A stretch of 64,000 bases of DNA from Octopus vulgaris (Eukaryota): NCBI GenBank assembly GCA_951406725.2, contig OX597820.1:11408001-11472000 (forward strand). The letters are read 5' to 3'. Under the pieces are notes generated by a model. It was not told the DNA's origin. It ran no database searches and was given only the letters and a program-made list of their open reading frames with translations. The position numbers were made by a program, and so were the translations under genes. This document shows, in pieces, positions 1-64,000 of the stretch (position 1 is the stretch's first letter; each line of letters starts with the position of its first letter).

Positions 1-6
1 ATATAT

Positions 7-105
<99 letters not shown>

Positions 106-115
106 TATTGATATG

Positions 116-182
<67 letters not shown>
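1..182. repeat. (TA)n microsatellite
   Basis: Directly visible dinucleotide run. Confidence 0.98.
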
Positions 183-185
<3 letters not shown>

Positions 186-186
<1 letters not shown>

Positions 187-689
187 GCAAAATTGATAGA
201 GGTCACATGAGTGATGGACGGTGCTGTCTAGCAGCGCTTATGCTAAAATAAGAGTTAAATTAACTCCAAAGCCACTAAACCATTATACTTAATGACTGAA
301 AAAGGTAGGTAAGTCCCTAGCGTATATAACCGTATCGCGATTTCGAATTTTGGTGTTGAACATCTTAATTTTCATCACCGGCTTTTAACGCCAAGGGTTA
401 AACTCAACTTCCTTTGCCAGTCTTATAAGAAAAACCGTTGAAATCATCTGCTGATGTTCAAAACGGTAAAAGTTTAAACACTAAATTAAAAGGGTGGCTT
501 ATTAGCAATTAGAACCTAAAACCAAAATTGATAGAGGTGACAAAAGTGCCGGAAGATGCGGACTAGCACCGCTTTTGCTAAAAATAAGAATTAAATTAAC
601 TCCAAAGCCACTTAAGCACTATACTTTATGACTGACAAAGGGAGTGTATATAGCCGTATCACGATTTCGAATTTTGGTGTAGACCACCT

Positions 690-690
<1 letters not shown>
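186..690. repeat. Diverged tandem repeat, period about 335 bp (about 1.5 units)
   Basis: CAAAATTGATAGAGG at 188 and 523; TTAAATTAACTCCAAAGCCACT and CGATTTCGAATTTTGGTGT also recur in order. Confidence 0.85.
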
Positions 691-771
<81 letters not shown>

Positions 772-836
772 CAGGCTGACAGACAGACAGACAGACAAAC
801 AGACAGATGGATAGATAGATAGACAGACAGACAGAC

Positions 837-920
<84 letters not shown>
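690..920. repeat. (GATA)n/(GACA)n microsatellite
   Basis: Direct. Confidence 0.98.
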
Positions 921-1366
921 GAAAGTCCTTGATGTACTTTATGTTATGTAACAATTTGGTCCTCCGAAGTATTTATTATTTGGTCGTTCGGCTTACCCAA
1001 ATTAGGAGCCATATTTCTTTCTAGTTACCTGCCATCGATTTGAACACGGAGAAATACAATGGATGATACTGTCGAGGAAAAACATGAAAAACATCCAATT
1101 TAAAAAAAAACGACTTGATCAAAGTGTCACTGCGTTTGACGATAGCACTCTTGGATTAGAGATGACTTAGGGCCAAACGACACCAGCGTTAACATCTGCA
1201 GCCACTCTTGGAAGCCAAGTGCGAAACATAAATAACATAACTCTCCTATAAGTGGTCACGTCACAACGGGCCAACCACTTCCGGTTCGCAATCGCCGCTC
1301 CGAACGCGTAACGATCGTTATTTCTATACGTTTAAGTCTCATTAGTTCTACAATAACATATCGCTT

Positions 1367-2780
<1,414 letters not shown>

Positions 2781-2799
2781 CTTGGTTTAGCTCAGGTTC

Positions 2800-3086
2800 G
2801 GTCTTATTCCTGGTAGAAATTATGTGGGTAGCGGTTTACTACCTGTAACCGTAGGTATCCACAAGTTTTCAACAGTCTTTCAAGGGCTTAGAACCCTCCT
2901 GATAATCCTTGCAATCCCTAAGAGGCAAATTTTCTGTAGGAGCTCTACCAGGCATTCTGTTTCAATCTCCTTCAGTCATTTGTCTACATCTTGGCTTACT
3001 GTTCCCAACGCGCCAATTATTAAAGGCATGACTTTTACTGCTCGCATGCTCCAAATTCTTCCTATTTTAAGCTCTAAGGGTCTGTG
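2800..3086 (-). mobile_element. R4/Dong-clade non-LTR retrotransposon, 3' end (RLE endonuclease C-terminus)
   Basis: Minus-strand translation VMPLIIGALGTVS...LLQKICLLGIARIIRRVL; flanked by (TAA)n, the known Dong target type. Confidence 0.75.
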
Positions 3087-3139
<53 letters not shown>

Positions 3140-3140
<1 letters not shown>

Positions 3141-4460
3141 TTGTTTATTTTTAATCTGCACGTTTGTTGCAATCACTTGCCGAGACTCAGCCAGGGCCCT
3201 ACGGCAAGTGAAGGGTAAGAGATATTACGGTGTCTCCTACCCTGAAAGTTTGTTATGGTATGGCTGCAAGCCTGGGGAGGGGAAGTGGCAGGGGCAGTAG
3301 TGAAATATCTCTGTGTAATAAAACACAGACATTTAAATTAATAGGGTTTTTTTTTCGAAAGGTATGGGCTGAACTTGTAAACAAATTTCTGGATTTCTCT
3401 GAGGCATGATTCTCCTGGGACATTGTCTAGATGCTTCTGACATCAAATTTTTATTATACTTAGGGCACCTACAATAAGAGGAACAATTTTTGCCTAAAGA
3501 TACCACATCTTTTATATTTCAATTTCCAGGTCATTATGTTAACTAAGTAGGTCGAATTCCTTTACAGATATATTTTTTATCAGTGGGAACACTTACATCC
3601 ATTATAGATTACAAGTATTTTCTTCCGTGTTTTTAATAATTATGTCTAGCCGTTCTGTCAGTTTTGACTGGAAAATCGTTAGCTTGGTTGGTGGCAGTGG
3701 TTTCAGGTTCTTAATCTAATTCAGGGTTAATGCCAAGTTTTCTTGCATATTTATAAGCTTCCTTGACAATAGAATGAGACTTTTTACTGCTTTCATGTTT
3801 GCACGCAAGTCGCAGCATCCAGTCCTCTGTACTAGATAAGTACCTGTTCATTGTTATTGTGGAAGTCATATAGCACAGTTCTAATTGCATCATTCCTCTT
3901 TCCCCACCACTTCCAGGTAAGCACAGACGGTCAACGCCTTCTTTTGGGTGGTGCATGCTGTTAGATGTCAATAATTTTCTTGTCTGGCAGAAACGTGAGC
4001 ACGCCTGGCAAAATTCTTAGCGGTATTTCGTCTGCCGTTACGTTCTGAGTTCAAATTCCGCCGATGTCGATTTTGCCCTTCATCTTTCGGGGTCGAAAAA
4101 TTAAGTACCAGTTACGCACTGGGGTCGATGTAATCGACTTAATCCGTTTGTCTGTCCTTGTTTGTTTCCTCTATGTTTAGGCCCTTGTGGGCTATAAAAA
4201 AATAGGTATTTCGTCGGCCTTTACGTTCAGAATTAAAAATTTCTCCGAGGCCGACTTTGCCTTTCATCCTTTCGGGGTTCGATAAATTAAGTACCAGTTG
4301 CGTACTGCAATCGATCTAATCGACTGGCCCCCTCCCCAAAACTTTCGGGCCTTGTACCTAGTGTAGAAAAGAATAACTTTCTTGTCTTTCTGTCCAGGCG
4401 TTGAAGCTCCATAGGATTCCAGTGAATGATGTTAAAACCGTACTGGTCTGCTTGTATTGA
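3140..4460 (-). mobile_element. Decayed R4/Dong-clade retrotransposon (RT C-terminus plus RLE), interrupted by a SINE
   Basis: QYGFNIIHWNPMELQRLDRKTRK; HHPKEGVDRLCLP..GGERG (ORF 3711-3971); DVSVPTDKNISVKEF...VPLIVGAL; contains stops and frameshifts. Confidence 0.8.
3984..4371 (+). mobile_element. SINE family A, dimeric body, with TSD
   Basis: Two core units; TSD AATAAYTTTCTTGTCT at 3970-3985 and 4372-4387. Confidence 0.9.
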
Positions 4461-4515
4461 AAGTGCTGTACGTAGGGTGTATGTGGTATTATTATTATAG
4501 TTATTATCATTATTA

Positions 4516-4570
<55 letters not shown>

Positions 4571-4629
4571 AATTACTATTATTATTACTATTACTATGAT
4601 TATTATTATTATTATCATCATCATCATCA

Positions 4630-4699
<70 letters not shown>

Positions 4700-4703
<4 letters not shown>

Positions 4704-5077
4704 TCCACCTTAGCAAAGGCGGAGGTATTGTTTTCATTCGTGTTAGTTCGTTTGTTTGTTTGTCCTTGGACAAGATACATCGAGAACCGCTGGATGGATT
4801 TGGATGAAACTTTCGGGGTTGTTTGGCTTCGTGACTGGCATGAACTGATTAGATTTTGGGATCGATCCGGTACCGGACAAGGATTCTGGATTATTATTTT
4901 TCCTGTTTTTTTTTTACTTAACTTTTGAGAGCGATCGGGTTCATATTTAGCATTCTCAATTGTGAGAACAGTCGATTTTATTTCAGATATTCTCATTTCA
5001 AAACTCATCTCTGGCTAATCGTTAAGAGGACGTTGGTTTTGCTTTGGCGGAGGTTTGCGCTCTCTGAGTGCTCTTGT
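4700..5077 (+). mobile_element. Helentron-associated / DINE-1-like non-autonomous element
   Basis: Subterminal inverted repeats (ACCTCCACCTT/AAAGGCGGAGGT ... TTTGGCGGAGGT), GTTT tract, 3' hairpin GCGCTCTCTGAGTGC, TT-rich flanks. Confidence 0.65.
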
Positions 5078-5132
5078 TATTATCATTATTATCATTATTA
5101 TTATTATTATCATTATTATTATTATTATTATT

Positions 5133-5195
<63 letters not shown>

Positions 5196-5197
5196 AT

Positions 5198-6376
5198 TGC
5201 CCTGTTTCGTGGCTGGTCAAGCTAGAGCGCAGCTTTTCCAATTTATGTGGAAGAGATGTGTTCCACTCGTCCGCCGGTACATCTGTCGTCAACAGCCACT
5301 GAGTGGAGGACGTGGCATGCCGTGGCTAATGATGCGCAGACATGCACTGAGGCTGCGAATTCTCCAGCGTTTTCATAACAGTGAGCGGTTTGTCAGACAG
5401 GATTTTTCGCAGCGCGTCTCATTGATGGAGATAGAGTCCTGGATCAAGTGTAAACCAAAAAGGGATGCTTGACACTTGGAGTGTCGACAAGCGCTCACAG
5501 CCTTCAACCAGCCAGTTAATGCGATCGGTGGAAGTTCCACAATGGAGTTCTATATGGGATAGCGACAACATTTTCGAGGAAACTCTGGGCGACGGGAGGG
5601 ATCAATTAGTTAGTCTTTTCCGGGGGATTATGGGCCGGATCCCATGGATAATTTCCAAAAGTTCCTAATCTAGCAAAGATACCGCTCTACAGATACAGAA
5701 GTGCTGTCAGACGGACCTGCTCGAGATATGCGCAGGGATCAATTAGTTAGTCTTTTCCGGGGGACTTTTTGGCCGGAGCCCATGGATAATTTCCAAAAGT
5801 CCCTAATCTAGCAAAGATACCGCTCTACAGATACAGAAGTGCTGTCAGAAGGACCTGCCCGAGATGTGCGCAGGGATCAATTAGTTAGTCTTTTCTGGGG
5901 ATTATGGGCCGGATCCCATGGATAATTTCCAAAAGTCCCTAATCTAGCAAAGATACCGCTCTACAGATACAGAAGTGCTGTCAGACGGACCTGCCCGAGA
6001 TGTGCACAGGGCGACGAAACCGTCGTTCATGCACTCGTCCAATGTCCGGGTATTATTGACTCATAGAGCTTTGTCGAACAGCTGTTGACGTATGTAGGAC
6101 GGATCCGGTTATTAGCCGAGTTTATCGTGAAGATTGCCCCGCCGCCTTGTTTTTAAACCGAGAAGGATGGGCAGTTTTCCTCTGTCTGGTAGCTATGGCG
6201 ATGGAGGTGGTGTGGTGGACGAGATTGAAAGGACTGAATACGGATACATTCCTCTTCGGTCAAGTCCGCATCGACTTTGTCAAGTTCCACTTGAAAAGGA
6301 AAGTGAGAGTGGAGAGGGAGGTACGGCTCCCACAGTATTTCTGTTGAAAAGTGGAGGAATGTGGCCAGGATGGCCC
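5198..6376 (+). mobile_element. Decayed Tx1/L1-clade LINE fragment (post-RT region plus C-terminal CCHC zinc finger)
   Basis: CPVSWLVKLER, GGRGMPWLMMRRHALRL, TCPRC..GDETVVHALVQCP, WWTRLKGL; homologous to the copy at 41160-42623. Confidence 0.8.
5597..6010 (+). repeat. Internal triplication, 137-138 bp unit, within the Tx1 fragment
   Basis: AGGGATCAATTAGTTAGTC at 5597, 5734 and 5872. Confidence 0.92.
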
Positions 6377-6473
6377 AACATGGCCACAGCCTTGGGGTTG
6401 AAACGTATAAAGGAATAAAAGAATAAAAGAATAGACTCACCAAGATAATTATGACAATAATGATGAGGAACAT

Positions 6474-6530
6474 GATTATCATCACCATCATCATCATCAT
6501 CATCATCCCCATCATCGCCATTATCATCGG

Positions 6531-6591
<61 letters not shown>

Positions 6592-6614
6592 GTCATCATC
6601 GCCATTATCATCGG

Positions 6615-6654
<40 letters not shown>

Positions 6655-6729
6655 GTCACCATCATCATCATCATCATCATCATCATCGTCATCATCATCA
6701 TCATCATCATCATCGTCATCATCGCCATT

Positions 6730-6820
<91 letters not shown>
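6474..6820. repeat. (CAT)n microsatellite
   Basis: Direct. Confidence 0.97.
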
Positions 6821-6821
<1 letters not shown>

Positions 6822-7121
6822 TAGTGTTAATATTATCATTATTACTATTGCTATTACTACTGCTACCACTGCTACCACTAGAACTACTACTATTACTGTT
6901 ACTACAACTACTTATGAAGCACACGCACTCCAAAGGCCATTAATATTGTAGGGTATTTATCAGCATCCATCTACTTCATCTTTTTGACAGTCTGATAACT
7001 AGCCGTCCAAATATGACCAACCAGCAAAAGGAAATAGCAGGATGAAAATAAACCAGAAAGGAAATGAAAACATAGGAAGATGCTAAAAACATAATTATCC
7101 ATTGTGTATGTGTATATATAT

Positions 7122-7171
<50 letters not shown>

Positions 7172-7863
7172 AATAAAATATATTTCCTAATGATCATTGC
7201 TAGTTAGTCTTAGAACTCTCAAGGGCGGGGAGTTAGCAGAATCGTTAGCGCAGCGCCCTCAATTTGCTTAGCAGCATTTCCTCTGGCGTATAATATTCAG
7301 AGTTCAAATACCGCCGAGGTCAGCTTTGCCTTTCATCCTTTCGTGGGGGTCGATATAATGATTATCAGTCGACGCGAGCAACCGACTCACAGCCCACTAT
7401 CATTGCTGGTCTTATACCAAAATTTAAAGCCAAAACGGCAGCGAGATGGCAGAATCGCGATCGATTCGAACAAGATGCTTTGAAGTAGTTTTTCAGGCAC
7501 ATATGTTCTGATTGAAATGCCGCCAAGATCGCCTTTGCCTTTCGTCTTTTCAGTTAAGCATTGGGAGGCGATGTCACCGATTAACCATCTCCAACAAAAT
7601 TATAGGCCTTGTAACCTATAGTTAAAAGCATATTCTCTTTTACTCTCCTTTACTTGTTTCAGTCATTTGACTGCGGCCATGCTGGAGCACCGCCTTTAGT
7701 CGAGCAAATCGATCCCAGGACTTATTCTTTGGAAGCCTAGTACTTTTTCTATCGGTCTGTTTTGCCGAACCGCTAAGTTACGGGGACGTAAACACACCAC
7801 CATCGATTGTCAAGCGATGTTGGGGGACAAACACAGACACACAAACATATACACATACATACA

Positions 7864-7916
<53 letters not shown>

Positions 7917-7945
7917 CAAAATAAAAACATGAGGCCAAGGATTCA

Positions 7946-8023
7946 GCGGTACATATGTTTCGGGCCTTTATTAGACGGATTTATAACAATGCATAATGTG
8001 TGTCTATGGCCTTCTTCAGCCGC
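7946..8023 (-). ncRNA. Type I hammerhead ribozyme
   Basis: GCGG-CUGAAGA-A-GGCC...GGCC-C-GAAAC-AUAU-GUA|CCGC. Confidence 0.8.
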
Positions 8024-9502
8024 GCACAATTACTACCTCAAGGACATGTATTACATCAAAAATTCTACGTTGGGGATGCAAATCCTCTCATTCGCGTACG
8101 ACATAATGCGGCAACAGCATAAAAATGAAGCGTCCATCTCGTCCTTCTCTCAATGTAGAATGAGGAAGTTTGGATGTTGAGGTAATATAAATAAATGAAT
8201 AAATAAATATATACATATATAAATACAGACAGACGTGAAGGAACCTGGTAATAAGAGTAAATAGGGATAAAGATGGAGGGGCGAGAATGCAGGACGAAGG
8301 ATAAAAAAATATAAAAATGTGAAAAATAAGAATATAAGTACAGAAAAATATAAAAATATAGGGTATAAAGATATAAAGAGATATAGAAATATAAAAGAAT
8401 ATAAAGATATAAAGTTATAAAAAATAAAAGTTATAAAAAAATATTTTAAAAAATTATCAGAAATATAAAGGATATAAGAATATGGAAATGTAAAAGAATA
8501 TAAGGATAAGGGATATAAAGTTGTTACAGACCAACATGGTGGTCAGGAAAATGACAAATTCTGGTTGTAGAAGCCGTGGGTGTCATAAATCAACCGGGGC
8601 GTCTGGGGACCTAAACCGCTTATCTAGTTCCTCGTAACGTATCAAGTGGTCATCATGTACATACGTACACGCATGGATACATACATACATACACCCCATA
8701 TACACCCCAGATATATCTGTATATGTTTACATGAGAGTACGTATGTATGCTTGTATGCGTGTAGTTGCGTATGCGTGCGTATATGTACGCGTGTATATGG
8801 GTGTATGTATCCATGCGTGTACGTATGTACATGATGACCACTTGATATGTTACGAGGAACTAGATAAGCGGTTTAACCAAACAACTCTAATTTACAATAC
8901 ACTAGTAGACTAGGTCCCCAGACGCCCCGGTTGATTTATGACACCCACGGCTTCTACAACCAGAATTTGTCATTTTCCTGACCACCATGTTGGTCCGTAA
9001 CAACTTTATATCCCTTATCCTTATATTCTTTTACATTTCTATATTCTTATATCCTTTATATTTCTGATAATTCTTTTTATATTTTTTTATATTTTTTTAA
9101 TATTTTTTTATAACTTTATATCTTTATATTCATTTATATTTTTTATATCTCTTTATATCTTTATACCCTATAGTTTTATATTTTTCTATACATATATTCT
9201 TATTTTTCACATTTTTATATTTTTTTATCCTTCGTCCTGAATTCTCGCCCCTCCATCTTTATCCCTATTTACTCTTATTACCAGGTTCCTTCACGTCTGT
9301 CTGTATTTATATATGTATATATTTATTTATTCATTTATTTATATTACCTCAACATCCAAACTTCCTCATTCTACATTGAGAGGACGAGATGGACGCTTCA
9401 TTTTTATGCTGTTGCCGCAGTATGTCGTATGCGAATGAGAGGATTTGCATCCCCAACATAGAATTTTTGATGTAATACATGTCCTTGGGGTAGTAATTGT
9501 GC

Positions 9503-9580
9503 GCGGCTGAAGAAGGCCATAGACACACATTATGCATTGTTATAAATCCGTCTAATAAAGGCCCGAAACATATGTACCGC
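9503..9580 (+). ncRNA. Type I hammerhead ribozyme
   Basis: GCGG CTGAAGA (9507-9513) ... GAAAC ATAT GTA (9574-9576) CCGC. Confidence 0.8.
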
Positions 9581-9685
9581 TGAATCCTTGGCATCATGTT
9601 TTTATTTTGATTAATTTACTCCACCACCTACACCACCAAACGGTATATACAGGTGCTTACAATTATCAAGTACTCACCCTGAATT

Positions 9686-9760
<75 letters not shown>

Positions 9761-10032
9761 GACGAGCTTCTTTCAGTTTCTGTCTTCCAATTACACTCAC
9801 AAGGCTTTTTGGTTGGCTCGAGGCTATAGTAGAAGACACTTGCCCAAGGTGCCAATTATTGAACTAGGAACTCATAAAGGCGGCGACCTGGCAGGATCGT
9901 TAGCGCGTCGAACAAGATGTTGAGCAGCTTTTTATTTTCTTTTATTTTTTTACTTTTTCCTGCACATAAAGTTCAAATTCCGCTATGGCCAACTTACTTT
10001 TCATATTTTCGGGTTCGACTAAATTAAGAAGT

Positions 10033-10157
10033 AATCTAGTACTGGGTTAATGTAACCGATTACATTAACCCAGTACTAGATTGGGTTAATTGCTAGCCTT
10101 GTTTTAATTGGGTTAATTGCTAGCCATGTTTTAATTGGGTTAATTGCTAGCCTTGTT
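10033..10157. repeat. Perfect 23-bp-arm hairpin followed by a 27-bp triplication
   Basis: AATCTAGTACTGGGTTAATGTAA-CCGA-reverse complement, then (ATTGGGTTAATTGCTAGCCWTGTTTTA)x3. Confidence 0.9.
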
Positions 10158-10204
10158 CCAAAATATTTAGAAGAAGGTTTAGAAATCTTTATTAATTCCA
10201 TATA

Positions 10205-10785
10205 TAGTGTACCATACGAACAAGGCTTGAAATATTGGAAGAAGGGACTAGCCAATTGCATCGATCCTAGTACTTGACTTGGGCTTATAGATCCCAAAAG
10301 GATAGAATGCAAAGTCGATCTCGGCGGAATTAGAACTCAGAACGGAAATAGAGACGATATATCTATTTCTATTTCTTTGCTACCCACAAGGGGCTAAACA
10401 CAGAGAGGACAAACAAGGACAGACAAACGGATTAAGTCGATTATATCGACTCCAGTGTGTAACTGGTGCTTATTTTATCGATCCCGAAAGGATGAAAGGC
10501 AAAGTCGACCTCGGCGGAATTTGAACTCAGAACGTAGCGGCAGACAAAACACCTATTTCTTTACTACCCACAAGGAGCTAAACACAGAGAGGACAAATAA
10601 GGACAGACAAACGGATTAAGCCGATTATATCAACCAGAGAGCGTAATTCGTGCTTATTTAATCGACCCCGAAAGGATGAAAGGCAAAGTCGACCTCGGCG
10701 GAATTTGAACTCAGAACGGAAATAGAGACGAAATATCGTCAACCATTTTGTCCTGCGTGCAAACGATTCTACAAGATCGCTGCCA
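10205..10785 (-). mobile_element. SINE family A, multimeric
   Basis: Three GTCGAYCTCGGCGGAATT..AACTC cores about 185 bp apart. Confidence 0.88.
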
Positions 10786-11470
10786 TTTGCAATTTCTATA
10801 ATACATACTTTTTAAATGGAAAATCTTTTGATTGGTTAACTACGAACCGCAGTTAATGTATTTCGCAGCAGCGCTCTTCTTTTTAAATTTAATTCGCAAT
10901 TTTCAAGTATGCATTGCATAATAGATACATTTTAAATAGCGTTTTTCAAAAATTGTTCTTTGTGACTGACAAAAGTATATTTTTGGCGCCTCTTCTTTAG
11001 TTCCGCTTTATAATTTTTCTTTTCATTTCTCCACCCTTTTATGTTTATCAGTTCCGATGCGTAAACTATGTCTTTGTTCAAAGACATTCCAGCGATGTCC
11101 TTCCTGTCATTTCAGTGCTATGTCAAAGACTACGTTGTCCATTGGGTCGTTTACTTAGATAACACCGCTGGTATTTCTAGCAGGGTGGTTACCGCATATG
11201 GGCTCCAATGGCGTGAAATGAAGTCACGGCAAAATATTCCATTCAAATACCATGAATAATAGTTCAAATGAAATGGATATTATTTATGCCGGTCGTTCAC
11301 TGACAATGCATAACCTCCACACGTTGACAACACAATTGATATTCTGTGAAAGCAAATCATTATATATTTATGAGCATCTGTGTGTGTGTGTGTCTGTGTC
11401 TGTGTGTGTGTGTGTGTGTGTGCGTGTGTGTGCGTGTGTGTGTTTGTATGTGCATGTGTGCGTGTGTGTG

Positions 11471-11514
<44 letters not shown>

Positions 11515-12150
11515 TGTGTGCGTGTGTGTGTGTGTGTGTGCAAAAAAGCGACAAAAACTCGAGTGTTAGTTTGACGTTCGGTGAAAGTTTTAGATGGAAT
11601 ATTATGAATAAAAATATGACGTTCCGACTATGGCTATTCGTTGGATGAAGGAAGAAAGTCTAGAAATGTGGAAAAAGAGGAAGGGATGCATAATCAAAAG
11701 AAAAGTAAGTCGGTGGCTGCATGGTCAAGAAACATATGACCATCTACACACAAACACATACATACACACACAACCACAAACACATACACACACATGTATG
11801 CATGTATGTATGTGTGTGCATGCTTGTATGTATGTATGTATGTATGTATGTATGTATGTATGTATGTATGTATGTATGTATGTGTGTGTGTATGTATGTA
11901 TCAATGTATGTATGTATGTGTGTATGTATGTGCGTGTATGCATGTATGTATGTGTGTGTATATATGTGTTTATGTATGTATGTATTATGCATTACGTATG
12001 TATGTTTAGTTATCAGATGAGAAGAATAAAAAAAGTTGTTACATAACTTTAATCAAGGTTACAATTTTCCTTACTTGACATTTTGTTTTACACCAACATT
12101 GAGCAAAGTATTCGTTTAAATTTCTTTAACCTCTAATTTCTTTCACTACA

Positions 12151-12532
12151 GGCGCAGGCTTGGCTGTGTGGTAAGAAGCTTGCAGCCCAATCACATGGTT
12201 CCGGGTTCGACCCCACTGCTTAGTACCTTTGGCAAGAGTCTTCTACTATAGCCTTGGCCCGGCCAATGCTTTGTGAGTAGATTTGGTCGACGGAAATTGA
12301 AAGAAGCCCGTCGTATATATGTATATGTATGTGTTTGTGTATCTGTGTTTGTTCCCCACCGTCGCTTGACAACTGATGGTGTGTTTATGTCGCCGTAATA
12401 TAGCGGTTCCGCAAAAGACACCGATAAAATAAGTACTAGGCCTACAAAGAATAAGTCCTGGCGTCGATGTGTTCGACTAAAGGCGGTGCTCCAGCATGGC
12501 CGCAAGCAAAAGACTGAAACAAGTAAAAGAAT
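12151..12532 (+). mobile_element. SINE family B, full length (tRNA head, CORE-like CCTTKGGCAAG, 3' tail CAGCATGGCCGCA..TGAAACAAGTAAAAGA)
   Basis: A-box TGGCTGTGTGG, B-box GGTTCGACCC; other copies or fragments at 13478-13633(-), 17185-17317, 25656-26033, 53810-53965, 62852-62975, 63180-63342(-). Confidence 0.88.
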
Positions 12533-13020
12533 ATGTGTGTGTGTGTGTGTGTGTGTTAGATAATAAATAGTAGGGTTAAGCACCTTCACTTTCACAGAGT
12601 TCGTTGTATATTTGGGAGGTACGAGAATTTTTATTAATTACTACAATTGTTTTGACCCATCCAGCATCGATCTCTCGCAGGTGAGATACTTAACAACAGG
12701 TTTAGGAACATCCGTCGGTGTAGATGTGTCTCTTTGGGTGAAAATTAGGTATAACTCGTTAAAATAACAACTGTTCCGCAAGTTATCTTCTCGGTTCGCG
12801 TAAATAAAAGCAACAAATTAAAGGATATAGCTTCATTTATATGGAAGATCATTAATAAAAAAGATAACAGATGCCAAAAGGAAACGAATACTCAATACAG
12901 CGAAAAACAATATTAAATATAACCGTTACGGTGGGGGGGGGGGGCACAGACACAAACACATACACGTGCGCGCGCGCACGCACACACACACACATACACA
13001 CATATATATATATATATATA

Positions 13021-13332
13021 TCACCGTGAACACCGTGACCGACCAGGCTATCAGATGTTGCTACACATCGCTGGTCACAATGCGCTTCGCATTGTTTTAG
13101 TCTTCAAATGACGCCATCCTACTGACTAAGCGAGCAGGCCAACAGAAAAAAGAGTGAGAGAGAAAGTTGTGGCGAAAGAGTTCAGCAGTGATCGCCACCA
13201 CCCTTTGCCGGAGCCTCGTGGAGCTTTAGGTGTTTTCACTCACTAAACACTCAGAACGCCCGGTCTGGGAATCGAAACTGCGATCCTAATACCGCGAGTC
13301 CGCTGCCCTAATCACTGGGCCATTGCGCCTCC
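13021..13332 (-). mobile_element. SINE family C (GGAGGCGCAATGGCCCAG tRNA head)
   Basis: A/B boxes; matches the copies at 33235 and 45721. Confidence 0.88.
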
Positions 13333-13384
13333 ACACACACAACACACAAATACACATAACACACGCAACCACACACACACACAT

Positions 13385-13471
<87 letters not shown>

Positions 13472-13669
13472 TGTACACGGCACGCTTGTTTCAGTTTCCG
13501 TTTGCCAAATCTACTCACAAGGCTTTGGTCGGCCCGAGGTTATGATAGAAGGCACCCAAGGTGCCACGCAGTGGGATTGAACCCGGAACCATGCGGCTGA
13601 GAAGCAAACTTTTTACAAAACCACGCCTGCGCCTAAATGCATGTACAAGTATGTAACTATTTCTCTCTA

Positions 13670-13815
<146 letters not shown>

Positions 13816-13862
13816 CATACATACATACATACATGTATATATACATAAATATATATATAAGT

Positions 13863-13917
<55 letters not shown>

Positions 13918-14830
13918 CATATATATATCTATAAGCATAAGTATGTATGTATATATAAATATACACATACATACACATACATGTATATAAAGAGAAGAGA
14001 AAGCGAGAGGAGAGAGAGAGAGGGGCTCATAGGCGCATATATTTAGATACGTAACTGCATTGTCTTGGCTCCGTTGTAATAAATTAATCCTCAGACACTG
14101 AACTTGACTACAACAAACAGATTATGTCGTAAAGTAAGATTACATTGTAGTAATTAGCGAGTTTATTGAAATATCATTGCAGCAGAACTTAAAAACCGTA
14201 GCAGAACTTTTTCTGAGATGGATATTGAGTAACGCTGAAGCATTTCTCAAGAGGTTTGGTTTCACAAGCGATCTTAGTACGTCAATTATGTCATGTGCAC
14301 CAGCGTTGCTCTTTGAATTGTTTATTGGTTAGAGTGTCTGCATGCGAATGCATAAATATATTTTGTAGCTTTAATGTCAGTCTGAGAGAATGTTTTAAAA
14401 ACGAAACACAAATATTTAGTCCAACTTAATATTTAGCGTGGGACGTGTTTCATTTTCTTTCTATTCGCTATTTAGTTTTTATTTATTCGTTATATTTCTT
14501 TTCTCATCTCAGACAGTAATGGAATTTCTACAATTCTAGTTTCTGGGAACAAGTGATGACGTATATTATTCCTCAAGATGCAGGCCAGAAGTCGGCTTTG
14601 ATTGCTCAGCAACTTAGATGCGGTTTTTTTTTTATTTATTTTTCTTTTAAAGCTGTTTCAGTTCGTTTTATCTTCCTCCTTTTTTGATTCTGCTTTCGTC
14701 ATCTTCTTTTTATCTTATTCTCGTTCTTTTTATTTTATTTCTGTTTCTTTTTAGATATATTTTTGAATATACTGCAGCACACGGTACACCATATTATTTA
14801 GCTGTCAACCAAAACATACGTGTCAGTGTG

Positions 14831-14869
<39 letters not shown>

Positions 14870-14870
14870 T

Positions 14871-14946
<76 letters not shown>

Positions 14947-14990
14947 TATGAAAGAAAGGAGTTGAACGACAAATTAACAAAATTCCTTTA

Positions 14991-15073
14991 TTTTCGACAT
15001 ATGTTTCGAAGGCTGCATATTCCTAATTGCAAAGGAATAAGGAGTATATTATGCCGCTTTCTCATCAGGAAAA
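14991..15073 (-). ncRNA. Type I hammerhead ribozyme (canonical core)
   Basis: UUUUC-CUGAUGA-G...C-GAAAC-AUAU-GUC|GAAAA. Confidence 0.85.
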
Positions 15074-15202
15074 GCAAGGAACTTATGTCAACATCAAGAT
15101 GCACAAAAAACTTTTAGATGACTGTTCACACGGAGCCCATAGCTATGGGCTCCGTCATCTAAAAGTTTTTTGTGCATCTTGATGTTGACATAAGTTCCTT
15201 GC

Positions 15203-15285
15203 TTTTCCTGATGAAAAAGCGGCATAATCTACTCCTTATTCCTTCGCAATTAGGAATATGCAGCCTTCGAAACATATATCGAAAA
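15203..15285 (+). ncRNA. Type I hammerhead ribozyme, mutated mirror copy
   Basis: CTGATGA 15208-15214, GAAAC 15269-15273; G>A changes at the stem II base and in stem III. Confidence 0.7.
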
Positions 15286-15465
15286 TAAAGGAATTTTGTT
15301 AATTCGTCGTTCAACTCCATTCTTTCATATATTTATATTTTTAAAAAAACATACAAATTTCCACACGAAAGCACGTAGCTTTAAACGTGTCTTCTCTGAT
15401 GTGAATTTGCTACCCAGGTATCAGTTAACCGAATTATACTTAACAAGATAATTCATTCTACTACT

Positions 15466-15512
<47 letters not shown>

Positions 15513-15525
15513 ATATATATATATA

Positions 15526-16088
15526 TTACAAATTGAGATAGGGGTTGTGAGTGCAACCCACCATGGGATAACATATATCCAATATACTGCCAGTAAAGCA
15601 CCCGATAAAGCTAATACATAAATGTTAAGAATTGCGATGCAATTAATTCATTTATTGTATTATATGGGCGAAGGTAAAATGTTTTACCACAAATTCATAA
15701 TACAGAATAAGAAAATGGAGGAATACACTTTAATCAATAATCAACTACCAGATAATACCCAATCACATAATTTATTAACCAACTACATATGAACATCAAG
15801 ATATTAACTTAACACACCTGGCTAATATGAGAATAATGAGATACTCATATCTACATGGCTGAAACAGTTGTAAGATATAGTTTATATTTATATTTATATT
15901 TATATTTATTTATTTATATGTATTGTAATTATTGTATCATATTACTCATTGATGTGCACTGTTTTGTTTTGTATTATTGTGTTTGATCTTGATGTTCATA
16001 TGTAGTTGGTTAATAAATTATGCGAATGGGTATTATCTGGTAGTTGATTATTGATTAAAGTGTATTCCTCCATTTTCTTATTTTGTAT
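15526..16088. mobile_element. Inverted PLE-type element with truncated HHR
   Basis: Arms about 15700-15802 and 15986-16088; HHR 3' half (stem II, GAAAC-AGTT-GTA at 15861-15872) without CUGANGA; (TA)n flanks. Confidence 0.7.
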
Positions 16089-17314
16089 ATATATATATAT
16101 ATGAGATTATATAAATGACAAGAGAACAAGTAACTATTTAATGAACCCTACGCACAGAGAAGCTCTCTCTTCGAAGCGGGAACGAACACCGTATCTTCTT
16201 GGCTCACCCGAGTGAACATTGTAAACAGTCCTGTGGACTTGGCTGCCGGTTCGCCCATAAGAAATATATATGTGTATATTTTACCTGTGAACCCAAAGAA
16301 TAAACTGCTATTTATTGTTATTGAAGACAGCCTGATTTTTGGTTCCTTTTCTTCGACTTGTATGTGACAAGATAAGACCAGACACCCCTCCAGTGTTCCT
16401 GAACGCTCATCTTGTTACAATTTCTAGTTCCTTCGTCATTTTTATAATCCCTTGTTACGCTCTGTACAAGGTTAACGCTTTTCTCTGAAGCATACCTTCT
16501 CTCTACCTGCTCTCCGTTCAACCCACGTCATCTTCACATTTATTCCTATCACAACTTGGATCTCCTTAACTTTCGCTTAATGCAAACGAGAAATATAAAA
16601 TCTTCCTAGCTGCGACGGCAATTGCGGCTCGTTGACGACCCAGCAAGTATTTTCTATTATTGACTGAAGCACATAAAGTTAGACCCCAATCAATAAACAA
16701 TTAAAATAAATAAATTGATAAATATTACGATCGCAGCAAATTTGAACTCGTAACCCTCAATTTCGTAGTTCCATAAATCGGTAAACTGCCCTTTCGCCAA
16801 CGCTATAACATCTGTTACCGTGTATGTGTGTGTGTTCCACAATTGCAAATTATTGCTGTTTATAGAGAGGTTGAAACATTTCGACAATTAGTTCAAACCT
16901 ATTCGAAGTGTCAGAAGCTATAAGTTCAACTGACCTTGTACTTTGGTGTCAATTTTGTTGTTGCATAATCCCAAACTGTGGTGCGTTTCCTGTTAATTAT
17001 TTGTTTAAGAGTGGATGTTCTATAATTGCTTCTCCATCGCCGATGTTATTCTTTCTCATCGTTCTGCTGTAATATCAATGGGATTTTCGATGTGCGCAGC
17101 TTCACCACGTAGCATGCTCAAAAATAACTGGCTACACTTGTTCGCTTTATATCCGATAAATACATACATGTATGTAAGAATTTCGCTTCCCAATTACATG
17201 GTTCCGGGTTCAGTTCCACTGCGTGGCACCTTGGGCAATTGTCTTCTACTACAGCCTCGGGCCGACCAAATCTTTGTCAGTGCACTTCGTAGATCGAAAC
17301 TGAAAGAAGCCTGT

Positions 17315-17382
<68 letters not shown>

Positions 17383-17388
17383 TATAGG

Positions 17389-17453
<65 letters not shown>

Positions 17454-17476
17454 ATACATATACACATATATATAGG

Positions 17477-17531
<55 letters not shown>

Positions 17532-17639
17532 GAGATTCTGTCTCTTTGTCTATTTGTCCCACAAAGTGAAACTAAAACCAGACACCATCTCTCTTAGATT
17601 TCCGTTCTTCTCTATCTGTCTATTTTCCCTTTCTTTCTT

Positions 17640-17688
<49 letters not shown>

Positions 17689-17689
17689 C

Positions 17690-18400
17690 TTTCTCGGTGA
17701 AGGGAGACTTCCAATTGATGAAGAACGGTTTCTTACACTCAATCCAATATATAATTCAACTGACTGATTTGACGCATGAAACCTCCCCGTCGATGATTTG
17801 GTGGATGAAATCTTTCCTAATCTTCTCCATAATTACAACGATACAGATTCGATCTGTGAGTGAGCTATCCTGGCTCCGAAAAATGTTGCAGTAAATAGCA
17901 TTAATAATATGTTATTGAATAAACTTCCGGGAGAAATATTTATTTCTAATTCAATTGACAGTGTTGTTGATAATGAGAGTAGCATTAACTACCCCATTGA
18001 AATTTTGAACTCACCAGAACTACCAGATACAGCTCCTCATTGTCTTCAGCTGGAAAAAAGGACTATTGCGTAATTTGTCTTAACCAAAATTACGCAATGG
18101 TACAAGATTAACTGTGCACAAACTTATGAGGAACTGCATTGAGGCAAATATTCTCACTGGTTATGGTAGAGGTGACACCGTGTTTATTCCTCGCATACCA
18201 TTTATACCATTTAATATCCCATTCCAAATTAAATGGTTACAGTTTCCTTTCCGAATTTCTTTTGCCAGGAGCATTAATAAATGTCAGGGCCAAACACTAA
18301 AAGTTGCTGGACTGCAACTTCATGAACCATGCTTTTCACATGACCAACTTTATGTAGGGCATCATGTGTGGGAGAAAAAAACAAACCTCCAATAACTCAA
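17690..18400 (+). mobile_element. Helitron PIF1-like helicase remnant
   Basis: AILAPKNVAV..IN; IPRIPF..QFPFRISFA.SINKCQGQTLKVAGLQL.EPCFSHDQLYV (ORF 18114-18395). Confidence 0.9.
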
Positions 18401-18494
18401 TTTCCCATTAATTTCATTATATTCAAGAATAACTAAATCACCTATTTCAGTGAAATGCATTATATAATTGCCATCACTGTATTGATAAATACAA

Positions 18495-18908
18495 GGCGTG
18501 ATGTGGCAGAAACGTTAGCACGCCGGGCGAAATGCTTAGTGGTATTTCATCTGCCGCTATGTGCTGAGTTCAAATTCCGCCGAGGTCGACTGTGCCTTTC
18601 ATCCTTTCGGGGTCGATAAATTAAGTACCAGTTACGCACTGGGGTCGATATAATCGATTTAATCCGTTTGTCTGCCCTTGTTTGTCCACTCTGTGTTTAG
18701 TACCTTGTGGGTAGTAAAGAAATAGGTATTTCGTCTGCCATTACGTTCTGAGTTCAAATTCCGCCGAGGTCGACTTTGCCTTTCATCCTCACGGGGTCAA
18801 TTAAATAAGTATCAGTTAAGCACTGGGGTCGATGTAATTGACTTAATCCCTTTGTCTGTCCATATTTGTCCCCTCTATGATTAGCCACTTGTGGGTAATA
18901 AAGAAATA
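18495..18908 (+). mobile_element. SINE family A dimer with TSD
   Basis: TSD ACTGTATTGATAAATA on both sides. Confidence 0.9.
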
Positions 18909-18959
18909 ATTACTGTATTGATAAATATAATAAAAAGAATAAAACTCACTATTGTCATA

Positions 18960-19179
18960 TAATCCATTTTATTGGAGGTACAAGACCTCAGATTTGTGGA
19001 GAGAGAACTAGTCGACTTCATCGACCCCAGTGTGTAACTGGTACTTATTTAATCGACCCCGAAAAGATGAAAAGCAAAGTCGACCTCGGCGGAATTTGAA
19101 CTCAGAACGTAACGGCAGACAAAACACCGCTAAAAGTATCTCGTCCAGCGTGCTAACGATTCTGCCAGCTCACCGCCTT
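18960..19179 (-). mobile_element. SINE family A monomer with TSD
   Basis: TSD ACTATTGTCATA at 18948 and 19180. Confidence 0.88.
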
Positions 19180-19239
19180 ACTATTGTCATAGAATAAAGA
19201 AACAGAAGTTCATGTATGAAGTTCATCTCTTTTCTACTT

Positions 19240-20313
19240 CTATTATTATATGAGATCGATGCTTTCAAGAGATCCGTCAGCTGAACTATTTGCAGAGCAG
19301 CTTTTGAAACTCGGTGAAGAGAGAGGTTCCAATTGATGAAGAACAGTTTCTTACACTCAATCCAATATAGAATCCAACTGATTCTGTCGATGATTTGATG
19401 TATGAAACCTTTCCTAATATTCTTCACAATTACAACAATACAGATTACATCAGTGACAGAGATATCATGGCTCCAAAAAAAATGTTCCTCTACATACCAT
19501 TAATAATACGCTATCGAATAAACTTCCAGAGGTCTTCACTTATAACTCAACTGACAGTGTCGTTGATGATGATGATCAGGATAGTGTCAGCTACCCCATC
19601 GAATTCTTTAACTCGCTACAACCACCAGGTACCGCTCCCCATTGTCTGCAATTGAAAAAGGGACTCCTAGTATGCTATTACACATTTTGTCTTAACCAAA
19701 ATTATGCAATGGTACAAGATTAATTGTGCACAAACTTCATTGACCCAAACATTCTCACTGTTTCTAGTAAAGGCTTCTGTACCCTGAAATAAAACAAAAA
19801 GCATTGTTTGTAAAGAAATATTCATTCTTAATGCAACATGAATACTTCAATAACTTCATTTACCATTTCTATCGTTACGTTCAAGAATGTGTAAATTACC
19901 TATTTCAATGAAGTGTATTATATAATTGCCATTACTGTATTGATAAGTAAAATAAAACATACATCTCAATTATTATTATCATGTAATAAACAAACAGAGC
20001 TCCATGTATGAAAATGATCTTTTTTCTACTTGAATTATTACATGTTTTTCTCTTATAAAATTATTATATCATTGCCATTACTGTATAGATAAATAAAATA
20101 ACACAGCCATCTCACTTATTATTGTCATATCATAAACAAACACAAGTTCATGTATGATATTGATCTTTATTCTACTTCAGTTATTACATGGTTTTCTCTT
20201 CTAAAAATACACACATACAGGAGGAGTAAATTATACATGTAATAATACTTTCAATGTCGCTCCCGATAAACAGTAAAAGTAATTACCCGATCAACGACGA
20301 GTTTTAATGCTAG
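19240..20313 (+). mobile_element. Second Helitron helicase remnant with intact 3' terminus
   Basis: Paralogous to 17690-18400; ends ACCCGATCAACGACGAGT...GCTAG|T, the Helitron hairpin plus CTAG. Confidence 0.82.
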
Positions 20314-20383
20314 TATTGAATAAAATGAGACTGCAAAGCCAAGGCAGTGTGAAATTTCTAGGACATTTATAAAGAGAGAGGTA

Positions 20384-20422
20384 GTCTTACAGCTGTTTCA
20401 AGGATATCCCAACATCAGAGAC
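20384..20422 (-). ncRNA. Minimal hammerhead-like motif (variant core)
   Basis: GUCU-CUGAUGU...GGAUAUCC..GAAAC-AGCU-GUA|AGAC; A9 is replaced by U. Confidence 0.55.
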
Positions 20423-20711
20423 GATATGAGAGAGTTAAACAGAAGAAAATAGTAGAGTTCAATATAAGTATTTATTTTGGAAATTTTGGAAATTTTGGAT
20501 AATATCGGAAGTATAAAGGAAAATATGAGAATAAAAATAAAAATATATGTTGGATGTTACAGTTGCAGTTTCATTATCCAAGGAATGTGCTGTTGGCTTT
20601 GTTGCCTCATTTTATTCAACATACATACGCTCACACACGGCCCGCATTAGACTCCTCACTCATATTGTTATCGAACCGGGAGTCTAACAACAGTCCTTCC
20701 GTAGAATTTAC

Positions 20712-20763
<52 letters not shown>

Positions 20764-20970
20764 ATAATAAAACTTATAATTTACATCTGGTAGGGATCGA
20801 TGCTAAATATCTCGAAACAATTGTCGTGATAAATAATAATCCTGGTATACTCCATCTTCTGCCTTTCGGTTGCCATATATGCGTGTTTACATATATGCAG
20901 ATAATATACATAGATAGATAGATAAATAAATAAATGGAGTTAAACGCAGGTGTTATTCAAATCTTTTTAC

Positions 20971-21056
20971 TTCCGACATATGTTTCGAAGACAACATTTG
21001 TATTATTCCCAAAAGAATAAAATGGTGTAAAACAATGCAATCTTTTCATCAGGGAA
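20971..21056 (-). ncRNA. Type I hammerhead ribozyme
   Basis: UUCC-CUGAUGA-A-AAGA...UCUU-C-GAAAC-AUAU-GUC|GGAA; flank resembles the 14941 family. Confidence 0.8.
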
Positions 21057-21292
21057 AGAAAAAAACCAAACACATCTATATATATATACACACACACACA
21101 TCTGTATATATACATTCATACATACATACATACATACATGCATGCATACATACATACGTATATATACATACACATATATATACGTATGTATATATATGTA
21201 TATATACATATATATATTTTTTTATTTCATCTAGTTTCAGCTCACGAGCTGTGGCCATGCTGGGATATATATATATATGTATGTATGTATGT

Positions 21293-21326
<34 letters not shown>

Positions 21327-21569
21327 GCATACACGCACACACAGTCAGACGGCCTGCTAACAGAGCCATTAGTGTTTCAACCAAAATGCTTAGCCACTTT
21401 TCGTCAGGTTCCTTACGGTCTGCGTTCAAATCTCACCAAGGTCAACTTTCCTTTCATCTTTTCGTGGAGTTGTAAAATAAGTAGCAGTCGGAAGCTGGAG
21501 TCCATGTCATCAGCTTACACACGCGCGCACTTTGAAAATTGCTGTCTTTCGGCCAAACTTTTGAGCCAT

Positions 21570-21687
21570 ATTCAACAAGAGCACTCAGTAGCTGTGGACA
21601 ACAGCTGGACCGTCGGACAAGAGTAACACGTCTCTTCCACAGAAATTGGAAGTGTAGCGCTCTAGCTTGATCAGCCACGCAGCAAGG

Positions 21688-21689
<2 letters not shown>
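21570..21689 (-). mobile_element. Short Tx1/L1 fragment
   Basis: CLAAWLIKLER.HFQFLWKRRVTLVRRS, homologous to the start of the 5198 copy. Confidence 0.7.
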
Positions 21690-21776
<87 letters not shown>

Positions 21777-22262
21777 GGCTTTTGTCTTGGTATAAAAGAT
21801 GGGCTACAGCAAATATTCTGCTCAATACCACAGATTTGATTGACAGTTGTTTGACCATAACCAGTTGAGCATGTCCCTTAGTGGCTGACGATATGTGCAT
21901 CTCTGATCACGAGCAGAAGTAGTGGAGGAGCATCATAGCCATGTGTTGAGAGGGATTCTTTGGGGTTTGAATAATTCACCTCTGGGAACATGGGTGGTTC
22001 TTTCAACATCCTTAAACAACCCTTATTCAGGGACCTTTTGAGCGGGATGGGATACTCAACCTGAAGAAAATTCTAACTGGGCCCCACCTGCAAGGTCATG
22101 TGCTGTTTATCTTGATATGAGATCACCATGTCGCGCACATATGGTTGTGATGCATGTGCTTGGTGTACCTTTATCAGACGGGTAGTCATGATGGGTATAT
22201 TGGGCTTCGTATATTTTACCCTAGTGTCACTTTGATGGCATGTACTGCTCTCTCACTCAATA
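21777..22262. mobile_element. Unclassified insertion of about 490 bp in (AAT)n
   Basis: Discrete higher-GC block flanked on both sides by (AAT)n; no ORF. Confidence 0.4.
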
Positions 22263-22275
22263 ATAATAATTAGAA

Positions 22276-22682
22276 GGCGGTGAGCTGGCAGAAACGTTAG
22301 CACGCCGGGCGAAATGCTTAGCGTATTTCGTCTGCCGCTACGTTCAAATTCCGCGAGGTCGACTTTGCCTTTCATCCTTTCGGGGTCGATTAAATAGGTA
22401 CCTGTTACGCACTGGGGTCGATGTAATCGACTTAGTCCCTTTGTCTGTCATTGTTTGACCCTCTATGTTTAGCTCCTTGTGGGCAGTAAAGAAATAGGTA
22501 TTTCGTCTGCCGTTACGTTCTGAGTTCAAATTCCGCCGAGGTCGACTTTGCCTTTCATCGTTTCGGGGTCGATTAAGTAAGTACCAGTTACGCACTGGGG
22601 TCGATATAATCGACTTAATCTGTTTGTTTGTCCTTGTTTGTCCCCTCTGTGTGTAGCTCCTTGTGGGTAGTAAAGAAATAGC
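22276..22682 (+). mobile_element. SINE family A dimer, followed by a degenerate minus copy at 22690-22880
   Basis: Family A head and two cores. Confidence 0.9.
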
Positions 22683-23296
22683 TATTAAAGAAGAGATAAC
22701 TCGATTACATCGAGCTTAAATGTTCAAACGGCTCTTAATTTAAGGAGCCCGAATGGTTCAAAGACAAAGTCGACCTTGGTAAAGTTTGAACACGAAAGTG
22801 AAAACATAAAGAGCGGGGGGAATACAGCTAAACATTTTACCCCACGTCGTGGCAACAATTCTGCCAGCGCACTCACTGCCTTCAACTTCTCTATAAATAA
22901 AATACTTCATGATTTTCTGCGCGCCCATTTTGCAATAAAAGCGACACCAGTTAACTTCTTGTTTCTGCAAGTTGGTATTTACATATTTCTTGTTACTTGC
23001 TTGCCTGTTTGTGTTGACGCTTTACACCCAAATCAAAACAAAGATACCACGTGACAGTGTTTCCGTTTAGACTAAAAAACACACTTTCGAAGTTTTAATA
23101 AAATTACAAAATGAAATATGTGAAAATATTTTGTGTGCCATTTCCAGGAGTCTCGTTTAAACTGTGTATTATGAATGTTTTTGCTCTAGAATTATGATGA
23201 CCTAAATCAGTAAACTAGGGCAGTCCGGACATAATGTTTAACGACATTTCTTCCGGCTCTTTTTGCTCTGAATTCAAAATCCCAAAGAGGTCAACA

Positions 23297-23386
<90 letters not shown>

Positions 23387-23401
23387 GTGTGTATGCAAAC
23401 G

Positions 23402-23473
<72 letters not shown>

Positions 23474-23534
23474 GGATGGATTTGTGTGTATACGCGTATA
23501 CGTACGAGAGAGCAAAAGTGAGAGAGAGAAAGAA

Positions 23535-23600
<66 letters not shown>

Positions 23601-24256
23601 GCAGACAGATAGAGAGAAATGCTTCCTTTTCAAATAGCGAAAGGAAGTTTATTTGGAAATAGATACGTTTATCGACTACTTTTGTCTCTCGCGTGTAAAT
23701 TAAAGAGCATATTCTCACGTGATGTCCGGTCAATTCACTGGAGCTCAATTACTTTTTATAAGTCAATTCGCGTTTTGCATTCAAATAAGAATGTGACCAA
23801 ATTATTCAAACAGTGCTGGAGAAAAACTTCCTGTTCCTCTTGATATCAATATGAGGTGAGTAATAGAAAATTTGAATAGAATTCGCAACAACAAAAACTG
23901 AAATTGGATATCTTAAGATAAAACTCCATATTTTTTTAGCATTGCTTTTAGGTTCCATTGGTTTCTGTCCTTCATTTTACTAAACACACCAACCAACACG
24001 AAGAGTAGATTATAGTATTGTTCCTTGTTTCAGCCACTGGTCTGTGGCTTTGCTGGAGCAACACTTTGAAGGATTTAGTCGCGCAAATCAGCCACAGTAC
24101 TAATGTTTAAGTCTCTTTTGTCGAACCGCTAAGTCATAAGAGACGAAAGCAGAGCAATACCGGTAGTCGGGAACAAATACAACCGTAAAATCACATAAAT
24201 ATGTTATATATATGCGTGTGAGTGTGTGTGTGTGTGTGCATTTATACAAATATATA

Positions 24257-24990
24257 TCTTTATATATATAAAACTGAGAATGTGTGTCTGTCTGCCTATC
24301 TGTCTGTGTGTTTCCCTAAAACTTGAGAACTACACAACCAATTTCATTCAAATTTTACACATGTCTTACTTAGGCTCCATGTAGTTTCATGGGCAAAAAA
24401 AAAATGTTCAACTTCTTGCCTAGAACGAGCCCATAGCAATATCATCTTCTCCATTATTTCAGCATTACGTGTTAAAAGTGAAACAAAAATATTTCTCTAT
24501 TTTACGTCAGATGCTTTCACTTTAACAATGAAAATAATAATAACAATTGAATTATATGTAGTAAGTAATAATTAAAATCAAACTAAAGTATAATATAAAC
24601 GTAACGTAAAAAAAGTAAAAATAGCAATTGGTATAAAATTGCATCAATGATTTGAACTTGAATAAGTGGTTTCACATGAATGGGAATAAATTAAAAATAA
24701 AATTAGCGTGCAGAAATGGAATAGTCCAGATGGATAATAAAAAATTAAATTAAAGAAAAGACTATTGTCTATAAAGTATACAATGTAGAGAAAAAAGAAG
24801 AGCTAACAATTCCAGTCTGTTATATATTTTGAGAATTGTTATCACTAGCGATATCAAGATATAACTTTGTATTTTGCATTTTATGTGTAGATGTATATAT
24901 ATAGATGTACATGTAATATGTACACATATATATACACATATATACATGCACTAGCACTATGGCCCGGCAACGACGGGTCTTTAATGCTAG
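24257..24990 (+). mobile_element. Non-autonomous Helitron
   Basis: 5' A|TC..TATATATAAAA; 3' hairpin GGCCCGGCAACGACGGGTC plus CTAG|T; no TSD. Confidence 0.85.
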
Positions 24991-25374
24991 TATATAAAAT
25001 ATGTGTGTGTGTGTGTGTAGGTATGTATGTATGTATGTATATTATATTGCGTTATAGATCCCCGTTGACAGGCCCCTAATATTTAAAAGTAAGGTGCTAA
25101 CACTTAAAGTATGCAAATTAATAACTACCGTTTTCCGTATGTATTGTACTTATTGAATACATAAACAGATAGCCTGATGGCGTCCCTGGGGCTGGGAAAA
25201 TTGATGTTGACGACTCTGATGAGAATGCAAATGGGAAAGTTGATTAAGATCGATTAAGGCTATTCCTCCCTCAATGGAGAAACAGCTGAATAAGCCCTGT
25301 TTATGTTGCTCTCATAAATATATATATATATATATATAACGTTTTTATTGTTTATATCTATTCTTTTGTTCATG

Positions 25375-25423
<49 letters not shown>

Positions 25424-25428
<5 letters not shown>

Positions 25429-25590
25429 GAAATAAGGTACTCAGAAATCTAGATGGTTTTATATTTCAGATTCTGAAGACTCCACCAGAGTGGACGCAAG
25501 CGCTAATATATGATTTATAAAAACATGTGACATATTAATAAATATCTGTAAATATAAAACCAACTAGATTTCTGAGTACGTTCTTTTACT
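25424..25590. mobile_element. Small inverted PLE-type remnant with degenerate HHR
   Basis: Arms GTACTCAGAAATCTAG.TGGTTTTATATTT at 25437 and its reverse complement ending at 25579; inner CTGAAGA-cTCCA..TGGAc-GCAA-GCGC-TA. Confidence 0.6.
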
Positions 25591-26031
25591 GAAAGGAACA
25601 CAGAAAGAAACAAGGAGAGAAAAAAATGTGTGTAGTGGCTACCGATCAATCATAAGCGCACACGTGGCTGTGTGATAAGAAGCTTGCTTCCCAAACACAT
25701 GGTTCTGGGTTCAGTCCCACAACGTGGCACTTTGGGCAAGTGTCTTCTACTATAGCCTCGGGCCGATGAAAGCCTTGTGAGTGGATTTGGTAGACGGAAA
25801 CTGAAAGAAACCCGTCGTATATACATATGTGTTTGTGTGTCTGTGTTTGTCCCCCCCACCATCGCTTGACTACTGATGTTGGCATGTTTACGTCCTAGTA
25901 ACTGAGCGGCTCGGCAAAAGCGATCGATAGAATAAGTACTAAGCTTACAAAGAATAAGTCCTGGGGTCGATTCCTTCGACAAAAGGCGGTGCTTCAACAT
26001 GGCCAAAGTCAAATGACTGAAACAAGTAAAA

Positions 26032-26117
<86 letters not shown>

Positions 26118-26162
26118 GAATTTATCTGTAATATAATATGTGACAATTATTCGCTTCCCATA

Positions 26163-26220
26163 ATAAGACTCCGAGTTTCGGATGTCGGGCGGAAAACTGT
26201 TCCGGCATCTCGTCAGTTAT
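26163..26220 (-). ncRNA. Type I hammerhead ribozyme
   Basis: AUAA-CUGACGA-GAUG...CAUC-C-GAAAC-UCGGA-GUC|UUAU. Confidence 0.72.
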
Positions 26221-26549
26221 CGAGGCAATCAAAAAATGCTATGAAAATGACCGTTAAACAAAAGGAAATTCTAATAGATCTTTTGTCTTAATAACGGTCA
26301 ATTACATAGTAATTTCCCTTTGTTGCTGCCTTTATGTCCCGTAACCTAGCGGTTCGGCATAATACACCGACAGGATGAGTACTAGGCTTACAAAGAATAA
26401 GTCCAGGGGTCGATTTGTTCGACTAAAGGCGGTACTCCAGCATGGTCCCAGTCAAATGACTGAAACAAATAAAAGAATAAAAGAATATATATATGTATAT
26501 ATATACACACACACATATGTATACATATATGTACTTACATATGTATATA

Positions 26550-26587
<38 letters not shown>

Positions 26588-26775
26588 TAATGCATATATA
26601 TATATATGTGTGTGTGTGTATGTATATATGGATATGTATATGTATATATATATATATACATATATACATATATATACATTTATACATATATATGCATATA
26701 TACATATATACATATACATATGTATACATATATGTACTTATATATACATATATAGATACAATACATATACGTATG

Positions 26776-26838
<63 letters not shown>

Positions 26839-27015
26839 TGTGTGTGTGAATTTACAAAAAAACAAACGACGCAGACGGGTGTGTAAACAACAATCAAGTG
26901 TATTAATTTAACGCTCGGAAAGGTGAGAAAGTCTTTCACATTTCGAGCCTAGGCTCTTCAACAGAAGGGAACACAGAAATGAACATGTAGAGAAAATAGT
27001 AAATGGTATAGTGGC

Positions 27016-27059
<44 letters not shown>

Positions 27060-27161
27060 GATAGATATAGATAGAGAGAGTGAGTGAGGGAGAGAGATAT
27101 GGATATTTACTCTTTTACTCTTTTACTTGTTTCAGTCATTTGACTGCGGCCATGCTGGAGC

Positions 27162-27231
<70 letters not shown>

Positions 27232-27390
27232 AATAAATAAATATAAGAGAGTGGTCACTATATTGATCACTCTAGCACCAGTTAATCCAAAAGGTTTCAA
27301 CCACGAAAATACATGTTTCCCATGAAAGCCAATACGACTGTTAGCTCACACGGACAGGGCAAATAAAAAATAACAAAAATACAGATTATT

Positions 27391-27466
27391 TTGGGACAAT
27401 TGTTTCGCTATTAATGAATTAAATGTAATATTACTTACAATAATCCATTTGTAGCTCGTCAGCCAA
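27391..27466 (-). ncRNA. Type I hammerhead ribozyme (array copy 1; same motif at 27924-27999, 28457-28532, 28990-29065)
   Basis: UUGG-CUGACGA-GCUA...UAGC-GAAAC-AAUU-GUC|CCAA. Confidence 0.92.
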
Positions 27467-29223
27467 GACTATCTGGATGAAATCCACTCAATCACACGCC
27501 AGATTTTACCATAACGATAAATACGCGTGTGGTTCAATTGATTACATCCGACGTTATAATTCAAATGCCCCAACCAACAGCGCGCCAAACTCTCACGGAA
27601 AACAAATACAGCATTTAGAAATAAATGCAGCATAATTATAATTAATTAATAAGGGTGAGAGAATTAGATACTAATTTAATAGTATATTTATTCCACACCA
27701 AGTGGCCTAGTGCTACGAGAAACCTGGATTATTATAATATTTTATAACATATTATAATATTTTCACAAAATAAATATAAGAGAGTGGTCACTATATTGAT
27801 CACTCTAGCACCAGTTAATCCAAAAGGTTTCAACCACGAAAATACATGTTTCCCATGAAAGCCAATACGACTGTTAGCTCACACGGACAGGGCAAATAAA
27901 AAATAACAAAAATACAGATTATTTTGGGACAATTGTTTCGCTATTAATGAATTAAATGTAATATTACTTACAATAATCCATTTGTAGCTCGTCAGCCAAG
28001 ACTATCTGGATGAAATCCACTCAATCACACGCCAGATTTTACCATAACGATAAATACGCGTGTGGTTCAATTGATTACATCCGACGTTATAATTCAAATG
28101 CCCCAACCAACAGCGCGCCAAACTCTCACGGAAAACAAATACAGCATTTAGAAATAAATGCAGCATAATTATAATTAATTAATAAGGGTGAGAGAATTAG
28201 ATACTAATTTAATAGTATATTTATTCCACACCAAGTGGCCTAGTGCTACGAGAAACCTGGATTATTATAATATTTTATAACATATTATAATATTTTCACA
28301 AAATAAATATAAGAGAGTGGTCACTATATTGATCACTCTAGCACCAGTTAATCCAAAAGGTTTCAACCACGAAAATACATGTTTCCCATGAAAGCCAATA
28401 CGACTGTTAGCTCACACGGACAGGGCAAATAAAAAATAACAAAAATACAGATTATTTTGGGACAATTGTTTCGCTATTAATGAATTAAATGTAATATTAC
28501 TTACAATAATCCATTTGTAGCTCGTCAGCCAAGACTATCTGGATGAAATCCACTCAATCACACGCCAGATTTTACCATAACGATAAATACGCGTGTGGTT
28601 CAATTGATTACATCCGACGTTATAATTCAAATGCCCCAACCAACAGCGCGCCAAACTCTCACGGAAAACAAATACAGCATTTAGAAATAAATGCAGCATA
28701 ATTATAATTAATTAATAAGGGTGAGAGAATTAGATACTAATTTAATAGTATATTTATTCCACACCAAGTGGCCTAGTGCTACGAGAAACCTGGATTATTA
28801 TAATATTTTATAACATATTATAATATTTTCACAAAATAAATATAAGAGAGTGGTCACTATATTGATCACTCTAGCACCAGTTAATCCAAAAGGTTTCAAC
28901 CACGAAAATACATGTTTCCCATGAAAGCCAATACGACTGTTAGCTCACACGGACAGGGCAAATAAAAAATAACAAAAATACAGATTATTTTGGGACAATT
29001 GTTTCGCTATTAATGAATTAAATGTAATATTACTTACAATAATCCATTTGTAGCTCGTCAGCCAAGACTATATAAATGCTGTATTTGTTTTCCGTGAGAG
29101 TTTGGCGCGCTGTTGGTTGGGGCATTTGAATTATAACGTCGGATGTAATCAATTGAACCACACGCGTATTTATCGTTATGGTAAAATCTGGCGTGTGATT
29201 GAGTGGATTTCATCCAGATAGTC

Positions 29224-29299
29224 TTGGCTGACGAGCTACAAATGGATTATTGTAAGTAATATTACATTTAATTCATTAATAGCGAAACAATTGTCCCAA
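29224..29299 (+). ncRNA. Type I hammerhead ribozyme (same motif at 29757-29832, 30290-30365)
   Basis: CTGACGA 29228-29234; GAAAC 29284-29288; GTC 29293-29295; stem I extended by CAGAT/ATCTG. Confidence 0.92.
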
Positions 29300-30643
29300 A
29301 ATAATCTGTATTTTTGTTATTTTTTATTTGCCCTGTCCGTGTGAGCTAACAGTCGTATTGGCTTTCATGGGAAACATGTATTTTCGTGGTTGAAACCTTT
29401 TGGATTAACTGGTGCTAGAGTGATCAATATAGTGACCACTCTCTTATATTTATTTTGTGAAAATATTATAATATGTTATAAAATATTATAATAATCCAGG
29501 TTTCTCGTAGCACTAGGCCACTTGGTGTGGAATAAATATACTATTAAATTAGTATCTAATTCTCTCACCCTTATTAATTAATTATAATTATGCTGCATTT
29601 ATTTCTAAATGCTGTATTTGTTTTCCGTGAGAGTTTGGCGCGCTGTTGGTTGGGGCATTTGAATTATAACGTCGGATGTAATCAATTGAACCACACGCGT
29701 ATTTATCGTTATGGTAAAATCTGGCGTGTGATTGAGTGGATTTCATCCAGATAGTCTTGGCTGACGAGCTACAAATGGATTATTGTAAGTAATATTACAT
29801 TTAATTCATTAATAGCGAAACAATTGTCCCAAAATAATCTGTATTTTTGTTATTTTTTATTTGCCCTGTCCGTGTGAGCTAACAGTCGTATTGGCTTTCA
29901 TGGGAAACATGTATTTTCGTGGTTGAAACCTTTTGGATTAACTGGTGCTAGAGTGATCAATATAGTGACCACTCTCTTATATTTATTTTGTGAAAATATT
30001 ATAATATGTTATAAAATATTATAATAATCCAGGTTTCTCGTAGCACTAGGCCACTTGGTGTGGAATAAATATACTATTAAATTAGTATCTAATTCTCTCA
30101 CCCTTATTAATTAATTATAATTATGCTGCATTTATTTCTAAATGCTGTATTTGTTTTCCGTGAGAGTTTGGCGCGCTGTTGGTTGGGGCATTTGAATTAT
30201 AACGTCGGATGTAATCAATTGAACCACACGCGTATTTATCGTTATGGTAAAATCTGGCGTGTGATTGAGTGGATTTCATCCAGATAGTCTTGGCTGACGA
30301 GCTACAAATGGATTATTGTAAGTAATATTACATTTAATTCATTAATAGCGAAACAATTGTCCCAAAATAATCTGTATTTTTGTTATTTTTTATTTGCCCT
30401 GTCCGTGTGAGCTAACAGTCGTATTGGCTTTCATGGGAAACATGTATTTTCGTGGTTGAAACCTTTTGGATTAACTGGTGCTAGAGTGATCAATATAGTG
30501 ACCACTCTCTTATATTTATTTTGTGAAAATATTATAATATGTTATAAAATATTATAATAATCCAGGTTTCTCGTAGCACTAGGCCACTTGGTGTGGAATA
30601 AATATACTATTAAATTAGTATCTAATTCTCTCACCCTTATTAA

Positions 30644-30674
<31 letters not shown>

Positions 30675-30870
30675 CATACATACATATATACACACATAAA
30701 TACATGCACACATACATGCATACGCGCACACACGCATACAGACATACATGTATATATATATTTATATATACACATACATACATATATATATATACATACG
30801 TATAGACATACATATATGTATATATATATATATACATATAAATACATATATATATATATATATATATACG

Positions 30871-30946
<76 letters not shown>

Positions 30947-30952
<6 letters not shown>

Positions 30953-31092
30953 TCAATTCGACCGAGCAGTGTTCGGTATGTAAAAAGACCATTTACGGTA
31001 TATTTGAAGTATTAATTTATAAATTAATATTTCAAATATACCGTAAATGGTCTTTTTACATACCGAACACTGCTCGGTCGAATTGATTAATA
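30947..31092. repeat. 146-bp spacerless palindrome (one mismatch) at the 5' end of an HHR element extending to about 31580
   Basis: Centre TTTA|TAAA at 31019/31020. Confidence 0.92.
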
Positions 31093-31339
31093 GTTAATTA
31101 ATTCTACCCTTTCTTATTGACAATATAATGCTTTCTCCCCAAGAATTTGAACTACAGTTTTGCCTCTGTAGGAATGCACTACTCTGTGACTCACGTGGGT
31201 GGACAGGGAGAATAAAAGATCTCATTTGTATTTTTGGATTCGCTAGTACTGGTGGTCTGACATGGTTTGTCCGGTGTTACATATATCTGACGGGTATGTT
31301 TGATTCTTAGTACTTTCAAATCTAAATCAGAAGAAATCT

Positions 31340-31400
31340 CTGAGCTGATGAAGGAAATGTTGGCGTTTAATCCACTAATCCAGAAACAGGCTGTCCTCGG
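31340..31400 (+). ncRNA. Type I hammerhead ribozyme
   Basis: CUGAG-CUGAUGA-A-GGA...UCC-A-GAAAC-AGGCU-GUC|CUCGG. Confidence 0.72.
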
Positions 31401-31579
31401 GTGATCTCATATGGATGTGATCTTTCGTTGTTTTTCCCTTATACCTATGTGAGTTATTTCTGAGTATGCATTGTCTGGGAGACTTTTTCTTACAGTTGAA
31501 GAAATAGCCAAGTTTTTGGCTGCTATTTCTAAAAGCTCGGTGCGTGGTAAAGTAAATTACTTTACTTTACCCTATTTTT

Positions 31580-31659
<80 letters not shown>

Positions 31660-31895
31660 CATGTATGTATATATGTATTAGCAGCCGTTGTAACGAATAT
31701 TTAATTCACATCCAACTTAACTTGGGTGATTTGTTTTGAATGCCGTAGGTTGCGCTAATCGCCCAAGAGAAATTATCTCCTATATGCCTTGTGCTAAAGA
31801 GCACAGATTATATTGGTATCGGTATATACGTGTATGTATGTATGTATGTATGTATGTATGTATGTATGTATGTATGTATGTATGTATGTATAGTG

Positions 31896-31982
<87 letters not shown>

Positions 31983-32248
31983 CAGACAGATAGACAGAGA
32001 GAAAGGCAGGCAGACGTAGTAGGATACTGGTATGACATTTTACAGGAAATCATTAATGATTATATTCAAAAATACTATGGAAGGTCAGACTGACATACCG
32101 AATTGGTTTGCTATAGCACGGACGAATTTTGTGGCCAAGAATGAAACCACAGAGTTGTTTGAAAACAATTGCTTGCCTGAATATTATGTAGAAACTGTAC
32201 ACAAGCTGCCTCAACCAATTCCTCCAGGATCATTATGAGTCAACGATA

Positions 32249-32778
32249 TCTGTATCTATAAAAGGCAGGATGTGTGTGTGTGTGTACCTGAATGTACTTT
32301 ATGCACATCCACAAATTAGCACGCATGTCGCTCCAATTTTAGGAGAACGTTGGTCACGACCATGGATGTGCTTTTGTCAACTTATTTTTCCCGAGGCAAT
32401 TCCAGATAGCTGTAAAAATAGCTTTTCAACCATAACTTTTACCAATATTCACATCGGTGGCTTCCGTAAGTTTGCTAACATGGGTTAAGTCCCCTGTCTT
32501 ATAGATTAATTCACCCTACTACAATGCCTCCGAAAAAAATTAGATTTCGACTACCTAAGCAATCTCAGCGTAGGAAAAGAGAAAGAGCTGATGAGACTGA
32601 CCAGAGACAGACCCATTAGTAAAATATTATAACTTTTGGGGCCGAAACTCGGCAGTAAGAACTTGCAAATATTCCGCTATGAAACATTTAATAATATCGA
32701 AGCAGTAACTTTCATAAATCAGGGTGGAATTTTTGAAGACACTTTCTTAACCCAGTCAACGACGGGTATTTCTGCTAG
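32249..32778 (+). mobile_element. Non-autonomous Helitron nested in the R4/Dong RT
   Basis: A|TC start; ACCCAGTCAACGACGGGT hairpin; CTAG|T end; removing it restores RT coding continuity. Confidence 0.87.
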
Positions 32779-33234
32779 TAGTAACTAAGGAGCAGCCCTG
32801 TGGAAAGAAGGGGGTGTGGGCATGTGCCGAACAACTTCTGATAAATAACACTGTTCCTTCTGACATCCAAAACAAAAAAAATTGTAGGAGCCCTAGAACA
32901 GTTATGGCTTGAGATTATACGAAGGCATTTGACTCTATTCCCCACTCATGGCTGTTGAAGTGTCTCCATTTGGTAAAATGGAACTACCTTAATTGCTGGC
33001 ATTGAGAGGCTCACAAAGACCTGAGCCACAATCCTCACTCTTAGAGCAGAGAATGGAACGATCGTCTCCAATGCCATAAATATTCGAAAGGGAATATTTC
33101 AGGGAGACAGCCTCGCTGTCCTTCTGTTCATTTTGGCGTTAAACCCATTATCATTCCTGCTACAAAAAAACCAAATTGATACAAGCTAGAGTCTGCAACA
33201 GCAAGACATATTAATATAACCATAATTTCTTTGT

Positions 33235-33544
33235 GTGGAGGTGCAATGGCCCAGTGGTTAGGGCAGCGGACTCGCGGTCGGAGGGTCGCGGTTTCAATTC
33301 CCAGACCAGCCGTTGTATGTGTTTATTGTGCGAGAACGCCTAAAGCTCCACGAGGCTCCGGCAGGGGGTGGTGGCGACCCCTGTTGTACTCTTTCGCCCC
33401 AACTTTCTCTTCCTGTTTTTTGAATAACGCTGCTATGGACTTGCGTCCCGTCCAGCTGGGGGGAAACACATACGCCACAGAAACCGGGATACCGGGCCCA
33501 TGAGCCTGGCTAGGCTTGAAAAGGGCGCATAAATAAATAAATAA
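33235..33544 (+). mobile_element. SINE family C with TSD
   Basis: TSD ATAATTTCTTTGT at 33222-33234 and 33545-33557; (TAAA)n tail. Confidence 0.9.
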
Positions 33545-33654
33545 ATAATTTCTTTGTAGATGGCCTTAAGATTTGTGCTAAACATGTTAACTATGCCAAA
33601 AAAAACAACTGGAGTTAATAACATTTTCAGTTAACATAGAAATGGAAATTGGCC

Positions 33655-34225
33655 ATCTATTTGCACTTTAGCTCTGTAAATATATTCCTTTTTCAAAACA
33701 TTTACCTTCTAACGGACAGCAAGTCTTATCTTTGAAATTAAAGTTCCTCTTATTAGATTCAGCACTGATTGTTTGTAATAATTTTTGCGTTATGTTGATT
33801 AATAAAAGAGGCGAAGCTTTTGCAACAAGAATAGCTAATCTTCAGTGTTCTCTTATTAAAAATTCTATAGAACTTTTGGCCAGATTGAAAATGTTTAGAA
33901 ACAAATTTTAAGAATTCCATACCTATATTAGTTTTTACGACAATATTAAATGCCAGATTAAACCACGAGACTTTCCTAGTTCTAGTTCGACGTTGTCTAT
34001 TATTGTTGAATTAGTTTGACTTTACTGGATTTTCTCCAAGAATCCGCTTTTACTTAATTCATTATTATGGTACGGTGCGGCATTTTGAAATTCTGTCTCA
34101 TATGAAGATATTGATGATATGCGCCTTCCTATGTTACTACCTACGTTCTTAAGAATTACGGGTGGATGATTTGATTCTTTGCTAATATTATATAGTTTTT
34201 CATTAGGCTTGCGATAGGGTCTAAA
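33655..34225 (-). mobile_element. Penelope-like element fragment (RT thumb, linker, start of GIY-YIG), Naiad/Neptune-like
   Basis: [25 protein letters not shown]; RKVSWFN..KTNIG.EFLK.V.KHF..IFNKRTLKISYSC; CPLEGKC..GI..YRAKV. Confidence 0.85.
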
Positions 34226-34238
34226 TGTATATACATAC

Positions 34239-34286
<48 letters not shown>

Positions 34287-34390
34287 CTCTACATACAAAC
34301 ATATATACATATATATATATACATACATACATATTTGCATATATATATATATATACATACATATATGTATATATATATACATATACATGC

Positions 34391-34421
<31 letters not shown>

Positions 34422-34462
34422 CATGCATACATATATATATATATATGTGTGTGTGTATACAT

Positions 34463-34529
<67 letters not shown>

Positions 34530-34772
34530 CATATATGGGTACAGGACGTCACAAAATGTAAACAACATGAAATATGAATACAAACTTGGGTATGCGAACA
34601 ACGAGAGAAACAAATGGAAAACAAGACAAGTAACATAAAGAACGACCCTTCATCAGCTGTCGACTGTCCATCTACTCCACATTTCGAGCAATTAACGACA
34701 ATATGAGGTTTCGAAAAACAGTTTCTCCCGCGAACCAAAATAAAATTTTGAATATTTCGGAGGGCCAAATAA

Positions 34773-34812
<40 letters not shown>

Positions 34813-36736
34813 GCATGAGTTTATCAATTTGCGTTGCTAGATTCCTGATCTGAAATTGTGTGTTGAAACAGATATTGTTGTATTTCGTGATGGTCACCTC
34901 TTTTTTGCCATATAAACACACGCATTACATATTTTTCTTCATTCGTTTATTACTGTCCTCATTTTATTATTTTAACTCATGTCTATTGTCCGTACTTGTG
35001 TCTTTTGTCACACATCTGTGACCTCTTCAGCGACAGTTTTCGTCTTCGTGCGTGTTCTTGCTCCACTTACTCCATCCTGTTCTTCTAAGAGGTGTATCCT
35101 TTTGTGCGCCCACGTTTGCATCCTTGTTTGTGTGTGTGTGTGTGTGTGACACACACAAGCATACACACACGCGCGTAGACCACTTTCTGTAGCAAATCTA
35201 AAACAACTGTACGTCACAAATGAAACCCTAATAAACCAATTTTTTTTGTAGGGGTAGTTATATCCATTGATCCGTTATCACCCTCCAGGATCTTCTCACC
35301 GCACCAAGAGGATAGTAGCACCCACATTGGGAACCATTGCTATAAAGGATGAGAGACAAAGTCGATCTCGACAGAAATTCAACTTAGGACGTCAAAACGA
35401 ACGAAAAAAATGCCGCTAAGCATTTCACCTAGTTCGTCGCCTAATTGTATATAAATATTTATTGAAATTTTATTTCTCTTGATGGTTTTCAATCTTTCAC
35501 TGAACTACATCCATTAGTAATAACACCTGCGTAAAAATATATAATATAATAAACAAAAAGTGGCAGAACAAGTTAAACTTGAAATTATGTCTTCATAACA
35601 AACTCTATTTTACGCCCACTATAAATGTAGGTCACAAACAAATCAAAATTGTTACTTCTGAACTGCGGTGATTTCATTGAGTTTTCTTACCCCATCCACC
35701 CGCCCCACCTTTCTACTACCATTCAGAAATATATGAATGTACCTTCGCTTCCTTCGCTCTAGCGTTTGCTTGCAAGATTCTTGTTGTGAAATCGTGAGTT
35801 AAAACATATTTCGTTGACTCTCGGCAGGGTTCTTATGCCGATAATAAGCATACGTAATGATTCTATTTCACTTCTTATATTATTATTATTAATCAGTTGG
35901 TTACACATTTAACTAATTAGTTAATCGAATGTTTGATTAATGATTAATCGCTCGGTTAAACGATCAATCAGGTTTGTCAAAGTCCTTTCGTCGCCTTTCT
36001 TCACCATTTACGACCTTATCAATGACACGCTCCTGATGAAATAACTTTGACAAATTTAATTCATTGATTGATTGATTGATTGATTGACTGACTGACCGAC
36101 TGACTGATTGATTGATTGACCGAACGATTCATTAAAACAATTGATTAGTCAAATGGCTAAACATTTAACTAACTGACAAATAAATACTGAAGTGCAGCAA
36201 AACCAGTGCATGTGTTTATTATTGGCATAGTGACCCTCTCTAGATACAACAACACACTTCATCTTCGACTCCATATACACACCTCTAGGAGGACACTCAT
36301 CATGTCAGAAATAGTAGTCAAAATACATCCTGTCATTTTTAAAGGAGGTGCTACAGAGCACATTGGATGATTAGATCCTAGATATCTAATGCATGAAAGA
36401 AGGGCAGGAGGGTCATCAACGGAACGTCTTTCAACAACGACAACAAATACTGATCAAATACTCTAACGCTACTTCTTCCTTTAAGTATTTTTTATCTGTT
36501 TCTCGTTTCAGCCATTGGAGGCTATAGTAGAAGACATTTGCCCCAGGTGCCAAGCAGGCGCAGTAGGACTGAACCCGAAACCACGTGGCTGCAGAGCGAG
36601 CTTCTTAACCACAGAGACGTACTAGATGAACATTTCCGGTTACGTAGGCGTATAAAACCTGTTCGATTCACTTTGACTTGAATTACATTTATTTTCCTGA
36701 TGCCGTCTTTTTAGTCTAGACTTTGAGGGCAATCCC

Positions 36737-36823
<87 letters not shown>

Positions 36824-37289
36824 TTTTTATCATTATTATTATTATTAATATTTTTTTTTGTAGATCGCTGCAAATACTTAGCATGTATCGGTACAATGCT
36901 GAAATGCTCGCATAAAACGTCTCCCACACCATGAATTAGACCGTTCCTTGACTCTCACCCGAAAACTATTGTAATTTACTATCCGTTTAAAGATAGCTAA
37001 AGGGCCACTGTTGACAAAAGAAGGCCACTCCAATATATTCTCACAGAGGGTTCCCATTATTTGAAATAGTACAATAAGCCATTCGCCTGATCGGTCTTTA
37101 AATACAGCAATAAAATAAGTACTTAGAGAAGGTTCATATTACGATAAATCCCATGAATAAGACGTACGCCATTGTTGAAATAATGTATGGGTGCATAAAC
37201 AATTATTTGTAAGTGATATAATGTTCTTTATTTTTCCTGTCAGCCTTAGTGTCTCTCAATAACGTGTGAAACTTTTAATAATCTTCTCT

Positions 37290-39483
37290 ACTCTAAAAGC
37301 CCAAGGCCCAAAATTTTGGGAGAGGGGCCAATCGATTAGATCGACACTTGTACGCAACTGGTGCGAAATTTATCGACCCCGAGAGGAAAGGTAAAGTTGA
37401 CCTCGGCGGAATTTGAACTCAGACCATAAAGACAGATAAAATACCTATTTCTTTACTACCCACAAGGGGCTAAGCGCAGAGGGGACAAACAAGGACAGAC
37501 AAAGGGATTAAGTCGATTATATCGACCCCAGTGCGCAACTGGGACTTATTTAATCGACCTCGAAAGGATCTAAGGCAAAGTCGACCTCGGCGGAATTTGA
37601 ACTCAGAACATAAAGACAGACGAAATACCAATTTCTTTACTACCGACAAGGGGCTAAGCACAGAGAGGACAAACAAGGACAGACAAACGGATTACGTCGA
37701 TAATGTCGACCCAGTGCGTAACTGGTACTTATTTAATCGACCCCGAAAGGATGAAAGGTAAAGTCGACCTCGGCGGAATTTGAACTTAAAACGTAGCGGC
37801 AGACGAAATACCTATTTCTTTACTACCCACAAGGGGCTAAACACAGAGAGGACAAACAAGGACAGACAAACGGATTACGTCGATAATGTCGACCTAGTGC
37901 GTAACTGGTACTTATTTAATCGACCCTGAAAGGATGAAAGGCAAAGTCGACATCGGCGGAATTTGAACTCAGAACGTAGCGGCAGACGAAATACGGCTAG
38001 GCATTTCGCCCGGCGTGTTAACGTTTCTGCCAGCTCTCCACCTTGTAAAGTTTCCAATAATACTGGTTTCCAATTTCTGCACAAAGCCAGCAAGTTCTGG
38101 AGGAAGGGGCTAGTCGATGACATCAACTCCAGTCCTCAACTTCTAGTTATTTTATCGATCTCGAAAGGATGAAAGGCAAAGTCAACCCTGGTGGCATTTG
38201 AATTCAGAACGTAAAGACGAACAAAATGCCGCTTTGCATTTTTGTCTGGCAAATATTAACCAGTTAATACTGATTTCAAATTTTGGCAAAATTCTACAAT
38301 TTCAGGTGAAGGGTAAGTCGTTTACATCGAACCCACTGGTCAGCTGGTACTTATTTTATTAACCCAAAAAGGATGAAAGGCAAAACCAACCTCTGTGGAA
38401 TTTGAACTCAGAACATAAAGAGCAGGACGAAATGTTAAACATTTTGCCGGGCGTGCTACGATTCTACCAGCCCACCGCCTTTAGTAACCAATAATATTGC
38501 TTTCCACTATAAGCACAAGGCCTGAAATTTAAAGGAGGGGATTAGTCGATGAGATAGATCCCAGTGTTTCGCTGCTACTTTATTTATCGACCCTGAAAGG
38601 ACCTCGGCGGAATATGAACTCAGAACGTAGCGGCAGACGAAATACCTATTTCTTTACTACCCACAAGGGGCTAAACACAGAGAGGGGACAAACAAGGACA
38701 GACAAACGGATGAAGTCGATTATATCGACCCCAGTGCGTAACTGGTACTTAATTTATCGACCCCGAAAGGATGAAAGGCAAAGTCGACCTCGGCGGAATT
38801 TGAACTCAGAACGTAACGGCAGACGAAATACCTATTTCTTTACTACCCACAAGGGGCTAAACACAGAGAGGGGACAAACAAAGACACACAAAGGGATTAA
38901 GTCGATTACATCGAACCCAGTGCGTAACTGGTACTTAATTTATCGACCCCGAAAGGATGAAAGGCAAAGTCGACCTCGGCGGAATTTGAACTCAGAACGT
39001 AGCGGCAGACGAAATGCCTATTTCTTTACTACCCACAAGGGCTAAACACAGAGAGGGGACAAACAAGGACAGACAAACGGATGAAGTCGATTATATCGAC
39101 CCCAGTGCGTAACTGGTACTTAATTTATCGACCCCGAAAGGATGAAAGGCAAAGTCGACCTCGGCGGAATTTGAACTCAGAACGTAACGGCAGACGAAAT
39201 ACGGCTACGCATTTCGCCCGGCGTGCTAACGTTTCTGCCAGCCCACCGCCTTCATTAACCAATAATATTCCTTTTTACTATAATCATAGGGCCTGAAATT
39301 TAAAGGAGGGGATTAGTCGTTGACATTGACCCCAAGTGTTTCGCTAGTACTTAATTTATCGACCCCGAGAGGATAAAGGACAAAGTAGACCTCGGCGGAA
39401 TTTGAACTCAAAACGTAAAGACAGACGAAATACTGTTAAACTTTTTTAGCCCGGCGTGCTACGACTCTGCCAGCTCACCGCCT
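37290..39483 (-). mobile_element. Cluster of about 5 same-orientation family A SINEs, two of them tetrameric
   Basis: Heads near 38042, 38480, 39250 and 39482; core period 185-186 bp (38601, 38787, 38973, 39158). Confidence 0.9.
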
Positions 39484-39779
39484 TTATTAACCAATGATAT
39501 TGAAATCCTCAATATGCACAACACACCTACAAGCCCAATGCACTCAATGAACTCCTATGGAGGTCATCGTTATACAATGCAGCACACATGCGCACGAGTA
39601 TACGGGTGAGCTCGCGCGTGAGCTTGGCTGTGTGAATTGTTTTTTTGTACTTCTACCGGTCTTTTTCACCGAACCGCAATGTTAGGGGCGCGTAAAACAG
39701 TCCAACACCGCTGATCAAGCGATGAGGGGGACAAACACAAACAGCAACACATACATACATACATACATACATACATACA

Positions 39780-39812
<33 letters not shown>

Positions 39813-39879
39813 TCATACATGCATATATACATACATGCATATATACATACACTCACATACACACACGTAGATATATCTG

Positions 39880-39986
<107 letters not shown>

Positions 39987-40164
39987 CACCGTGATCACCG
40001 TGACCGACCAGGCTGTCAGATGTTGCTACACATCGCTGGTCACAATGCGCTTCGCATTGTTTTAGCCTTCAAATGACGCCACCCCGCTGGCTAAGCGAGC
40101 AGGCCAATATATATATAATACACATATATATTAGCATATACATATACGTATGTATACACATGCA

Positions 40165-40236
<72 letters not shown>

Positions 40237-40296
40237 GTTTTAATATAATCTGGGTAATAACTTGATAGTATGTTTTCCAAACTGTTTTGACTCTGG

Positions 40297-40416
40297 TCAC
40301 CTGAAGATGCGCAAGTATACACCTATGTCGAATAGTATTGATACTATATTGCGTATAACATATGTAACATTCAGCATTTAACACCTGATACTGACGCATT
40401 GAAACAATTGTAGGAT
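40297..40416 (+). ncRNA. Degenerate hammerhead-like motif with long stem II
   Basis: CTGAAGA 40301; TGCG../..CGCA; GAAAC-AATT-GTA 40401-40412; poor stem I. Confidence 0.45.
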
Positions 40417-40963
40417 TATGAAATAAAGCCTGTTCAAGCCATCGTCTAGTATTAATTATGTGTGTGCGTATGTATGCATATATGTATGTATATATGTACG
40501 TACGTATGTATGTATGTACGCATGTATGCATGCATACGTATATATACATGCAAACGAGTAGCATAATATATGGGTTCAGAGAATCATATGGCTATCACAG
40601 TAAGCTCCTCTGATGGACTCGGCTATCAGTCCACTCAGTAATCAATTACAAAGAAGTGTAACGTACTCGTAAAGAATCTATGTAACCGAAAATCCAGAAA
40701 ATGCAATCGATAAAAATATTCTGTGATGAATATATAGAGATATAAAGTCAGGTGACTTAGCAGGTGAAAACCTATTTATTTAACCACGTGACTTTCAGCT
40801 GTCTCACTACCATTTTCGTATAATACCAATTTCGTTGTGCATGTAATTAAGCATACATTTATACATAAATATATTATACATACTCATCATCATCATCATT
40901 GGAAAGTATATTCACAAATTAATGCAAATAATTTGATAGATAGATAGATAGATGGATAGATAG

Positions 40964-41016
<53 letters not shown>

Positions 41017-41017
41017 G

Positions 41018-41117
<100 letters not shown>

Positions 41118-41159
41118 CATAGATAGATAGATAGATAGATAGATGATAGATAGATAGAT

Positions 41160-42622
41160 AAGTTTCTTTATTGGCCACACAGGGCTGCACACAGATGGGA
41201 CAAGTTACAAGGTAGAGCTTTTCTTTTGGGGGATGAAGAAAACAAAAACAAAAAAAAGGGGGGGGGCGTAGGTTTTCGATCAAGAGGGATCGTAAAAGGG
41301 AAGAAAAGAACAAAAAAAGTAAATAAATAAATAAAATAAAAAATAAAAAGAATAAAAGGAAAAAAAAAGGAAAAGGAACAAGAGAAAAGAGAAATGAAAA
41401 AGGAAGAAAAAAGGGGAAAAAAAGGGGAAGAGGAAAAAAAGAACGATCAATAGGAATCGTGTATCACAGTGTTATGATATATGGTGTAAAGGGGAAAGCA
41501 AGTAAGGTTTATCCGTGGGAAGAAAAGCCTACGAAAAAGACCACGGTAACCTTGGTCAATATTGTTATATGTTACCACATTTGTTTGCAAGTGGGTAACC
41601 CTCTGTTTTCAATTTCTGGATTCATAGGATTATGCTCAAGGTGGCTTCGTCATTCATACGTGCCATCATTGCTACATTCACCCATCTTCTCTTAAAACAT
41701 TCGCTAGACAAAACTTGCCTCTCTACTCTCACTTTCCTCTTCAAGTGGTACTTGAAGAAGTTGATGAGAGATTGACCAGAGAGGAAAGTGTTTGTCTCCA
41801 ATCCTTTCAGACGCGTCCACCAGATACATTCTTTCGCCATAGCCACAAGGATGATGAAAATAGCTCTTCCTTCCCGTTTGAAGGAAGGAGGCGTGACAAT
41901 ATTGACGATAGACTCAGCTGATAAACCGACTCGTCCCACACGTGACAGCAGTTGTTCGACATAAGCCGACAGGTCGGAAATTGTTGGACACTGCACGAGT
42001 GCGTGCAGAACGGTTTCGTCGCTCTGACTGCATCTCGGGCAGGTCGGCCCCGTGTTTCTCGAGCCGTGTCTGTAGAGCTTATCCCGAACGGGTAACGCTT
42101 CTCGGTAGCACTGCCAGGCCAGGGATCTCTGGAAGTTGTCCATGGGCCCTGGCCCGAAAGTCGTCCTGAACAGGCGGGTCAGGTATTCCTCGTCGACGTC
42201 CAGGTTCGCCCCGAGCTCATCGTCGTACCTCCCCTCCACTAATCCCCTATAGAATGCTTTGGTTGTGTTGAAGTTACTCAAGGTCGACCCAGGACGGCAG
42301 AGTTGCTTGAGAGCAACGCGACACTCGCGGTGCCATTCGCCCTTCCTCGGCCTCTTTTTGATCCACGACTGCAGTTCGGTCATGGAGACGAGCTACGGGA
42401 AAGCGTGCCTCACAAACGGCGACCACACCTGTTCACCGTCGTCTACATAGAGCCAGAGATGTCGCAGTCTCAGCGCGTGTCTGCGCATCATCAACCACGG
42501 CATGCTCAGCCCTCCTTTTAACGGGTGTTGACAGCAAATGGATCGCCTGACCATCGGGACGCATCCTTTCCACAAGAAGCGAAAGAGGATGCGTTGTAGT
42601 TTGGTGATGGTAGGGTCGGGAC

Positions 42623-42623
<1 letters not shown>
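41160..42623 (-). mobile_element. Tx1/L1-clade LINE, 5'-truncated, inserted in (GATA)n
   Basis: ORF 41622-42383 with zf-RVT-like CPRC..ETVLHALVQCP; T-rich 3' UTR with AATAAA; GATA repeats on both sides. Confidence 0.88.
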
Positions 42624-42704
<81 letters not shown>

Positions 42705-43199
42705 GACAGGTATGCAGGAGTACGGGGAAAGGGTGAGAATGTAAGCGTATATGTGTGCTAGAGTATATACGTATGTATATGTAGATATATGTAGATATAT
42801 ACGCATATATAGGGATGTGAGAATACATAAAATCGCAGACGGGATATGAAGGTCGGATAAGATAACACTGGCTAATTATGGTTGGATTATCTCAATTACG
42901 TGTGGATGTATATTACATTCTGAAGAGACTGAAAAAGAGGAGGAAATTAACCCATCAAGAATTCTTTCAAGTACAGTAACAAGTGAATGAAGGTTTCTAA
43001 GGAAACGGCAGAGGAAATTTGCTGAATTAATTGTTTAGACAGAGAGGTCTACGTTTCTTTGTGTATCCTTATTCTGATGATTTCCAATCAAAGATGGGAA
43101 AGAATTGTTCTGTACAATAACTGAATGTTGTATGTATGTATGTGATATAGAAACGGGCGACATTGTTCGAAAAGGGAGCATGTGATATTAATATCTTTT

Positions 43200-43849
43200 C
43201 TACTGAAAGCACAAGGCCTCGAATTTGGTGGAAGAGATTAAGTCGATTACATCGACCCCTGTGCGTAATTGGTACTTATTTAATCGACCCCCGAAAGGAT
43301 GAAAATCAAAATCGACCTCGGCGGAATTTGAACTCAGAACGTAAAGACAGACAAAACACCTATTTCTTTACTACCCACAAGGAGCTAAAAACAGAGAGGA
43401 CAAATAAGGACAGACGAACGGATTAAGTCGTTTATATTGACCCCCAGTGCGCAACTGGTACTTAACTTATCGACCCCGAAAGGATGAAAATCGACCTCGG
43501 CGGAATTTGAACTTAGAACGCAACGGCAGACGAAATACCTATTTCTTTACTACCCACAAGGAGCTAAATACAGAGAGGACAAACAATGCCAGACAAACTG
43601 ATTAAGCCGATTATATCGACCCCCAGTGCGCAACTGGTACTTATTTAATCGACCCCGAAAGGATGAAAGGCAAAGTCGACCTCAGCGGAATTTGAACTCA
43701 GAATGTAGCGGCAGTCGAAATACCTATTTCTTTACTACCCACAGGGGCAAAGTCGACCTCGGCGGAATTTGAACTCAGAACATAGCGACGGGCGAAATAC
43801 CACTAAGCTTTTCGTCCAACATACTAGCAATTCTGTCGGCTCACTGCCT
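43200..43849 (-). mobile_element. SINE family A, multimeric
   Basis: Repeated family A cores. Confidence 0.88.
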
Positions 43850-43864
43850 AATGTGATATTGATA

Positions 43865-44168
43865 TCACGTGATTGCGTGATCGACCAGACATTCAGATGG
43901 TGTTACACATTGCTGGTCATAATGCGCTTCATGTCGTTTTAGCTTTCGAATGAAGCCATTCTGCTAGTCAGGCGAGCAGGTCAATAATTCCTCCTTGATC
44001 GGAAGCCTTGTCCATTGCAGGGTGACTCAGTGACAGCTGAGAGGACTGGAGCAGCGTTAAATGAAGTGTTTTTCTCAAGAACACAAAGCGATGCTCGGTC
44101 CAGGAATCGAACCTACAATCTAGTGATCATCAGTGCAATACCATAACCACTGGGCCACGCGCCTTCGC
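43865..44168 (-). mobile_element. tRNA-derived SINE with family D head/central domain and family C-type tail
   Basis: TGGCCCAGTGG A-box, GGTTCGATTCC B-box, GTGTTCTTGAG..AACACTT; tail matches 13021-13140. Confidence 0.75.
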
Positions 44169-45538
44169 CTAATATTAATATAACTTATTGAATTATAAGA
44201 AATATTCCAGTATGACCTTTTTCTTTTTTCTTGTTTCATTCATTGGACAACTGCCATGCTGGAGCACTGCCTTGAACGCTCTAGCCCTACGAATCGACAC
44301 CAACATTTACTTCTTAATGTCTGGTACTTATATCGTTCTCTTTTGCCGAACCGAAAAGTTATGGGGCCCGTACCCAAACCAATACCGGTTATCAATAGGG
44401 AGGCGAGACAAACACAGACATATACAAACTATGCATGTGTCGAAATCATAATGGTCTCTGTTTGGCAGCTGATGATACATATTTGTAATGCTTGTTTATG
44501 AGTTGTTGTTTTTTATTTCTTAGTCACGTTATTCAAGTAAAATGGAAGTGTTTTTTGGAGATTACTAACATTGATATTGTCTTTCTGCACAGATAATTTT
44601 ATTACGCTTAGGTAAAGGGACATGTCTAGTATATAGACCCCAGTACTTAACTGGTATTTTATTTTATCGATCACCGAAAGGATAAAAGGTGAAGTTGACT
44701 TCGTCAGGATTTGAATGCAAAATATAAGGAGCTGGAAAAAATGTCGCAAACCATTTTGTCCGATGTTCTAACGGTTCCCGCAGCCCGCCGCTTTCGAAAG
44801 CTAGGTTTTATGATGACGGATAAGACAGATGCCAAAGAAGATATTGAGAGATATCAAGCAAAACTAATTGACAGAACTGTGGAATATATATGGAAGGGTA
44901 CTTCTGGCTTCTTTTTGCTTTAAATCAGCGTCCACAACCTTTTCTGCACAACATACCGGTTTCATGCAACTTATTTTCCCACGCACCGGGGGATCACGCG
45001 CTTAGAAAAACACAATAAAATAGATAATATATTATTTAATTATCAAATATATAATACGATGTAATTATTGCATTATACATTATGCAGTTTTTTCTACTAT
45101 TATTGCGCATGAAAAATAATTTTTTTTAAAAAATAGAATCTATTTTTAAAAATTATATACAGCGCTCTCACCATTGTTACAGTTAACTTGTGGGTTTAAT
45201 TCATCGATGTGTGAATAAAGTGTGGCATAGTACGTGAAAAAGTTACAGACGGGGTATTAACTTTTTACAATAAAACATTCTATAGGAGTACGAAATTCAA
45301 TGAAATAGAAATAGAATTTTAAAATATTATTATTGCTTACCCAAGCCTTTTAATTGAAGCGAATTGAGCTTTGTAAGTGCTTGACTAAACTTGCTGATCG
45401 TGAAATTTGTAAGTTTGATTTTTAAATTTTTTTAAGTATCACCATTATAGGTATTTACGCCCCGGTGAAATTAAGAAATCAACTCGTAAATATACGAAAC
45501 CCTCAAATCCATTACTGCACACACACACACAGAGTCGC

Positions 45539-45569
<31 letters not shown>

Positions 45570-45720
45570 TGTATGTATGTATGTATGTATGTATGTATGT
45601 ATGTATGTATGTATATATGTATGTATGTATGTATGCATGTATGTATGTATGTATGCATGTATGTATGTATGTATGTATGTATGCATGTATGTATGCATGT
45701 ATGCATGTATGTATGTATTT

Positions 45721-46023
45721 GTGGAGGCGCAATGGCCCAGTAGTTAGGGCAGCGGACTCGCAGTCGTAGGATCGCGGTTTCGATTCCCAGACCGGGCGTT
45801 GTGTGTGTTTATTGAGCGAAAACACCTAAAAGCTCCACGACTCTCCGGCAGGGGGTGGCAATCCCTGCTGTACTCTTTCACCACTCTTTCTCTCTTTCTT
45901 CTGTTGGCCTGCTCGCTTAACCTGCGGGGTGGCGTCGTTCGAAGGCTAAAACAATGCGAATACATTGTGACCAGCGATGTGTAGCAACATCTGATGGTCT
46001 GGTCGGTCACGTGATCACGTGAT
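45721..46023 (+). mobile_element. SINE family C
   Basis: Full head and tail. Confidence 0.9.
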
Positions 46024-46977
46024 GTATGTATATATGTATGTACCCTCACGTGCCTACGCGCATAGGTACACCATGATCTATGCACAGGCAGACGAGAGTC
46101 GATGCATATGAAAATGAAAGTGAACAAAAGGAAATACTTATAGAAAATATTGCATAGAACTTGAGGAGTGTTTTGAACGTCTTTTAATGATGGCGGTGAA
46201 TTAAACGTACTGTAGTTCGTGGTAGGATATAAATAATATAACCACTTGCTTACCGGCAAATTTGTAAGTTCAATTTTTAAAAGTATTTTTTTAAGTATCA
46301 CCATTTATAGGTATTTATACTCCAGTAAAATTAAGTAATCAACCCGTAACTAAACGAAAGCCTCGAATCCATCATTGTACACACGCACGCGCGCACACAG
46401 TCGCATATCTATGTATGTATTTCTGGATGTTTGAAGATAATCAAACAAAATTTTTATCATTTCGATAATGAGTATTTCTGCCAAATTTAGTGAAAATCTG
46501 TTCAACCGTTTTCCAGTAATTTTGCAAACACACAGACATAGATTTAAATAAATTCAACTTTTCTCCACACATTTCGCTCTCAGCGGAAAATACACTTCTA
46601 AATAGAGCCGTAAAAATATAGCTCTATGACATTCTAAGAGCTTCAAAAATTTCAAAAGATTCGCTTTCGTTATTAGTTCATTAACGTTCCTGTTGACCAA
46701 TGGGGTCAATGTAATCGAGTTACCACCCCCCCTTCTCCCGAAATATTTGGCATTGTGCCAAAACCTGGAACCGTTATTAATGAAGGCGATGAACTGGCAG
46801 AATTGTTAGCGTGCCAAACCCAAATGCTTTCTGAGTCTTTACGTTCTGAGTTCAAATACCTCCGAGGCCGACTTTGCTTTTCGTCTGATCGAGGTCGGTA
46901 AAATAAGTACCAGTTGGGCACTGGAGTCGATGTAACCGACGAAGCCCCTCCGACTAAAATTTTTGAAGCCATTATTA

Positions 46978-47162
46978 GCCAGTTCTATATTTAAGAGATG
47001 AGGAATTATGTACATTATTTACATTATTTACATTTGACGGATATTTGTCCTCATCTTGTTTGTTGTTAAAACAACGATTCGGCTGATGTACCCTCCAGCC
47101 TTCTTCAGGTGTGTTGGGGAAATTTCGAACCTGGGTTCTCATTCCTAAGATATTTTTCGATA

Positions 47163-47226
<64 letters not shown>

Positions 47227-47293
47227 TGTGCAGGTCACGCTTGGAATCGAACTCGGAATCTTGGGGTGAGTAGCCACTACGCCATATGGCCGT
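46978..47293 (-). mobile_element. tRNA-headed element with (AAT)n spacer and hammerhead-like 3' module
   Basis: A-box TGGCGTAGTGG (47284-47274), B-box GAGTTCGATTCC (47254-47243), ACAC-CTGAAGA-A-GGCTG..CAGCC-GAAT-CGTT (47112-47073). Confidence 0.7.
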
Positions 47294-47294
47294 G

Positions 47295-48050
47295 GACAGA
47301 CGAAATACCTATTTCTTTACTACCCACAAGGGGCTAAACACAGAGGGGACAAACAAGGACAGACAAACGGATTAAGTCGATTACATCGATCCCTGTGCGT
47401 AACTGGTACTTTATTTATCGACCCCGAAAGGATGAAAGACAAAGTCGACCTCGGCGGAATTTGAACTCAGAACGTAATGCTTAGCGGCATTTCGTCTGCC
47501 GCTACGTTCTGAGATCAAATTCCGCCGAGGTCGACTTTGCCTTTCATCCTTTCGGGGTCGATTAGATAAGTACCAGTTACGCACTGGGGTCGATATAATC
47601 GACTTAATCCGTTTATCTGTCCTTGTTTGTCCTCTCTGTGTTTAGCCCCTTCTGGGTAGTAAAGAAATAGGTATTTCGTCTGCCGTTACGTTCTGAGTTC
47701 AAATTACCCCGGGGTTGACTTGACTTTCGTCCTTTCGGGGTCGATAAGTTAAGTACCAATTACGCACTGGGGTCGATGTAATCGACTTAATCCGTTTGTC
47801 TGTCCTTGTTTGTCCTCTCTGTGTTTAGCCCCTTGTGGGTAGTAAAGAAATAAGAAACGTTAGCACGCCGGGCGAAATGCTTAGCAGTATTTCGTCTGTC
47901 TTCACATTCTGAGTTCAAATTCCGCCGAGGTCGACTTTCCTTTCATCCTTTCGGGGTTGATAAATTAAGTACCCGTTGCCTTCTGGGGTCGATCTAATCC
48001 ACTGACCCCTCCCCCAAATTTTCGGGCCTTGTGCCTAGAGTAGAAAAGAA
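47295..48050. mobile_element. SINE family A with inverted 5' unit (minus 47295-47477; plus 47476-48050)
   Basis: Junction CTCAGAACGTA|ATGCTTAGCGG. Confidence 0.88.
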
Positions 48051-48699
48051 TATAAATATCTATACATATTTTTAAACATGATTATCTGTATGTACGTATG
48101 TATGCATGTGTGAGTATATAGACGTGTGTGTAATGCTTTCTGTGTGGGCGTGGGAATGTCAGTTGTTTCGAGTATAAGTCTATCAACCACAAGTAAACAT
48201 TGACGTAAGATGTACATTGAAAAAACAGCAACGATAATCAATATTACACAGAGAAGAGCCAAAACGAAAGCCACAGCACATTGTTAAAAGTTATGTGTCC
48301 AATGTTTATGAGTATATAAGTGACAATGTGCTGACGGGGTTTATTGTAAATCTCACCAGAACGTTAACCACAAGGTAACTTAAGAGATAAAGCCAGTATT
48401 TCTACTCATAGGAAACATTTGAAGACGATTTCTATAGATATCTATATAGAATTCTGTCGTGTTCAATCCTATATAAATACCTTTATCAGATATTTATGTC
48501 ATTTAATAGGACAGAAATTTGTTGGGGTTGAGTGGAAACCAGATTATATAATTGTTACATCGAAAGTCGAAGAAGAAAAGTTGATTGAAAAACAGATATT
48601 TCGTCATGACTTTATTGTAATTTGGTCTGAATATTAGCGTTTCATAACAGACATACATACACACATACATGCATACATACACGTATACATTTAAATACA

Positions 48700-48769
<70 letters not shown>

Positions 48770-48897
48770 TATATAAGGATAAGATCTGTTACTTAAATAT
48801 CGATCGTATCAAGTGGCCAGCATGGGAATAAAAACCTTCAAAAGTAATAATTATTATCATTAGAATTATAATTTAGAGTATCTCTTTGATAGCTTAA

Positions 48898-48984
<87 letters not shown>

Positions 48985-48987
<3 letters not shown>

Positions 48988-50045
48988 TTTGATACTTTGA
49001 TACTTTGATAGGTTTCGGCCATTATTGGCCCAGGCCATGTCTAACTTAATAGCACCACCTGGTGAAGTCTTTCAAGTCAGAATTTGGGCACTATGGCCCA
49101 CTCAAGTAGAGAGTTATTGTTTACAGAGACATATCCGGGTGTAGGGGGTTTATCCGGGATTTCTTGAAGGAATCTGTCCAAAGACTTCTTGAACCCTATA
49201 GGGTCAGTTTCTGTTTTAATGTGTTTTGGTGTAATGTTAAAGAGAGCGGGGCCAATTGAGGTGAAATAATTGTGCCGTATTGTTGTTATGAGATGAGAGT
49301 GCGATTTTTGTTTTGGGCGGATGGCACGGGGCCCAAGCCTTGGATGTACCTTAAAGGTGATGCCAACATCATTTGGGCAATGCTGATGGAATATTTTCCA
49401 CATCATGCAGATGATGTAGCGCTCACGAGGACGTTGGAGAGAATAGAGTTTTAGCTTTTCTAGTCGACCCCAATAGTCGAGGCCTGTCATGCCATCTATC
49501 TTTTTTGTGATTGCCCTTTGAGGTGCTTCAACTTTTATGATACCTTGTATTGTGTGGGGAGACCACAGTGGACAACAGTATTCAAGGTGGGGTCGGGCAA
49601 AAGTGGAGAAGAGAAGGATAATGGTGTGGATATCTCTCGACTGGAAAGTTCTGAGAATCCAGGAACACATTCTGCGGGCCATGTCAACTTTGGTGTTTAT
49701 ATGAGTGGCCCAGCTTACGTTGTTGTCCACAATTACTCCCAAGTCTCTGATGTTGTTGGACGCCGCGAGAGTTTCACCTGAAGGAAGGGAGTATGGGAGT
49801 TTCAGGGCATCCTCTTTTCCAAAGTGGATTAGCTCAAATTTATCCTCGTTCAGCAGCATATTGTTTTTTTCTGCCCATTGGATAACAGCAAGTAGATCTG
49901 ACTGAAGGCATGTCCGGTCACTCGCCTCATTTATGACCTTCTGTAGCTTGGAGTCATCTGCAAAGATTTTTATGTTGCTGTGCTTGATGATGTCATTAAT
50001 GTCATTAATGTAAATGATGAAAATGATGAAAAGAAGTGGGCCCAG

Positions 50046-50048
<3 letters not shown>
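48985..50048 (-). mobile_element. CR1/L2-group LINE, 5'-truncated, with open RT C-terminal frame
   Basis: ORF 49077-50048: LGPLLF..INDI, FADDSKL, DLGV, RPHLEYCCPLWSP; (AAAGTATC)n tail; (TA)n flanks. Confidence 0.92.
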
Positions 50049-50129
<81 letters not shown>

Positions 50130-50540
50130 ATAATTATTTGAGGGGATATTATTCCTAACTTACAGAGAAAAATTCAATTTAGAAATACTAAATCAAATTT
50201 CACAAAATATTATATATATATATAAAAGTTAGAAAAAATCACCTTTTATCAATTCAAAATGAACAATTAAATTACACCATCTAGAAAATTACATATAATA
50301 GAAATATTAAAATTAAAATAACAATAATATAACGATGATTAAGTAAATTGAAAAATAATAATAAAGCATGATTATTCTACTAAATATATACGTTTTATCA
50401 TTATTTTGCAACTTACTTAATCATCGGTATATTATTGTTATTTTAATTTAAATATTTCTATTATATGTAATTTTCTAGATGATGTAATTTAATTGTTCAT
50501 TTTGAATTGATAAAAGGTGTTTTTTTTCTAATTTATTATA
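50130..50540. repeat. AT-rich inverted repeat (arms about 50224-50365 and 50393-50540) in (TA)n
   Basis: CACCTTTTATCAATTCAAAATGAACAATTAAATTACA and its reverse complement; no HHR seen. Confidence 0.85.
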
Positions 50541-50764
50541 TATATATATATTTATTTTTTCTCAGCGTTCACTGTTTTCCCTTCGTTTAGGACTAACGAC
50601 CCTCCATGTTTGTTACCCTTCGGTTTCCCTATATGTGTCCACTGTCCTGTTCTTGTTCCTAACTTTCACTCTCCATAAATCCAAAATCTCATTTTGGCAT
50701 TTATGGAGGGTGATCGAAGATTCATATTGTCGCTGATTGCTCGTAATGGGGAGTAGATAGACAG

Positions 50765-51527
50765 CCAAAGAAATAGGTATTTCATCTGTCTTTACATTCT
50801 GAGTTCAAATTCCACCGAGGTCGATTTTGCCTTTCATCCTTTCTGGGTCGATAAATTAAGTATTAGTTACGCACTGGGGTCGATCTAATCGACTTAATCC
50901 CTTCGTCTGTCCTTGTTTGTCCCCACTATGTTTAGCCCCTTGTGGGTAATAAAGAAATAAGAAACGTTAGAACACCGGGCGAAATGCTTAGCCGTATTTC
51001 GTCTGCCGCTACGTTCTGAGTTCAAATTCCACCGAGGTCGACTTTACCTTTCATCCTTTCGGGGTCGATTAAATAAGTACCAGTTACGCACTGGGGTTGA
51101 TATAATCGACTTAATCCGTTTGTCTATCCTTGTTTGTCCTCTCTGTGTTTAGCCCCTTGTGGGTAGTAAAGAAATAGGTATTTCATCTGTCTTTACGTTC
51201 TGAGTTGAAATTCCGCCGAGGACGACTTTGCCTTTCATCCTTTCGGGGTCGATTTAATAAGTACTAGTTACGCACTGGGGTTGATGTAATCGACTTAATC
51301 TGTTTGTCTGTCCTTGTTTGTTCTCTCTGTGTTTAGCCCCTTGTGGGTAGTAAAGAAATAGGTATTTCATCTGTCTTTACGTTCTGAGTTGAAATTCCGT
51401 CGAGGTCGACTTTGCCTTTCATCCTTTCGGGATCGATAAATTAAATACCAGTTGCGTACCGGGGTCGATCTAATCGACTGGCCCCCTCCCCCAAAATGTC
51501 GGGCCTCGTGCCTAGAGTAGAAAAGAA
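50765..51527 (+). mobile_element. SINE family A, tetrameric
   Basis: Four cores plus terminal GGCCCCCTCCCC..GTGCCTAGAGTAGAAAAGAA tail. Confidence 0.9.
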
Positions 51528-52373
51528 CGTGCGTATAACTTACTATAATAATGAAAAAAAAAAAACTTTCGGGAAATTTTTTTCCCCCGTGAATCGCTTC
51601 CTCGATTTAATAGCTTTTGCAGTACGAAGACAGACACGGGAATAATCAATTACGAAAAGAAACATGACCAAAATAATGACATCTAATTTTTAGATTGTTG
51701 GTATATGTTGACGGCACGGACTGATGATTGTCGAGCGCAACATATATGGATAATTGAGATGTGGTATAGAACAGGCATTGTCGTTTAATTAATGGTTTAC
51801 AGTCAAAGCCTTCCTCAATTGAGCGTTAATTGAGATGGAACATACATAAATTTCTACACTAATGAATGGTTTGCATTCAAGCCTTCTTTTCTCAACTGAA
51901 CATTATGAACCGAGGTAATAAACAGTGAGTTTGAATCAAATCTTACGGATCAAACTACCAAAGAAAATTGCTTCGAACCGGTTGTTCAAATATAATTTCT
52001 TTCTAACTACGCAACTACATTGGTGACAGCGTTCATAAAAAAACAATATTTGTTGACAAATTTACATAATTTATTTATTGTGTTCGTGTAATTAGAAAAT
52101 CTCACAGCACTTTGAATTTGATACCGAGAGGAAAACAAATGGAAATAAATCATTAGATTAGTAAACAAATAAAATATTTACTCATCCTTCTGGGCTCATT
52201 TAAGACACAGAGGCAGCACAAAGTGCAACTTAGATGGCGGGTATATTTGGCAAGCTTCCGCCATTAGTGCTTTGTAGAATTATTTAGTTGCGATTGATGA
52301 AAGGGCGATATCAATGTCTTGAGACGTCGAAAGTCGACTCAACTTTTTACAGGACTAAGTGACTAATAGTAGT

Positions 52374-52700
52374 GAAAGCGCGTGGCTCAGTGGTTACAGC
52401 GTCGGGCTCACAATCATGAGGTAGTGAGTTCGATTCCCAGACTGGGCTGTGTTTTGTGTTCTTGAGCAAGACACTTTATTTCACGTTCACTCAACTGTAG
52501 AAATGAATTGTAACATCACTGGTGCCAAGCTGTATCAGCCTTTGTCTTTCCCTTGGATAACATTGGTGGCGTGGAGAGAGGAGGCTGGTATGCATAGGCG
52601 ACTGCTGGTCTTCCATAAAACAACCTTGCCCGAACTTGTGCCTCGGAGGGGAACTTTCTAGGTGCCATCCTATGGCCATTCATGACCAAAGGGAGTCTTT
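52374..52700 (+). mobile_element. tRNA-derived SINE, family D
   Basis: TGGCTCAGTGG, GAGTTCGATTCC, GTGTTCTTGAGCAAGACACTT central motif. Confidence 0.8.
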
Positions 52701-52865
52701 GAGTGACAAATAATTATTCCTGATGTAGGCCCGAGGGCAATAGTTACTGGAAAGTTCTATGATAGACGAAACCCACTCAAGAAAGTTGTAATTCTTTTAA
52801 TTCTTTACCTGCTTCATACCAAAGGTAGCGGCCACGTTGGGGCACAGCCATTTACCAAAAACATT

Positions 52866-52987
52866 ACCTACAGTATTTAGATTTTCCTTAGCGTTTCCCA
52901 TCTAAGTACTAACTGGGTTCGACGTTGCTTAATTAACTGCGGTGATGGGATGAGAGCCTACATCTCCAATGTGATATGGCCGTAAAC
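52866..52987 (-). pseudogene. 5S rRNA pseudogene
   Basis: Minus strand GTTTACGGCCATATCAC..ATCACCGCAGTTA..AGCAACGTCG..GTTAGTACTTAGATGGG..TGTAGG, about 120 nt; many substitutions and a 4-nt insertion. Confidence 0.85.
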
Positions 52988-53963
52988 TTTGAGTTATCAT
53001 TTATTGAAAGTTGATAGATAAAAACATCAAAGCTTCATGTAGTGAAATTTTAATGGATTTTTAAACTATATTACTCTGTTGGCAGAAGATATAGCAAAAC
53101 AATAGAATTACTAAGAAAAGATTTCTTTGGCAAAAAGTAAAAACGCAGACTATACGTTAATATGAAAGCTGAATTCTGAAACAAAAAAGCGCAGAAGATC
53201 CGTTCGTATTTGATATACAAGCTGAATTCTAGAACAAAATATCTATAAAAATTTTCTGACGACGGAATCTCAAAGATATATAGCGATCGTGTTTCATTTA
53301 GAATAAATAGCAAAAGTGAGGATCGGTTCAAAGCTACACGTTGGAAATAAATATATCTTTAAAATGTTGCCCAATGAAGTGTTCGTTGAATCTACCAAAA
53401 GGGAAATCTTAGGGATTCTTGTTATTCCTAAGCGAATTGAAAAGTCATGTGTGCGTTCACTTCGGAACATTTTGCATATCAGCTTCAGTAATTTTTTAGG
53501 ATGTGTGAAACTCGAAAAGGAAACGTTAAGCTTGTATAATCATCTCCGTGGGAAGTTGTTGAAAAGATTAGATATGTAAATGTATTATCAGGCAAGCAGA
53601 GAGATATACACGCATCACGTAGAATTTCACATACACACACAAATATACATAGAAAGATATGTGTGTGAGGTGTATGTATATGTGCGTGTATGTGTGTATG
53701 TGTGTATGTGTATGTGTGTGTGTGTGTGCGTGTGTATGTATATGTGCGTGTATGTGTGTATGTGTGTGTGTGTGTGCGTGTGTATGTATGTGTGTGTATG
53801 TGTGTGTATATTCGGTTGTGTGGTAAGAAGCTTGCTTCTCAACACATAGTTCCGGGTTCAACCTCAATGCATATCACTTTGAGCAAGTGTCTTCTACTAT
53901 AGCCACGGGTTGACCAAAACCTTATGGGTGGATTTGGTAGAAGGAAACTAGAAAAGGCCGGCG

Positions 53964-54067
<104 letters not shown>

Positions 54068-54729
54068 TAGGCAGACAGACAGACAGGCAGACAGGCAGAG
54101 GTCAACTAATCTGATATGGGTTGATAAAGGATAAATACCAGTAAACTGTTCACGGATGGAAAAGCTTAAAACCAACGACAGAGTTACATTTATTACTAAA
54201 AAGGAGTGTGGTTTCAAATTTCGCTTATGTCAAGGATTGCTTTAAAGAATCACCAGGATGCAGTCTTTGTAATTATGTGTGTGTGTGTGTGCGTGCGTGT
54301 GTGCATGTACGCATGTGTGCGTGTGTGCATGTACGCATGTGTGCGCGCATGTATATATTTATATATGTATGCATGTATATATTTATAGGTATTTATGCAT
54401 ATATGTATGCAATCCTGGGTGCGACAAGGTCGTTACAACATGATAGAGTGCACTTAGAGCAATGAACTCAACGTCAGAAATTTGAGTGTTAATATGATTA
54501 ATCCATAGACACGAGTCTGACAAAATATATTTTGTCCCACCCAGGAGCTAACAAAGTACTGAAATTCATAAACAACCTTGCCCGGACTTGTGTCTCGGGG
54601 GGTAAACGCAATAGAGGGCAATAAAACATTCGGACGGATAGACGATACAAAGGCGGACATGAGAAGCAACAATTAGAAGGACAGGGAAAAAATAGCACGA
54701 GTCATTCGTGGCCTTTCTTCAGTCAGGAT

Positions 54730-57221
54730 ACCAAAAATCTGTCCAGTTGTAAGAGATGAATCGATGAACATTCATTGAAGAGTAAAACTATGTTCTCTGA
54801 TAGAAGAATACATGCCAAAAGAGTTAGTATTGCTCATGAATTCCATCTTGCATTACTTAAGTTGGGTATTTTTTGAAACTTTACAGTAGGAAATTTTTCC
54901 GGTTTCTTCAAACAAACGAAAATCTCTGGTCAAATGAAATAGAAATTTCATGTCATCTTACCACGCTGCTAATTCAGTAATCCTTTCTTCACCATAGTTG
55001 AAATTAGCCTGGAGTTTCTCGTAATTACTTAGAATCTCTTGAATGAATGTATATTCAATACTGGGAGATGACTTTTTTCTCCAAGTTCGTTATCCATTAC
55101 AACACGAAGAACTGCTGTCGACCAACAAATTGCGGTTCTTTCAAACCCTTTTGAGCAAACAGTCTTTGCAACTGAATGACAATGCCATTTTCCCCCAGTG
55201 TTCACACTCATTTTATCAGCGACAATCATCTTTAAACAGGTCCATAAATTGCATTCTACTAAAACAGCTGCTATTCCTTTCACAACAGCATCGGCTTCTC
55301 CCTTTGGTAATTGGAGTTCTTCTAACTTAACTGTTCGCTGTTCATTCTTTAAAACTAGCACTTGGTATTCTTGGTCATCAATACGTTTACCATCAAAATG
55401 CAATGATCAGTTTTCTAAACGTAGTATTTTCTTCAATTTCTTTTTAGTTTTAACATCTTCTTTGAGAGTCGATCTATAAATACCAAATTGAAAAGGAGTC
55501 GCGACATTGATTCCATCATGAAATAATTGTCGACAAACTGTTGCTGCTTTTTGGGTTGAAGCTTGGAAGATATTACTAACTTGGTTGCAGTTTCAGTTTT
55601 GATATGTTAGTTAGTTAGTTAGTTAGTTAATTTTTTGGCTCAAGAGCAAAAAGCAAGGCCATGTAGGGGGACATGGAGTTCATGTAAAGAGTAAAGGGTG
55701 GTGTTCATGTAAAGAGTTCAGGCCACTTTAGGTCCAGGGAGGCTTTGAACAAAGCGGTCGTCGGCATCTTCACCATCTCGTCTGGCAGCTTGTTCCACGG
55801 ATCCGCAACCCGGACGGAGAAAGCTCCTCTCCTTCGATTGAGATGAAATCGTCGCAGGTAGAGCTTTTCGGAATGACCCCGCAGCCGACGCTCTGGAGCA
55901 GGAGTGAAGAACAGCTCTTTCGAGAGGTTACACTTTCCGCTTATGATGTTGTGGGCGAGAATGAGATCACTACGGCGGCGGCGTTTTTCAAGAGAATAAA
56001 GGTCGAGCGTCTTCAGCCTTTCTTCATAAGACCATGAACCATGCGGGTAGCCAGCTTCTGGACTCTTTCGAGATGATGTATGTCTTTGAGGAGATAAGGA
56101 GAAGAGGCTTGAATCCCGTACTCAAATATGGGTCTCACCAGCGTGACATAGAGCGGTAGGAATATGGCTGCTGTGAGCATTCCTGTGTGAATTCTTCATC
56201 TGATTTTTCGGACTCTTGATATTCACTTTCAGTGTCTGCTTCAGACGTTGACGATGACACTGGAGTTGTTATGGTTGAAGATGACATTAAGGATACTTTT
56301 CTTCTTTTGGACGAGTGGATAGTTTTGGGACTGGCTTTCTTTCGATTTGCCTACCCAATCTTTCCCTTGCTTTCAATTCGAAGATAATATAACCTTCTAT
56401 CCTCACTGCATAGCCATTCACCGTTTTCCTTTGTGATGTCAAAATTGTCTTTCAATGAATTGTATTTTCCTCGTTTTAAACATTTATCGTAGGTATTCAG
56501 CACTTTTTCTAATTTCGCTTGTACTATTTGAATTGATAAATATGGGAAATTTAATTTTTTTGCCGTAAAAATGTTACTTCTTTTGAAATTTCCTTTGTTC
56601 TTACTTTCCTTCCTTTGATGGTACTTCCAAGGAACATGTAGCGACCAAAAATTTGAAGTTTCATTGGTATCCTGCAGTTGTTTACCAAAGAATGCTCTTC
56701 TAGAGGAACAGGCTTTCTTTTCCTATGTGAGTCTTGAAATTGCACGAGATCCTTCATCCAGATTTTTTTGTTTCTTTGAGTGACACAAGCATTATTTTAG
56801 ATACTCTAGTTGGATAAGCCTACTATTCTGAAAAACAGTTAATATAGTCAGAGTTTTTAGCGTCACAAAAATAAAAAGGAGAGGAAGAGGTTATTTCCTA
56901 AAGTAGGACCTAAGTGGTAAAAAAAATTACAAATTCTATAACTCCCGAAGTACTTAAACTTGAAAGCTGAAATTTGAGATATGCTGCTTCTGCATTGCAT
57001 TACGTCAGCACACCAAGTTTGGTAAAAAGTTGAGTAGGCCTTATGAACCCCTCCTCTGTAAAATTTTGCATAATTTAGGACAAAATTGGTGTTAGTTGGG
57101 GGTGATGTTTTTTAAAAACAACTTAAAATAAAGGTTATTTTCTCTACTTATATAAAATTGTTCATCGATTTTTGATACAGAAAATTTCTTACTTTACAAT
57201 GAAAATCAAAAAGTCATAACC

Positions 57222-57224
<3 letters not shown>
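54730..57224 (-). mobile_element. Decayed hAT-like (hATm-type) DNA transposon
   Basis: ORF 55029-55403 HFDGK...IVADKMSVNTG (cf. HWDGK...FDTTASNTG); terminus TTAGGG at about 57224; left boundary uncertain. Confidence 0.65.
55606..56182 (-). mobile_element. CR1-type LINE 3' fragment nested in the transposon
   Basis: LYVTLVRPIFEYG...LERVQKLATRMV..YEERLKTLDLYSLEKRR; (TAAC)n tail. Confidence 0.88.
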
Positions 57225-57284
<60 letters not shown>

Positions 57285-57333
57285 AAAATATTTTTGATGG
57301 AATTTTTTCTGTAAAAGACGTAATCCTATATTA

Positions 57334-57382
<49 letters not shown>

Positions 57383-58021
57383 TACATATATATAAATTAT
57401 CCTTCAAAGCTGATGAAAAGGAATTTTGAACCACTTTTGAACTTCAGATATCGATACGAATTAGATACTTATGATTTATGTATATGCATACATGCATGCA
57501 TACATACATACGTACATACATACATGCAGACATACATATATACATACATACGTACGTAATTACACACTCACATGCAAGCATTCATACATTCATATATATA
57601 TATATGTATGAATCTATGTGTAAATGTATATATATATGTATATGTATCGGAGTAAGCACATAAATGTGAAACAAGGTGGAAAAAAGAGTACTCAAATACC
57701 AGAGGTAGAGTACTTTTAAATAAAGTATATGTATATGTACGTATGTACATATACATATTTATATACATAAATATATACAAACATAAAAAGACACACACAC
57801 ACATGCATACATACATACATACATACATACATACATACATACATACATACATACATACATACATACATACATACATACATACATACATACATACAACTCT
57901 ATCTTTCTCTATTGGCAAGCAATCTCAAAATAAACTGAATAATGATATCCATCCTTCCATACATCCATCCATCCATACATACATACATACATACATACAT
58001 ACATACATACATACATACATA

Positions 58022-59195
58022 GTGTCCGTTTTTATGGCAAATCAAATCCTTCTGATTCAAAAAATTGTGTACAGTAAGCGCTGATGAACATATTTTGTTC
58101 ATCTCCATAATATTCTTTAAGTTTGCTTTCTTTATCATAAATACTATCATACGAAATATTTTCATTTGCCGTTTGGTATCTATAGGATTCTTCGAAAAAT
58201 ACTTGAAAAATAGCCGGATAATAAATACGAGAAATGTTTCTATGCTCGTATACATTTTTTCCTTGTTTTAGAATCGAATAAGAACATTTCTCATGACGAC
58301 ACTTCATCGTTTCCTATGGGAATATTATAACCACGTCAAGATTATCTTTCATATCATCTATATTTTTGTTTCATATCGTCCACAACGATGCTGCGTCTCT
58401 GGTTTAAGTTTCTCTCTTCCTGTGAAAAAAAAAATGATAAGCTCTTCCAACTTGTTCAACAAGGCGTCGGTAGTTTAAAATTTTAAAGGCGGCGAGCTGG
58501 CAGAAACGTTAGCACGCCGGGCAAAATGCTCAGCAGTATTTCGTCTGTATTTACGTTCTGAGTTCAAATTCCGCCGCGGTCGACTTTGCCTTTCATCCTT
58601 TCGGGGTCGATAAATTAAGTACTAGTTACGCACTGGAATCGATGTAATCGACTTAATCCGTTTGTCTGTCCTTGTTTGTCCCTTCTGTGTTTAGCCCCTT
58701 GTGGGTAGTAAAGAAATAGGTATTTCGTCTGTGTTTACGTTCTGAGTTCAAATTCCGCCGAGGTCGACTTTGCCTTTCATCCTTTCGGGGTCGATAAATT
58801 AAGTACCAGTTACGCACTGGAATCGATGTAATCGACTTAATCCGTTTGTCTGTCCTTGTTTGTCCCCTTCTGTGTTTAGCCCCTTGTGGGTAGTAAAGAA
58901 ATAGGTTGTTTAAAATTTTATGATGTAGCTTTCTGAACAGTCGATTTGAGTTCGACTCCCGGCGGACGCAGCCCTACATTTTTAAATGGCCGTTGCGCCC
59001 CGGATATTCCTCTAGAAGAGAAATTCCGAAACAATACCCGAATTGTTGCGTAACTTGAGCTCTTCCTCTTCTTTGCTTCTGGACTAATTGGCTTCGTAAC
59101 GAGAGTCTTTGCAGTATTGTGCAAGCTTTTATTGACTTTAAACTTTAATATCTAGGATAACATTATTTGTCAGTGAAGGCCTTACTCAGTTACGA
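58022..59195 (-). mobile_element. Possible Helitron N-terminal remnant, interrupted by a SINE
   Basis: EMNKICS..YCTQFFESEGFD.ICHKNG resembles the Helitron N-terminal Cys cluster across frameshifts. Confidence 0.4.
58488..58905 (+). mobile_element. SINE family A dimer with TSD
   Basis: TSD GTTTAAAATTTTA at 58473 and 58908; two near-identical units. Confidence 0.92.
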
Positions 59196-59339
59196 GTTAA
59201 CTGTATGTATGTATGTATGTATGTATGTATGTATGTATGCATGCATATATGAATATATTATGTGTGTATGTATGTGAGCATTCATTTGGACGTGCACTTT
59301 CGGTGGTGTACGTCTGTGCGTTCAGCCGCACGTATCCAG

Positions 59340-59348
59340 GCGTGTGTG

Positions 59349-59379
<31 letters not shown>

Positions 59380-59436
59380 ATGTGTGTGTGTGTGTGTGTA
59401 TATGTGTGTGTGTATGCGTGTGTGTGTATGCGTGTG

Positions 59437-59467
<31 letters not shown>

Positions 59468-59559
59468 GTATGTGTGTGTGTGTGTGTTTGTGTGTGTGTA
59501 TATGTGTGTGTGTATGCGTGTGTGTCTGTGTGTGTGTATGTCTGTGTGTGTGTGTCTGT

Positions 59560-59633
<74 letters not shown>

Positions 59634-59677
59634 GTGTATGCGTGTGTGTCTGTGTGTGTGTATGTCTGTGTGTGTGT

Positions 59678-59756
<79 letters not shown>
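59340..59756. repeat. Long (TG)n compound microsatellite
   Basis: Direct. Confidence 0.97.
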
Positions 59757-59757
<1 letters not shown>

Positions 59758-59962
59758 CGGTAAGTCTCGCAAGAGCATCATTGGTCAATATATTTATGCA
59801 AATACATACGTCATTACATTTATGTATTTATTCCGGCATTATAAATTTATTATTCTATCATTGTAAAATTACAATAAACATCTGAATTGATGAATAATGT
59901 ATTGTAAATGATGATAAATATTCATATGTGTATGCGTATGTGTGCGTATATAGATGTATATA

Positions 59963-60019
<57 letters not shown>

Positions 60020-60055
60020 CATGTATGTATGTATGTATGTATGTATGTATGTATG

Positions 60056-60108
<53 letters not shown>

Positions 60109-60260
60109 GCATGTACGTATATATATATATATATGTATGTATGTTGGTATGAATATTTGTATGTATACACACACAGTTCAATATGTGACCGCGTGCGTAT
60201 CGTTGACGATTTTTTCTCCGTCTTCCCTTTCATAGAGAAATGGACCTTTCATTTCTCTAT

Positions 60261-60295
60261 GTTTCTGAGGAAGAGCTCTGCTCGAAACGTTAAAC
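60261..60295 (+). ncRNA. Minimal type I hammerhead ribozyme
   Basis: GUUU-CUGAGGA-A-GAGC-UCU-GCUC-GAAAC-GUU|AAAC; degenerate relatives at 26933-26967(-) and about 62996-63025. Confidence 0.75.
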
Positions 60296-60894
60296 CCTCC
60301 TTCTTTCCTGAGCTTCCAATAATACTATACTTGTTCCACGTCCTCGCGTTGTTGGGTTTTCTCTTTGTGTTTTCATGTTTGGATTAACTTTATATATATA
60401 TATATACTGCGTGTGTGTACATACAAATATTCATACAAACACTCTCACATATGTATACATGTAGACATATATAAACGTACACACACACATGTAAGTTTAT
60501 CAACATATGCACAAATATTAAAACATGAATGTGTGTGTATGGTGTCCGCGAGTGTGTGTGTGTCGTGTCCGCGAGTGTGTATGTGTGTCTACAAGTGTGT
60601 GCGCATATACATTCCAAATAATACCCATATACACGCTAACATAGTTTGTAGGTATCTATTTCTAATTGTTAACAGTGAATAGCAAAGTACTTCGATTAAC
60701 TTACATATCTACATCCCCATTCATTCCGCTACACACATGTATACATATCCTTATGTATACGTGTGTATATAGATATATCTATCTATCTCCATGTCCGCGG
60801 AGCAAATCGTAAGTGGTCGCCAGTTAGACAGATCGTGAGGCCTGCCTGCCTTCTTACGAAGGAAGACTGACCTGCCTTTCAACAAGACCTCACA

Positions 60895-61287
60895 CAAAAT
60901 CAAGAAGCCATACATGAGCTTGTATTTCATTTTAATGCTGCTGTATCATCGTATGATGAGTGTTTGATATCAAATGACAAAGTCTTTGCCAGTACACTCT
61001 GGAGAAACCTGTTTGCATCAAAGTACACTGAGCCTCAGAACCTTGAACTTGCAGTATGTCAGAAAACAGGTTAAACATCTGGAAAGCCAATCCGATGACA
61101 GTATATTATATAATGGTCTTGTCTCCTTTCTGATAAAAAAAAAAGAGACGGTCTTGTCTCCTTTCAGATAAAAAAAAAGAGACAGCTAGAGTAAAGTCTT
61201 TATGGAAGAAAATATACGAGACTGATATATTAATATCTAAATAAAATATTTTGAATTTAAATAAAATATTTATTTTTTAAAAAAAAG
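60895..61287 (+). pseudogene. UQCC1: 5'-truncated processed pseudogene of complex III assembly factor UQCC1/CBP3
   Basis: FHFNAAVSSYDECLISNDKVFASTLWRNLF..EPQNLEL/QYVRKQVKHLES..ILYNGLVSF matches the UQCC1 C-terminus; frameshift at about 61051; AATAAA and A-tail. Confidence 0.8.
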
Positions 61288-61334
61288 AGTGGGAGAAATT
61301 AAACTTATCTTAGTCTTTTTTCCACTCTCGCCAT

Positions 61335-61750
61335 ATTTCTTTATTGCCCACAAGGGGCTAAACACAGAGAGGACAAAGAAGGACAGACAAAAGGGATTAA
61401 GTCGATTACATCGACCCCAGTGCGTCACTGGTACTTATTTAATCGACCACGAAAGGATGAAAGGCAAAGTCGACCTCGGTGGAATTTGATCTCAGAACGT
61501 AGCGGCAGACGAAATACCTATTTCTTTACTACCCACAAGGAGCTAAACACAGAGAGGACAAAGAAGGACAGACAAAAGAGGTTAAGTCGATTACATCGAC
61601 CCCAGTGCGTCACTGGTACTTAATTTATCGACCCCGAAAGGATGAAAGGCAAAGTCGACCTCGGCGGAATTTGAACTCAGAACGTAACAGCAGACGAAAT
61701 ACGGCTACGCATTTCGCCCGGCGTGCTAACGTTTCTGCCAGCTCACCGCC
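61335..61750 (-). mobile_element. SINE family A dimer
   Basis: Head ends at 61750; two cores. Confidence 0.9.
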
Positions 61751-62575
61751 TTGAAGAGTTACATGAAATCCATTCTGGCATGGTGCATGAAAAGTGTTTG
61801 GAACAGAACTACTGCTGTTTAGTCCCAGGTCGATCCTAATTGGACAGACATATTATCAACTGCATTCTAAGTCATAACTGTCCATTCTTTATATACCGAT
61901 CTCCGGAAGGACGATGGGCAAAATTGACTTTGATTGGATTCATAGCTAAATGGCTGAAGATTGAATGTCTCTGACAAAGAAAGATCTGTTGGTTCAGTCT
62001 ATCTAGCTGTAAACAGGAACCAGACTGAGGCACAAATGTAGAAATTATAAATGCTTTATAATTATTTTCTACTCTAATCATAGGGCCCGAAATTTGGGGG
62101 GAGGGGCCAGTCGATTGGATCGGCGCCAGTATGCAACTGGTGCTTGATTTATCGGCTCCGAGGGGATGAAGGGCAAAGTCGATCTCGGCGGAATGTATTT
62201 CTTACACATACATATAAACGTGTCTATAGACGAGATTTTCAAATATAACCTGTTGTATGTTGGGAGGGTCATTATGCCAATAATAAACACACGCATTGGT
62301 TCTATTTCACTGGGAATCTGCACTTCAGAAATACTATAGAAGGTGCGCTTATAAAAGGTACATGTCTGAAATACCAAGAGCCGATATCTTCACTAAGCTG
62401 GGTTGCGTTGTTTGCACACACAACTGGAATATTAGGTACAAACACCTCTACACGGAGTCTTGATATTCACCAGTCAAATAATATTGTTGGGCAGTACGGA
62501 CTGTACCGAACTGGCAAGGGGCCTTAATTTAAGGACCTAATTCAAATTAATCTTAATTATATTTTATATATTCAT

Positions 62576-62606
<31 letters not shown>

Positions 62607-62842
62607 CTACGGAGAAGTACTTGCATAGCAAGTGACTTGATCTGAGATCGTGTGCTGAAAGGAAAACGATTGCAGCATGGAAGATGTTTGTAACCACTTC
62701 AGAGCACGTTATTTTCACTTCAACATTTAAATTTCTCGACGAAACTATTTTCACACAAATTTTATTTAAATGATGAAGTGAAACTAACGGTTTTTGTATG
62801 TTCTTAAATGGCTTACAAACATCTTCCACGCTGCAATTGTTC
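62607..62842. repeat. Short inverted-arm element in (TA)n with one-sided extension
   Basis: AACGATTGCAGCATGGAAGATGTTTGTAA (62665) and TTACAAACATCTTCCACGCTGCAATTGTT (ending 62841). Confidence 0.75.
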
Positions 62843-63119
62843 ATATATATAGGCACAGGAGTGGCTGTGTGGTAAGTAGCTTGTTTACCAGCCACATGGT
62901 TCCGGGTTCAGTCCCACTGCGTGGCATTTTGGGCAAGTGTCTTCTACTATAGCCTCGGGCCGACCAAAGCCTTGTGCCGACCACAAACACATACACAAGA
63001 GCGTAGGCTCGAAATGTAAAAGACTTGTTTTATTTATATTCCTGAGCGCCATACTAATACAATTGTTTGTTTGTACTCCACCTGCCTTCGTCTTTTGTTT
63101 ATTTTCATAAAGCTTCCCG

Positions 63120-63178
<59 letters not shown>

Positions 63179-63629
63179 TACGACGGGCTTCTTTCAGTTT
63201 CCGTCTACCAAATCCACTCACAAGGCTTTGGTCGGCCCGAGCTATAGTAGAAGACACTTGCCCAAGGTGCCACGCAGTGGGACTGAACCCGCAACCATGT
63301 GGTTGGTAAGCAAGCTACTTACCACACAGCCACTCCTGCACCTATATATATATATATATATATTAATCAAGAGGCGTTAAGATATATAGGATACATAAGC
63401 GTATATAATTGTAAGGGTGTGTGTTTGTGTATGCATCTTTTATCGTTTATTTCTTTCAGTCATTGGACTGCGACCAAGCTGGGGCACCGTCTTGAAGAGC
63501 TTAATCGTATTTCTTTGGGGTTTTTTTTTTGAAAGATTGCTACTTAATCTATCAGTTTCTTTTGTCGATCTGCGAATATACAAGAGCGTAAACAAACCAG
63601 CACAGTATATTGTCAAGCGATAAGGGAAC

Positions 63630-63662
<33 letters not shown>

Positions 63663-64000
63663 ATGACACCATATATATATGTCAGGCTTAAACACAGTTT
63701 CTGTCAACCAAATCCACTCAAACGACATTGGTCTGCCTGGGTTTATAATAGAGTAGACTTGTCCAAAATGCTTCACAGTGGGACTGAACAAGAAACCACG
63801 TTTATTAGTAGTGGACTAGCTCACTTCTCGCCTGGGGACGTCCATCACAACAGTTATAAGTGATCTTAATCATATCCTGGAGGACTTATCCCATCACGAA
63901 ACAGCAGTTTGGAGATCTGCCTTTTTTCCGCCATTATAAGGGGAAAGCACATGCGCTTTGCAGGACAACGCTGGCGAGCTAAACATGAGCTGGCAAGTGG

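Follow-up and report, generated by a model that had tools for sequence, protein, structure and literature searches.

The question raised by this locus of Octopus vulgaris is how identical units, each carrying a hammerhead ribozyme motif and running outwards in both directions from one point, came to be written into (TA)n DNA. The window analysed here, that is, the whole stretch of 64,000 nucleotides, contains at that point two head-to-head arms of identical 533-bp units, flanked by (TA)n on both sides. Such an array, with 3.45 and 2.96 copies, had been described in the initial annotation and was confirmed: no mismatches were found within either arm in a lag-533 comparison, and a single extra base (29072) separates the left arm (1837 bp, minus strand) from the right arm (1580 bp, plus strand). 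The arms differ in their start phases (456 vs. 311) and in their flanks, and a target site duplication (TSD) is unreadable at this locus itself. The left end, formerly placed at 27233 and 162 nt past the cleavage site, was moved to 27235, at 160 nt, after which a 10-nt AT-rich stutter follows. The features are listed below, phase 1 being the base directly after the GUC of predicted cleavage.

27164..27224, no strand: (TA)n target, left side, as read from the sequence
27225..27234, minus strand: 10-nt AT-rich stutter from site A to (TA)n, likely repeated abortive priming
27235..29071, minus strand: left arm, 3.45 units, with its 5′ end at phase 456 and its 3′ end at site A (phase 160)
27382..27475, minus strand: hammerhead, predicted cleavage after 27395
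27915..28008, minus strand: hammerhead, predicted cleavage after 27928
28448..28541, minus strand: hammerhead, predicted cleavage after 28461
28981..29071, minus strand: hammerhead, core intact, its distal stem I truncated at the junction; cleavage predicted after 28994
29072..29072, no strand: single extra base at the 5′-to-5′ arm junction
29073..30652, plus strand: right arm, 2.96 units, with its 5′ end at phase 311 and its 3′ end at site B (phase 291)
29215..29308, plus strand: hammerhead (stem I CAGAU/AUCUG and UUGG/CCAA, CUGACGA, long stem II, GAAAC-AAUU-GUC), predicted cleavage after 29295
29296..29828, plus strand: full monomer, 533 nt, from cleavage site to cleavage site
29748..29841, plus strand: hammerhead, predicted cleavage after 29828
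30281..30374, plus strand: hammerhead, predicted cleavage after 30361
30522..30652, plus strand: 131-nt 'tail' between sites A and B, present at the right end and missing from the left end
30649..30690, no strand: (TA)n target, right side, its first bases common with site B

Each unit holds a type I hammerhead that is predicted to be self-cutting, and a total of seven CUGACGA cores and seven GAAAC-AAUU-GUC sites were counted. Of the seven hammerheads formerly called intact, six are complete, while the innermost one of the left arm retains only a complete core, as it is cut at phase 456 and lacks the CAG of the distal stem I helix. The assignment to the canonical type I stood for the core and for stems I and II, which are predicted to form with a probability of 0.7-0.99, but the motif is not of the usual compact kind, with a stem II of ~50 nt and a monomer stem III of 2 bp (pairing probability <0.01 in the folded circle). 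Moreover, stem III is palindromic, and an 8-bp intermolecular duplex of −6.4 kcal/mol is predicted for it. An Rfam search gave no hammerhead match at the gathering or E≤10 thresholds, the sole hits being microRNA matches that are driven by the microsatellite and lie below the cut-off, and a pattern search for hammerheads with a shorter stem II recovered one family copy only, which was degraded (L120). In vitro, eight of nine Xenopus retrozyme dimers did not cleave, according to the available text of 10.64898/2026.07.22.740005. The longest ATG frames of the unit have only 52 and 54 aa, and its GC content is 0.31-0.34, so that a non-coding, low-GC unit in tandem was found, as in non-LTR retrozymes, in a comparison confined to these properties.

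The sequence search for the unit gave 246 matches at the 40 places scored among 809 candidates, and the array is thus not due to chance. Genome-wide, the family comprises about 1000 insertions, with 877 exact end junctions and 2039 cleavage-site motifs. Two samples, the 40 best-scoring loci and 40 further loci from contig C1, were considered (80 loci), in which the arms varied from 0.1 to 12.8 units. The two-armed head-to-head layout, which had seemed special to this locus, appeared in 47 of the 80, and it is standard for Penelope-like insertions (PMC8557442, in the parts available); nor is the unit unusually long, as 533 bp lies inside the range of 51-972 bp given in 10.64898/2026.07.22.740005. 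In none of the 80 loci was an RT/GIY-YIG open reading frame (Neptune-like or Hydra) joined to an arm, nearby fragments being separate insertions, which ruled out the unit as the terminal repeat of a coding element. TSDs of 14-16 bp, microhomology included, were readable in five loci (L041, L053, L066, L126 and L146). The reading as a retrozyme-type non-coding family was supported by dispersed hammerhead units, occurring from monomers to multimers and with TSDs longer than 4 bp, and the family is young, dispersed and non-coding. As to expression, no RNA holder of the unit was listed. The unit was found in 20 runs of two organisms, and in four runs guessed to be RNA the assembled contigs cover it completely and join its end to its start, in one case as a single 563-base cycle; tandem DNA yields such a cycle as well, so that this observation carries no weight in either direction.

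The outer ends of the arms had been attributed to free priming on a circular template. This was ruled out, since across the family these ends lie only about 160 nt (site A, phase 158-163) or 291 nt (site B, phase 285-291) past the cleavage site, with one fixed site per end. Among the 40 best-scoring loci, one A and one B end were found in all 26 complete two-armed loci (14 A/B and 12 B/A), for which the probability is 2^-26 if the ends are independent; a 27th was left out because of an assembly gap. The contig C1 sample, in which 29 of the 40 loci had been picked by their B end so that only the other end is informative, had 20 two-armed loci, comprising 16 clean A+B pairs, three with one decayed end near A or B and one complex locus, with no A/A or B/B combination. 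Sites A and B were used about equally genome-wide (432 vs. 443 matches on the forward strand, the reverse-strand count being inflated by overlapping matches and set aside). The AT-rich stutter was seen at 12 of 57 A ends and at none of 64 B ends. In published EN+ Penelope-like insertions, an inverted 5′-truncated copy and a one-sided tail of 30-40 bp are described (PMC8557442 and PMC3846280, in their available text). Here, the inverted copy was present in the 47 two-armed loci and the one-sided tail in 26/26 and 16/16 clean loci; the outer-end pattern is the 'tail' signature of Penelope, with a 130-nt tail. Moreover, the earlier proposal that both ends of one (TA)n break primed cDNA gained support from the TSDs of the five other loci and from the junction microhomology, with a mean of 2.2 nt in 32 junctions vs. 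0.78 expected. Overall, priming at two sites in the manner of Penelope can be held with high confidence.

An assembly or fold-back read artefact as the source of the inversion and tandem copies at the array locus is scarcely credible. Faulty stretches do occur, such as two indel-rich loci of the family (L048 and L120) and two loci of Hydra-clade elements with mirrored flanks (L211 and L225). The two arms of the array, however, differ in start phase and flanks and end at different sites, each typical of the family, and a further 46 loci, those flanked by TSDs included, follow this grammar while having other junctions. In addition, a rare T (29358 in the monomer) is present at all seven homologous positions across both arms, a variant that mis-mapped reads of the family would erase. 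The array is almost certainly a real retrotransposition product.

A second arm could also arise if only one end primed on RNA and the nascent cDNA folded back or primed itself to give the other arm, or an antisense template supplied it, as has been put forward for head-to-head Penelope copies in the available text of PMC3846280. Such a route fits some loci, as the 5′ ends of the two arms lie ≤30 nt apart in 11 of 41 loci vs. 5.4 expected (p = 0.013), and in three (L054, L131 and L133) the arms join at one palindromic phase. As a general account it is very improbable. In four of the 41 simple two-armed loci (L122, L125, L126 and L132) copying of one arm from its partner is impossible in either direction, as each holds sequence that the opposite arm lacks; the longer arm is A-ended in 16 loci and B-ended in 25; the order of variants in the arms of L054 is not a mirror image; the arms of the array start at distinct phases; and the confinement of the stutter to A ends is left unexplained. 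The correlation between arm lengths was rho 0.06 in 26 long loci and 0.38 in the 41 loci of both samples, and it was set aside in this comparison.

Two-site priming leaves the question of the template. Among 165 full units, the mean number of differences was 0.93 within an arm, 0.47 between opposite arms and 6.73 between loci, and the 35 multi-unit loci carried 19 haplotypes, each nearly homogeneous. Of 349 variant-by-locus cases, 237 were present in all units and nine in some but not all, and seven locus-private variants occurred in every unit of both arms. One monomer haplotype in both arms, as expected of a circle, was thus observed, which favours a monomer or a circle as template. On the other hand, a lone circle in every insertion fits poorly with a few arrays that are mosaics. 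In L058 and L054, two states occur side by side in runs, and a monomer circle could produce this only if the template was switched, conversion took place or the assembly was polished. If the template were instead an uncleaved, linear transcript of an existing array of several units, primed at two sites, with long homogeneous arrays formed by later local expansion through unequal crossing-over and the hammerhead carried as a pseudo-LTR passenger, these mosaics would be accommodated, as would the private variants shared by adjacent units in L035, L045 and L143. Such a template also agrees with the in vitro behaviour of the anole Poseidon, which used mainly uncleaved RNA and whose insertion did not require hammerhead cleavage (PMC11167929, available text), and with the local amplification of Penelope termini proposed in the accessible part of 10.64898/2026.07.22.740005. 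Nevertheless, linear copying could not bring a fresh variant to every unit of the two arms unless there was a monomer bottleneck, and the homogeneous haplotypes, the closeness of opposite arms and the 11.6 identical units of L032 tell against a linear template, so that we regard it as unlikely. The cleavage site showed no excess of 5′ ends of the arms (6 of 137 lay no more than 10 nt from it vs. 5.1 expected; genome-wide, 10 vs. 9 control matches), so that the reverse transcriptase does not run off there, which suits uncleaved RNA and a circle equally.

The RNA strand itself also bears on the template. The cleavage junction was exact, with one indel and two substitutions in ~268 passes at phases 524-533 and none at phases 1-4. 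The monomer at 29296..29828 showed strong self-pairing on the plus strand only: the sense circle was predicted to fold at −154.7 kcal/mol, vs. −109 ± 6 for 40 shuffles and −118.9 for the antisense, and the linear monomer had a self-pairing z of −8.2. Pairs were kept by 20 of 43 inherited variants and by 13 of 55 singletons (p = 0.02), and compensatory change was limited to one base pair. Selection for pairing apparently acts on the sense strand, a further point against the linear transcript. A monomeric circle was probably the usual template.

Regarding the enzyme, Hydra-clade Penelope-like elements are present in the genome in many copies with intact frames of 840-1090 aa. A Pfam search with the Hydra proteins gave no hit, and the clade call therefore rests on motifs, the P0002 protein carrying RWK, DKT, CxCX5C, CxxC and CxH, as given for Hydra in section 11 of PMC8557442. 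Hydra copies show clear pseudo-LTRs and two ends, lying either 34-40 nt or 149-158 nt beyond the cleavage site, with one of each in 11 of 12 head-to-head loci, and L211 had two short ends in addition to its mirrored flanks. Their tail measures 110-120 nt in both lineages vs. 131 nt in the unit. The hammerhead of the unit aligned with those of long-stem-II Hydra (z 7.6, 3.0 and 3.6) and not with those of short-stem Hydra (−0.6) or the Neptune-like family (−1.4). No likeness was detected between the tail of the unit and the Hydra and Neptune tails compared (four Hydra families; z −0.5 to 0.7), and no autonomous family with the sequence of the unit was found in 140 Penelope-like loci; the partner was consequently chosen from three features only, namely the length of the tail, the resemblance of the hammerheads and the target. 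As an active Hydra in the same genome shares the target, tail size and hammerhead type and shows the rule of one end of each kind, Hydra is the likely source of the enzyme, an assignment in which we place good confidence.

Another (TA)n-targeting Penelope-like clade as the enzyme source, either the active Neptune-like family of 781 aa or Naiad, was judged rather improbable, from a genome search that covered the Hydra and Neptune-like clades. The Neptune-like family inserts into (TA)n with one end of each kind in 3/3 inverted loci, (TA)n is also the target of Octopus Naiads, and the unit and Hydra tails do not align. However, the Neptune-like tail measures about 35-40 nt and its pseudo-LTR bears no likeness to the unit, and Naiads are described without canonical hammerheads in the available text of PMC8557442. 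As parents of the unit, both the Neptune-like family (no sequence in common, short tail) and the short-stem-II Hydra lineage (no sequence in common) were rejected.

Taken together, the insertion was likely made by a Hydra-clade RT-endonuclease, priming from both ends of a staggered (TA)n cut on one, probably circular, 533-nt RNA. Arrays would be transcribed and cleaved by their hammerheads, probably as dimers via the palindromic stem III, and the monomers would be circularised by a host ligase. The strands of a (TA)n site would be nicked ~15 nt apart, as the footprint indicates, by a chemistry that we infer, leaving 3′ overhangs. Of the two 3′ ends, one would then anneal at the AU-rich site A and its counterpart at site B, the footprint never presenting the same site twice, and each reverse transcriptase may carry on around the template over a length of 0.1 to 13 units. 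The 3′ ends of the cDNAs would be joined via 1-4 nt of microhomology or a short insert, as the head-to-head junctions suggest, and an insertion in which one cDNA stopped early would appear one-armed. A dimer of the reverse transcriptase on the structured RNA between A and B might impose the rule of one end of each kind. The complete picture, in which a dimeric Hydra RT-endonuclease holds DNA ends on sites 130 nt apart of one ribozyme-made circle while two simultaneous rolling-circle reverse transcriptions write a palindromic multimer, is put forward tentatively, at somewhat less than an even chance.

Twin priming of L1, which Ostertag and Kazazian are said to have described in 2001, reportedly involves priming by both target strands, a head-to-head junction with microhomology and a TSD, the second primer landing at variable internal places and the arms abutting. 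Unlike this, the Octopus family has both sites fixed, and either arm is able to run several units. The retrozyme class and the Penelope-like layout are each already known, and no connection of the two turned up in the literature searched. Like metazoan non-LTR retrozymes (PMC7229834 and 10.64898/2026.07.22.740005, in the text available), the family consists of non-coding, low-GC, self-paired tandem units, dispersed and with a type I hammerhead each; unlike them, it is two-armed in those 47 loci with two fixed ends, and its stem II is long and its stem III short and palindromic. The word 'inverted' is absent from the available text of PMC7229834, and that of 10.64898/2026.07.22.740005 contains no analysis of insertion ends. 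Cleavage and circles were demonstrated for the retrozymes of coral, mussel and axolotl in the same two sources, those of the Octopus unit being predicted. With EN+ Penelope-like insertions (PMC8557442 and PMC3846280, available text) the family shares head-to-head arms, a tail at one end, the (TA)n target and TSDs where readable, but the unit has no open reading frame, its arms are 533-bp multimers and its tail has 131 bp; the rule of one end of each kind is quantified here, beyond the layout already known. With Hydra elements it shares the (TA)n target and a canonical hammerhead core, and within the Octopus genome also the long tail, that pairing rule and a related long-stem-II hammerhead; in contrast, the unit is non-coding, and no alignment was obtained between its tail and those of the four Hydra families compared. 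The protein of the anole Poseidon nicks each strand of an AT-rich target and extends both of them, begins synthesis at two internal sites of the RNA, which lie downstream of the hammerhead and delimit the tail, and was modelled as a dimer (PMC11167929, available text). However, its sites are 30-40 nt apart and no strand difference in the start site appeared in vitro, whereas the genomic record of Octopus pairs one site with each end.

The family touches two questions, namely which enzyme moves animal retrozymes and how Penelope-like inverted copies with a one-sided tail are made. Penelope-like elements have been proposed as mobilisers of metazoan retrozymes (PMC7229834; 10.64898/2026.07.22.740005), from co-occurrence and trees only in the available text of the latter, and the origin of the inverted copies is stated as open in that of PMC8557442. 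The family supplies the 533-nt substrate together with its two mapped start sites and their strict pairing rule, and the same genome contains intact candidate enzymes, so that the published in vitro assay is applicable to both questions. If the proposed mechanism is true, these insertions would be direct genomic evidence of the retrozyme life cycle and would name its enzyme, the inverted repeat and one-sided tail of Penelope would be the normal outcome of obligatory two-site priming, and one of the two priming sites would show a telomerase-like stutter.

To begin with, the head-to-head array of 533-bp units in the initial annotation was present in the sequence, with (TA)n flanking it on the left and right, no mismatches at lag 533 within either arm and one extra base separating the arms. 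Positions in the unit (phases) were counted from the first base 3′ of the GUC cleavage site, window positions 29296-29828 serving as the unit reference, and the following arms were read from the sequence:

29071 (phase 456) to 27235 (phase 160), minus strand, left arm
29073 (phase 311) to 30652 (phase 291), plus strand, right arm

No ATG frame exceeded 54 aa, in agreement with a non-coding unit. Of the seven hammerheads annotated as intact, six were complete, and the innermost left one lacked part of distal stem I. In the predicted fold of the circle, stems I and II paired with probabilities of 0.7-0.99, stem II being long, and the monomeric stem III comprised 2 bp with a probability of <0.01. 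The stem III palindrome was predicted to permit an 8-bp duplex between two molecules, which by folding would place the unit in the situation described for amphibian retrozymes that cleave as dimers (PMC7229834). An Rfam search did not detect the hammerhead.

In a search of the 2.8-Gb genome assembly, 246 unit matches were found at the best 40 of 809 candidate places. Exact patterns yielded 877 phase 291/(TA)n junctions, 432 phase ~160/(TA)n junctions (forward strand only) and 2039 cleavage-site 35-mers, and from these counts the family has about a thousand insertions. A total of 80 loci were analysed: the 40 best-scoring ones (the window and L031-L069) and a second sample of 40 (L121-L160) from the first 91 Mb of genome contig C1, 29 of them chosen via the phase ~291 end and 11 via the cleavage motif alone. 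None of the 80 had a Penelope-like ORF joined to an arm. Moreover, an older sister retrozyme family (L175:77-761; L231-L260; 2532 candidates), with a unit of ~490 bp, 66-85% like the 533-bp one, and a tail of ~100 nt, presented the same two ends; its copy in L175 had an altered hammerhead core.

The outer 3′ ends fell at phase 158-163 (site A) or 285-291 (site B), the stretch from A to B being the tail. The head-to-head layout appeared in 27 of the 40 first-sample loci, and all 26 complete ones had one A and one B end, the 27th containing an assembly gap. In the second sample, 20 of 40 loci were two-armed, of which 16 were clean A+B pairs, three had a single end decayed, lying close to A or B, and one was complex; no A/A or B/B pairs occurred among the 20. 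Free priming on a circular template, as initially proposed, is therefore refuted, since the outer ends are fixed at A or B, one each. Short AT stutters accompanied 12/57 A ends vs. 0/64 B ends. Five loci whose target was not pure TA had readable target duplications, 14-16 bp long with the bases common to the element included. Among 47 arm-arm junctions, 32 had no insert and a mean overlap of 2.2 nt (0.78 expected), and 15 had inserts of 1-43 nt. Leaving out six complex loci, 41 simple two-armed loci remained; in four of them each arm held sequence absent from its partner, so that neither was a copy of the other. In 11 of the 41, against 5.4 expected, the 5′ ends of the two arms lay ≤30 nt apart (p = 0.013), and in three of these they met at one palindromic phase; this excess counts against one single route of formation. 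A 71-bp foreign insert within one arm (L060:4113-4183) may reflect a template switch to another RNA.

Phase 63 was T at all seven positions of the window arms and C in the other 39 first-sample loci and in all aligned sequencing-run contigs with the unit, T being found otherwise only in L148. Among 349 variant-by-locus cases across all loci, 237 affected every unit of the locus, 103 a single unit and 9 some units but not all. The mean number of base differences between full units was 0.93 inside an arm, 0.47 across opposite arms and 6.73 across loci, and 19 haplotypes were found in 35 multi-unit loci. The cleavage junction was exactly copied; a preference for it as 5′ end was looked for and not found. 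Furthermore, the predicted fold of the sense strand was much more stable than those of shuffles or of the antisense strand. Pairs were preserved more often by inherited variants than by singletons (20/43 vs. 13/55, p = 0.02), although only one compensatory base pair was seen. These observations are best explained by multimerisation after a monomer bottleneck, for example by rolling-circle reverse transcription. The single 533-nt circle originally suggested as template agrees with one haplotype per insertion in both arms, but not with the arrays of L058 and L054, where two variant states were mixed in runs; these mosaics could stem from linear multimers, template switching, conversion or polishing, any one of which would suffice.

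With regard to the enzyme, the family reached first in a GIY-YIG search of the genome was active, had a 781-aa protein and possessed a Neptune-like zinc-finger linker. It had a (TA)n target and one end of each kind in 3/3 inverted loci. As a parent of the unit it was rejected, as no common sequence was found and its tail was only ~35-40 nt. The family (L113:789-6050; L100-L118) carried a further frame upstream, 479 aa long and without a clear family, and, judged by eye, what may be a minimal hammerhead whose core would be U3-A8.

A chance neighbour, L175, contained a truncated element whose hammerhead was built like that of the unit, and the endonuclease of this element as query retrieved large families with intact frames. 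One of their proteins (P0002) contained RWK, DKT, CxCX5C, CxxC and CxH, motifs defining the Hydra clade of Penelope-like elements in the available text of PMC8557442; by these motifs, the families are assigned to that clade. Their ends were found 34-40 or 149-158 nt beyond the cleavage site, one of each kind in 11/12 head-to-head loci, the exception (L211) having mirrored flanks. In L211 and L225 the inverted repeats included host flanks on both sides of the insertion, a later rearrangement or assembly artefact. In a second Hydra lineage the tail was ~110 nt long and stem II was short. In its hammerhead region, the 533-bp unit aligned with long-stem Hydra families (z 7.6, 3.0 and 3.6), with no likeness to short-stem Hydra (z −0.6) or the Neptune-like family (z −1.4), and its tail aligned with none of the Hydra or Neptune-like tails compared. 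The Hydra clade thus likely supplied both the enzyme and the ancestry of the unit; among the Hydra and Neptune-like families searched, no single one was matched to it as exact partner. The Hydra proteins (L217:3296-6250; L211:2900-6172) measured 960-1070 aa, a long asparagine-rich insert included, and the pseudo-LTRs of their elements were clear. These elements are longer than the under 3 kb published for the clade in the accessible part of PMC8557442, which lists Hydra-1_Obim without pseudo-LTR. In a broken Hydra copy (L160:4850-6900) the ORF front was attached to a short 3′ end with a hammerhead; this copy was apparently an internally deleted derivative.

Other features were found in the window:

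8019, minus strand, and 9507, plus strand: second head-to-head hammerhead pair, (TA)n reached at 34 and 133 nt beyond the cleavage site
14938-15338, 15700-16088, 30947-31092, 47297-47682, 50204-50558, 62665-62841: palindromes of 150-410 bp
21052 and 26216, minus strand, 31345 and 32588, plus strand: hammerhead-like motifs, by pattern only
52865-52987, minus strand: 5S rRNA-like match just above the Rfam cut-off
10285-10735, 37368-37994, 38600-39202, 58536-58906: examples of many short tandems of a 183-186-bp repeat

The 8019/9507 pair belonged to a different family and followed the short-end/long-end rule. The palindromes, the first overlapping a hammerhead motif at 15068 (minus strand), are probably stumps of Penelope-like insertions, and the 5S rRNA-like match is probably a pseudogene or SINE head.

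Overall, the genomic footprint comprises a (TA)n target with a ~15-nt stagger, a fixed RNA site for each DNA end, arms joined through microhomology and a single haplotype per event. The unit RNA would be cleaved and then circularised, synthesis would roll from both DNA ends, a dimer may enforce the one-site-per-end rule and a Hydra protein would be the enzyme. For a Penelope-like protein, PMC11167929 describes nicking and extension of both strands from two internal start sites bounding the tail, with a dimer as the model. In coral, mussel and axolotl, retrozyme RNAs cleave themselves and build up in circular form (PMC7229834).

A unit of 533 bp lies inside the known retrozyme range (10.64898/2026.07.22.740005, available part), and the layout of inverted copies that have a 30-40 bp tail on one side only is known from Penelope-like elements (PMC8557442, PMC3846280). 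In a literature search with subscription journals mostly outside its reach, retrozymes and twin priming were not found joined (supplements may describe ends), none of the titles listed had octopus hammerhead repeats or Penelope twin priming as its subject, and nothing was found on rolling-circle reverse transcription with hammerheads. The octopus family is unsurprising as a class, and it is useful because it allows direct tests of how retrozymes are mobilised and of how the Penelope tail originates.
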